A stretch of DNA of 64,000 bases from positions 1,208,882 to 1,272,881 of the forward strand of contig MU004240.1 in NCBI GenBank assembly GCA_010405405.1, given 5' to 3'. Position numbers and translations under genes: made by a program. The notes beneath the pieces were generated by a model. It saw nothing but the letters and a program-made list of their open reading frames with translations, searched no databases and was not told the DNA's origin. Below are positions 1-64,000 of this stretch, piece after piece. Position 1 is the first letter of the stretch; every line of letters begins with the position of its first letter. The DNA is from Microthyrium microscopicum (taxonomy: Eukaryota).

Positions 1-534
1 TAGGTAGCAGGTAAGACAGGCTCCTCCATCAGATCTCATGTACATTTCCGCCAACTGAGTGATAATACACTGATAGACTTCAATTGGCAATCTCTTGAAT
101 ATTCGAGCTGGCAACTGGGGTAAACCATTTGAACTCTTTCCAGTTGATGGCCTGGGCACTGCCCCCGATTCTTGCCATTGTCTCGCGAATGCGCGTTTCG
201 ATCTATCAGCCTCCCATGGCGTCTTGACCAGTTTTGGGGCAGTATCGAACCGATATTTCTTGGCCGGCTCGTGTTCGCTAGCGATTGTCGCGTAAGAAGT
301 CCTTGAAGAGAGTGATCCATATGAAGCTTTACTGCGAACAGATCTGGTCGAACCCGTTGTAGAAACCGATATTACGCTGTCTCTACATGAGTTGGCTGAC
401 TTTGGTTGCGCGATATAGCTGCTAGGATATCTGATGTTGTTAGCCCCTTTTTAAGCTTTCAATGACATTCTTGACAGCATCACTTACCGTCCAAAATCAC
501 CCGCCATATCTGCTTGTTGTTGCAATGCAATCAT
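1..534 (-). CDS. F-box-like domain protein, 5' part; runs off the window's left edge
   Basis: ATG at 534 (MIALQQQADMAGDFG). GTAAGT donor at 487 with CTAAC branch and AG acceptor near 422-433. The frame then stays open to base 1 and ends ...RIFKRLPIEVYQCIITQLAEMY...CLTCYL, an F-box-like LPxEV..CII..L motif. Missed by the ORF track. Confidence 0.6.
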
Positions 535-2388
535 AACCTTCAAAGCCGTATATAGTCAAGGGTAGGAATAGAATCGCGCAAACTTGCCCGAGAAGGAAGT
601 TCAAAAGGCGAGAGATCGCTGCGAGGTTAGGATTCGGGAAGATTGGCGATCAAGTGGGTCCCAATCTAGGCTACCCTGAGGGTCAAAAAGTCTCCTGAGA
701 ACAATGAGAGTAAGTTGAAGATGCGTAGACCTGGAAAAGTCGAGAAGAATAGCGGAACACTCTGAGACAGCTGGAGAAGGGGAAGATTTCAGAAAACGTA
801 GACATTGACGACAAGCACAAGAAGAGGCAAATGCACGATTGACCTCGACAAGCTGCACGATTGAATGTCAGAAACACGACCATGGCTCAAAAGGGATTTG
901 CTAACGCAGCTGGCGTCCTGCAAAGGCTGCAAAGGCGCGCGAACTGTCAAATCCACAGCAATTCTGCTGGAATCTGCTTGTTGGTTGTTCAGCCTGGCGG
1001 CCCGCGCGCCGCGCCAGATCAGCCATCGCCAGCCATCGGTTGATTGAGGCTCGCTGATTGACCACTCACACCTGCCTTTTTATGGTGGAGAACAACCGGG
1101 CCTGCTTGCAATTTTCCGAATTCGGTGAGACCCTGGTTGACGATTGGAAGCTCTGACGCCCCTTTGGGCTGGAGCGCACGCTCGGCTTATCAAGTACGGG
1201 CCTATTAATGATCTGTTTCACGTCCCTTTTCTACGGAAACTGGCGTCGAAGATATCGGGAAACCACTTGACCGCCTGGGGTCTTTGGTTGACAACTTGGC
1301 GCTGTCATGGCAAGGTGTCAAACTCGAGTGGAGTTTAAGCAGACTGACCGTAACAAAAGTTCGGTCACGTTCTTAAGCTTTGGAAACTGGGGGGCCGGCA
1401 CACGACAAATTCTCAGAATTTAGTCTTGCATTAGGTTCGGTAAGGAAAGTATTGGTCTCGTGAATAGGCACAGGTTTTTAGAAACTAAAGGATCTTGGGA
1501 TCTTCGGGAATCGTGGGGTGGACTACCGAAGGCTTGCAGAGCAATTTCTTTCTACGCCAAATATCGGACTATTGATTTCGAACAGGCCACGATACAAGAA
1601 ACTTGGAAGCAGGTCAAATTTCTGTAAGTTTGAACTTGAAGGCGGCTAAAGACTTGTTGAAGTTGTTGTGGATGAAAAAATTGACGCGCGCAGTTGTTGT
1701 GGTAAAAGCGCAATCTGTAGATCATGGGGTTCTGATATTAGGATCTCTGTAGTCTTGACCAGTAAGCCGCCCATGCGCGGCCTTGCCGTTGAAGTTGTGG
1801 CTTTCTTAAACGAGAAGAACAAAAAGAAGATGTTTCTGCGCTGGGACCTGGGCGCAGGGCTGAGACTCAATTCAGAGTGGGATGATGATTCTCGGTTGGG
1901 ATCTTTAATGCCAACAATTTCAGTTGACGAGACAGCATCAGTAAAAAATCAGATCATACGGTATTTTTATACAGGTTTCCCTCTTATTGTCATGCGATGG
2001 TCAAGAATCAATCTGTTTCCCATCTACTTTAAGAATTCCGTATAGACAGTGAACGATATGATAGGATTGGTCTCCTTGTATTGTTGTATATCAACCCATA
2101 TCAAGTCTTCAAACTCGTAGTGAAATGGTACGAGTTTGAAGAACTTTTGAGGTCATACTTGCTTTAGCATTGTTGGTGTGTCGGTTTCAGTAGAAATTAC
2201 AGCAAAACGAGAGGTATGGTTTGGATTCATGTTATTATGCTTATTATTGTTACTACATATACTGACACATTATTGAGCAGGAATCCCAAAGAGCAACCCC
2301 ATTTGAATCAACTATGCATTTACACTAAACTGATCCAATATCAGTATTTCAATTGCGCCTGTATCCCTTCCAAAGTCATCCAGTGAGG

Positions 2389-4150
2389 CTAGAATTTGAC
2401 AGTTTCGAAAGAGCTCTTTGCTCGAATCTGAGGACCCCACTTGAATAAGACGAATGGAATTGGGATCATGACGAGAGAAAGGAAGCCAAGTAGACTGGAT
2501 GCCCAGCCAATTCCGAGTTTGTTGTACACTGTTGAAGGTCAGAAAAATGTCTACCAGTCCCCAAATATGACTTACTTTGAGTGGTAAACAAAGGGAAAGC
2601 GGCGCCGAGCGCATATCTAGCAAGACTGTTTGCTCCCATTGCTGAGGCACCATTGAGAGGGCCATATACGTCAATGACGTACAATGCAGATGCGCTCTGT
2701 TCTGTGTTAGATTGATTCTGCCATTAGTAGGAGGAATATCAAACGTACGAATATGCAGAGGTTTCCCCAAGCAAATGGGACGACTCCAATCATAGGAACA
2801 ATCCAGTGGATGCTTTCCCTCGATGTCCAGCCAAACCAAAAGAGACCAATAGTAACACCAAAGCTTCCCATCATGGCGGTGTATAGACGTTCTTCTGGCG
2901 GGAGTAGATGCTGCCCTTTTGCTGCAGCAGCACGATGCTTCTTCTGATATACAAAGAAGTCTACCGCAACTGAAGTCGGGACTGCTAGAATATAACCGAT
3001 TGCTAGTGAAAGAAAACTCAAGCCTAGCTGTCCTAGATTGAAGTGGTATACTCCAACGAAGACCACTGGAAAAGCGTCCAAGAAGGCAAAGAGTACACCA
3101 AATGTAAAGGCCGAGTATAAACTAAGGAACAGCACGATTGGCTCGAACAATAACATTCGCATGGGTCTGAATAGGGTGATAGTTAGTATCATTTTGACTC
3201 CCGCAAATCCTGGAGGTAGAATCGATTTTGGTGGCGCGATTCCAAGACGTTTTGATCGTTTCTGCAAGATTGTTTTCTTGTAAGTCTCATCCATGGTTAG
3301 TGAGGAAATGTATATGCCTAGCGAAAGCATGAGGATGGTCCATTGGCTCCACTTCCATCCTTTTGCTTGTACAGCGAAGCCATTCACAAGTGGGCTAGCA
3401 AGAGAATTAGCTATGCGAAAACGAGGACTTTCAGATATCTTACCCTAGTGAAGTACCGAGAAACGGCGCTAACAAAAATGAAATAGTTGCATTCGCTCGT
3501 GATCGTGGCGGGAACAGATCTGCATTCGTACCAGCTCCAACACCAAGCACTGGGGATCCAAACAAGCCAGCAAAGAATCGACAAACTAGGAGCGAACCGA
3601 AATTGGTGCTGAATCCAGCGCCTAGCGTGAAGAGCATACTGATTGGTAGTGAGATCCAATAGACGATACGTCTTCCATAAGTCTCACTCATTGGGGCCGC
3701 AAGGACAGGGCCAAAACCAAGTCCCAGGACATATAAAGTTATTCCAAGGGTGGCAGCTGTTTGGGATACGTGAAAGCTCTTCGCTACATCTTCTACAGCC
3801 GGAGAGAATGCTGAAGACCCAAATGTCCTAGAATGTAGATTAGTTTAGGCTTGGTAGTACATAGAAAAGCTGGTAACTGACACTGCAAGGCCGAACAAAC
3901 CGGGTTGGATTGTATGCCAAATTCTCTTTCCTATGAACCAGTTGTGTGGATTCTCAGGATCATCTGGTCCTGTCCAATCTTGAGCCGTGACGACTCTCGT
4001 AACTGTCCGACTACCAACTCGAGAAGCTTCGATGTCATTTTGATGGGTTTCCTCATCGGATGAGCTCCTCTCAAGATCCAGTTCGATGGCAAGGTGAGGA
4101 TCGCTAGCTTGTAGTTCTTGGCCAAACTCCTTGTCTTTCTCGGGATCCAT
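2389..4150 (-). CDS. MFS drug:H+ antiporter (DHA1 family, Tpo/Flr1-like), 5 exons
   Basis: Family motifs: DWTGPDDPENPHNW, APMSETYGRR, PEERLYTAM, GASAMGANSLARYALGAAFPLF, LGIGWASSLLGF. Four GT-AG introns link the ORF-track pieces. TAG stop at 2391-2389. Confidence 0.92.
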
Positions 4151-4944
4151 GTGGATATTGAATTTTGGAGTGTTACTTCCAGTAAAGTTAGTGCCGAATA
4201 ATGGACAATGACAAGATATAGTGTATGGAATGGAACACAGCAGGAAGCCAAGAGATTGTACAACACGCTATATATACCACTACAGCCTTACAATCTGGTT
4301 GTTTAGCATATCATGTAATGAGATACAACTAATCATGAACTGAATGCTGAATCAACAAACAAATTTCTGCAGGTTGACTGGGTATATAATGTTGTAGAAG
4401 CAACTAGGCTTGACGGTGACTACCTGGTCCGCACTGCATCATCCTTCATGATTTGCTGGATTCAGCATTTACAGCTCCAAGAAATGTCCGACAAGCCCGA
4501 GACTTTGGTGCTAACCAAGGAAGGGACATTGATTATGGGTTTATGACATATCTAGCCTGTGTGGATACATCTCTAGTGATCAGTAATCGCTACGTCGCCT
4601 CGGTACCTGACATTTCACACGCATGGCGTGCTTGCAATGCGCGTGGTTGCATATCTGTTTTGTAATTAAGGATGATTCATGAGAGAAAATGTGCTTCTAT
4701 AACTTTTCAAAGATGGAAGTAGAAAGCGATGTCAGATAATAGAGTAAGCCATATATATTTGTAGGGTTGGCAGGGGAAGTAATCCAATCTCGGTGACGAA
4801 TCAGGCTAGCTTGCGCGGGAGTACCCATAGCAAGGATCCTTGCGTGTTTGCTACCAACCTCGATTTGCTACAATTATGCCAATTTCAAGACCACGACGGT
4901 CAAAGCCCCACAACACGCTTGGATCCAAGTGATTCTTGCAGATA

Positions 4945-7264
4945 ATGTCCGAGGACACACGATCATCCAAACGACGTCGCGTCAGCTCCAAATTAGATCC
5001 CCCAACTCCCACGAAGCAAAGACTAGCAACCCCTCGAAATGCAACTTCATCAGTCAACACAAAACAACGCAAGAGCTCGACGTTAGCGCGAGAAACCAAC
5101 GGGTCCGATGTTGGAAATACACCGCAGAAGCATGCTGCCTTACGCGCCGCGACAGCGTTGAATAGCACCACTGCGAATTCGAAAGAGTTGGAAGCAAGAG
5201 AAGCCAGTGATGAGAGCAATGAAGAATCAGCTGAAGACTCGGATCCAGAACCACGCCGTTCAGGACGTGAGAGAAAACCTAGCGCCAAGTTGAAATGGAT
5301 CTCTGGGGAAGTGGGAAAAGCCGTCAAAGCGGACAATCGCAAAAGTGAGGGTACGACTTCGTCAGCGAAAGGATCGAAAGGAGGTGATCGTCTCTCGGAG
5401 CCAAGGCCTCGCCAGTCCAAAGTCAAACCACCGGCAAACGCAAATACTATTGTGCCAAAGAAACGGGGACGACCTCCCAAGGCTCCAATCTTGCCTGAAC
5501 CAGAGTCTTCCGAAGCAGAACCTCTCGAACCCGACTCACCTATCCAAGACACGCCCCGAAAGCGAGGAAGACCGCCTAAGAAAAGACTCGAACGGGAGAA
5601 TGAAGCAGAGCAACCGAATTCAACAGCAAAGATAGTCCCTAAAGCCACCCCCAAGGAAATCTCGAAAACCAAAACACTGAATGGGTATACCGGGAAGACG
5701 ACGGAGCCAGTCATTGGCGCTACGATTCTGGCCCAAGAAGAGCTGCCTATGCAAAGCAATGAGGCTCAAAATGAGCTTATCAAATCTGCCGTTTCCCTTC
5801 TGAAGTGCTTTCCGGAAGGCCAGTTTCCATTCACAAAGCTCTTGTCACTTGTCACTGAAAAACTTACTCAACGCCGACCAATACCTCTCACTCACCTTGA
5901 GGACGAGTATTCCAAAGTGTACAGCCTTCTCGAGGCGACTGTAACAGCGGGTGAAGGCAACTCTATGCTAGTTGTTGGTGCTAGAGGCAGTGGGAAAAGT
6001 GCTCTTGTCAATAAAGCACTCAAGGAGCTCGCCAAAGATCAGAAGGATCATTTCCACGTGGTCAAGCTAAGCGGCTTTATTCAAACGGATGACAAGATTG
6101 CACTCCGCGAAATCTGGCGCCAACTGGGTAAGGAAATGGAAGTTGATGAAGAGGCAAGCAAGAGTTATGCCGATACATTAACGATGCTGTTGGCACTGCT
6201 ATCCCATCCCGAAGAAATCACTGGAGAAGCTGTGGATGGAGTGGCAAAATCTGTGGTGTTTGTTATGGATGAATTCGACCTATTCGCTACTCATGCACGA
6301 CAAACTCTGCTTTACAACCTCCTGGATATTGCCCAATCACGCAAGGCTCCAATCGCGGTACTGGGTTTGACTACAAAATTCGACGTCACTGAAAGACTTG
6401 AAAAACGTGTGAAAAGTCGATTTAGCCATCGCTATGTCCATTTACCACTACCTAAAAGCCTGTTTGCTTTCAAGGATATCTGCGAGGCTGCACTGACTAT
6501 CCACTCTGAGGAGCTTTCGTTTGATGAACAAGTGGCCATTTCTCAGACCATCCAGACACCTCAGAAACGCAAAAATGGGAATTGGGAAACATCAGATTGT
6601 CTTGCAGCATGGAACGAATCCGTAAAGGTAAGAAACGGGGTACCCTGTCTTGTTGAACATTTACTAACACGTAAAACAGATCTTGATGAGCAGCGGGGAA
6701 TTTATCAATGCTTATATCAAACCCGTCTACCATCTCAGCAAATCCGTTCCAACAGTCTTGAGTTCTCTTGTCATCCCATTGAACACACTGTTCACTCCAG
6801 AAGGCTATTTTAAACCACTTTTCCCTACTGAGCATTTCTTATCATATAAACCCGACATTCCCCTACTTGCACCAACCTCAACATTGGCTCTTCTCTTGCC
6901 ATCGCTATCCGAGTTGCAGCTCTCGCTTCTCATTGCCGCTGCTCGCCTAGACATTATCCACTCAACTGATACATGCTCCTTTGGCATGGCCTACGCTGAA
7001 TATGTCTCCCTAGCCGGTACAGCACGTATGCAAAACTCGGCGGCTGGAGCACTAGCCACTGGTGCAGGCGCACGAGTCTGGGGCCGCGATGTTGCCAAGG
7101 GTGAATGGGAGGCTTTGGTACGGCTGGGGCTTTTGGTGCCCGTAAGTGAGAGCGCGGTTACTAGTGTAGGAGCGCTGGTCAAAATCGATGTCCGGTTGGA
7201 GGAAATTCCGGGGGCTGTGCCTGGGATTTCTAGCATGATGGAGAAGTGGTGTACTCAACTATGA
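4945..7264 (+). CDS. ORC4: Origin recognition complex subunit 4 (AAA+ ATPase) with N-terminal AT-hooks
   Basis: Walker A (GEGNSMLVVGARGSGKS), Walker B (VFVMDEFDLF..HARQTLLYNLLD) and LEKRVKSRFSHR. Intron 6628-6679 joins ORFs 4936 and 6683 in frame. Confidence 0.95.
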
Positions 7265-9972
7265 TTACTGTGTTGATATTTTTCTGGAGAACTGGAAGTT
7301 GTATAGTGCTAGGCATCTATCAAAGAGAATACTAGACTAAAGTCGTGAGCCACGGACGCCTTTACCTCGATTTATCATCTAAAGATTTCACCCTGTCAAT
7401 CATTTGCGATTGAATATGCTGTAGTTGACTCAGCATGGTAACTAGTCTAATTGATACACTTCGACTCATGTCTTTCGTCTGGTACTCGATGTCGAGTTTG
7501 TAGGAGAAACTAGATCTTTTTGATCCTGTTAAATGTTCAGCTCATTACCTCACATCATCTCGCTTGGATATATTAAGTATTAGTCAACCTCAGGAATTTG
7601 CGAGTGAAAAGCGTCGTGAGCTAGCCTATTGTCTGGAGGATGGGTCCATAACAGTATGTTACAAACGAATCACAAGCACCTATCCACTAATAATGTTATT
7701 GGTGGCATGATATTCATACAATCAAACATTTTACAAGACTCGGAGCTGGGAATAACAGGTAGCTACAACCAATGTTGAGACGCTGTGCATGCATATATGT
7801 TGTTGGACGGGTAGATTTAAGACCCTTTAGAGTGGAGAATTATGGACATCAGAGAAAAATATACAGTCAAGTGGTAAAGTGCAAGCCGGCTGCTCGGTTA
7901 GGATGCTTGCTTTCAATGAAAAGCAACACGACTAGGAATACCACCCGGGCTCGTGTCTTCAGTCATCTTGTACCTACCGCTGGCGCCGAATAATAGCAAA
8001 CAAACAGATAATGTTGAACCGGTTACGGCGGCTTTCGCGGCCATATTTTCGACGCACGCCTGGTTGGCCAATCTACTAAGCCAAATAATCAAGTCCGTAG
8101 GCCTACGTTCAGCTGCTACTCTCAACGCGCCAGCTTGCAGCCAATGCAAGCTGCAGCTAGCCGTTAAACGAGCTGGTTCATGTCGCTCTGAGTTGGGTTG
8201 GAATTGGATTGGATGTCGTCTTCCAACATGTCAGGAGATACAAAGGGCTACCCCACAAGCAGATATGATCGTCTTCAAGGAGTTTGTCACCGAGAACTCA
8301 AAAGGTGTCAGTTTGAAACGATTGATCTTCGAATTTTTCTCTACAGCAAAAGTGATGGTTGAAGTTAAGGGCGCGGACCGCCGCGGCATGGGACGAGCCA
8401 GTTCCATGTCATGTTTTCCGATGGGATGGTAAGCCTTTGAAACATATTTGGGAATTTTGGGTTAGGTTGGTTCCTTGGTTCCCAAAGTAGAGAGCGCCTT
8501 GAGCGCCTCAAAATTTAGCTATAGCGGTAACTTCAAGCGAGTAGGAGTAGCCTGTATATCACACTCCAGAATATAGGCTCACAGGCTCTTGGTTTTGTTT
8601 GCTATCTTCCAAGTCAATTCTAGACAGATACATGTACGTAAGAGCGAGTTTGGAAGGTCATCCCACCATACATGTAGCTTCGAACTACTAACATTAGTGT
8701 CATTGACTTGAAATGGGAGAAAACTAATCCTTGATCGGCGAAACGGTCCAAAGGCTTGCGCCGAAGGGACTAGGTGATAGCAGACTTGAACAGTGAGCAG
8801 CATGTCGTATTATTTTGTAGATGCAAGGTTGTAATGACTGTGTTTGATGCACGATATGACAGCAATTGTTGGCAATCAACTGCATGTCATTCGACATCTC
8901 AACACCTTCTCCGTTCATTGGCCTTTTTTGGCAGCGCGGCCCAACAGAATGTTGGTGGCAGATGCTCGATTTGTTTGCTATCCATGTTGTGTTGTACTCA
9001 TCAGCCAGCCAAGTGAAAGTTAAATTAGGGTCGGTAACGGGAAGGACAATCTGCGTGAGTTTTTAGTCATTTCTAAATCAAAGCTTTCAAAAACAACCCG
9101 AATCAAGATCTGTAACTAGTCGCCGATTTCCAGGTTCAGGAAATTGCCGAAAAAGCACCCATTTGCTTTGCAGGGAAGGGTTTGTCCCAGCAGTAAGGTC
9201 GCTTTGAGCGGTCGCCGGTAGGTAATCCAGTTTATTTTCCTGCCCAGCCATACGAATCGAGAGGACAGACTAGGTTTCATACACTTCCTTCCCGCACTTT
9301 GCGTCTTTCAAAACGTCCTGTCGGTAACCACGCCTTAAAGGTGGCGCTAGGTGGTGGAGACAGGTGGTGCGCCCATCAATTATTGGGTTGCGCACGAGGT
9401 TCTGTTGGACAAATTCCGAAGATATGGTAAAGATCTCTGATTCCAAAGTAGTATCTGTAGCTTAGCTGGCGCCCTGGTATCCAACTAGCGACGTACTTCA
9501 ACGTGGAGCGTGGGAATAGTGTGATTTCTGAGCCAACCAACAAGTTGTTAGCTCCCGGGTGTTCTTTCTGGTATCTTTCCATGTTGCCTTACAATGATGT
9601 ACTCAGCCTAGAAACGGCAGAAACTCGTGGCAGTTCTCTAGGCTCATTTCAATTCGTAAATTCTGTTTCTTCATGTGAGGCGTCGACAACAGGGTATCTT
9701 ATACCATCATTTGCCCCTTTAACCGGTCAAACATCTTGATGTTACAAGGCTTCAAGAATCAACAGGCTTTGTTCTTCGTCACCGCATTGCCACCAGTAGG
9801 TATTGGCACACAAGCGGCGCGGTGCATTGAATGAACCCAAATTTTCAAGGAAGTACCCCATGCTAGCAGGGCCTACCTCTGCTGTCCGTCAAACAGTATT
9901 TATACGTCGTTCCACTGATCATTTCTCTTCCGTGCTGAGGGCAAATCTTGTCGATAGGTCGGTCTCGGTGTC

Positions 9973-11176
9973 ATGGCCGACGCTGCAGAGGAAGAGTATT
10001 TTGAACTCATCGAAGTCCACGATCGCACTTTCCAGCATTACTCGGTTATAAATAACGTCTATCTCGCTCCTGTTGATGAGGTAAGTTGTTACCCTTGTCC
10101 AAAGCCCGGCTCGCATTATCGATCCTTCAGGCTTTCCAAACGTCATAGCGACCTAACCACGATTTCAGGATGAAGAAGAGAGACTCGTTCTCGAAGCTCG
10201 GATTCTCCTGGAAGTATTCCAAAATCGCCTTTTCCTCGTGCCTTTAGAATATCCTCGGCAGGTCCTAGAGTGCGGGTACGGCCGCGGAGCATGGGCAACG
10301 CAGATGGCCCTTGTTTACGAATGTCAGGTATGGCCCTTGTTACCCATTTAAGCGCAAATTCAACAAAGAATCTTGCTTGATAGCAAGTGCTGGGGGCTTG
10401 TTCGAGTGTGGCTGATCTGTGAAATGTCTAGGTCACCGCTATCGACATTTATCCGGCAGAGCTTTCCGAGGAGCCTGAAAATCTGGTACGAGAGATCTGG
10501 AACCTCAACGATCGACTTCTTCCTACATACCGCGCCGGCCAATATGACCTCGTACACTCTCGTTGCGTTGGGCTGGGCATCAAGAAGTCCCGCTGGCGGA
10601 CTTATGTGAGAGACTTGGGACAATTGACCAGACGAGGAGGCTATGTGCAACTTGCTGAGTTTTACTACAACATACAGTCAGATAATGGACGATTGACTGA
10701 AAATCATGCAATATACAAATGGGGAGTCGCATTCAGGACCGCATTAGATGTTGACAAAGACCCCAGGGCGTACCGGAATTTTGAGAGATATCTCAGAGAC
10801 GCGGGGTTGACAAATGTACAAACAATGTCGGTTCATATTCCCATTGGAGACTGGTCAACAGGTACGTTGCTTGTTTTCGAGCCGTCAATGATGAATTAAC
10901 ACATGGCTGATGTGTGGTCGCAGATCCTAGACAGCAAGCAATCGGTCTGCTGAATCGAGAGAGTATGGAAGAGCTGGTCGAATCCCATGCAATTTATCCG
11001 TTCACGCAGCAACTAGGCTGGACAGTTGACCAAGTATCCGAGTTGACCGATCAAATTCGCGATGAGCTAAATGACAATAGCTTGCATCTTTATCTGCCTT
11101 TGTTAGTCCATACGATAAGAAATGGCTATAGTGCTAACCTGAATGCAGATATATAGCCTGGGGATATCGACGCTGA
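9973..11176 (+). CDS. SAM-dependent methyltransferase, LaeA-like/TAM family, 5 exons
   Basis: Spliced product has YLAPVDEDEEERL, motif I VLECGYGRGAWA, YDLVHSRCV and GGYVQLAE, and ends LYIAWGYRR*. Introns have canonical signals. Confidence 0.88.
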
Positions 11177-13463
11177 CCTCGACCTGGCACGAAGTGAGAG
11201 AATGGGTTCCAAGCAGGTTGTGATGAAGTGAAGTTGGAAGGGGTGGCGACCCAGACGGCTGGGTTGACTCACGACAATTTGGAGGGTCACGATGTCATGT
11301 CTCACCCTTTTCACACCGACGTCGAAATGTTGCCTTTGATGTGTTGGTCCAAAATATTGCCACACATCGCATCTTCTTCATCAGCAGCGCCGTTCTCATG
11401 GGAGGATGTGTTTGTAGCAACTGCAAGGAGGCGATGACCAATTCGGTGCGGTCGTCAGGCGCACTGCAATTCCAACTGGCAGGTACGCGAGCAAAGAGTG
11501 AGAGATAAAGCTATTACGATGATCATGAATGAAAAGTTCATCAACCTATCCAAATCGGAGATGATCATGAGGCCAGCAACTTGGGGAAACAGACTGAAAG
11601 CGGGTGACGACTGACAAGGGCTCCGCTGGATTGATACGTAGTAACTGCCACTGACTTGGTCAGCCTCTTCCACCTTACAACGCCTAGGAACACATACTCT
11701 CCTGTACGAATCTGATATGCTGGGATGGGCATGGAGGGTTACTAACGGCATGAATATGGACGAGAGCAATGGCTGGATACTGGCGTTGTTCATGATTCTA
11801 TGAAGACAAGATATGTGTCCAGGGCCGTTGAAGCAGGAAAAACTACTCAGAAATCTGATAGGTGTTGGGAAGGGAATTTATCAATCAAGTATAACTCTCC
11901 ACATCCCACGCTCCTGAGTCCTCATCGTCAATTGTTCTCTGCCACATCACACGCGTCCCAAACTGTCGGGTCGAAGGCGCTGAATGAGCCAGTTTTCCAC
12001 ATGACTTTGGTGTCTTCCATAGAAATATCTGGAAGTATCTTCTTGGCCAGCTGCATGATGTGAGCTTTACGCCTTGATAATTGATGCAGAGTTGGGCTGG
12101 CAGATCCTCCAGCAAAGAATAAAGGCAAGACCAGGTGATTACAACAAATCCTATGCTCGTATGCATTTAGAACCATAAACCTGCAATGTGATTGGAACGG
12201 AACTATGGAATTTATTTTATCCCTGTAGAGCTCATTACTACTCTTTGGACTGCAGTAGATATACCTCTCTATCCAATTATCAAGGGTCACCTCTTGAAAT
12301 ATATGGCACATGCTTAAAGGCAAATCTGTACAGCTACTAGTAGGTAGGTAGGAACGTCAGTTCAAACACGAATGTGCACAGAAGAAACCTACAAGCCACA
12401 ACCCTCATAGAGTTATCGTGTAAGATGGATAACTCGCTTCATTCTGATCCATCCAGGTCCCAGTTGCAGCTTGAGCGCCTGTCAGTTTGTAGAACCTTGT
12501 TACGGTTCCACCTGGTACTTGTATAAAGACTTCGAAGCCAAAAAATCCATCTCGGACCCCCAGGCATGGTCAGCCCCCTACCAGGCTTACTGAAGATGGA
12601 GTAATATTGTGCATCTTATTTACTGGTAACGGGATAGATCGCGTCTATGGAAAGATAAAGATCCCAGATATTTGCTGATATGTCACACTGTAGTAGTTCA
12701 TGTTACTCTAGCACGCGCTTAATTGCAAAGCGGTGCGTTACCATTCTGATTATTAGCCTCCCCAGGTCCTTCTTAACCTGCGGTACAACATCTACTGTAT
12801 CGATTCGGTGAAAGCGCGAAGCGCAGCCTGGTTCAGGGGATGTACCTTTTTCGATGCTGTGCCTCTCAAGAGACGCCACCGATGTCCAGGCACTGCAGCT
12901 TGGAAACCTGACTGGCTGGCAGCGCTACTAGCGTTTGACCGCTGCGCTATTGGAAAATCCGAAAACGCTTTAGCGACCCCGTTTTCGATCAAGGACATAA
13001 AAATAGAAGCGCAGACAGACGCAAAGAGGATTGTTGGTAAGGAGACGAATACGAAATGGCAGGTTGGGTTGTTTGTGGAATGTGGTGAAGGAGTATTTGG
13101 TTCGCGATTCTTTAAAGCTCAAGCATGACCGTTGCGGCTAACATCCGTTTGTAACTTAACCGTACTCTCTGGACTCTTCCAAATTTCAAACCTTACCCAT
13201 TGATTCGATGCGAGTCAGGGTATGTCAATCTGATTTGATCTTATTTGTCGTCCAGGTACAGTTCTGTTCCCCACGCCTTCCTAGTGACGATTACTGACCC
13301 CTGAAACCGTCTTTTGCAACTGATCATCATCGACTTGGAAGTGTTCCAAGGTTTTGTGACCCTTGGAGTAGTAGGTGTAACTCGCTACTGCGAACCTGAC
13401 TGCGCTAGCGACCAAGCTTTGCATTGGCCGCAATTTGTGGGAACCCCGGAGCTTGAGGTGATA

Positions 13464-13610
13464 CCGTTTTTACCCTTTCAGTTGGGACATGCTAGCGCGC
13501 TTTTTTTTGCTGGTGGCGCTCTGAGTTTAGGTAGTGACTCGCTATCGCTTACGGACAAACCTCGCCTAAAAACCCGCGCTAGCATGTCCCAACTGAAAGG
13601 GTAAAAACGG
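13464..13610. mobile_element. MITE (147 bp), Tc1/mariner-like, with perfect 36-bp TIRs and flanking TA
   Basis: TA-CCGTTTTTACCCTTTCAGTTGGGACATGCTAGCGCG (13462-13499) is the exact reverse complement of 13575-13612. The spacer is 75 bp and no transposase is encoded. Confidence 0.85.
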
Positions 13611-13773
13611 TAGGCATTCACCTTGAATCAAGGATCAGCTAAAACATTCAAGTATGCCCAACCGGAAGAAACTAGGTAGTTTCCGCTTGGCTACCATCTT
13701 TTCGCAAAATGGTCATCACTCTACCATAAAATCGTATAAGTATCACGAACTGGCTGGAAGGGAAGGCATCAGC

Positions 13774-15241
13774 ATGAATTCCTCTTCGGATAGCCTTCAC
13801 CAGCCACCGAGGAAGACATCTCTATTGTCGTTTGTTGGTCGACGCACTAGGGTAAGAATCTTGTACATGCAACTTACAACATATACTAACGGCTGCAGAC
13901 CATTATTGGGGCTATAGTGGTCACCGTACTGCTTGTTGCGATAATAATCACACTGTCTGCGCTATACGGAACGCAGAGGGACAAGACACACGCAAATTCA
14001 GATTCTTCGCACAAGGCCTGGGAGCTCAAAAACTTCAAGACTCTAGTAGTTTTTGGCGACTCATACTCGGATGAAGGTCGAGGTCTTTACATCAATCAGC
14101 ATGGTACATGGCCTCCAGTTGGTTGGCAAAACCCGGTGGTGAGTCTAATACTAGCGTACGTAATGTTACCAATCTAACATGCTTTCAGACCGACTTATCG
14201 GCCGTCGGAGGTTATGTCTGGCCCAGATGGACTGCTTGGTATTCAGGAGGCGTGAGTGCAATGCACAACTATGCTGTCGGGGGCTCCGTCTGTTCTATCA
14301 CTGTCACTCCTAAGAACGGCATGGCTTACGATATTCAAAACGGCCAAATGTCTGCATTCCTTGCCGATATAAGAAACTCGACAATCGATGTTCCCGCTGA
14401 TGAAACGGTTTACGCGATCTGGATAGGCACCAACGATCTTGGAGTAGTCGGCTTTGTACAAGATGCCCAGGGGCCTGGTCAGACTTTAAACGATTATGTG
14501 GAATGCGTCTTCACCCAATTTGATCGTCTGTATCAAACAGGAGCACGAAAGTTTGTTTTGATGAACAATATTCCCCTCAATCGAGCACCGATGTACGCGC
14601 TCAAGAGCAATGGAGGGCTTCCGGTAGACCAGTACTGGCCAAATAAACCTAACAACTTGACAGCTATCAGCTATCGCATGGCCGAGATTATTCAATCAGT
14701 CAATACTGCTTTCAAGTATCAATCAGCTTATGAGATGGTAATTGGCAATCGATACAAAGGTGCTCAGATGGCATATTTCGATGTTCACAGTCTGGTAAAC
14801 TATTATCTCACTTTTAACCCAGTGGCTGATGACTAACTTTCTTCACTAGTTCATGGATATGTACAACTCGCCAAGTGAATACTTCAATGGCTCACAAGAA
14901 GCAACTGTGACCGTACCATGTCTTACTTGTAAAGATATGAATTATAACAACTGCACGCTAGTAGGCTGCATGGCGTAAGTATGCCCCCCCAAGTCTTCAG
15001 CCACTTTTGTTCGATACGCCGAAGTTTGTTATGCACCATTTGGCAGAACAGGATCTCGGATCAAAACTAGCTGAACAACATTTTTGGTACTTTAACGACA
15101 CCTGACTAATGATGTCCTAGGCCAGATGCTCATATGTGGTATGACGAGCTTCACCCCTCAGAACAATCAAGTCGAATGGTTGCCAAGGAGTTCACGAAGT
15201 TGGTCCAGGGAGATAGTTCATACGCAACATACTGGTCATGA
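13774..15241 (+). CDS. SGNH/GDSL esterase (carbohydrate esterase family 16-like acetylesterase) with N-terminal membrane anchor, 5 exons
   Basis: SGNH blocks LVVFGDSYSD, NYAVGGSVC, IWIGTNDL and MWYDELHPS. Hydrophobic segment TIIGAIVVTVLLVAIIITLSALY. An in-frame upstream ATG at 13654 is an alternative start. Confidence 0.88.
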
Positions 15242-16080
15242 GCTGTCAGAGAACGATTGATGATTACTTGATTATGCTTGCGAGATACCCCAAGCGCGGA
15301 TTACCTTTTTTGGCTGTAGATAGAGACCGCCTTGAATATTTGATGTGCACTGATTTTTCCACTGCGCATAAAACTACTCATAGAGGTATAGAGTCAATAG
15401 TAATAGATAGATCTAGGTAGCAAAGCGCTAGCAAAGCGCACACCCAACCGGGTGACAAAATAGATGGCGCGCTCTTATTAAGTATGATGTCTCCTATTGC
15501 ATCTCTTTAAAGCTACTTCAAATCCCAACAGATTCAGTGAGGAATCGAGTGTTATGCACATTGAAAAGAACATAATATACCTTGGCACAAAACGTAGCAG
15601 ATAGCAGACATCAAACTTGATGGGAGCGTGCCATTTATTTTGTCGCCCAGTTGACACTTGTCTAAGAGAGTACTATTACCCATCATGTTCCTAGGAAAGA
15701 ATTCATTTGAATCCCAAAAATCATGGACACATAAAAGGGGGTATACTTACCTATTCTTGACTGCTGGATCCAAACCGAGTTTATTATTAGTCAACAAGAA
15801 GGATAGGTATATGGCTATTCTAAGAAAGCAGTACACCATCACTGACGGAAAGTGAAGAACAGTCTCAAGTTCTGAAGCGCAAGGCTGAAGTCAAAGCCAA
15901 CGGACCTATAAGGCTTGAATAGAAAGGGGTTTAGCGCGCTATTGCGCTAACCCCTGTCGCGCAACTACAGTCCAGTACATCCAAAAAGCCAGGTCTCGCA
16001 GTCCGCCCTGAACACCACCACTATTCTCCGTTCGCAAACTACTTCTATCACTTCCTTTATCTTCTTCTCCCATAGTCATC

Positions 16081-17662
16081 ATGGCTCTCGCTCCAAAGTC
16101 CGAGTCTATTCGTATTTTTGATAAGCTCAAGCAAAAGCCCGCAAACAAGGTTAATCAATCCTCCGAGACCGTTGGGCACCGCAGTACACTAACTAGTCAT
16201 AGATATGCTTCGACTGTGGCGCAAAGAATCCTACCTGGACATCAGTTCCCTTCGGCATCTACCTTTGTCTCGACTGCTCCGCGGTACATCGTAATCTAGG
16301 CGTTCACATTTCCTTTGTGCGCTCAACGAACCTAGATCGTAAGACCTCGGTCAACTTATAACAGCGGTCGTATAACTGATGATTTTCTTAGTTTGGCAAT
16401 GGGAACAGCTTCGAAACTTCAAGGTCGGTGGGAATGAGTCGGCTACAAAATACTTCCAAACACATGGTGGCTCCGCCGCTCTCTCTAGTAAAGACGCCAC
16501 CGTCAAATACACATCCAACGCGGCAAAGAAATATAAAGAGGAGTTACAAAGACGGAGCGCTGTGGACGCCAAAGAATACCCCAACGAAGTTATCCTCGGC
16601 GAATCTGCGGAGGATACCACCAGTGACGCTAACACACCAGCTGGCGAGCCATCAGACGACTTCTTTTCTTCATGGGATAAGCCTACAATCAAGCGCCCTA
16701 GTAATCCACCTTCGAGGACAGGCACTCCTGCTAGCATAGGCCGTACTGCAAGTCCCTTCCTTACCGCTGGCGGCCCTAATGGCAGCCGACCAAAATCTCC
16801 AAATACCGCATCAGAATCCGCGCCTCGACCCACTACAACTTCCTCCGCCATCCGTAAGACGGCCGCTGCCGGCGCTGCGGCCCGCAAACCCAATATCCTC
16901 GGTGCTAAGAAAAATAAGCTGGGCGCAAAGAAAGTAGTGGCCGCGGACGCCGATCTCGACTTTGATGCCGCTGAGCGTAAAGCCAAAGAGGAAGCAGAGC
17001 GCATCGAGAAACTCGGCTACAATCCTGATGATGAAGAAGCGTCCAAGGGTATTAAATCAGCTGCTGCTGTAGAGAAGAACATTGCTAGTCCTACACCAAT
17101 AAGCCCTACACTATCCAGTACAAAGGGTCCCGATCGCGCCAGTGCGGATGTAGAGCGTCTAGGCATGAGTGTGAATCGACTAGGATTTGGTCAAGTGGCG
17201 GCAGCAAAGAAGCCAGCAGCAGCAAAGAAAGCACCAGGCATGGGCTTTGGCTCCACTAGCCGCGCCAAAGAAGGTAAAGAACAAAAGTTCCTTATCTTCA
17301 ATATTCGCTAATTATCTGCAGACGAATCACAGCAATTTGCTCGCCAGAAGTTCGGCACCCAGAAAGGCATCAGCTCCGACGAGTTCTTTGGCCGCGCTGC
17401 TTTTGATCCATCACAACAGGCTGAAGCCAAAGGCCGTCTCCAAGGCTTTGAAGGCGCTACCGCCATCTCAAGCAACGCCTACTTCGGGCGGCCAGAGGAG
17501 GACTTTAACGCCGAAGATTATGGCGACATGGAGACGGCGGCTAAGGATTTCGTGCGTCGATTCGGTCTCACTGCTGGTGAAGATTTAGAAAACTTGACGC
17601 ATTTGATGGGCGAGGGTGCGACAAAGCTGCAGGGAGCTATTCGCAATTACTTGAACGGTTAG
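16081..17662 (+). CDS. GLO3: ADP-ribosylation factor GTPase-activating protein (Glo3/ArfGAP2-3 type), 4 exons
   Basis: ArfGAP zinc finger [11 protein letters not shown]...[25 protein letters not shown]. Glo3-type motifs [23 protein letters not shown] and [14 protein letters not shown]. Confidence 0.95.
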
Positions 17663-18139
17663 GTTGGTGGGACTATGGTAGATGATGGGATAGGTGCATG
17701 TAATGATGAAGCTGATGAATACAGGCTGTTTTCTGTTTGAATGCAATAGGATGTCTGCACGGCATTAGATATCAGTATTTGTAGTGTTTGTGGGAAACCC
17801 TGTCATTGCATATTAGTATCCGATTGGTGTGAAGTTTGATCCATCTATTCGTTATTTCTACATTGATTCGTAAAGACTACTCGTGGCCGCCATCAGGTCT
17901 TTTTCCTATGCCGAGAAATACACAACCCCATCATATACAACCGCCTCCCAGAGTACACAACAGCAAATAACTTGCTACGCCATAAGAATGTTTAGCTTTG
18001 CTTTGCGGAACGCCAGAGCGGATTTCCGCTGTGCTGTGCCCACAAAGCCATGAGAACAAGGATACCGTAACATCTGCAAAGGAACAAACTCCTAGCCATA
18101 CTCCTTTGGTTGGTGGAAACGACTCGAAATAGACCAATT

Positions 18140-19572
18140 CTACGAGCTCGACGAAGCTGCGGCACCAAAGCCAGCACCTTCAGCCTCCCCTACAGTGTGA
18201 CCGTCTTCTATTCTCAGCGCCTGCAGACCATCCAGGGACACCCGCACAGCACCCGCCTGTACCAGCGCACGCTGCAAATCATCAATCAAATCCTCTGCAT
18301 CCTCAATACCGACGCAGAGACGTATTATGTCCTCCGGCATATTGCGTTCCGCGCGCGTCTTGGGATCAATGCTCGCATGACTCATGCGGCATGGCATAGA
18401 AATCAGGCTGTTGACGCAGCCAAATGAGACACTAATAGCCCAGAGTCGGGCGCTCTCCACGATGCGTTCGGACAGCTTGATATCGCCCGTTTCAAAGGCG
18501 AGTACTGCGCCGGCTCCACGGGCCATTTTATGAAAGAGCTCGTACTGTGGGTGTGACTTGAGACCTGGGTAACGAACGCGGAAGCCGTGGGACTCGAGGA
18601 ACTGCGCGATGCGCATGGTATTGGATTGCTGTTTCTCCATGCGGACGGACAGAGTTTTGATGCCACGGAGGAGGAGCCATGAGTCAAAGGGGGATAAGGC
18701 GCAGCCGGAGGCGTTGATGGTAAAGTAGAGGCGTTCGCCGAGGGCAGAATCGTTGACGGCGATTACGCCTGCCATAAGGTCGTGATGGCCGGAGAGATAT
18801 TTGGTGCCAGACTCGTAGTGGATGTCAGCGCCAAGGTCCAATGGGTTTTGGAGCATGGGCGATAGCATAGTGTTGTCAACGGCAATGATCGCGGATGGGT
18901 TTTTGGCGCGGGCGTAGCTGGCAATGGTGGCAATGTCGACGACTTGCATCAAAGGGTTGGTGGGTGTTTCGAGTAAAACCATTGCCGTCTTGTCGGTGAT
19001 AGTATCACGAACACACTCGGCGTTGGTTGTGTCGATGTGGTGGACTATGATCCCGCCATTTTTGCCCAGATATGTTAGGAGTCGGTTTGTACCTCCATAC
19101 ACATCGAGGCCAGTTACGACTTCATCGCCTGGTTTGAGTAAACGAGTGATGACATCCAGAGCTCCCATTCCTGAAGAAACCACTAGAGCTCGCGATGCAT
19201 TCATAATTTTGGCTAGATGCCGCTCCAGGTGGGTTCTGGTCGGGTTACCGGATCGTGTATAATCATACTCCTCTCCGCCACCACTCAGCGTCTGTTTAAA
19301 TGTTGCCGACTAAAATATATCGTTAGCCTCAATTTTGGAAGACTCATAAAGGCTCTCGTAGAGCGTCTGACCTGATAAATCGGAACACTACTGGAGTTAT
19401 ACTGATCATTATGCTCGGTATATACAAGCTCTGTAGCTAGAGCATACTTTCGGCCATTTCGTGGACTTGACGAGGCTGGTGATGGTGGAAGATCATGGCC
19501 ATCAAGATCGAACTTCTGGACAAGCTTTGTCGGGAGACTCGGTCCGCCTTTTGAAGGATCTGGTGAGGCCAT
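18140..19572 (-). CDS. STR3: Cystathionine beta-lyase (PLP-dependent), 2 exons
   Basis: Motifs SSVPIYQ/SATFKQ, YDYTRSGNPTR, LLETPTNP, VDNTMLSP, ESGTKYLSGHHD (PLP lysine) and SVSFGCVNSLISMP. First ATG at 19572; intron about 19372-19310. Confidence 0.93.
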
Positions 19573-20962
19573 TTTATTATGATATGGCACTGTATTCGAG
19601 GTATCGGTACTAAGTACTACTATCTTCTGGTCGGGAGTTGAGAACCCGGCTGTGGATGTCGGAGTGGCCAATTATCGAGCAAAACAGTCGAAGAGCAACG
19701 AATTCGCAAGAGAACAGAGTAGCGAGTATGTTTTGTATTTGTACGGCTCGATCAGAAGTGTTTTTGGGGATTGAAAATGGAGGAAAAGGTAGTGAGACAA
19801 AGTTCTGTGACTGTGTGAGCCGAATTTAAGCTTGCCCACCTGTGATTTAATTGGGTCGTCAAATGGCGTCACCAGACCGCCTAATTTGGCGACGACGACC
19901 CTCAAAGACGAGAAAATATCTTTACTGATATCGATGGTCAGAACAACGTGTCAATCGTCAAACAACCAACTTTTCATCAAGCTGAGAATCAAAATATGAC
20001 TTTAAGCCGCAAATCTCCGAACAACCGCTGTTGGATCTAGGGAGTGGGATTGTGGGGGGTAACACCATGAGCAGTGGAGCACAACCACGGCCAACAGGGT
20101 AACTCCTCCTCAATGCCTGATAGCAGGTAGCTCATGCAGCGATTTAAGCCGCCGGGGTCTTTAATGCGTCTAATTGTTCGATTGAAAGACATGTACTAGG
20201 TTATACTACGCGTCTATAGACGAGGCTACTTCAGTGGGACCAGCAACTACTATGTACATATCAAGCTCTCTATGCATGGTAAGCACTCAAGGCACTCTAC
20301 TCGACCTAATTTGTCGTGAAGTTAACAAGGGGAGACCACGGCAATGCTAACAGGCTCGAAAACATAGGAGATAGCGATCAAATCAAAAGACTGCTCTCTC
20401 TTTGAACTGGCCATTTCCGCTGCATCTCCCCTCATCACCAACTGGACTAGGCCGTCCCCACGAAGTAAAAGTTGAAAACGACTGAGCACATGAGTTTGCA
20501 AATATATTCATTATATCATCATTAACAGCTGGGTATATTGATTTCCGAAAATCCCGCGCCCATCGCCTAGTCAGTAATGTAGCCGAACACACCAACAAAC
20601 ATCCCTCATCATCATGCCAGTTTTGCAACTGTTTCCTTCATCCGTCCTTTCATAAAATGCAATGACCAAAACCAATCATTACAGCCAAAGAAAAATAACA
20701 ATATGATAACCGAATATTCATGATTTGAAAAGGGACCAATGCTTTTTTTCCACTGCCCTCCGAATCGAGACCTGTTTTTTCCTACTCCTTATCATACACC
20801 CAAAAATGCCCGTTATTTCCCAAAAAGGCCCGTTCCGGAGGTATCATTTTTAAATACAGAAAAGGTGCCAAAAAAAAAGATTCAATGCAAGAAAAGATTC
20901 CCCGATATACAACCTTAGAAACCGAAAAATATCAAGGTCAGAAAGGGACCTTCAGATTGCCA

Positions 20963-22405
20963 TCAGTGGAAGGAGTTGCCTCCTCGTCGACCACCGGTAC
21001 CAGCTTCTTGGCGGGTTTGGCCGCCACCGGCTGCCCATTTCTGGAGCTTGGCTACGAACTTTTGGGCTTCTTCGTGGTCGAATTTCTCGTAGAGAAAGGT
21101 GTAGAATTCGGGGAGGGAGAAGTTGGAGTTGCGACTTGTTGGACTGCCTCGAAGATGGGTCTTGAAGTGTTCGCGGAGGTTGTCTTTTCTGCCTTGGAAT
21201 CGTTTGCCGCAGTTGGGCGCTGGACAGTAGTAGAAGATTTCACCGCTGTGAGTGTCCATGTGTCGCTTCAGGTGCTCAACTCTCTGGAACTTCTTGCCGC
21301 AGATGTCACCGTCGGAAGTCGTAAAATCGCACTCGTGTCGTTTTGGGGCTGGCATGTTGACATCGATGGGCAGACCTCTGTACTGGGGATGATGCTCTAG
21401 TAGAGAGGCTTGGTTCTCCTTTTGCTTCTTTATCCGCTTTCGCTGGATTCGATGGGCTCGCTTTTCTTCTTGCGAGCGGCGTGTGGGTGTGTAGTTTGCA
21501 GCACTCATGGAGGAATCTGTATGATCAGCTTCGTGGTCCATGATGATTGAAGAGTCGAGGCCATCATCGGCCAAGGTGGAGCTTTGGTAGGAGTGGCTGT
21601 ATGTTTGATGGGATGGACTTCGAAAATGCATTTCTGATCCGGAATCAGTGTCCATCATGGACTTTGCCTCTACCGGATCCATCAACGTCTGTGATGGGAC
21701 GATGGTAGAAGAGCTGTTGAGAGAGTATGAATGGCTGACTGGAGGCCAATGGCTTCCATTCACGCTATGGCCGTATGAAGGAAGAGGTGAGCTGTTGAGG
21801 AGTGGACCGACGAAGGCCGAGTTGGGGTATGAGCCTGATGCTGAGATCTGGGAATTGAATTCATCATCATTCCAGTTCTTTGGAAAAGCTGAATTGAGCC
21901 TGGTGGTATCCTCAGTTCGGGGCAAAAACTGGCTGCCGTAGATGTTTGTGAGTTGCGGCGCCTGAATGGCACTGTGGGTTGAGTAGCTACTTGGTAGCTG
22001 GTCATGGATGTCATGGTCCCGGAAAGATAAACTGGTCCATGCTGGCGTAGAGGTATGCTCTCGTGAGGAATTGAGCATTCGAGAATGCAGAGGACTGGAG
22101 ATCATGTCGATATGATCGAACGGCTTTTCGAGTTCTTGGCTAGGCACCATCATATACGGGCTTACTGGCATCCCATGATATGGTGGAGTTGTTGGCTCCT
22201 GTGACTGAAAAGAGCTTCCACTTGAACCCTGAGAGCTGGAGGCGGAAGACCAAGTCGATGAGAAGTTGGATGTGCGACGAGATGTGGCGGAGAGAGGCGT
22301 TAGAAGCCCGACTGGAGACAGAGGTCTCTTGCTTTCTGTGTCGACGTCTGTGTTCAAACTCAAGAGGCCAGGTCCACTGTATCGTTTTGCTAACGAGACA
22401 GACAT
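20963..22405 (-). CDS. C2H2 zinc-finger transcription factor (two fingers, BrlA-like)
   Basis: 480-aa ORF with a Ser/Pro-rich N-terminus. C-terminal fingers C..C..KFQRVEHLKRHMDTH and CPAPNCGKRFQGRKDNLREHFKTH. Confidence 0.85.
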   Translation of the reverse strand: MSVSLAKRYSGPGLLSLNTDVDTESKRPLSPVGLLTPLSATSRRTSNFSSTWSSASSSQGSSGSSFQSQEPTTPPYHGMPVSPYMMVPSQELEKPFDHIDMISSPLHSRMLNSSREHTSTPAWTSLSFRDHDIHDQLPSSYSTHSAIQAPQLTNIYGSQFLPRTEDTTRLNSAFPKNWNDDEFNSQISASGSYPNSAFVGPLLNSSPLPSYGHSVNGSHWPPVSHSYSLNSSSTIVPSQTLMDPVEAKSMMDTDSGSEMHFRSPSHQTYSHSYQSSTLADDGLDSSIIMDHEADHTDSSMSAANYTPTRRSQEEKRAHRIQRKRIKKQKENQASLLEHHPQYRGLPIDVNMPAPKRHECDFTTSDGDICGKKFQRVEHLKRHMDTHSGEIFYYCPAPNCGKRFQGRKDNLREHFKTHLRGSPTSRNSNFSLPEFYTFLYEKFDHEEAQKFVAKLQKWAAGGGQTRQEAGTGGRRGGNSFH

Positions 22406-25153
22406 ATTCTATCGAGTGTGAGTTGCGGAAGGACAAAGGATGGTCCAAATCAGAGACACATTCCAACAGAGTTGAACGTACAGGAGAAAGAGCTTGGGTG
22501 ATGGTTGGTCTGATCGAGAATGGTGAGGCAGAACCCCTTTATGATATGGCTCAGCACTTGCGGGTCAGACTTCAAGTATGAGACTATCGAAGCTGTGAAA
22601 CGGGCCTGAATCTTTTTCAAGATATCCCCAACCTGCAGCTGCCAAATTGCCAAAGACGTAGTCGTTTCTGGCGGAATGAGATGTGGGGCAAAGGCTTTCT
22701 TCACGATCTGTGGATCTGGTATGGGGGAGGGGATAGTCTACTCCAGGTTTTGACGCCACCGACTGAAGGGGGATTTAATCGTCTTGCCTCATAAACCGAT
22801 AGCCTGGACCATGAGCAAGGGGTAGATACTGCGCAGGAACCAACACACTAGGCAGACCAAGGCAGGCAGCAAGAGGAAAGACTAAAAGACTATCACAGGG
22901 CCTTGCAGAGAACTCGTCAAGTTTTATATCGTACAGCACGGTACCTTGCAGTGAACTATTAAACTGGAGGATGGCAGGTAACGTTATTGGGAATGCCGAG
23001 CTACTGTACTGATTGCTCGATATGTCAAATCATTCCTGGAAACATAGACATTGGTGGCTGATACAAAGTCACTCATTACAGCAGAATATTACCACAAAGA
23101 CTGAAATACAGTCCATGCTCAAAGCATGTAAAGCACGCCATGAAGCACACACTCTCAAATGCATGTCATTGAGGCCTGCGTCAACACCAAACGCGATCGA
23201 CCCGCCGTTGATGTACCTAATTCCTTCTCTTTCCTCTATCTTTCAGATTACGAAAAGAACCGTGGGACTACTCAATGGACGACTATCGTTCCAATAAAAT
23301 GCTGTTATCAAGACATTGGGTAGCACAGCCATGTGAAGCTCAGGGTACTCAGCATCCAATGCAGTTGCAGCAGCCTATTGTTTGAACGAGTGAATACTCT
23401 TGCATTTGGTACTCTCCCACGTTGCAGTAGGCCCAGCCGCCGGCTTTCCTCTCCGGATCCCGGACAGGAATGGGGCAAAAACTTCTGGAATACAGAACCA
23501 CTGTCTGTCACTTAAAACTATCCACTGGATTCCAGATTCTTGGTAATTGACAACCTGCCGTCAATTCCGCATTGGGCTAGAGACTTAGCAAACGGCTACT
23601 CGCAGCTGTCAAAGCTGTCAAAGACTTCCAAGCCAATTGTCAAGAGCTATCTGGCACGTTAGCTTCACGAGACTGGACAGTGACCTCGGCCGGTTCAAGT
23701 CCTAGTTCCTTGGCCATTGACCAAACGATAGCTTCTACTATTCTAGAACTATGCTTGAAGATTTTGATCGCGGTGGGAGGCCTTGCCTATGTCGGCCACC
23801 ATAGGTAGTACAACAAGCATTTGCACCTGCATCGTCGCATGGACCTCGAGATGCTCATGGCACTCCAACCACTCTGAACCTTTTGAACCTTTTGAGGGGA
23901 TGGACGGTAAAGGTTAGGTTTCAAAAACTGCTCTGGAATGAGACTGTCAAAGAGCCGTTGTGCGCCCCCATTCCTCTGTATTTTGTGCAAAGACCAGAGC
24001 CGCAAACAGATCTGGTTGCAGTTCTGGGCCCCTAATAATATGAATCTCTAGGCAAGCCACCGGGTGTTTTCAACGCCATGCAGACTTTGAAGAAATCGCG
24101 GCTAATAGCCACAGATTACTGTTAACCGCGTGGGTACAACTGAGAGAGTTGTAGATTTGATACGGGGCCATCTCTTTATCTTGTGCTACCATACGATCTT
24201 GGTTGACGACATCAGAATGAGAAAGTCTTTTTGAGTAGGATCTTTGTGTATCCACAGGCTCACATCTGGAGCACATTTCAATATTGGCCTTGACCAAGTC
24301 ACAAACAGTCTCTGAGCACCTGAATTCTTCATGGCTGTCTGCTCAAGATCGCCATCAAAAACCGCGCTAGCCATGTTCCACGACAACGTCTCTGCGCATT
24401 TTTTAGGCCTTCTGGCATGTGTCGTTCTGCCGTTGTTTTCACGTTCAGGTGTAATATGATCACGGCATCTGATATGCGAGTAAAGTAGGATTGCAGACGT
24501 TGAGCATCTCGTAGTGCAACCAGCAGCCTCTTCTACTCCGTGGGGCCTGGTTTCTCATCACCAGGTTTGAAATAGTTCGCGCTTAAACGCACATTTATTC
24601 CGTTGAAACTTCCGACGCACTTATGGCTTGCAGCTTGGCATCGCTGTATGCTATTTCTTAAGTTAGATTACTCCACACGGCGAACATTCCAACCGACGAC
24701 CGTCCATTATTCTCAGGCAACCAAGTGCGACAATCCAGATTGCGAACGTGGAGAGATAGACACGAAAACTGACGCATCAGAGTACGCCTCTTTCAGTGAT
24801 TGAAGATTGAATTGACTTGCTTAGAAAGGACTTCCACAGCATGCTCTCCACACCACCCTGACATGGGTGAGATATTCTCAGATGGACAAGGTTCACTGAC
24901 ATTTCTTTGTCTGCAGCTCAAGAAAATCCTGGCGCAAACAGGTGTTCGTAGTGAGCTTCCCATGTCACTCACTCAGTTATGACACGTCGAAAACGAAGCA
25001 GTCTTTGTTACCGACACACCAAGATCTTCTTGATCTGCTTCAGTGACTCTTCAGACATATTCTAGTGGCTCATTGTCCATGGCAATGATATAGTTGGAAT
25101 GTTGTGAGCGGCCATTCTTCCTACATTTATCAGCACAGTCCATCAGAAAAACA

Positions 25154-26386
25154 ATGTCCACTACAATCCTGGGGAAACCAGATTCTGCTGGTCGAAAACG
25201 AAGCGCCACAAGACTCGTATCGCGCATCCCTGTTGAGGATATCGTAAGTAGTCTTCACACCTATGGCGCCATTGACGCCAAAGAGACCCATGAGTGCAAC
25301 CTCAAGGGCACAATCCCAGACCTTCTTCAGAGCTGGATCTATGATATTGGCGCGGACCATCCAATTCACAGTCCTATCAGAGACAAGGTTTACAATCTTC
25401 CGAGATACCTTGAAGTCTACGGAAACATGAAGAACATCCTAAAACTAGCAGCAAAGCTGATGTATCACGAGAGTCTCCACCACTTTTGGGTAGCCCTGAT
25501 ATGTGGCAGTAATGGGCCTGAATTGAATCAAGCACAGAGACTCGAGGAATCAAAGGTCTTCCTAGAACAACTGGCTGAGAGGATAAAGATAGGTTTCTTC
25601 CATATACCCTTTGACATGAGTAAATCCGCCACGAAAGTCTTCTGCTTTTCGAGCGCCACAGGTAAGATCGTTAAACGAAAGATCGATATCCCACTCAATC
25701 TACGCTGGTCAACCCCAACCTCTCCCTCTCCCGACAGTACCTCACCACCAGCAGCTTCTCGTCGACGAGCACGCAGTTTCTCCATCACATTACCATCCCA
25801 ACAACGCGTCCAACGACCATCCATCTTCTTCCCCCCACCCTTCCGCCAAACCCTCGACGGCCTATCAGCCCTCCCTCCCGAACACCAACAGCGCTTTGAA
25901 CTGTACTTTGCAGTGTCCCTCGTTTCCGCGCTCGCTGAAGCTACCGTAAAGGTACTCACCGGGCAAGGTAAAGTGCACCAAGGAGAGAACCCCGGCCAAG
26001 CCTGGCAACGCAGTGTGTTCGGCGGAGTGATAATAGAGCAAAACTATGATCCGATAGCATGGCAGTCTGACAAAATTGCCAGCATATTACCTTATGCGTA
26101 CGGTGAAGTAGCTGCCGCAGGATTGATTCTTGACCGATCGATGTGTGCTGACGAGACACCGCTGAGAGATATTAGCACGTTGGCGCTGCTTAGGATGGAT
26201 TGGATATCTTCGTTGCTTCGTGAAGAGACGTGGCAAGATCTGTCCACAGAACAAGGTGCTTCGTCAAAATGCAGTGGCAGCTTTATGGATGGCGCGCTTG
26301 ATGAGGACGTGCGATATGATAGGCTTGTTGGTACAGATCCTAAGTTGGGCACTGGATTCGTTATATGGCCGACTCTCGATCACTAG
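25154..26386 (+). CDS. Hypothetical protein (intronless, about 410 aa), possibly with a degenerate zincin-like domain
   Basis: Long uninterrupted ORF; first ATG at 25154. Contains FAVSLVSALAEA...GENPGQAWQRSVFGG. Confidence 0.7.
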   Translation: MSTTILGKPDSAGRKRSATRLVSRIPVEDIVSSLHTYGAIDAKETHECNLKGTIPDLLQSWIYDIGADHPIHSPIRDKVYNLPRYLEVYGNMKNILKLAAKLMYHESLHHFWVALICGSNGPELNQAQRLEESKVFLEQLAERIKIGFFHIPFDMSKSATKVFCFSSATGKIVKRKIDIPLNLRWSTPTSPSPDSTSPPAASRRRARSFSITLPSQQRVQRPSIFFPPPFRQTLDGLSALPPEHQQRFELYFAVSLVSALAEATVKVLTGQGKVHQGENPGQAWQRSVFGGVIIEQNYDPIAWQSDKIASILPYAYGEVAAAGLILDRSMCADETPLRDISTLALLRMDWISSLLREETWQDLSTEQGASSKCSGSFMDGALDEDVRYDRLVGTDPKLGTGFVIWPTLDH

Positions 26387-26903
26387 AATACATACCTTAG
26401 AGTACATAGAAAACATGAGAGAGCCCGAATGGAGAGGAACTTATTGCCTCCCATCAAAAATGAAGGAAAACCTCTACCTATCACTGGGCATTGAAATCAA
26501 TCTCAAGTCACATGAAGAAGGAACCAAATCAATAGGTAATGAGGATCGATTAACCATGATTCCCTAGACGAAACTACAATAGGAAAACTAGGATTCGCTC
26601 TTTTGTGAAATAATGCCCAGCAAGAAAATACATAGGATTCAATGGAATCGGAAACTAACCCAGCCGTAACACCACAGCCTAGAATCAAAGCCCAAGCTAA
26701 ATCGTACTTTCTGAAGAATTCGAAGAATCAGATTCGGACGATGGCAGCCGTACATTCTCAGCCGAGACATACTCCTCCGCATCCGCATCCGAATCCCAAG
26801 GAGTTGCAACATGTCTGAGAGCCGATGGCTTACGTACAGGCTGCGACGCACGACTAGCCCCAGTGGCAGTGCGCGACGGAGTACTGGGCTCAGGAGGCGT
26901 ATC

Positions 26904-28201
26904 CTATGCTTCGCCTTGGAGCAGAGGTTCGCGCTCGCGGTCGGCGCTGACGACGTGGCCGCGGCCTAGTTCGACACCAGTGGCATCGGGGAAGGCTACA
27001 ATGACGGAGAGGACGAAGAGGACGGCCATGATGGTGAATGCAAAGATCCATTGTAGGGCAACAATGACAGTGAGGAACTGGGAGACACCAAGAGCTGAAA
27101 TATGTTAGCTGTTGGTCTCAATAGTACACAAAGATAGAGCTTACCGGCTGTGAGAGTAGAAAGTGCAAAGCCAACAGACCAATCCTTGAAGGCTACGAGG
27201 TAGAAACCTCCATATACCAACCAGGACCAGATGAACACGTTGGCCACGACACGGGCTGCGACATGATGGGCATTGGTAGCAGCAGCTCCGACCCAGTAGA
27301 GCGAGACAAAGGACCAGGCGAGTGGACCAGCGAGAACAGCAATGTGCTGGATCTTGGGGCTCTTGGGATAAGCAAAGTAGGAAAATGTCAGGTTGAACCA
27401 GTTGACGATGACTAGGAACAACGCCCAGCCAAAGTAGCTACGGCACCAAAGATGGATGATACCGAAGCCGAGCAAGTTGTTGAGTGTGAATGTTGGTGCC
27501 AGATTTATGGCTGATGCAAGCCTTTCTTTGACAAAGAGTTGATAGATATAACCAGCCTGGAAGATGAAGAGGACAATCCTAGTGAGACGTTAGCATCTGC
27601 TCTCAATACTACTTCTAGCCCGAGTTTGCCCAATTGCATATTCGACAACACAGTCGCTCTAATGTGAACATTTTGTGCACTTTCGGAGAATAACATACCA
27701 GTAAATACTGCCAATGACGGGGTTCAATGAGAATGGTGTGTGTTTAAGATGGTTGATTCCCCAAATGGTGCCCGCAAGGCGATGGTAATGATGATGGCCA
27801 TTGTTGAAGTGTGGAGAGCGGAAGTTGTAGTAGATGCTGGTAACGAAGACTAAGAGCCATGAAATTGGAGCAAGAATTCGCCAGAGAAGGATTTTGCGTG
27901 ATGTGTGTTCACCGTCACCCGAGTGCAGAGCTGAGAGGAGGTTAGCTTCTTGTACATTCTCTCGTATCACGGCAATCGTGAGCCGTCAGTCTCATCCAGC
28001 GACTTGGCTGAACACAGAGTTTAAACCACAACTGGGCAACAACCAAATCATGAATCTGTAGATGTTCGTCTCTACAAACGAAATGTTCAAGTGGGGAAAG
28101 AGCTCAGACAGGAATGACGAAGCCGCAGAATTTCCCAATTTAGACTGGAGAGAGAGCTTACCATCACGAGCTTGGTCAACGACAGAACGTTCAGACTCCA
28201 T
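26904..28201 (-). CDS. Multi-pass membrane protein, DUF1774-like, 4 exons
   Basis: Introns 28161-27931, 27698-27579 and about 27144-27093. The product has about seven hydrophobic segments, TPFSLNPVIGSIYW, FKDWSVGFALS and C-terminal DREREPLL. Confidence 0.8.
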
Positions 28202-29280
28202 GTTGATGGTGGGGGTACTTGGAAGGAATGGAAATAGGGCGTGTTGATGAAGCCGAAGAGGATTGGAGGAAGAAGAGAGAGAAGTCAAACAGAGATATGA
28301 GAGAGTTGTATGAATATGGGCAGGCGGCAAAGGGAAAAAGCTTGACAGGCAGCAGGAGTTAAGAGATTGTATGGATTTACAGCAACAGGTTGAGAACGAT
28401 GTCACAGCAGGCATGCACCACTACTGACCAGCTTCTCTCTGCAAACAACAGCTACCAACCTTGTTCTTTCACGAGAATCGGAGGAAGGGCCAATCAGTCA
28501 ATGGACAGAGCGAGAAGTAAAAGCGGGGAAATGAAGATGATGGCAATTGTTCAAAGCACGAAAAAAACAACATTTGCATGAAACTGACCCCACGACCCTG
28601 TTCAGCCAAACACATCTCGCAGATCAACCCGACGTCATTCCTGGTTGGGGTTTTGCACCACCATGCGCGGGCCTGCAGCCTGCTTGAAAGCTCGCCTACA
28701 ACTCCGCTAACATTTCAGATCACGATGTCTGTATGGAGCTAGAGATCGACCCTTCGTCCGCGTGGTCTACAGAGCAAGGCTGAACTTTTCCCTGGTTGGC
28801 TGACTCTGCTCCAATGTCCTCTTATCAGTTCATCTAATTTGGCTCCAAAAGCACTAGCAATATGGCCTATCTTATCAGGCAATGCGCACTTGACAGTTTA
28901 GCTACTGTCCATATTTCGGCCTTGTGCAAAAGCATGGTATCATATGCGAGCAGTTATGCATGCAAGGAATATTTTTATATCTCCATGACAGACTAGTCTT
29001 GTTGCGCTATAGCCATCAAGCAAAACTCTGGATATTAATGTACTTCCATGCCATGTTCCTGAATCCTCATATTCTGGCCTGCATGACTGGTTGAATTTGC
29101 AAGATCGATTAGATCCAGCAGTTCCTGGCGAGGTATTCCAATCATTCGAATAATTCTCTTCCACCAGCTTGAGCTATGGTCAACGCCATGCAGCTTCCAA
29201 GTTATAATCCTTCATGCCAGAGACCGTATCTTCCCTATACCAAATAATCATATATCATATCATCATCCCATAACCAATCC

Positions 29281-29694
29281 TCAACTCCCCTCCCCAGTCA
29301 TCCGTCTCGTTCCCTTTCTCCTCCTCACCTCCTCCCATTCATCACCCTTAATCGCATCCACAACGCCCTCAGCCAGCGGTATGATAGGAGGCTGTTGTCG
29401 TTCCGCGCCATCCGGTCGTTCCGTAAGCGTCGGTGGCCTTGGAGGTTGCCGTCCGCGCGCTCGTCCCCCAATCACTGGTATTTCGTAGGAGATCGAGCGC
29501 CAGAGGTAGAGTAGGACGTCGTAGACTAGTGCGACTATCCAGGGACCGATGAAGAGGATGGCCATGTAGAACTGGGGATGTTAGAGCGGTGCTGGGTGCT
29601 GGCTGGTGGAATGGCTTACGGAGATTGTGGTTACCCAGCTGATTACTGTGGCTAGAAGGCTGCTTATACCAGCGAATGTGTCGGAGAGTGTCAT
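29281..29694 (-). CDS. Small fungal membrane protein, 2 exons
   Basis: ATG at 29694; intron 29619-29572. Product has a transmembrane segment followed by GPWIVALVYDVLLYLWRSISYEIPVIGGRARG..PRPPTLTERPDG. Confidence 0.75.
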
Positions 29695-30184
29695 TGTGGA
29701 GAGGAGATTGGAGGATGTGATCGCATTGGTATCGGGCTTGGAGATGAGTTCGGATGCGGCTCGGATGGTGGTTGAAGGTTTTGGATTATGGTACCAAGTA
29801 ATGGCAGAGACGCCGGTGTTTACGAGGCTGGGAGTAGATAGATCATGGTAGAGAAACTGCAGTTTGCTAGTCAAAAGTATGACTTATTTCGGCAGGCGAG
29901 CTTGTTGCACATGTTTGGTCGGTCGTTTGCTGGAAAGCAGTGAGGTGGGAACGGCAGGCTAGATTGGCAAGAACGCCCGCATTTTAACCATGGTCGCAAG
30001 GCTGAGATAAGTAAACATTGGCAAGCCATGTGGCGCTCAACTCCACCTGCATCGTGACTTTGTATCTTCTTCAATTTCTCTGAGAACGTATGTCTTATCA
30101 CTATTTATAAGCTGGAGGAGTTTCACTGGAAGTTGATGGAATTCTCAGCCACCTCTCGTACTCGTTCTCCATAGAAGACAAAAC

Positions 30185-31046
30185 ATGTCATCTCACCCCT
30201 ATTACCCACCAGACATTGCTCTCCCAAATTACGTCCCCAATGACAAGCACCCACTACTTTTGATCGCAGTTCTAGCCCTCTGGGCCGTCAGTATCATCTC
30301 TTCAGCATGGTGGATAATCGGTTTTCTTCAACCGACCTTGTCTGTCCGCGACAGACGAATATCTGTCTGGTTTGTAATGTGTATGTCACTGCTAAACTGC
30401 CAGTTCATTTCAAGGCTGATGACATTAACTAGGCGGGATTCTGCATATTGGGTTCGAAGGCTACTATGTTTGCAATGCTCGCACCATAACTAGCCAACAG
30501 ACCATCTGGGCCCAGTTATGGAAGGAGTACTCTCTATCGGATTCACGATATCTTCTTGTTGACTACAAAGTCATTTGCCTGGAAGCAATCACAGTGGTAA
30601 GCGCACTACTCAGATACTCGGTCGTCAATCTTACTTGACGGGACTTCGAGCACCTATTTTATGTCACTAGATCCGCTGCTGACTCTTCCAGCTATTCTGG
30701 GGTCCCCTCTCCCTCCTGACGGCATATTGGACAGTCAAACATGATACTCGCCGGTTGCTTTTGCAAACCGTCGTATGCATCGCTCATATATATGGCTGCA
30801 CGCTGTATTATGCTACTAGTTTAGTGGAGCTGGTAGTCGACGGCCGACTTTATTCTCGTCCAGAGCCGCTGTACTTCTGGGGATACTTTGTTGGCATGAA
30901 CGCACCATTCATAATAATACCCGGATGTGAGTAGCTTGTTAGTTCGCAATGATATGACTGGCTGATGAAGTATAGATCTGCTATATTTGGCTTTTGAGGA
31001 GACAGTGACGGAATCTCGACGTGTTTCTATAACGAAATATACATAA
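30185..31046 (+). CDS. Emopamil-binding protein (EBP) family, sterol delta8-delta7 isomerase-like, 4 exons
   Basis: Motifs HPYYP, LHIGFEGYY, QLWKEYSLSDSRY, CLEAITVLFWGPLS, HIYGCTLYYAT and YFWGYFVGMNAPFIIIP. Confidence 0.9.
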
Positions 31047-31427
31047 CATGGCCTATCAGCACAGCAACACACTCACAATAACATCTTGTCGACTCTGACA
31101 AAATCATAACTTGATAACTTCTGGGATACTTTCAAAAGCTCTTCTCGGTCGAATCTGTCGCAATATCCGCTCACTTCGCCATATCATCCACCCATACGCA
31201 GCACCAACAGACAGGGAATGAACGAACCGATAAAACCAATCATTCAAATAGATTTCATAGCCACATAACTCATCAAACCACATTCCCAACGCCCCATATT
31301 TTCCATATATATCCCAATGACCCAGGTATATCCACCAAAACTCCCTTAAACACAATCACCCAATCCCCCCTCTTTCCCCATCACCCTCTTTCCCCTAAGT
31401 CCTCCCCATATCCCCATCTTCACCAAC

Positions 31428-32048
31428 CTACAACAACAAAACCGCAACACCAACAGCCCCAACCAACGCACCAACAGTCGCACCCACCAAATTCAGCTTC
31501 CCCGCCTCACTCTTCGCCTTCTTCCCACCGCTCGGCGTCGGCCCAAGATCTTCATTCCACACACTCTTTGCCGCCTTTTGGTTGACTTCCATAAAGTGCT
31601 TGATGTCCTTGGGCAGGTGCTTGTACCAGTCTGGCGGGGAAGTTTCGAGCGCTTTGTGCACGCTGGAGGGGTTGGTTTTTAGGGCGTCGCGGTAGGTTTC
31701 TGGGACGGCGGTTTTTAGGACGCCGCGCATGGATGTGTAGAGGGGGTCGTTCTGAGGGGCTTTTGTTAGTATGGAGGTGGAAAGAGGTGTCTGGGAAAAG
31801 GGGAAAGGTGGTGAAGAGTTGTGACTTACGCGGACTCTGGAGTGGAGGGATCGCATGTCTGCGTGGTATTTTGACATTTGCTCTGGACTGTATGATGTGG
31901 ATGTCGTGGCTGTTGTTGTGACAGTGTGGTCGGCGCGAGCAGCGAGGCGTGGTGCTGCGCTGGTGTGTGGTGCTTCATCGCCGTCTGGGCCATGGGCGGT
32001 GGTGAGGCTGGCGAGGAGTGCGGTTGTGAGGATTGCTTTGAATTGCAT
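31428..32048 (-). CDS. Secreted, probably GPI-anchored small cell-surface protein
   Basis: Signal peptide MQFKAILTTALLASLTTA, a Thr-rich stretch, PDWYKHLPKDIK and a hydrophobic C-terminus. A 78-nt in-frame GT-AG intron lies at 31829-31752. Confidence 0.8.
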   Translation of the reverse strand: MQFKAILTTALLASLTTAHGPDGDEAPHTSAAPRLAARADHTVTTTATTSTSYSPEQMSKYHADMRSLHSRVRVSHNSSPPFPFSQTPLSTSILTKAPQNDPLYTSMRGVLKTAVPETYRDALKTNPSSVHKALETSPPDWYKHLPKDIKHFMEVNQKAAKSVWNEDLGPTPSGGKKAKSEAGKLNLVGATVGALVGAVGVAVLLL

Positions 32049-33436
32049 CGTGTCGATTGGTGGAGAAAGTTGTTATGGTGTTAATGGTGCTTTCCAAGTT
32101 CTGGTTTCTTTTGTTCTGATCTGGTGAAGCGGCGAGCGTAGTTGAGAAGGAAGTTCGTAGAGTATCGAGCGGAGTCGAGCCCCGTAAGGCAAACAAGAGT
32201 TGTTAAAAAGACGATTTGCTGATGGTGGTTATCAGAGTCGTTCTAATGCTATACATGCCACCAACAACTCCAGGCAGAATCGGGGTTTCGACGGTATAGT
32301 TTTTCAGTGTCTTAGATGATGGCTTTAAGACCCTTTCACCAGGTATTGGATATATTCAAGCCCAGTTTCATCATCCAACCCCAAGCTCTTGTTTCTGCCC
32401 TAGCTGAAAGACTAAAGTTCGATAAGCGGCTGGCAGACGGCAATAGCGGTATAAGATAGATTTGTATTCGATTTTGTTTGTTGGCGATATGAAAACCTGT
32501 CAGTGATGAAGGATGGAGATTCACAATGTCGTATGTCAGTGAGGAGGCCACAATCAGTGACCCGCCCTGGCATTCATTCTTAATTCTCCTCGATTAGCAG
32601 GCCTGTTATCCGCTCCAATACCTGGGATTCAAATGTCAAGTGTTGCGTATGGCGAAGCGCATATAAATTAAATAGGGTAGGTCATTGCGCTATTGCACAC
32701 TGCTGTGAGTGGCTACTTTTGAAACGATTATATTCTGCATGCACGAAACATCTATCCGGCGCAGTGGCAACGCATGCTTTTCGATAGTATTGGCCAGTTA
32801 GACGTGCAGCTGGTCAACGTCAATGTTAGATGAAGGCCAGGCTAGATCGACTAGAATGGTAACCCTGGTACTACTGGCTTGATTCCTTTGATTCCATCTG
32901 GCGAGATATTTCCGGTTGGCTAGCAAGAGGATGGCAAAAAAGGTATATTGAAATGACAGAACCCCAGTTCTTAATAATCTAAAGGGCTCGATTTCTTGGC
33001 TGAGATGACCGCCATGGATGCTGTGCAAATTCTGGCTAATCCGAGCTTCTTTGATTGCTTGTACTCCAAAAATCCATCAGACTTTTGGGGTCGTGATCCA
33101 AAACTATTGACCGCACATGCCACGGTGAAGTCAATTACTACGGGCCGCGTACTCTCTTCCACATGGAATATCCAGGTTGTTCCCTTCCAGTAGAGACCCT
33201 GATGTTCTGTAGTAGTAATCGTCATGGCAAAAACGCCAGCATAGGGATATATTCAAGATTCTACAGTAGAATCCATCCATGGCGAGAAATTTTTAGGTAG
33301 AAAGGCTCCATCCATGCATGATATTATCCAGCACACCTCTTCAAAACACTCGCATAGTTACATTTATTACATCTTTCTGTGCTATCAGTTGTTAGTTTGA
33401 GATTTCTTTCAAAGTCGGGGTGAAATCGCCCAACAA

Positions 33437-33504
33437 CCATCGCATTCGACGGCAACCATATCACGTTTAGAAACACTTTCTATGAGAGCCATCGAATGCA
33501 ACGG
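33437..33504. repeat. Dispersed hairpin element, short type, downstream of SSH4
   Basis: CCATCGCATTCGACGGCAACCATA...TATGAGAGCCATCGAATGCAACGG. Clearly similar to 33911-33980. Confidence 0.8.
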
Positions 33505-33605
33505 TATGAACGGCTGGAACCTTACCTGTCTGGAGGGCTACTTGAGTAATGTCATATTCGAGTCGTAATCGTGTCATTTCACATAATGTTCTCCATAAGA
33601 GGCTA

Positions 33606-35136
33606 TCACCTCCTAGGCAATTGCCTGTTCCGACCCTCAGCTATCGCCGCGGCATAGCTAGGAATGGGATATTCAGGGGCTTGTTCAGAGTCCGGTGAGC
33701 TTTTCGGGCTTTCATAGTCTGGAGGTGCATCGTCGTGTTGATGACCATAAGCACTACTTCCTTCCCCACCGTCCTCGGTATGCGAATCGACGAGACTGAG
33801 TTGAGCTAATGAGATATCGGTTGGAGATCTTTGTGGTCCGGGGCTTTGGGGAGGCCTACAATCCGTTAGTATACGACTCGATGAGATCAAGCTATGAAAC
33901 ATCGCATATCCCATCACATTCGATGGCAACCATAGCACTCGAATAGAAACGCCTTCTATGGTAGTAATCTAATGTGATGGCAGATACGATTTTTTGAATC
34001 TCACCTTGTGCCAAGCCGAAGCTGATTGCTGTTCGTTCGTCCATGGCTATAATGGTAGGGACCAGTCAAGACATGTGGCACGCCGCTGTTGCGATCGTTT
34101 TCTCGGCCACCCTCAAGAAGGATGCTCCCTTGCTCACTTCCGTATGGAGGTGGCGGAGCAAGACTTCCTGATGCAGGTGCCAGGCCCCATTTCTTCACGT
34201 TTGCTTCGATAAAAACAAATCCGAGTTGTCCGAAATTGACATGAACTCTGCAAGGTCCATTTGCGCCAACTGTCGGAAAGAAATTTTGCGTCTTTAGACC
34301 GTGAGCAACGTCGTCAAGCTTCTTGCCATTTCGAGTGAAGAAGATGGTGCCAGATCGAGGTCGATAGCCGATTCCAATAACGTCACCTTGGAGAAATTCT
34401 GGTCCATATGGTGTTGGATTAAATGGTTGATTGTGTCTCCGAGCTCCGTCGCAGCCATAAGCTATCGAGTGTTTGTGCATACCTACAGCCTGATTAGCAC
34501 ATTTGTAAGCAGGAATAATGAGGCTCTTTACCAGGCAGTCGAAAAAGGGGATAGGGTTTTGTTGTCAGTCCAACGCTAACCATAGTTGAATCGGGTTTGT
34601 CGTATATCTTCGCCTCCCAGTAATATACTTCGTTTTGTTTCGGTATAGGAAGGTTGCTTTGTACGGTACATTCAGCGTCAAAGAACTCAATCTCGGTCCG
34701 GCCCTCGACAAAACAGTTTGCAATCTCCAGTTCTGGTTCAAATTCCCATGCTGAAACTCCCTTTTCTTGAATTGCGAGGAACTGCGATAGGGATATGTCT
34801 GTCTGGACGGATTCGGGCGGGTTTGCTTGCACAAATGCTGCAAAATAGTTAGTTGACTGATGGAGGTAAGAGCTAGAATATATAGGTACCCTTGGCTCTG
34901 TTGTATTCCATGCGCTGTATGTCGTCCATGACCTCTAAGGCTTCCGCTTCTTCGCGGAGGAACGCTTGCTCGTCGTCATATTCGCCTGGGCGACCGATCC
35001 GATCCAGAAATATGCGACCAGTGGGAGTGTATTGGAAGAACCATACGGCAACGAGTATTATCGCGACAACTCCAGCAGATCCGAAGGCAGATAACAATCC
35101 AATTAGGATGCCCTTGGCCGTTGAATCGTCAGCCAT
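33606..35136 (-). CDS. SSH4: SPRY-domain Rsp5 adaptor (Ssh4/Ear1 family), 4 exons
   Basis: N-terminal transmembrane segment, SPRY core (YYWEAKIY, LTTKPYPLFRLPG, GDVIGIGYRPRSGTIFFTRNGKKL, VNFGQLGFVFIEANVKKWGLAP) and PY motifs PPPPY and PPDY. Confidence 0.92.
33911..33980. repeat. Dispersed 70-bp hairpin element inside SSH4 intron 3 (34004-33856)
   Basis: Perfect 10-bp terminal arms CCATCACATT/AATGTGATGG plus an inner CCATAG/CTATGG stem. Its reverse complement matches 40741-40810 at 55 of 70 positions, ungapped. Confidence 0.88.
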
Positions 35137-35379
35137 GGTAGTGTTTGCGGGGATATCTAGGGACAAAGCGATGGAGATGGCGGCGCTAATGGAGGGTTGG
35201 AGGGTATGAGGATAGGCGGATGATGGTAGGTGGTCACGTTGGGTGGTGAAATTAAGATGGAAGGAGTAGTGGGTGAGCGGGACCAAAGTTGTGGTCTCAG
35301 GATGCGAGGCGAGGGCCAAAGGGCTATGATGCTGGCTGTTCTGGCGTCAAAATAAGCGACCCCATTTTGAACCATACTC

Positions 35380-35797
35380 CCATCAGATGCGTTGCCTACC
35401 ATCGCACTTCTCTTTAAAACGAGTGCTCTGGTTCCCATCGAGTGCGTTAAATATTTTTGATATCCGCAGATACAAAACACTCGACCTTCAGTTTGAACAT
35501 TACTCCCTTCAACTACGATATCTACCATAGCACTTCTTGAAGAACGTTGCTTTGGGCTACACCGAGTAAGTTAAATGTGTCTTATCATTGGATAGGATGA
35601 AGATTGAGACTCTTCAGGTATCTACAATCGAAGTTTTCTAGCATCAAAGAAAGTGTTATGTCAGATCGAAGCCTTGGGTATTCGCCACGTCGGCGTCAAC
35701 ATAAGCAAGCAATGTCGGATGCTTTCTCTCAGCACTATGATGTCTACCACATGATGCGCTAATAATCGAGCGCTTTGAGCTCCATCAACTACTTAAA
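35380..35797. repeat. Cluster of three degenerate hairpin-element copies upstream of SSH4
   Basis: Copies at about 35380-35450, 35506-35576 and 35727-35797. The first two share CTACCAT(C/A)GCACTTCT; the first and third share CGAG(T/C)GCT...CCATC. Confidence 0.65.
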
Positions 35798-37053
35798 AAG
35801 ACTCTCAAGGCTATGGAATACAATATGAACTCAGAGTTTACCCAATTTTGAAGTGTTACAATCGATATTGTAGGTAGTTAACTAGAGTGTAGCACTTTAA
35901 AGTACTCTGTTACTTGTAACCAAGTGGCTCGCTTATTTTGACGTGCTGGAGGCAGCTTTGAGGTCGATGCATGCGACCTGCCCTGGCCAACGGATGGGTT
36001 GGTTGGTTTGAATGGTTTGGAGAAGCAATATCTCTCAGTCCACCTCCTTCCCGATGCTCATCAATGAGCCATTATGGATGCAGTGTGTGCAAGCAAGAGT
36101 GCTTTATTAGTGGGAGACTTGGAAAGTTGGGATGGAGCAATTCCAAGGCGGGCAAGCATCGCAAGCAACAGAAACAAGGAAGAGTCAAGAGGCAGGCTCA
36201 GACCGCTCAGTGAAACTTGATTCTTGCTTAGCATTACTTTTTGTCCCACTGGCCGAGCCCACGGTTTGTAGGCTTTGTAGCTCACGAGCTTCGTAGTTGT
36301 CATATGAATTTCTATATCATTTTCCTGTTCGTGACTCTCTCCTTCTTTTGTCATGTTGGAACAGCAACCGAAAATCATAGTCGCACCAAAAGGGGGAAAG
36401 GCAACCTGATTGATCAAAGTGCTGTGTCAGAACATGAAACCATTATTTGAAATGGCCATGCCGCCTTTCACGATGCGCTGTTTAGACGCGCTGAAACAAG
36501 ATACAAAATCGTGATCCAGCCATTCCTTACATTGTAACGAAGGCAGCTCTCGTGCCAATACGCCCAACTCGACGTATGCGGAGATGCTTCTAGAAAGTGT
36601 TTTGGTCTCTCAATACGACGAACATCATCATAACGTCAAAAAGATGTCATCTCTTCTGTACTCGACATTATGCCATACTTTTGAGAACCTGGAGCAGAGC
36701 ATTTACTCCAGAGTGCATATCGTACAAGCACAAGGCTCACTGGCTGAGCGAAATGAGCTCTAATGCCCCCTCACTTGAGTATTGTGTAGCCCCCTCCCAG
36801 ATCTTGACCTAACTTCATCACCTTGAAGGTTGTGACCTCAACTGGATGCTTTCACCTGGAACAGTCAACAAATAGAGGCTCAGGGCGTCCCAACACTTTT
36901 TATTTGCCCCTACTCCTCTATCCGCGGCCTCAAACCCCAGCCACTACCTCAACACGCCATTTCCAGTACATCTAAACGATTATCTTACAAACCGCATCCT
37001 CTCCAGAGTCATCCACCAACACTTAGAGAGATTCTTTATAACCGACCGCCATC

Positions 37054-37713
37054 ATGCCTGGAGTATGTTCTTTCCGCCATTTCAAGGGCTCTATCGTCGC
37101 AATATCCCATACTAACCACAACCAAAGATGGAACCACGCATGCGCCCACGCATTCCCGGCCCGCAATTCAACACACAAGACCGTACTGTTCTCCACCCAT
37201 CGCCTCCACCTCACAACTAACATCACCTTAGTATCAGTTTTCCTGACCGGCTTTGGCGACGACATGAACCCCCTCCCCTCCACAATCCGCATCCTCGACG
37301 AAATCGCCACCGACTATGTAATAGAAATGTGCCACGAAGCCGAAATGCACGCCCGCTACGCTGGCCGCGCAAAGATAAAAGTTGACGATTTCAATTTCGC
37401 ACTCCGCCACGACTCTGTCAAACTCGGCCGTTCAACGGAGCTGCTGAATACGGACAAGCATTTAAAGGCGCAGCGAAGACAGTTTGAGCTGCCACCGGAA
37501 GCACTTGCGACAAAAAAGGTTATGGATGATGATGCGGGTGGCAAGGGTGCTGGGAAAGGGGGGAAGGGTAGGAAGCGAGCGAGAATAGAAGTGGGGGAAG
37601 ACGATATTGATGTCAATGGAATGGATGATGTGTTGAGCAACGATGGCTCTCAAAAGAGTTCAAATTCGAAGCGGGTCAAGTCTGAGGCCGGTTCGCAGGT
37701 TTCGGCGACCTGA
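37054..37713 (+). CDS. TAF13: TFIID subunit 13 (histone fold), 3 exons
   Basis: Motif [31 protein letters not shown]...[19 protein letters not shown]. Introns 37063-37127 and 37183-37231. Confidence 0.9.
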
Positions 37714-37885
37714 AGTGAGAAAATTGTGCATAGCGTGGATTATGGGCGTTGACGGTTATGATACCCTTTGATATTTGTTTGTGGTGGAAGGACTTGGTAT
37801 TCTCAAGCTTTAATATATACATAACAGGATGCAGAAGTGTGCCTAATTTGTGTGTTATTCCGCCCCTTTGGTATACTGGAAACTC

Positions 37886-38785
37886 CTTACTTCCTATACC
37901 ACATCCGTGTAATCTACCAACACGGTTAGCAAGTAGCCTACACATAGTTTTGCGCAGTGGACTAACCTTTGTATGTCTCATCTTCTTCTGAAGTTGAAAA
38001 ATGCCAAACATGAGCGCCTCACTTGTTGGTGGACAACCCGGTACGTAAACATCCACCGGTACAATTCGATCGCATCCGCGCGTCACTGAATAGCTGTAAT
38101 GGTAATATCCACCACCATTTGCACAGCTACCCATAGAAATCACCCATCGTGGATCTGGCATCTGATCATAAACCTGCCGCAATGCCGGCGCCATCTTGTT
38201 GGTCAGCGTGCCCGCTACAATCATCACGTCCGACTGTCTTGGAGATGCACGGAAAATGATTCCTAGTCTGTCTTGATCGTATCGCGGTGTCGAGAGATGC
38301 ATCATTTCGATAGCACAGCAGGCCAGTCCAAAGGTCATGGGCCAGAGAGAGCCTGTCCTTCGTTAGCTTTTCCACCGTCAGAGCAGAGATATTGGCGGAA
38401 TGTGTACCTTGACGAGCCCAATTGGCGACTTGATCGAGTGTCGTTCTAGAAAGTATTAGTACTAAAGTGATTGAAAAGCACTATGGCATACAAGGCGTAT
38501 TGGATAGCGCTCTTAGGTTGTTCTTGGCTGGGAAGAGGCACTTCGGCGCGGTTTTTCCGTAGAGCGGTCGAGGAACTGGGCTCAATAGCGTGAGCTTCGG
38601 CGTGTTTGTGAGATGTATTTGATATAAAAGCAACGGAAGGTATTCTGAAGGATATGAGGGCTCTGGCGGTCGGTCGAGCTTTATCTTTGGCGTTAGATGT
38701 GTGCTTGTTTGAAGGGGCGATTGGTGGTGGTCTGAGGCTTACCGCGCAGCGCCATTGAGGCTGTTGACCGAACAGGTCCTAGCAT
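37886..38785 (-). CDS. NDUFS7: NADH:ubiquinone oxidoreductase 20 kDa / PSST subunit, mitochondrial, 5 exons
   Basis: Motifs [36 protein letters not shown] and [11 protein letters not shown]. Ends ITRMWYRK*. N-terminal presequence begins at 38785. Confidence 0.97.
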
Positions 38786-39052
38786 CTTGAATATGAATCT
38801 ATGATTTCGGCCTGAGAAGATTGACAAAGAAAAGGAGCGGAGAGTGTGTGTGGCGAACAGCGTTGTGGGGGAGACTTTTGAGATGTCGTTGACGATTGAC
38901 CGCCAAGACTTTGTGCTCGTCAAAGCTCTCTCACCAATAAGCGTCTCTCCAACTCCAATTCCTATGACCCGCGAGATCGGTCATCAAACAGCATTGTTTG
39001 GACTTGCAAAGGTGTCGAATGAATTTATGAAGCCTCTTAAATCATCATAAAA

Positions 39053-39672
39053 ATGGCAAGCAGACTACCCGGCATCGCATGCATTTCAGTCATCGGCAAG
39101 CAGGTCTGTTCACCACTCAGGGGCTTTCAAGGCCCGCAGGCTCACAGTTACATAGAATAATCCTCTACTCATCTCACTATTTCCACAAGAGCAAAGAGAC
39201 CCATTGGAGTTTTCGTTCTTGCTCTCATCATGTCTCGACATTTTCGAGACGCGAGCGCCTTTCAAGACTGCCGACCAAGATTTTGGATTACTCCAAGCAG
39301 TCGACGAGCGGCTTGCCATGTACGGGTGGCAGACCAACACGCGCGTCAAGTTCGTAATTGTTGTTGATATGGCGGCTCGAGTCTCTCGAGATACGAAAGC
39401 GAACGTCGCTGCAGGAATTCGCGATGCCGACTTGAAGCCAGTATGTTGGTCTCATCATATTTGCGGCCATGACATCTAACGACTCGAAGGCATTCCGAGC
39501 TATTCAAGCAGCTTACATCAATTTATTACGAAACCCATTCTACACTCCTGATGAGCCGGTTGCTCCTGGATCAGAGCAGAAGGTTCCCTCTGCTCAGATC
39601 ACCAGCCCAGCCTTTGTCAAAGAGATCAGGAGAATTGCAGAGGTCTGGGTGCCTGGAATTGCCGCCATTTGA
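39053..39672 (+). CDS. TRAPP complex subunit 2-like (sedlin family), 3 exons
   Basis: Spliced product contains IACISVIGKQNNPLLI, DFGLLQAVDERLAMYGWQTNTRVKFVIVVD and FRAIQAAYINLLRNPFY. Confidence 0.88.
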
Positions 39673-40181
39673 TAACCTCGCATTTCCTTGTTGCAGTCAC
39701 CTTAGAAGTTATCTGGGTTCAGAAGCCGAGCCCTATATTCGCTGATTCAGTAGATGTTCAGGCTCTTGAGCTCACTAATATCAGCTGGCAGCTGATAACA
39801 TTTCGATAGCCTGGAGCTAGTGCCACTTCAGCCTTCAAGTAGCCACTAATCGATTCAATTGCTAGCTGTGTGACAAAAACAAACTTCGGGCAAACAGGAG
39901 AAACATGTTCCGGATACTACAAGACTGCCGGTAGATCTCTGGAAAACACAAAGAAAGCCCACAGGGCTGTCAAAGTCTTCATTCACTGTTGGTCTTAAAT
40001 TCAAGACTACATTGCACCTTACACCGCGAGATCATTTCTGGACACATACAAAGTTATGACGGACCCTTACCGAAAAAAAGGATATGGTATCACTGAATGG
40101 GACCTATAAGAGCTCTTATCCATATTTCGAAGGACGCACACAACACCACATGTCTTGACGTACCATTAATTTGATACCATA

Positions 40182-40282
40182 CCCAACAACTTCGCTGGCT
40201 TCCATATGCTTCGTTCTATTATCGAGTGCTTTCTTTCCCAGAGACGGTCTTGAGTTCCTGCCATTGTATCAAATACGATGGG
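40182..40282. repeat. Dispersed hairpin element, long (about 100 bp) type, upstream of the permease
   Basis: Colinear with 41632-41730; shared blocks TATCGAG..CTTT.TTTCCCA and CATT.TATC.AAT.C.ATGG. Confidence 0.65.
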
Positions 40283-40482
40283 ATATAAATCATCTCTTCT
40301 TTTTCTTTAGTGGCCTCAATGGGAGCTATCGCCGTTGGTGAGAGTGTGGCATTCATTCTGTCGGTCCGATGGATGGGTCTTTAACAGCAAGGACGCCTTG
40401 AAGATGGCGTACCAGCTCTTCTATCTGTGATCTGGCTTGAACTTGATTGCTTTTATAGTCGCTCTTTCCGCCATCTCATCTC

Positions 40483-42467
40483 ATGGCTCCCACCGCGTCT
40501 TCTCTCCATCAGCAGAATCCTACGATGTCGACTACCCAGGATGACGCAGAGAAGTCTGCCCAGTTTCAAACCCTTCAGCAGAAATCTACAATGTCGACTA
40601 CTCCCGATGACGTCGAGAAATCGAAGCCGGACGCCCCAACGGACGCTTTCGGCGACGAACAGAATGCCGAAATCCAATACAAGACCATGAACTGGTGGCA
40701 TCTGAGCTTGCGTATGTTTCCCGTTCAAAACATATATCTCCCATCGAGTTTGATGGCTACCATAGATCGCGTTTCTGATTGACTGCTATGGTTGCCATCG
40801 ACGGCGATGGGGATTTTACGGTTTCACCACGATAAGGCAATTTAGTCTTTCAGCACGGTAATTTTCTAATTCGGAAACACAGTCATGCTGGCCGAGACAA
40901 TTTCTCTTGGTATCCTGTCTCTTCCCTGGGCAGTATCGAAAATTGGCTTAGTCCCAGGAGTTATACTTATCCTCGTTTTCGGTTTGTTGGCATGCTACAC
41001 TGGTACTGTCTATGGACAGTACAAGCTTGCCAATCCTCAAATTGTCAGCATCGCGGATGCTGGAGGTATTCTTTTCGGTCGTCTAGGCCCTCGTTGGGCT
41101 CGATTTGGACATGAGTTCTTTGGTACTGCCGCCATGCTCGTTCTCGTCTTCATCATGGCTGCTCACGTCATCGGATTTTGCCTTATGATGGACGTCCTTG
41201 CCCCTGGAAAAGCCTGCCTTATTTGGTGGGCAGTACTTGGGACCGTCATTCAGCTGATACTTACATTACCTCGCACGATGAAAGCCACGTCGTATATCGC
41301 CATACTGTCCTCACTTTCAGTCCTCATCTCGGTTATCATTGTGATGAACGATGTCACTCGCAAGAACAAAGGCGACAAGATGGTAGAAGACCCTATCAAT
41401 GGTGCCAGCGGTACTCCGTTCTCGACGGCTTTCACGGCAGTGCTCAATATCTGCATCAGTTACGCTGGACATGTCGCGTATTTCTCATTTGCTGCTGAAC
41501 TCAAAAACCCGAACCATTTTAAATACGCTTTGTGGCTACAGCTCTCGATCGCGACCTTGCTCTATACCGTAGTTGGTGTAAGTTATCCACAATCTCGTCT
41601 GCTAACCGGTAGACAATATGACTGGCGGGTTCCCATTGACTCTGATGGCTCCCACACGGAAGCTTTGCTATCGAGCTCTTTATTTCCCATTCAGGGCGTT
41701 CAGACTGGGACATTCTATCGAATGCAATGGCAAATATAGAACTTGTTGTTCAGCACCGTTCGTGGAAGCCAGCGAAACTGATCGGGGCGCGCGCCTAATT
41801 TTGTCCATCGGTTGACCTGCTTGAAAGTTATATACTAATCAAGTGATTGCAGGGCTTTATATACTACTACGTAGGAAACAACGTCCAGGCACCCGCTCTC
41901 GGTTCGGCATCTCCAAAGGTCAAAAAAATTGCTTATGGAATCGCATCCCTAACCATCATTGTTGCCGGAGTCGTGAACGGGCACGTATTCTGCAAGTACT
42001 TCTACGTACGATTTTTCAGCAAATCCATGCATTCCAAGTCATGGAAGTCGTGGGGTATCTGGGTAAGATTTCTCCTGCCTTATTTGTCCCCGTTCGACTC
42101 CTCCGACTGCTTAAATTGGTACTAATATTAGAAACTTTAGGCCTCAATCGTCACCGGAGCCTGGTTTGTAGCGTGGTTGTTGTCTGAGCTAGTCCCTTCC
42201 TTCCAACATATGCTTGCTTTAGTAAGCGCGCTCTTCAGCGCGTGGTTCACCTACGGGGCAAGTAGTTTCTTCTGGTTCGACATGAACCGCGGAAAGGTCT
42301 TTTCTTCTCCTAGCAAGATCTTCATGGCTCTTTTCAATTTCTTCATCATCGTCCTAGGAGCCATACTTTCCTTTACAGGCATCTATGCAGTAGCAGCGGA
42401 AATGAAGAACGGACTATCAGGCAAGATCTTCAGCTGCACAGTTCCTGGTTCAGGGGATTCGACATAG
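40483..42467 (+). CDS. Neutral amino acid permease (AAAP / Mtr-like), 4 exons
   Basis: Motifs IQYKTMNWW, MLAETISLGILSLP, SYAGHVAYFSFAAELKNPNHF and VPSFQHMLALVSALF. Introns 40712-40882, 41578-41852 and about 42063-42140. Confidence 0.92.
40741..40810. repeat. Dispersed 70-bp hairpin element inside permease intron 1
   Basis: Outer stem CCCATCG/CGATGGG and inner stem GATGGCTACCATAG/CTATGGTTGCCATC (13 of 14 paired). 79% identical to the SSH4 intron copy. Confidence 0.88.
41632..41730. repeat. Dispersed hairpin element, long type, inside permease intron 2
   Basis: CCATTGACTCTGATGGCTCCCA...CTATCGAATGCAATGG. Colinear with 40182-40282. Confidence 0.7.
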
Positions 42468-42559
42468 CTGAAAGTAGTCGCAACCTCCTATAGTATCTGC
42501 ACCTTGCCTATTCTTATTCTTCTTCACAATTCGCAAGTTTCCATCTACTACAGTGTCTC

Positions 42560-42726
42560 CCATCGACTGCGATGTCTACCATAGCACTTCTAAATGAGAG
42601 ATCACATTTTCGCAATTTTGACATAAACCTAAGCGAGCCATGCTTAATATTTAGTCCCATCAAGTACGTTGCCTCCCATGTGATGCCCTATTTATCGAGT
42701 GTGATGGGAGCCATCGAATGTAGAAA
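42560..42726. repeat. Hairpin-element copies downstream of the permease (left arm 42560-42590; near-full copy 42657-42726)
   Basis: CCATCGACTGCGATGTCTACCATAGCACTTC and CCATCAAGTACGTTGCCTCCCAT...TATCGAGTGTGATGGGAGCCATCGAATG. Confidence 0.7.
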
Positions 42727-43207
42727 AAAATCGCAAGATTCTGGAAGGCGATGTGGAATTGAAGCTTTTGACGATCTTGTTCAATCTTGGTCGTTTAGTA
42801 ATACGAAGTGCGCAGATTTTGTCCCGCGGTTTATTCCTTCTTGGGTCGTGATATAAATTCTCCATTTGCATATAGGCGTTTCCGCAAACTTAATTATCCG
42901 TCTCACGGAAAATACCCTAAGCTTTCGCCACGAACCGTTGGATCTACTCTACGTAAACATGCCAGCAACTATACATAGATGCGCGGCCTACAGTGTTCAA
43001 AAATCATTCCCTAAGAGTCCAGGAAAAATCGCGAAAATGGGAGAAGAACACGGATAATTCGACCTTCAACGAAGCGAGTAGAGTAAGCACCTCTATGTAG
43101 GTCTTGACTCTTGGAAATACTCAATACGTACCTTGGACATGCACTTTGCGTTAGGTGGTCATAATATTACGATCATTGGCCCTGACGGGGATCTACGGCG
43201 CGGGTAA

Positions 43208-43214
43208 TTGGTGG
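43208..43214 (-). promoter_or_regulatory. Candidate galacturonic acid-responsive element (CCNCCAA)
   Basis: TTGGTGG on + reads CCACCAA(T) on -, about 630 bp upstream of the gaaX-like ATG. The motif is short and could occur by chance. Confidence 0.3.
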
Positions 43215-43840
43215 GTAAATATATTAAATGTTAGATCCGGGCTTCATTACTGCTCTCAAGAACTTCCGAGTTTGCGCTGCGTGTTTATGATTATATTGAT
43301 ATTTCCGTAGCCGTGGAGGCCGACACTAATACAACCTGGACTGCCGATAAGTTCATTGGTTGGCTTGATTCCATTTCGAAGTATTCTAGAAAATGCCCCT
43401 TGATCTCACTGGTGTATGATCTTCGCACCTACCTCAACTTCGTCGTTACCCAGCATTCCATCCTCATCCTTTGCCAATTCTCTTTTCGAAGCTTCCAAAT
43501 CACGCCGGACGGTGAAGAGAGCTATTCTCGACCTTCAGGTTACAACGTCGTGCACTTAAGCCCAGTTCCATTTATCTTGCCTTCTCTGGATCAGCATGCG
43601 AAACCGGGGCGCCGACATCTCTCAGATCTCAGGAACCTACAACAGGACTTCGGTATCAGCCTAGTCGTAGATTTTCAGAAATCCTGAGCCTCTTGCAGAG
43701 TGAGCGACAACAAGAGTCATCTCCAAACTATCGGCCTGGGGCATTTCTTGCTGAATCTTACGCCGCGCCCGAGACCAGCCTCGGCGATATTCAAGCCAGT
43801 TGTAGGAAATAGGCCGGGACTTGCCGATGCGTCACATATC

Positions 43841-45871
43841 ATGGCTACAAGCACAGAAATCAGAACGGAGACCCGCTTGAGACCCAATGGCGCAATAAAC
43901 GCCATCCGGAAGAAAAGAAGCATAATTGAAATCCAAGCTTTACTCAATTCCGAGCAGCCCGCACTTCTTGTCGTTTATGGTTCAGAACAAGAGGAGTTTG
44001 TGAACATTGTGGGCGATGTCCTCGGACAGGCTTCCTGTCTCCTATCAGGTCGCGATGATATTCACAGACAAGACCTTTCAACCATCGTCGGAATCCCGGT
44101 TTCCGACTTTGTCCACCAGTGGAACTCTAAAGACTCAGAACGTGTTGTAGTCTACGCTCACAACGTAGACGGCCCCTATCCTCCCGACAATGCGATTACC
44201 TCTCTTTGTCACTACGAATACCTTTACAGATCATCCCCATTTGATAGACGAGATCTATCCAGATACCTTTCATTCATATTAGGCCAAATCAGTCCTCACA
44301 GAGACCTTGCCAAGAAGGAACGAACGTCATTCATATCCACAACTTTTCCAGACGTGAATGCCGCTCTACCAAACCTTGAAATCTTATCCGTTGGCGCCGA
44401 CGCGATTGAACTTCGAGTTGACCTATTAAAAGAACCCTTACCGGATGGTTCCTTTCGCAAGATACCCAGTCTAGAATACGTTGGTGAGCAAGTCATGACC
44501 TTAAGACAACGCACAGAGCTTCCAATCATTTACACCACGAGATGCACAAACGAGAATGGTCGGTTCCCAATGGATGATCCTACTTTATTTTACGACTATC
44601 TGTACAAGGCAATACAATGGGGTTGCGAATACATTGATGTGGAATTGTGGTTGCCTGCAGAAATTCGACGAGCGCTCTCGGAACGCAAAGGAGCAACGAA
44701 AATCATATCTGCCTTCCATGACTTTTCCGGAAATTTCAAATGGACAGCCCCCGAGGCACGGGAACTGTTTCGCGCTGGCGCAGTCTACGGAGATGTGGTG
44801 AAAATGATCGTAGTCGTGAGTACGATGCAAGAGAATTATGAATTGGAATATTTCAGATCCATGATTCAAGCCGAGTACTCCCACCCGCCTCTATCTGGAC
44901 TCAACATGAATCGGGCTGGTCAAATATCAAGATGCTTCAACAAGATATTTACCCCTATCACTCATCCCCTTTTACCAATGATTGCGGCCCCTGGACAACT
45001 CAGTGCAGCGGAGATCAACAGCTCACTTCACAGCATGGGAGAACTTCCAAAACTAGACTTCTATGGTATTGGAAGTGTGAGCCCTCAGTCACAGTCCACT
45101 TTCTTTGAGAAATGCTTCAATGAACTCAGCCTTCCTCATTTGGTCATTTCAATGGAGCAAGCACCATACATAGATGCTCTCATTAAGCAACCGAGATTTG
45201 GTGGTGCATACCTGAATCCTCCTGTACCAACATCCAGAGCCTCTTCAATCCATCTTTCGAGCTCATCCCGGGCCACTGGATTGGTCGATACTATAGTCGT
45301 ACGGTCCGATGGGCTTCGACAGTCTTTCATGGGAGAAAATGCAATCTGGAAGGGGATTAGAGCTACTTTAACTCGCGACTTTCTTCCATCCGCTTATAGC
45401 AGTAGAGCAGCTCTTGTTCTTGCTAGCTCCGAAAATGACGCTGCTTCAGCAGTCTTTGCTCTGAAAAGTCTGCAGATCGGGCCAATCTACACTATCGGAT
45501 TCAAGCCCAGAGGAACATTGTCTGCAGATGTAACGCCAGTAACAGCCATTGAAGACTTGAGACACTTTGAGCATCCATTTGTCATCATTAGTGCCTTACC
45601 CGGGGACAAGAGCCTTCTTGTAGGACCATTGTTGAAGCACTATAGCTCCAGTGGTCGGCAACCAGGAGTCACAGCGGGTAAAGTGTTTCTAGATCTCACA
45701 GAAGGCCCAAAAAGAGGAGATCCACTTGCAATAGCATCGAGCCTCGGATGGACGGCATACAGCATAGACGATGTGAGCGCCTGGACGACAGTAGAAACAA
45801 TTCGGCTTTTGGTTGGCCAGAATGTTCCTTATGATTTTGTACGGCTTGCGTGTGGGCGTGCTTCATTTTGA
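43841..45871 (+). CDS. gaaX: AROM-derived transcriptional repressor (degenerate shikimate kinase + type I dehydroquinase + shikimate dehydrogenase-like domains), GaaX/QutR family
   Basis: About 676-aa intronless ORF with DHQase-like motifs GADAIELRVDLL, LPIIYTTR...ENGRF, IISAFHDF and AAPGQLS, followed by a degenerate SDH-like region. It lacks the DHQ synthase and EPSP domains of AROM and lies next to a Zn2Cys6 gene. The gene symbol is inferred. Confidence 0.7.
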   Translation: MATSTEIRTETRLRPNGAINAIRKKRSIIEIQALLNSEQPALLVVYGSEQEEFVNIVGDVLGQASCLLSGRDDIHRQDLSTIVGIPVSDFVHQWNSKDSERVVVYAHNVDGPYPPDNAITSLCHYEYLYRSSPFDRRDLSRYLSFILGQISPHRDLAKKERTSFISTTFPDVNAALPNLEILSVGADAIELRVDLLKEPLPDGSFRKIPSLEYVGEQVMTLRQRTELPIIYTTRCTNENGRFPMDDPTLFYDYLYKAIQWGCEYIDVELWLPAEIRRALSERKGATKIISAFHDFSGNFKWTAPEARELFRAGAVYGDVVKMIVVVSTMQENYELEYFRSMIQAEYSHPPLSGLNMNRAGQISRCFNKIFTPITHPLLPMIAAPGQLSAAEINSSLHSMGELPKLDFYGIGSVSPQSQSTFFEKCFNELSLPHLVISMEQAPYIDALIKQPRFGGAYLNPPVPTSRASSIHLSSSSRATGLVDTIVVRSDGLRQSFMGENAIWKGIRATLTRDFLPSAYSSRAALVLASSENDAASAVFALKSLQIGPIYTIGFKPRGTLSADVTPVTAIEDLRHFEHPFVIISALPGDKSLLVGPLLKHYSSSGRQPGVTAGKVFLDLTEGPKRGDPLAIASSLGWTAYSIDDVSAWTTVETIRLLVGQNVPYDFVRLACGRASF

Positions 45872-47560
45872 GGCGGGCATGACTGGCAATATACCGACGC
45901 ACGGCGATCGTGTTGCATGATGGCTTGTCGAAGCTATTGATCTTGCATTCGAACTATATATCAGACATCTTTTTCACAGCATTCAAAGTCTAGGTTGATC
46001 GCTATGTAGAACAATGCCACCTTGTCGTACGACAGCAAGATCTAAACTACAAGCATAGCGTGCTTCGGCCACGGCGGTTTTACCAAAGTAGAAGAGGAGA
46101 GTGGCAGCGAAACGAGCCGAGCTCATTTAGGCAACTTTCCGGGTTGATTTCTATCAATTAATCTAATCCCCAAAGCCGAGTGTCTATACAGCATCTGGAC
46201 GTAATGCCTTAGGGTTCCACCTAGCTCGAGCTTTCAGGCTTTGTCCGTACATCCCATGACCAAGAATAGTTAAACTTAGATTACCACTTTGGATTTCTTT
46301 CCTATGGAAGCATAATGCGGGTTTAGCGTCGCTGTCCGAGGCCGACGTACATCTATATTGGACCTTATTGGCTGTTAACATCACTAAACTACTATTTCAA
46401 ACTTTCCAACGACAGGGCATTGATGGACGAATGGTCACAATCCGCATAGATGCTGTAGGACTTGAAACGAAAGTTATCACTTGTTGGGATATAAACCGTC
46501 CTGCATAGATTGTTGAAGAAATCCGGGTCTTCTGTCGTTCATTGAACACCAGTGGGCTCGGTAGTCCCGGCAGGTCTAACCCTTTCCACGGTGCCGGTAA
46601 ATCAACGTGGAGAACACAGAGGAAAGTCGGCCCTGAAGCCGTACCTTGACAGCATTAGGGTCAGATCTAGTTTGGAGATCCCGCATTATTACTACAGATG
46701 TTCTTCGAAGACATAGCGGAAATCAAGTCCAAGTGTGTCCAAGTGTACCTAGCTGTACAGTGGCGAATGCTTGCTGAAGCTAATCCATGAGAACATCCCC
46801 TATACACGTTGTATCTCGACCTTGTGTTCATTGGGGCACTACGCATAAAAACGTATAGCAGCCAGCGGTGGCCAGCACATCATTCATTCTGCATACTACT
46901 CTTACCCGTCACTGCTCTTGCCCCACTCCTCATAGCAGCAAAATTGTCCAACCCCCTTTCTATCCATGTTTTTCTGACAGGTGCATGCAAACGAAACAAA
47001 ATTACCCGGTAGTAAGTTGAAGCGGTCCTGGCTTGGGCTTGTTCTGTATGGTTTAGACAGGGCGATGTTCAAAGGTTGCAAGAATCAAACTTGTTGATCC
47101 ACCGCTGCATGTAGCTCGCGATCTACATTTGAAGGATCAAGGACTGCCAGCGGCTCATCGTTTAAGGATATTTCGAAGCTTCGGTGGTACATATTGGCCT
47201 GCTTGGTGTAGTAACAAGACATAGTCAGCCCAGTAAGATATCCTTTGTCGGCTGTCCGCGCGCCAGCACTGTCGCAGCGAATACTGGTAATAACCTATTT
47301 CCAATGAACAGGGCGTCCTGGTCGATCCCATATACCTCGTGCTCAAGCTCGGATGATGACCAGGGAGTCGCGAGTATCCGAAGTCCCTGCATAGTCTAAC
47401 TTGTTGGCCCATGTTTACTGGAAGGCCAGCTTAATGTCGCTGCTTGGCCATCTCTAAACATATCCAACAGTCCGACATCAGTCTCTGTCTACACACCCGA
47501 ATAATACTTCTCATTTGCCGTGGAAACGAAGTGCCATGCCCACAAGGGCTGCCAGAACCA

Positions 47561-50344
47561 ATGTTGATGATGGCCTCAATTCCCCCGACTCGGCCACAAA
47601 TCGGTATCGATCGCCTAACCCCTCGCAGAGTGGCCACTGAGCCGAGGGAACTGATGAATTGTAAAAGCTGTCGCAAGCGCAAGGTATGACTCTGCGACTT
47701 TCGCTCAGAGTTCAATAGCTTACAAATAATAGATCAAGTGCAATCGTCTTCGACCGTCTTGTGAGGCTTGCCAAGTCTTCGCTGTTCCTTGTATATACGG
47801 TATGTTCGATTGTAGAGTCTCAGATGAAAATTTGGAAGCTGAACCGGACATAGATGCAGTTCCAAAGAAACGCGGGCCCAAAACAGACGTACTTGAAGCA
47901 TTATTGAAAAGAATAGATGGGCTAGAGAAACAATTAAAACCAGAAGATAGGAAAACAGCCAGTTCGAGAGCAGATGCCTCGAGACTTGCTATCCAGACCT
48001 CAGGGGATATTTCATCAAACGGACAATCTTCTACCTTAAACACTCCAGTCTCTGACGCTGTATCTGACATAACAACTCCAACATCAGCATCAACAATTAC
48101 CCACTCTATTCCTCCCATCAATCGATTACGGTATGACTATCATTGCATATTTATGGCGTCTACTAACAAACAGCAGACAAATAAAGGAAACACCAGCTGA
48201 TGGAATTAACGAATTAAACGAACATCTCATAAACTCTTACTTTTCACGAATTCACGGAAAGCCATTTTACATCTGTGATGAAGCTTGCTTTCGACGAAAA
48301 TGGCGAAACGGCTCTATCGATGCCCATCAACTTCTTGCACTTTACGCATTGGGCTCTCGGTAAGTGGTTCTTTGGTTTGCGTTGATCGATGCTTATGTTT
48401 ATGCAGAACCTCGAACCTTTTTGCGGATCATGATCAAGCTGTGACCGCCAGCGAGCATTATGCTCAGCAGGCTAGGCAGTCACTTGACATTGATGAGCCA
48501 CAAATGTCAAGTTTAGTCACACTCTTGTTGCTCTCTCAGCACGCTTTTCAATCTGGTCGCGGAAAGAAAGCATACATGTATCTCTGTAAGTTTGGAACAT
48601 GTAGTTTTCATGCTCGTCTAACAAATAAAAGCTACCGCAATCACTATGGCATACGCATTGAACCTACATCGGGAATTACCCGGACACATTCAAATTTCCA
48701 CCAAGGAGCGGGACACACGACGTCGAGCGTTCTGGACCTGCTACCTCCTAGACCGATTTTATGCTTGCGGGTCAAAACGACCGTGCCTAATACCAGACGA
48801 GTGTATCATTCTTCGACTACCATGCGTTACCGGTGTTCACGGCATGCTGACTGAAAGTAATTATTTCTCTGGAGCTTCTAGTTTGCAGCATATGGGAGGT
48901 CTGAAATCCAACCAAGATGCCGTAGGAATGTTTATCGAAGCAGTTCGAATTCTTGGACTCACAAATCGCTACCTGGCGGCGGGTGGTCCAAAGGCAGACT
49001 CCCATTTTCCCTGGCATGCGATGTCTATGCTTTCGAAAATTCGACAGGAACTAGATGTTTGGGCTACTGAAACGCGAGAAATATTCCAGTCACTGGAACT
49101 TCTATTTGGACACAGCGATAGCACAGTTCTGGTGCTGAGCAAACTCATCTACCATTTGATCCACTGTCTGATATATCGGCCTTTCTTGCCAGTGGACCTT
49201 TTCGAACTGTCGGGAACTTCACAAAACCAATCTTGGAGGATCGAGGCTACAAATATGTGCTTTCTTCACGCGAACGCCATCGCTGAATTGGTGGAATACT
49301 GGAAGAGTCGAAGCAACGTCAGAGAGTGGCCAGCCTTTGTGGGCTATTGTATCTGCACAGCAGGAACAATTCACGTACATGGATCATTCTACAGAGGCGG
49401 TGAAGGCCAAGTGTTTTCACAGAGTCAGGAATTCTTCTCTCTGGAGTTACGGCAACTTGCAGATTTGCGGTTCATTTACACGGGGGCTCAGCATCAACTA
49501 GATACACTACAGTCTATCTATGTTGCACACTCCGAATTGGCACGGTCTTTCGCCTCGAATGCTGCTAGGGTCCCTCCCGTTGTCAATTATGATGACTTCT
49601 TTGATCGATATCAAGGACAAGTCTTCGATGGTGCGTTTTTGGTGCTGGCCAATATTACTTTGGGCTCAGAGATTAGTGTGTAGGTAGAACCTCATCATAA
49701 TATGTAAATATGAGCTGACCAGTCACAGGATACAATCTCGACATGCAAGCCAGGACACTCAGAACGGTTATTATGCCTCGAGTTATACCAAACCTCCAAT
49801 GTATCCGCCATATGATGGCGTTGAGGATTCGACTATAACACTGGCATCGAGTCACGGCGACAGACCACGAAAACGTCGAGCCACTAATCAAGGTGTCTTC
49901 CCTAAGGTCAATGGGGACCATTTACGAAATCACAACCAATCTCCAATATCACCTGGCCCGGCGCCAGCAACAGATCCACTTCCTCAGCAAGCTTTTCCAA
50001 ACCATCATGAGGGCAGCGAGCCGAGTGCAAACCACTATAGCTTCACCCCAGGATTGAGCTACGCTACTAGTCCCACAAGCGGATCTGAACCTCAAAGTAC
50101 ATTCGATCCCATGTTCACAATGCCCACACACTTCGACGCAAGTCCATCAGCGACGCCAAAGTTGCAACCCCCTGAAAGCAAAATCTTAACATCAGATTTA
50201 ACTCCAGCTATATCAATGGCTTCTGCAGTGTCCGAAGCTGATGGCGAAAATGATCCGTTCTTGAGCCTTTTGGAACAATTGGCCGAGAATGAGCATAGTA
50301 GAGGTGGCCCAAGCGAACTCGATTTCTTGCTATCGTCCACCTAA
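47561..50344 (+). CDS. gaaR: Zn2Cys6 transcription factor with fungal-specific middle domain (GaaR/PDR-2-like), multi-exon
   Basis: Zn cluster [28 protein letters not shown], then [38 protein letters not shown] and an acidic C-terminus [14 protein letters not shown]. The TF class is secure; the symbol is inferred from the neighbouring gene and recalled similarity. Confidence 0.7.
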
Positions 50345-51519
50345 CCTAAAGAAAGAGTAATAACAGAATTGAAGAAATACCAAAACTCTGATTGGATGAG
50401 CAGATGCAGATACATTCTCTTTATTCGATTCTTCTCAGTTATTCGGGCTGAGAGTGGTCCTTTAAGATGTGAAACATAAGCATAGTTGAGCGAGACCGAG
50501 ATTTGATGAAGACGACTAACTCAAAAATACCTTGAAACAGTGCTTTCAAAATTAATGTTGCATATTCATGTTACATGGAACGAAAGCAAGAAAGTCTTGG
50601 GATAAATGTATAATAGTACAGTTCTCACATGGCAATGAATAGCGTCAAAAACGCTTCAAAGAACTGACATGCTTTTGGGAATTGTTATGAAAGGCTCATG
50701 TACGTCCGCTTTCGACACGGAAGACTGGATCCAACCAAGCATCTGGAGGCCCTGCACATTGATGAAAGCCCTGAGCAACTGAAGTATGGCTACTAAGCTT
50801 TCAATGTGCGTATGGCCTTGATCCCACCCTCTTCGGGGGTGCCGACGTCCTTCATGTTGCGCTTATCAGTGTGCCAATTGATTGATAGCTTTTGGTTCTC
50901 TTACGATTATCACATGTGGCCAATAACCACTTTCGTAATAGAATGCCCAAATGTTTACAATATAAACCCGATTGCGTGAAAGCTAATGGATTATGAAGTG
51001 TAGCTTGAGATCAAACAGCTGACTGGGAGTGATCTTGCAACGAAAGACATGGCGTAAGTACTACCTAGTAGCTACCTACCTACTCATAGAGGTTGTTTTA
51101 ATGGTAAATCTTATCATTTGTAAGATACAAGTACTACCTAGGTAGGTAGTGGTGACCTAGACGAGAGTTTCTACACTTACTTCCAACATTCCTAATATCT
51201 AGAGGTCCTTGTATCGTTAACAGAGATGAGTAAAGTGAGATGATAAGATTCGAACTGTCGAGAATGCTTTAGCATCGCGCCCAACCTCATCTGATTGCTG
51301 TAGAGTCTATAAAAGCGCACGCAGTAGTGACATGTATCCTGAAAGCATGGGTAGTATATTTTGAGAGTACCAGACAGTAGGAAACTCATTTTCGAATACC
51401 ATAAGCATTAATTAACAATACTGTTCCCATTTCGGGATCAAATAGTTCTATTCGAAAAACTTCGTGGGAGCTACTTGCAGTAGTGATTTATATACAATTT
51501 ATGCGAAAATGGTTGCAAA

Positions 51520-51657
51520 GCTTCCTTAGCTCAGTTGGTAGAGCGGTAAGGACGATCTTTCTTCTTCAAGCTAGCGGTTGACTAACCCATTATAGCTTGA
51601 CTAGTACAGTCTATGATTGTTATCAAGAAGTCACTCGTTCAAATCGGGTAGGAAGCA
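51520..51657 (+). tRNA. tRNA-Thr(AGT) interrupted by a 50-nt GT-AG intron (26/27) and a 15-nt canonical intron (37/38)
   Basis: Removing 51546-51595 and 51607-51621 gives a complete cloverleaf: acceptor GCTTCCT/AGGAAGC, D arm GCTC-AGTTGGTA-GAGC, anticodon arm CTTGA-CTAGTAA-TCAAG, variable loop AAGTC, T arm ACTCG-TTCAAAT-CGGGT, discriminator A. A and B boxes are intact. Confidence 0.93.
51546..51595 (+). other. Spliceosomal-type intron inside the tRNA gene
   Basis: GTAAGG donor, pyrimidine tract CTTTCTTCTTC, branch site GACTAAC (51580-51586) and TAG acceptor. Size and signals match the mRNA introns in this window. Confidence 0.85.
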
Positions 51658-51701
51658 ACTTCTACATTTGAAACTGTCCAATTCATCTTGGAACAAGAGT
51701 G

Positions 51702-51709
51702 TTTTTTTT
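51702..51709 (+). terminator. RNA polymerase III oligo(dT) terminator of the tRNA gene
   Basis: T8 run about 45 nt downstream of the tRNA 3' end; the first run of four or more T after the gene. Confidence 0.6.
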
Positions 51710-52532
51710 GAGTTTTGAATACCGGTATATTACCATTTTTTGGCTGCAATACACACAGAGGTAACCTGAATTTTTCACAATGAGCTGGGTCTTGTAACTC
51801 AGTATCGAGGTACCTGATAAGCCGTCGAACAGAGCGTTATTTTGTCATTTACTACAGCTGAGATCGCATTCTTGTGAATACTTTCACAATTCCCCCATGT
51901 GTTTTCTTCCCTCACGAAGCTTCGTCAGCAGAATGAGCTCGTTCGTGAGATCATAGTGGTCAATCACTTTGCTGAACAGTAGCTTTCGGTTTCAACGTGT
52001 TGACCCTTAGTCCAAGTTTTCGTTCATATACTGGAATAAGATGTATATCTGGCCAGAACGAAATAGCAATACGGCGCGTTCGTACAAAATTCGTACTCAG
52101 CCGCGGAAATATCATGGTACTTTCTGCTTCTTTTTTCAACTCCCAACAAGCATCTTAAGACTTGTACGATGATTCGTACTCATTGACTCGCTTTTTGTTA
52201 GGGGTAGATAGTTCCTAAAGAAATTTGGAGTTGGCGAATACCCTGACGAGGCTTGCACAAAGCTTACAAATACTCCACCAAATACAGGTAGCGTCTACCA
52301 CTTGTAGCTCCATACAAGGAAGTTATGTAGTCATTGCACTGGTTTGTAATAATGCGGATGATGTATATTCGTATTTCCGATCTTCCTCCGCTTTGTATGC
52401 GTTCGTCTAAAGCCCGAGTTGCCTGCTAAAGAACTACGACGTCCATAAAGTTCAAGGTTGGTGTCACGAATCACGATCATAAGATCACGAAGCACCAAAC
52501 CTCGGCAACTCTTTCATACTTCACGAGTGATT

Positions 52533-53702
52533 ATGTCTACACCCATCCCAAAATCTCACAAGCGCGTGGTAGCTATCGCAAAACGTGCTCCACTTGAGCT
52601 TCATACCGTCCCCACCAAAGCACCCGAGGCCAACGAGGTTCTCGTTCGAGTATCTTATGCTGCATCTAGTCCACTTAACCTACACGTTGCGGATGGCAAT
52701 CTTCTTGGTGGCCTACCCAACGTTGGCTGGAATGGCGCCTTTGCTGGCTCGGTAGCTGCACTGGGCCCGGAAACTCAAACTGGGCTGAAAATCGGAGATC
52801 CTGTCTTTGGCTTCACTTGGCGTGACAACAAGGAAAAATCTGGTCAGGAGTACCTGACTGCGCCTGAGACGATGATGGGTCGCATACCCGACGGAGCAGA
52901 TGAACGAGCTTACGCAACTGTGCCGGATAGCTTTGTCACTGCGTGGCATACATTGCGGACAGAGCTGGGGATGAAGCTTCCTTGGCCGAAACCTGATGGC
53001 TGGAAACCTCGGAACGTGGATACGCCAGTGCTGGTCTGGGGTGCGAGTAGTAGTGTTGGCTGGTTCGCTTTGCCTCTGCTGAAATGGGCGGGCTATACCA
53101 ATGTTGTGGCCACAGCTGGAATGAAACATCACGAGCGATTGAAGCAGTTAGGTGCGACTAAAGCATTCGACTACAGGGACGGAGATGTCGTTGAGAAATT
53201 GAGGGACGCGGCTGGACCACCGGGCTTCAGATATTTTGTGGATTGTATTGGTTCTCTGGAAGGATCAGTCAGGCCAATTGCTCAAATCGCTGGACCTGGA
53301 TCCACCATTGCAATCATGCTGCCGGTCATTGTTCGAACTGCAACAGAAACCGTCGAGCCAATCTACTCGATGGATGTGAAAGATCCCGAAATACACGTGG
53401 ACTGGAAAGATGGATCAAATCCTGTTGGAGTGAGGACTCATTTTTATACCAAGGTTGGTGATGTTTCCGGATCCTACAGTCTACCTGCGACGTTGTTGCC
53501 ACTAACAATCTGACAGGACGAGTTTGCTGCCAATAACTTACAACCAGTCGTTATGCCAGCCTTGCTACAATCCGGAGACATAGAACCGGCTTCTTACAGA
53601 ATAATGGAAGGAAAGGATATGCTCGAAAGGGCTGAGAAAGCGTTGAGCCTTTTCCGGTCAGGGGCAGTTTCTGGTGAGCGACTGATCTGGTCAACAAGTT
53701 AG
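52533..53702 (+). CDS. MDR-superfamily enoyl-reductase-like oxidoreductase (zinc-independent, ToxD/YNL134C-like), 2 exons
   Basis: GroES-like N-terminus, VLVWGASSSVG nucleotide-binding motif, LKQLGATKAFDYRD and C-terminal GAVSGERLIW. Intron about 53453-53517. Confidence 0.88.
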
Positions 53703-54181
53703 TCAGAGCCTGAGATGAGCCATACTGTAACACTGCCTTATACAGCTTCAAGAAATAATAACCTTGAATGTACCATGCTGCGTCTTCAATCAATATGCTT
53801 CCTGAGAGTCGAGACGGACTGGGGAAGTGGATCCAACTAAGTCGATTTCGAGGCCTTACCTACCTATATGAGTACAATCTTGAGCGGTATGAGCATTTGT
53901 AGTGATACCTTGTCTTGTTTTTCCAGGGCATGCAAGGCTCCCTGGTCTCAATCTGATTCTAGAGATAGAACCATTAGGCGATCCATCCAGAAGTTTCTAA
54001 TTTTAGCAAGATCTTGCAGAAGATCAATCGAAGGTCTCCTACACTGCATAACATGGTGTCTCAGCCAGAGTCCTCTTCAATTGCTAACCCGCGACAAGGA
54101 CAATGCTTATCCGTCTCTCATGAGCATTGTTATTCCAGGATCACTATTATAACAGAAGCACATTACTTCCACAGCGCAACC

Positions 54182-54676
54182 ATGTCAAATGCCAGGAACT
54201 ACTTCTTCCTAAAGGTCAAAGCCTGCACGAACAGTGCATATGTCGGCCAATATCTGCGCTACACTTCAGGCGGCCATGCCGACATAGTCATAACCCCAGA
54301 ACCGCCAAAGTTCATCAAGTTCTTTCAGGAAGATGGGAAGCTGTTGGCTGGGTTTGATACACGAGTATGGGGCATGTGTATGAGCACAGAAGGCGCAGAG
54401 ATCCATTCCGGTACGGAACTAGAGAAGGCAGAGATATTTGAAAATCGCGGTGACACTGGCTTCTTCTTTGACGACACGGACGGGCTGTTGAAGTGGGCTC
54501 CTGGTGAAGGTTTTCAGACTGGAGAACCCATTTCATGGAAGGGCTGGGTATTGCGAGAGAACACGCCTGATGTGTACAAAGGCTTTCCGCAGCTGTTTTG
54601 GCTCGGACAAGCCGTGTCGAGAGAAAAATTACCAAAGGGCGTCGAGAATCTCGAGATAGTTGCTGAATATTTTTGA
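54182..54676 (+). CDS. Hypothetical 164-aa protein, resembles small fungal beta-rich (DUF7907-like) proteins
   Basis: Globular-looking ORF with YFFLKV...YL, GFFFD..GL and WKGWVL...PQLFW. No signal peptide. Confidence 0.7.
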   Translation: MSNARNYFFLKVKACTNSAYVGQYLRYTSGGHADIVITPEPPKFIKFFQEDGKLLAGFDTRVWGMCMSTEGAEIHSGTELEKAEIFENRGDTGFFFDDTDGLLKWAPGEGFQTGEPISWKGWVLRENTPDVYKGFPQLFWLGQAVSREKLPKGVENLEIVAEYF

Positions 54677-55735
54677 GCATTGTTGGCCAAATGAACATTT
54701 GACCTGTTTCGTCATTCAGATGCTGGGTAGGCAAACTCAATGCCTCGAAATGCCTATAATATAATTAAGCTCTCTGATAAAGTACAAGACCGCAAGAATC
54801 AAGTTGTATGCTTCAAACATGAGGTCATTTGGATATGCCCAAACACTTGTTCTTACTGATCAGCTGTTCAGCAGCACTCGAAATCGATGAAGTAATTATG
54901 ATAGCCTGACTAGGTCTGGTAGCACTTGTGCATCGGGCTTCTCTCTCAGTGGATTCAAAAGCGAGTAGTATCGGCCAGAGCGGACTGTAGTTACGTAGTA
55001 GTAGTAGCTCCATAGAGATAGATAGTAGGAGGATTTGTCTCATAGATGAGTAAATGGTGACGTGCGGCTTGATTTGATAGAATTGGTAAGTCCATCAGTG
55101 AGATTGGACTGGAAAAGGGGCAGTGTTGGCATCACCTCTTTAGAGTACAACCAGTCGTTCAGTGCAATGGATAATCCCGAAACCACGGATGACATGGAGC
55201 TAATACGAGGACCCAGCACATTTACGCAAGAATTTTGACGTATCGCAGGACTTGCTAAGGTGAGGCGAAGAACAGGATTACGGAACAGGGTCGGACGAGA
55301 AGAGCAGCGCAGAACAAGAGTGGAGAGGAATACTCTTAGGTACATCGCCGTCGCTGGAGTGGGTGTTGGATAAAAAGAGGCGGGTGCTGAGAAGGGCTCC
55401 CAACTTTGAGAAATTGTAGCCTCGCCGCCAGAAGATTTAGGGAATTGAATTATTGGTACAATCAATGTTTAATATCTGCAGATTGTTATCTTTATTTTAC
55501 AAGTTACTCTACTTGCTGGTTGGAGAGAAATTGCAGCTCGACGCGGCAGGAGGTCCTAGACCGCCACAACTAGATCTTACAGAGGAAAGAGGCGTTTACA
55601 AAAAGTCCAACATCTATCGCCTTGATTGCTCGGCTCCATCCGTCGTCGCCCTCTTGTTTTCTTCATCTCTCCCATCTTGCTGAATTGATCTTTCATTCAT
55701 CTCAATTTCTAACCTCGATTCCAACGCAATTCATC

Positions 55736-56544
55736 ATGGTGGAGCTTAGAAAACGCCCTGCTCGTGCCCCGCCAGCCGAAACGCGACCAGCTAAGAAAAA
55801 GGCTGCTGCTAAACCTACTCCTGCGCCAAAAAAGGCAGCAAAGGCAAAGGCCGCGGCCCCAGCTGCTGCTGCTGCTCTCGGAGAGGCATCTGAACCAAAA
55901 GAGGAGGAAGATAAAGCGCCCGCTAAGGTCGAGAAGCCTGATGCTGAACCCAGCAAGCCTGATGTCGAGCCCAGCAAGCAAGGACCGCCAGCTGTAGGCG
56001 ACACCATCGACCTGGAGGGCTTTGGCGGCGAGCTCGAGACGCAAGACGGAAAGAAGGTGACGCTGAAGAAGCTCGTAGACGAAAGCAAAGCAGGCGTGGT
56101 GCTGTTCACATACCCAAAAGCCAATACTCCAGGATGTAAGTTCACAAACATCTGGAAACTCAAAGCTCGAGCTCGAGCTCCACCATTTCTATAACTACAA
56201 GCTAACCACATTTCTCTCCATTAGGCACTGTACAAGCATGCGCATTCCGCGATGGTAGCGAATACCTCCATTCCAAGGGGCTCGTCATCTATGGCCTCTC
56301 AGGTGACTCTCCAAAGTCAAACACTACCTTCAAAACCAAGCAAAACCTCCAGTACGACCTTCTCTGCAACTCGGCGTATACTCTCATTGGTGCGATCGGT
56401 ATGCAGCAAGGCACAGCTCACAAGACAAAGCGTGGTGTCTTTGCGGTAGACAAGAGTGGCAAAGTGTTACTCTCGTTTGCTGGTGGTCCGAAGCCTACAG
56501 TGGATGCCGTTAAGAAGCTCGTCGACGAGATGGATAAGGTATAA
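55736..56544 (+). CDS. DOT5: Peroxiredoxin Q/BCP family (Dot5-like) with basic N-terminal extension, 2 exons
   Basis: VVLFTYPKANTPGC/TVQACAFRD (PxxxTxxC active site with CxxxxC) spans the intron at about 56136-56224. Lys/Ala-rich N-terminus. Confidence 0.9.
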
Positions 56545-56911
56545 GATGTTATGAGAGGCGACGACGTTGAGTAATCATTGGCGTTGGGTTATGGTGCGGC
56601 TGGCGCGGAGTCCGGTTTATTGACATTCGAGACATTTTCTTGAAAAGATATTGTGGATAAGCTATATGAGCAAGGCAATACCTACACAGACTTGGCTTGG
56701 CTTGACTTTGCTAGACGACGAGAAGCCGGGATATTGATACCATTCACATGCAATATATGAGTCGAGTACGATGCAGATGCTTCTTCTAATTTTGTGATGT
56801 AGTTGAGCCACCATGCTGCAGGTCACCAAACTCTTGGACTGGCACTGTTCAAAGGATGATTTCATTCGTCGTGTACTCATCAGCAATCTACAGGAGAATT
56901 ACATTGCTATA

Positions 56912-59120
56912 TTACACATTCGGCGACAGCAAGTCGTACTTGACGCAACGTTCCACCTAGACATTCATTAGAAAAGCGATTGGAGGGATATGTCAAACTT
57001 ACACTTTCAATCGAAGCTTGCAACCAGCTTCGTATTTCTAGTCCGCCCCAGACCTTAAGCATTGAAAGATCGCCTCCACGAATCATTCCTGATCCACCTT
57101 GCGCGCCCAGCTGGCGAAGGATTGGTAAAGCACTACAGTTCTATGTTAGTGATGACACTATCAGAACGTTCAAGTTCACCTACCCAGCAAATAGATCAAG
57201 ATCCGGATCCAAGGCGCGCCCGATACCTTCCAGCAGCAGAATACTCAAGACAACATTGACAAAGTCTCCTTCAAGTCTGACATGATGCATTCTCACCATA
57301 CTCAGAACCTCATTCAAAATATCGCCAATCTTGATGTTTCCCAACGCAAATGTCTGACTCTTTACGCCGAGGACGAGATGTTGCATCCGTAGAGCAAACA
57401 CTTCCGGATCAATGACCTCATCCGGTGAACGACAGCGCTCGACCATCAGTCGACCAGACTTGTACCCGTCGAATTCTGCAACGGACTTGAAAAGATCCAA
57501 GAAGTTTTTACGGTTCAACTCGTTTAGTTCTGTCACTAATCCAGTGTCGATGAAAATTATCTGCGGTCTGTAGCCTTCAGTGTCGATTTGTTTGAGTTGT
57601 GCTATCCATTCTTCGTGCTTGCCCCTGCAAGGTCGAAGTCTCGAGAGGACTTCTTCCGTCACGTCGGTAGATTCTTTCAGCGTTTTCATAGCATCTTTGC
57701 TCTTGCCTCGCCAAGAGGGTACTCCTAGATTCTTGGGTTTGTAGAAGCGGACCATGATGTTTCCGGGATGTAAGTCGGCATGGATAAAGTTGTCGATGAG
57801 CAACATGCGCATGAAAGCATCTAGACCTTCATCTGCAATCTCTTTCTGAAAAGCACCACCTCCGTTTTCCAGAAAATCGGCTAGTGGAATGCCTTGTGCA
57901 AACTCCTCGATCAATACGTTGCGAGTTGTGTAGTCTGTGTATGGGAATGGGAACCAAGCTGTACTTCGCTCAGCAAAGTTTTGGCGGAATCGAGTGAGAT
58001 TTGCAGACTCAATTCGCAGATCCAGTTGTAGCTTCATCATCTCTCCAAATTGGACTACCTCGTCTGGAAAGGAGAGCCATTGCATGGTAGGGATAAGGTT
58101 TATGATACTGGCAAAGAAGCCCATTATGCGAAGATCGCGCTGGACGATGCGATCAACGCCCGGATGAAGTACTTTTATAGCCACGTATGTAGACGGCACT
58201 CGCTGCGGTGTGCTTTTCAGTGCTGTGTCGACACCCTCTTTTAAGGTCTGGGTGATGCTCTGTGGCTTTTGTATATCGATATCGCCCGGAACAGCAAGGT
58301 CGGGACTGAGTTTTGCCTTGTAGACTTGGGCAATGGCACCAACGCCTAATGGTTTCTCCTGAAACTCCTCAAAGATGTCTTTAAAATCTCGATCAAAGGC
58401 GTGCTCAATGATCTTCTTGCTTGCTGCGAGAGAGTGTGGTGGAGCATTGGAGTGCAGACTTGACATTATCTTGCACATCTCGGTAGGAAATATGTCTGAT
58501 CGTGAAGCCGCCCATTGACCCAGCTATCGACGACTTAGTCAACCGCTTTCCAGAGTCTAATTCTATGCAGAACTTACCTTTATGAACGCAGCCCCAGCTC
58601 TTTCCATAGACCGAACCAAAAACCCATACCACCATAATGTTCCCCACCTCTCATTATCTCTGGCGGGTACCGTTTCCCCAATCCATATTATTGGGATAGT
58701 CACAATGACGGGCACAAAGATAACGGCTAGGTGTACGAAGCGCAATGCGGTACATAATGGCTCCCAGATATACAAGTCCAAGAAGAAGTATACGCCTCGC
58801 CGTATCTTTGTCGAGTTCTCAAGGACTCTTGGGACATGGTCTGCGAGTTCAGCGCGCGACTGCTCTAGCATGCGCTCCTCGCCCGTCTTGCCATCATCAT
58901 TGTCCTCATTGCTCAGCTGTATGAACGCGGCCGGCGCAAGAATGGTAGCGGATGCTAGAAGTACACCCTTTCGTTGCCGCGGTGGAGATCCGGCGAAATT
59001 TGGGGCTGTAAATTGTCGAGATTGGACTCGGAAAGAACTGATGCGCGAGGGGATTCGAGGCGCGTGTTGGAGGGGCGATTGACGAAAACACAGGCGACCT
59101 GTGGCCAAAAGCCGGCTCAT
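56912..59120 (-). CDS. CQD1: Mitochondrial ABC1/UbiB atypical kinase (YPL109C/Cqd1, ADCK2-like), 4 exons
   Basis: Motifs GAAFIK/LGQWAASRSDIF, PLGVGAIAQVYKA, VAIKVLHP, NFIHADLHPGNI and IFIDTGL. Ends ERCVKYDLLSPNV*. Confidence 0.88.
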
Positions 59121-59957
59121 AATAGCCCGGAGAGGGAGAGGTGCATTAGACTTGGGAATATTTCGCGAGAGAATCTGTAGAGCAAAGGGCGAATGTCATG
59201 GTGTTGATGGAGGAGGTACCGGGATCTCTCACATGGGACGGAAGCTGGTCAGATCTTCAACGTCATCATCGCAACCTCACCTCTATTCGTCCTTCTCAAC
59301 TCCCACCGCCGTCTTCATCAGACATCTGATTTATATCTATTGAGGCTTTGCCTTGAATGGTCTACAGCAACCGGAGCCATTAAGCCATTCATTGGGTAAT
59401 CAATCCGCTGCTTATATCGCGTCGCTTTCACCTACCATCGCCATCAGCGCAAAGCATACTAGTCTTCAACTTTACGTCTCGCATAGCACTTTTTAGCATC
59501 TGAGTATCTTGACCAAGTCTTATCGCATACCTTGTGACGCGGTTTTGACGCTACGACTTAAATTGACAGCTTGGTGTTATGCTGAGTTTTCCTTTCCTTC
59601 TTTAATCTCCATCTCTTTCTCTCAAATGTTCTTTCAATGCACTTTTCGCTAGCGTAACTTGAAACTTCACGTATCACTGATTGTAGTAAAATTTTGAGAA
59701 TTCGTATGCATTCTCATCATTATCTGAAGTTCTATACAACTTCACACAAGCCTATCTGGCAAGTGAAACAACAGGTATACAACCTGAACATGACTGACCC
59801 CCATAGAAAAGGCCTTAATCTGGTATGCTAATCAACAACACAAAGATTTGCAGTGACCGATATAGGCAAAATGCATAACTACACACATCAACATGATAAG
59901 CGCCCCGCAACAACATGCTAGAGGCGAATCATCAGCAAATCCAACCAACCAACACCA

Positions 59958-62093
59958 CTACTTCTGAAGAGAATCGCGACCGAGCATGCTAAAGTCAATC
60001 TTGCGCACTGGGCCAGCAGGAGTAAGGTCAGAGCGACCACGCTTGGTAGGAGAGGTGATACCGTCTTCGTATTCGTCCTCTGGGGTACGGGCACGCTTGA
60101 CGGACGCTGGAGAGGGCTGCATGAGATTGCCCATTCCGTGCGGCAAGTTCTCCAGAGGCGAATCGAGCTCCTCGGGAGTGACGGTGGACAACATCTTACC
60201 CCATTCGGAGTTGGCAAGGTCGTACTGAACAAGTCGTGCAATGAGCTCGTCTTTGGAACCGTCGACTTCGAGTGAGCGCTTCTCCATCATCGTCTGGAGC
60301 TCCTCGATGGACATGGCGGCATCGCTATCGGCGAGGCGTTTGCAGATTGCAGCCTTTTGGCCGGTGGAGACGAGATTGCGAGATTGACAGAGCTTGGTGA
60401 TCTCATACTGCTTGAGTTTGCTACGAGGATCGTCACCCTTGGCCAAGCCATAAGTACGCTTTGTGCTGTAGAAGCTCGAAGTCTTCTTGGACTTTGGACA
60501 TGGAGTCTCTGGTGCGACGATCTCGCCGGCCTCTTCGTCCATTTCGTCTCCAGAGTTGCCACTACGAGTCATCTGTCCGTTGACTGGAGAGAACAGCGCG
60601 TCTTGAGATGGTGAAGTGGCTGGTTGAGCAGATGAGCTCTGAGGTCCGACCAATTTGGCAGCCTTTGCATGAAGATCAGTAAGCATGCCTGTCTTCTTGT
60701 CCACAGTCTTTTCCAACTTGGCAATTTGGGCCGCAAGTCTACGCGCCTTGTCCTCCTTCTTTTTAGCTTTCTCCAGCTCCTTTTCCTGGTGTGCTTTCTT
60801 TGCTGCAGCATGATTGGCAGCACGGGTAGCCTCCTCTTGTAGAACACGAGCCTGTCGCTCCTCAGCAGTCTCCACCACATCATCACCCTGCGAATCATCT
60901 GATGTACGTCCGGCCTGAAGATCCTCCAAACGCTGCTTCACGTCTGCAGCCTTGAGCTTTTTGTCATCACCAAACTGGGCATTCATCATATCAGCAATCT
61001 TTTGGTTGCGGGCCTCTTTCAGTCGAGCCATTTTTTCCGCGTTTTGTAGATTCACAGTTGGGACTGCTTCATCCTGGAGATATTGGTCCTATTCAGAGTT
61101 AGAACCTATCCAACGGGAGCCTGGAGCCAGGGAACAACTTACCATCTCAGCGGTGAACACAAACGGAGCTGGATCCTCCAGGCGTGCATCCCACTCGCGC
61201 TGTTTCTGACACAGTCGAAGGAATCGCGTACCGATAGTCTTGGCGCTGTACGGCTTAGCGTTAGGTGGTAGCATTGGATTAACGACATCCCGAACAACTT
61301 CGTTCTTTTCGCCGGCGTGCTTCATTATCCAGATGGTCTGATCGATATCGTCGCGTATATGAGAAATAGGACGAGGTGCGGCGTTGTTTTTGCGACCCGA
61401 AGAATCTTTGACGGTACGTTTGGCCTTACCCGTTCCGGTTGCAGCGGTCGAGTCGCCAGTATTTGGAGTGAATGGATTAGTAGAAGCTAGGTCATTGCGA
61501 CGCGGAGTGACCGGAGTGACCAGAGGGACAGCGTTTGCGGTGTGAGCCGGAGCGGCGAGAGGAGGCTAACAAATTAGTAGGTTTATATGATATCGGAATG
61601 ATAAACTTACCGTATTTGCGGCTGGACTACTACGGAGGGGAATGTCATGGGTACGATTTGCGTAATGTTGAGCGCCGGAGTAATTGCGTGTGTGCGAATA
61701 CGGAGCGTGCGTATGGCTAGGAGATGCGAAATGATAGCCAGAAGGCATATGCGAATATGGTGGTGGTCCCTGGTTGGGATTGGGTGGATGGGCATATGGC
61801 GACGACATAGCTTCAAATTATTTCATTAGCTGTGGTCAAGAGCTTGGGAGACGGGAAGACTTACCATTTGAGGCGCCGGCAATGGCCTGAGGAGACTGCT
61901 CCCATTGACGCACAAGACTCGATGGAATATTGCGTTTTGGTGCGGGAGTTAAGATAGTGGCTTGGGAATCGTCGCTATCAGGCTCATCCCCATGATTTGA
62001 AGCGCCTTGATTCTTCAACATGTCGGAGGGGTAAGCTTCAGGAGGAGTATAGGAACGTTGTACATGGGACGACATAGTGTCGTTAGGGGTCAT
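59958..62093 (-). CDS. SAP-domain and coiled-coil protein, at least 4 exons
   Basis: Exons 62093-61865, 61810-61611, 61565-61143 and 61088-59958 join in frame through GT-AG introns. Two SAP-like motifs: ITKLCQSRNLVSTGQKAAICKRL and ELQTMMEKRSLEVDGSKDELIARL. Confidence 0.75.
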
Positions 62094-64000
62094 CGGGAGT
62101 CCTATGACCTGTTGAAGCTTGTGTTAACGATGGTCTCGAGTACAGAGGAGCAGCAAGATTTTGATGGTGTGGGTGGGATGACAGTTTTGGGTTATTGGGA
62201 GACTCAAGCAGCGGAAGTGATGAGTTGAACAGACGAGTCTAAGACTTCCCAGAAGCTTGACGTCGAACTACAAGAAGAAACTTGGTGGGAACAATATGTC
62301 TGTGGGAGAGTGCGAAGTGGGTTGTGGGGAGTTGATGGTGATGGGAGGAAAGATCAACAGCCTTGCTGAGATTCCAAACAAATGTTGCCTTGGTTGACCA
62401 AACAACAGAGAAGAGCTTGGAAGAGGCAATGGGTGTGGTTAAACCGTGTAGAAGTACGTGTAGGAGGTGTTTGAGTGGGGTAAGGTCATTAAAGCCATTC
62501 GAGAGGATTTCGAGGTGGTTTGGATATCGCGATAAACTTACCACACTATTTGGACCGGGTTCCACAATGGATCTCTGACCCTTTGAGGCCAGGCTTTTGG
62601 TATCGATGACAAGGCTCTTATGAACCTGGATAGTAACGGATTGTCGAGTAGGGGTGTTTGAGAAGAAGTTCAAGAGGATCTAGAGAGACTGATAGCGAGT
62701 GCTCAGCAGACAAACGAACTGGTGGTAATGTGATGGGGGAAAGGTTCGAGAGTAGGCTGTAGGAGGGCGGCCTTTTATGAGGACAAAAAAATATGCCCCT
62801 TCCGAAGCTGGACAGGCCGTGCGCTTACAGGATACAAGAAAGTCACCGCGCTCAATGGCCATTGGATTGTGATCAGAGGCGCTGAAGGTGATCAAGATCA
62901 AATAGGCCAGGGTGATGGCTGTTTGAAGGAGGAGCACGATGATGTGTGGGTCTAGGTGAACAGGTCTGGAAGAGCAGCTGGGGAGAAGCGGATTGGGTAT
63001 AACAACTATGCATCGTGAATTCCTAATAAGGGATGTGGCGAAAGAGCTGAAGATTTCTTATGCTCCCGCGTCTTTGAAGATTGGGAGCGATATTGGGAGA
63101 GATATTGAACGGGAGCAATGCTTCTCTCAAGTCTGACATCCTTCCAGATCTTACCAAACCTCTGATCAGGGTTTATTTTACGGATTGCTGAGCGTATGAG
63201 TCTAGACGAGTTATAAAACTGGTAATGCTATATTCTACGTCGAGAACGAACTACGATAATACTTTTATGTTCAATGGGAGTAGTAGAGATATGAAGGCCA
63301 ATGAAGAGACGTTAGTTTTAGCGCAGATATGCTTGGCCAAATGAGGAAGGAAGCTTGGGTGCTAACATATGGGCATAGGTGGTAGGTAGCACGGCACACG
63401 TGGGTATACAGGGAAGGAGCATTTTGACTGGCGCTACTTCACAATTAGATATAGAAACAGCAATGCTTGACAATGGGTATGACTCCTCATTGTGAGCTCT
63501 TTGTGGCCTCATTGAATACTCATTGTAAATCAAATCGGCCCATAAGTTATGGTACTTTTTGAGGTCGACTCCATATCTGCTGATACCAAGGTCCGAGTTA
63601 CATACCAGGTTCCGTCGAATACGATTATCCGCTAAATAAAAAGTTAATTTATTGCTTAGTTACATGTTTGCTGCAGATCGTAAGACGTTGTGATTGATAA
63701 GCAGAAGGTGATAGGTTTTCTGGGCCGTGACATTGGGCTTTGGACTCTCGATATGCATATATTGGATCATCCTGCCAGTATAACGCTGAGAATTCCCGCA
63801 AGCTCCATTCATACGTCGGATTGCCAGCTCCTCTAGACCGATAGTGCATCGTTCATGCTCATACTTGATCAGAAATGCTACCATATATGCCTGACAGTGA
63901 CGCAGAATTACCAATCGTATGTGTCTTCCTCTACATAAGTGTCGACCTTTCGTTTTGCGTTAGCATATGAACATGAGAGGAGATTGAGAAAAAACAGGAA

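Follow-up and report, generated by a model that had tools for sequence, protein, structure and literature searches.

The three intron types of nuclear genomes are treated as completely unrelated to each other, and under the textbook division spliceosomal introns are assigned to Pol II transcripts and tRNA introns to the endonuclease pathway (PMC12530127). Hosts other than mRNA have been described for spliceosomal introns, comprising the U6, U1, U2 and U5 snRNA genes and the rRNA genes of ascomycetes; the determinants of intron insertion into non-coding RNAs are considered unclear (PMC5855946). The U6 introns of fungi, fission yeast among them, and the U1, U2 and U5 introns of Rhodotorula, resemble the tRNA-Thr(AGT) gene described here in that a small, structured non-coding RNA gene is interrupted by a short GT-AG intron that has a branch site. 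In the case of U6 the likeness extends to a host transcribed by Pol III, and for snRNA introns generally a reverse-splicing origin is presumed, many insertions being species-specific (PMC5855946). However, tRNA is not part of the spliceosome, which makes reasoning based on closeness to the active site inapplicable; furthermore, the tRNA-Thr precursor differs from the snRNAs in carrying an endonuclease-type intron also. Splicing of the U6 intron has been demonstrated in S. pombe, whereas the tRNA-Thr case is known from its sequence.

The spliceosomal introns of ascomycete rRNA (Bhattacharya et al. 2000, as cited in PMC5855946) are alike in occupying a host gene that is not transcribed by Pol II, within the Pezizomycotina, and in being recognised by their signals together with the conserved RNA that is restored by their removal. 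They differ in having a Pol I host, in their positions and in being spread over many lineages, where the tRNA-Thr intron is a single locus in one genome. Among tRNA genes, those of archaea, Cyanidioschyzon and nucleomorphs (PMC4090602, PMC3978253) provide the nearest comparison, since they too can contain at least two introns, one lying away from the 37/38 site, and are failed by ordinary finders; yet those introns form a bulge-helix-bulge (BHB), or a relaxed BHB, that is cut by the endonuclease, while the tRNA-Thr insert has a 5' splice site, a branch site and a 3' splice site instead. Finally, the introner-like elements of Dothideomycetes (PMC4457414) come from the same fungal class, and they offer a mechanism of recent gain that could strike any transcribed DNA. 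These elements are multi-copy, whereas the tRNA-Thr insert has no second copy within the 64 kb analysed and is of ordinary intron length (50 nt). Two further reports bear on how such a gene might arise and be expressed: reverse splicing by post-catalytic spliceosomes has been described as a route of intron transposition (PMC11146597), and a nuclear non-coding transcript of Neurospora is spliced efficiently at splice sites that apparently occur by chance (PMC4408805). No published spliceosomal intron in a tRNA gene was found in the literature searched, which covers only a minority of subscription journals, nor does the host list in PMC5855946, as far as its available text goes, include one; an earlier note on this DNA, made from the sequence, had likewise known of no such case.

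The gene is located within a window of 64 kb, being the whole stretch of DNA that was analysed, and occupies positions 51520-51657 on the forward strand. Its body of 138 nt consists of three exons and two inserts, the coordinates of which are given in Table 1 with those of the flanking elements and of the RNA that overlaps the locus.

Table 1. Window coordinates of the tRNA-Thr(AGT) gene, its flanking elements and the overlapping RNA contig
Feature	Position	Strand	Description
TATATA	51489-51494	+	26-31 nt upstream of tRNA position 1; read from sequence
Exon 1	51520-51545	+	tRNA positions 1-26: acceptor 5' strand, D arm, G26; ends GAGCG
Spliceosomal-type insert, 50 nt	51546-51595	+	Between positions 26 and 27
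Exon 2 (CTTGACTAGTA)	51596-51606	+	Positions 27-37: anticodon-stem 5' strand CTTGA, loop bases CTAGTA, anticodon AGT
Canonical tRNA intron, 15 nt	51607-51621	+	Site 37/38
Exon 3	51622-51657	+	Positions 38-73: anticodon-stem 3' strand, variable loop, T arm, acceptor 3' strand, discriminator A73
T8 run	51702-51709	+	First downstream run of at least 4 T; 44 nt past position 73
RNA contig of run X1, 618 nt	51534-52146	undefined	Mean word depth 27.8

When both inserts were sliced out in silico, a sequence of 73 nt remained that was called as tRNA-Thr(agt) by ARAGORN, and standard pairs were present at 21 of 21 stem positions in the restored cloverleaf (20 Watson-Crick pairs plus U51-G63). Inspection showed that the conserved tRNA bases were kept (U8, G18 G19, U33, G53 T54 T55 C56, C61, G1-C72, C2-G71 and A73). 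The 15-nt intron has the two features of a canonical endonuclease intron, that is, its position at 37/38 and an anticodon-intron pair, with C32 able, on inspection, to pair with the G at -3 of the intron. Besides the 50-nt insert, no other damage to the gene was identified: its stems were unbroken, and neither conserved bases nor promoter boxes had been lost. The anatomy proposed in the earlier note, i.e., a tRNA-Thr(AGT) gene with a 50-nt insert after position 26 and a second intron at 37/38, the excision of which leaves a 73-nt tRNA with every stem paired and a C32:G anticodon-intron pair, was therefore borne out when the sequence was reread.

An A-box-like sequence, TAGCTCAGTTGG, was present in the D arm of exon 1 and a B-box-like sequence, GTTCAAATC, in the T arm of exon 3; by comparison with the consensus forms, these are taken to be the A box and B box. 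The two introns lengthen the distance between the boxes by 65 nt, which is within the tolerance of yeast TFIIIC. Neither intron contains a Pol III terminator. The T8 run downstream is likely to function as the terminator, and the TATATA element could be an upstream promoter element. As read, then, the locus has what would be expected of a Pol III tRNA gene: boxes, a cloverleaf, no internal terminator and a downstream T run.

The gene was not visible to tools in ordinary use. ARAGORN, as first run, returned 0 genes at the locus, and Rfam gave nothing there at the gathering score and no tRNA match at E<=10. With introns allowed, ARAGORN miscalled the locus as tRNA-Ile(gat) with a 63-nt intron; this candidate was rejected, its stem including a G-U pair where the two-intron solution provides a perfect anticodon stem of 5 bp. 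The suspicion that standard tRNA finders would miss or mis-score such a gene was thus correct, and since ARAGORN and Rfam both overlook it, counts of tRNA genes made with standard tools would be incomplete if the gene works.

The signals of the 50-nt insert were compared with those of introns in neighbouring genes and in the window at large. The donor, GTAAGG (51546-51551), coincides exactly with the 5' boundary of the insert and fits GTRNG; the branch site, GACTAAC, occupies 51580-51586, and its branch A (51585) is 10 nt away from the 3' end of the insert; and the acceptor, TAG, is at 51593-51595. The insert has a pyrimidine-rich stretch, in which, as elsewhere in the insert, no T run exceeds 3. 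Its boundaries can slide by 1 base, because G26 and the last base of the insert are both G, and GT-AG ends are obtained in one register only. Two neighbouring introns were verified by joints in RNA contigs. The first, at 49680-49728, is 49 nt long and reads GTAGGT...GCTGAC...CAG; the second, at approximately 53454-53516, is 63 nt long and reads GTTGGT...CACTAAC...CAG. A catalogue for the window was compiled with an ORF-bridging heuristic, giving 46 raw candidates that clustered into 29, although this procedure was imperfect and chose the wrong donor for the RNA-verified 63-nt intron. Candidates of 43-70 nt made up 20 of the 29. Reading of the list showed that 9 of these 20 short introns began with GTAAG and that 11 contained CTAAC. 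Branch sites among the catalogued and RNA-verified introns were CTAAC, CTGAC or CTAAT, at distances similar to that in the insert. Position +6 of the nine catalogued GTAAG donors was T, A or C and never G, whereas the tRNA insert has G. With that exception, the insert reads as a typical intron of this genome in its length and in all three signals, and by sequence it is a spliceosomal-type (U2-type, GT-AG) intron. It had been claimed that the donor, branch site and acceptor were like those of the genome's mRNA introns, and that Pol III could read through an insert with no T run longer than 3; the verified and catalogued introns agree with the former, and the run lengths with the latter.

The probability of such signals arising by chance was estimated with random 50-mers drawn from a first-order Markov model of the window, with CTRAY required to lie 6-20 nt from the end. 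GTRNG, CTRAY and YAG were combined in 39 of 2,999,950 sequences (1.3e-5), and all signals with GTAAG in 2 of 2,999,950. Among the real 50-mers of the window, 5 of 127,900 on both strands conformed to the relaxed rule, the tRNA insert being one of these. The specificity of the locus was examined by removing each GT...CTRAY...YAG segment of 35-150 nt from the window and rescanning for tRNA. There were 265 intron-like segments on both strands, and a tRNA call followed removal for just 3, all of which started at 51546. The alternative acceptors for this donor, at 51604 and 51609, were rejected due to mismatched anticodon stems. A complete set of intron signals that exactly fills the gap in a cloverleaf is not a chance occurrence.

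Searches for related elements were largely negative. An introner-like element or repeat would have several near-identical copies in the genome; within the 64-kb window, no second copy of the insert was found. The best other match in the window was 13 nt, AGCGGTTGACTAA, located at 58535-58547 (-) and corresponding to 51574-51586 (+) in the insert (blastn-short, E 0.03); it falls within a putative 54-nt intron at 58524-58577 (-) of an ABC1-kinase-like gene. The two introns have GTAAG and ATAG ends in common and the 13 nt around the branch site are identical, while their middles differ. This identity may have arisen by chance or may reflect shared descent of the two introns. Two patterns were applied to metagenome contigs. 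The first, comprising the end of the D arm, any 35-65 nt and the anticodon stem-loop of tRNA-Thr, matched 0 contigs. The second, TGGTAGAGCG combined with GTRAG...CTRAC...YAG, matched 23 loci, with the 5' half of a tRNA upstream in 0 of the 23; these look like chance matches, and several were repeated, near-identical copies. Further tRNAs split by spliceosomal-type inserts, for which a search had been suggested, were therefore found neither in the window nor in the two metagenome scans.

RNA evidence was taken from the contigs of one sequencing run, X1, compared with positions 49600-53600. These contigs carry no strand information and drop rare forms, such that they demonstrate presence and not absence; spliced RNA is contained in the run, because GT..AG joints were observed in both neighbouring genes. 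The 618-nt contig that overlaps the tRNA gene (Table 1) was identical to the window over 51534-52146, with 0 differing letters, and its first 5 letters do not match the window. An assembly artefact was rejected as the source of the insert on this basis, given that the RNA contig is independent. The contig runs unspliced across the 3' junction of the insert and the two junctions of the 15-nt intron; on the exon 1 side it has only 12 letters, so that the 5' junction of the insert is not formally bridged. Downstream, it extends 489 nt beyond the tRNA and through the T8 run. Hence, there is an intron-containing RNA over the locus that is longer than a Pol III pre-tRNA, and the RNA represented by the 618-nt contig is neither a normal Pol III pre-tRNA nor spliced. 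No joint at 51545/51596 is listed among the X1 contigs, from which rare forms are dropped, and mature tRNAs are not expected in contig assemblies of this kind. Upstream, over 50940-51533, contig cover was absent, which is to be read in light of contigs recording presence only.

Given these observations, the locus is tentatively considered to be a real nuclear tRNA-Thr(AGU) gene that works and that needs first the spliceosome and then the tRNA endonuclease, a reading to which we would give somewhat less than even chances. Only slightly more guarded is the proposal that spliceosome-dependent maturation of a nuclear tRNA would bring two unrelated splicing machineries to bear, in turn, on a precursor of 138 nt. 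Under this scheme, Pol III would transcribe the 138-nt body in full, directed by the A and B boxes, both of which are intact, and the nuclear spliceosome would recognise the short intron whole, in the way that it recognises the 43-70-nt mRNA introns of this fungus. The intron would leave as a lariat branched at A51585, with G26 being joined to C27. Only after this removal would the anticodon stem and the L-shape form, allowing the tRNA splicing endonuclease and ligase to excise the 15-nt intron. Reverse splicing or intron transposition is the most likely origin of the spliceosomal intron itself.

Predicted folding of the precursor fits the idea, put forward in the earlier note, that the 50-nt intron must leave first. 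The minimum free energy (MFE) structure, at -40.1 kcal/mol, kept the acceptor stem and D arm and broke the T arm; a precursor constrained to the cloverleaf had -34.1 kcal/mol, and so was 6 kcal/mol less stable than the misfold. Within the MFE structure, UUCAAGC of the intron (51565-51572) was paired with GCUUGA (51595-51600), which comprises the last intron base and the 5' strand of the anticodon stem. The 15-nt intron and A37 together formed a 6-bp hairpin in the folds. As a separate observation, UUCAAGC mimics the 3' strand of the anticodon stem.

A working gene is favoured because the exons, promoter boxes, canonical intron and splice signals are flawless, and because of the precedents in U6 and rRNA; a long-dead copy is disfavoured, since decay in the exons or splice signals would then be expected. 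Several points count against a working gene or in favour of a young dead copy, in which one redundant tRNA-Thr(AGT) gene has recently been hit by intron gain and has not yet decayed. The RNA contig retains the introns and runs through the T8 run, with no spliced junction seen among the contigs. Neither an orthologue nor a second case emerged from the metagenome scans, and a published spliceosome-dependent tRNA was not found. The G at donor position +6 is absent from the nine catalogued GTAAG donors; the precursor is predicted to prefer a misfold by 6 kcal/mol, and would have a trailer of 44 nt before the T run. Apart from U6, transcripts made by Pol III are generally spliced with low efficiency. 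The tRNA-Thr(AGT) genes are normally a multi-copy family, and the loss of one copy could therefore be tolerated. Such a copy would have been produced through reverse splicing with recombination, or by a transposed intron-like element, with splicing absent or too rare and no tRNA made; multiplying introner-like elements, along with recent gains of introns, are reported from Dothideomycetes (PMC4457414), the class in which the host belongs (order Microthyriales). Against this, no flaw is seen in the exons, the two promoter boxes, the three splice signals or the canonical intron and its anticodon-intron pair, which would leave only a short time since inactivation. There is also no similar element in the 64-kb window beyond the 13-nt identity with one putative intron, and 50 nt is the length of an ordinary short intron. 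Introner-like elements are longer than ordinary introns of 50 nt. A young dead copy is, consequently, a possibility that we hold nearly as readily as a working gene, and these two readings are almost level.

It is improbable that the intron is owned by an overlapping, non-coding Pol II RNA on the forward strand, with the tRNA gene merely collateral to it and maybe inactivated. The passage of the 618-nt contig (51534-52146) beyond the T8 run, and a length exceeding that of a normal Pol III pre-tRNA, are consistent with such an RNA, and no recognised family was identified in the stretch that it covers: Rfam produced chance-level matches only (E<=1 over 51650-52540; E<=10 over 51400-51800), and no Pfam family was found in the two short ORFs scanned within 51534-52146. 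However, the same contig keeps the intron, whereas the two neighbouring mRNAs appear spliced, and its strand is undefined. Moreover, it would be a coincidence for the intron of some other RNA to have its boundaries exactly at 26/27 and to leave a cloverleaf on removal.

The transcribed stretch was also observed to start or stop inside the A box of the tRNA. If it is sense, the RNA of 51534-52146 would be a Pol II RNA starting within the tRNA gene. If antisense, its end, approximately 40 nt downstream of TATATA, would be consistent with a Pol II transcript halted where a Pol III initiation complex is bound. A roadblock to a Pol II transcript by the Pol III initiation complex is an existing idea.

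We know of no description of non-canonical BHB tRNA introns in Pezizomycotina. In archaea, red algae and nucleomorphs, BHB introns do occupy non-canonical positions (PMC4090602, PMC3978253), but it is very improbable that the insert, at position 26/27, is an ectopic intron of this kind that the tRNA splicing endonuclease would cut. No BHB could be drawn at its junctions (central helix at most 3/4 pairs and outer helices 2/5) and none was present in the MFE fold; in addition, the presence of all the spliceosomal signals precisely at its boundaries would be left as an unexplained coincidence of ~1e-5.

Returning to a working tRNA-Thr gene, this would extend the non-mRNA hosts of spliceosomal introns, i.e., U6, U1, U2, U5 and rRNA, to the most abundant product of Pol III. 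It would also imply that the fungal spliceosome acts on a compact, highly structured and uncapped RNA, and would supply a simple, natural substrate for studying what determines the sites at which reverse splicing inserts new introns. Should the copy be dead, it would still capture, as is seldom possible, an intron soon after its gain, with its insertion point fixed to within one base.

The neighbourhood of the locus provided further context. Pfam matches in the window include Fungal_trans and DUF7907, which, together with the short introns, indicate a filamentous ascomycete. The product of a 389-aa ORF of the window was 100% identical to a cystathionine beta-lyase of Microthyrium microscopicum, so that the DNA comes from this species or one very close to it; for this protein, the next named genomes were at 75-83% identity. 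The tRNA gene lies in the interval between a Fungal_trans regulator gene and a zinc-dehydrogenase gene. A repeat search around the tRNA locus returned nothing beyond a weak direct repeat of 17 nt (82% identity) at 51321-51337 and 51477-51493, upstream of the tRNA, the second copy of which overlaps TATATA; this is probably chance. Approximately 400 nt upstream of the tRNA, a stretch at 51055-51160 that lay below the threshold of the repeat search was rich in repeated or mirrored TACCTA and TAGGTA words, and contained AGTACTACCTAG twice. Within 43688-50344 (+), an open frame of 727 aa with a type I 3-dehydroquinase domain adjoins the gene of the Fungal_trans regulator, and the RNA contig of the latter reveals the 49-nt intron by its joint; the two may represent a gene pair for quinate/shikimate utilisation.
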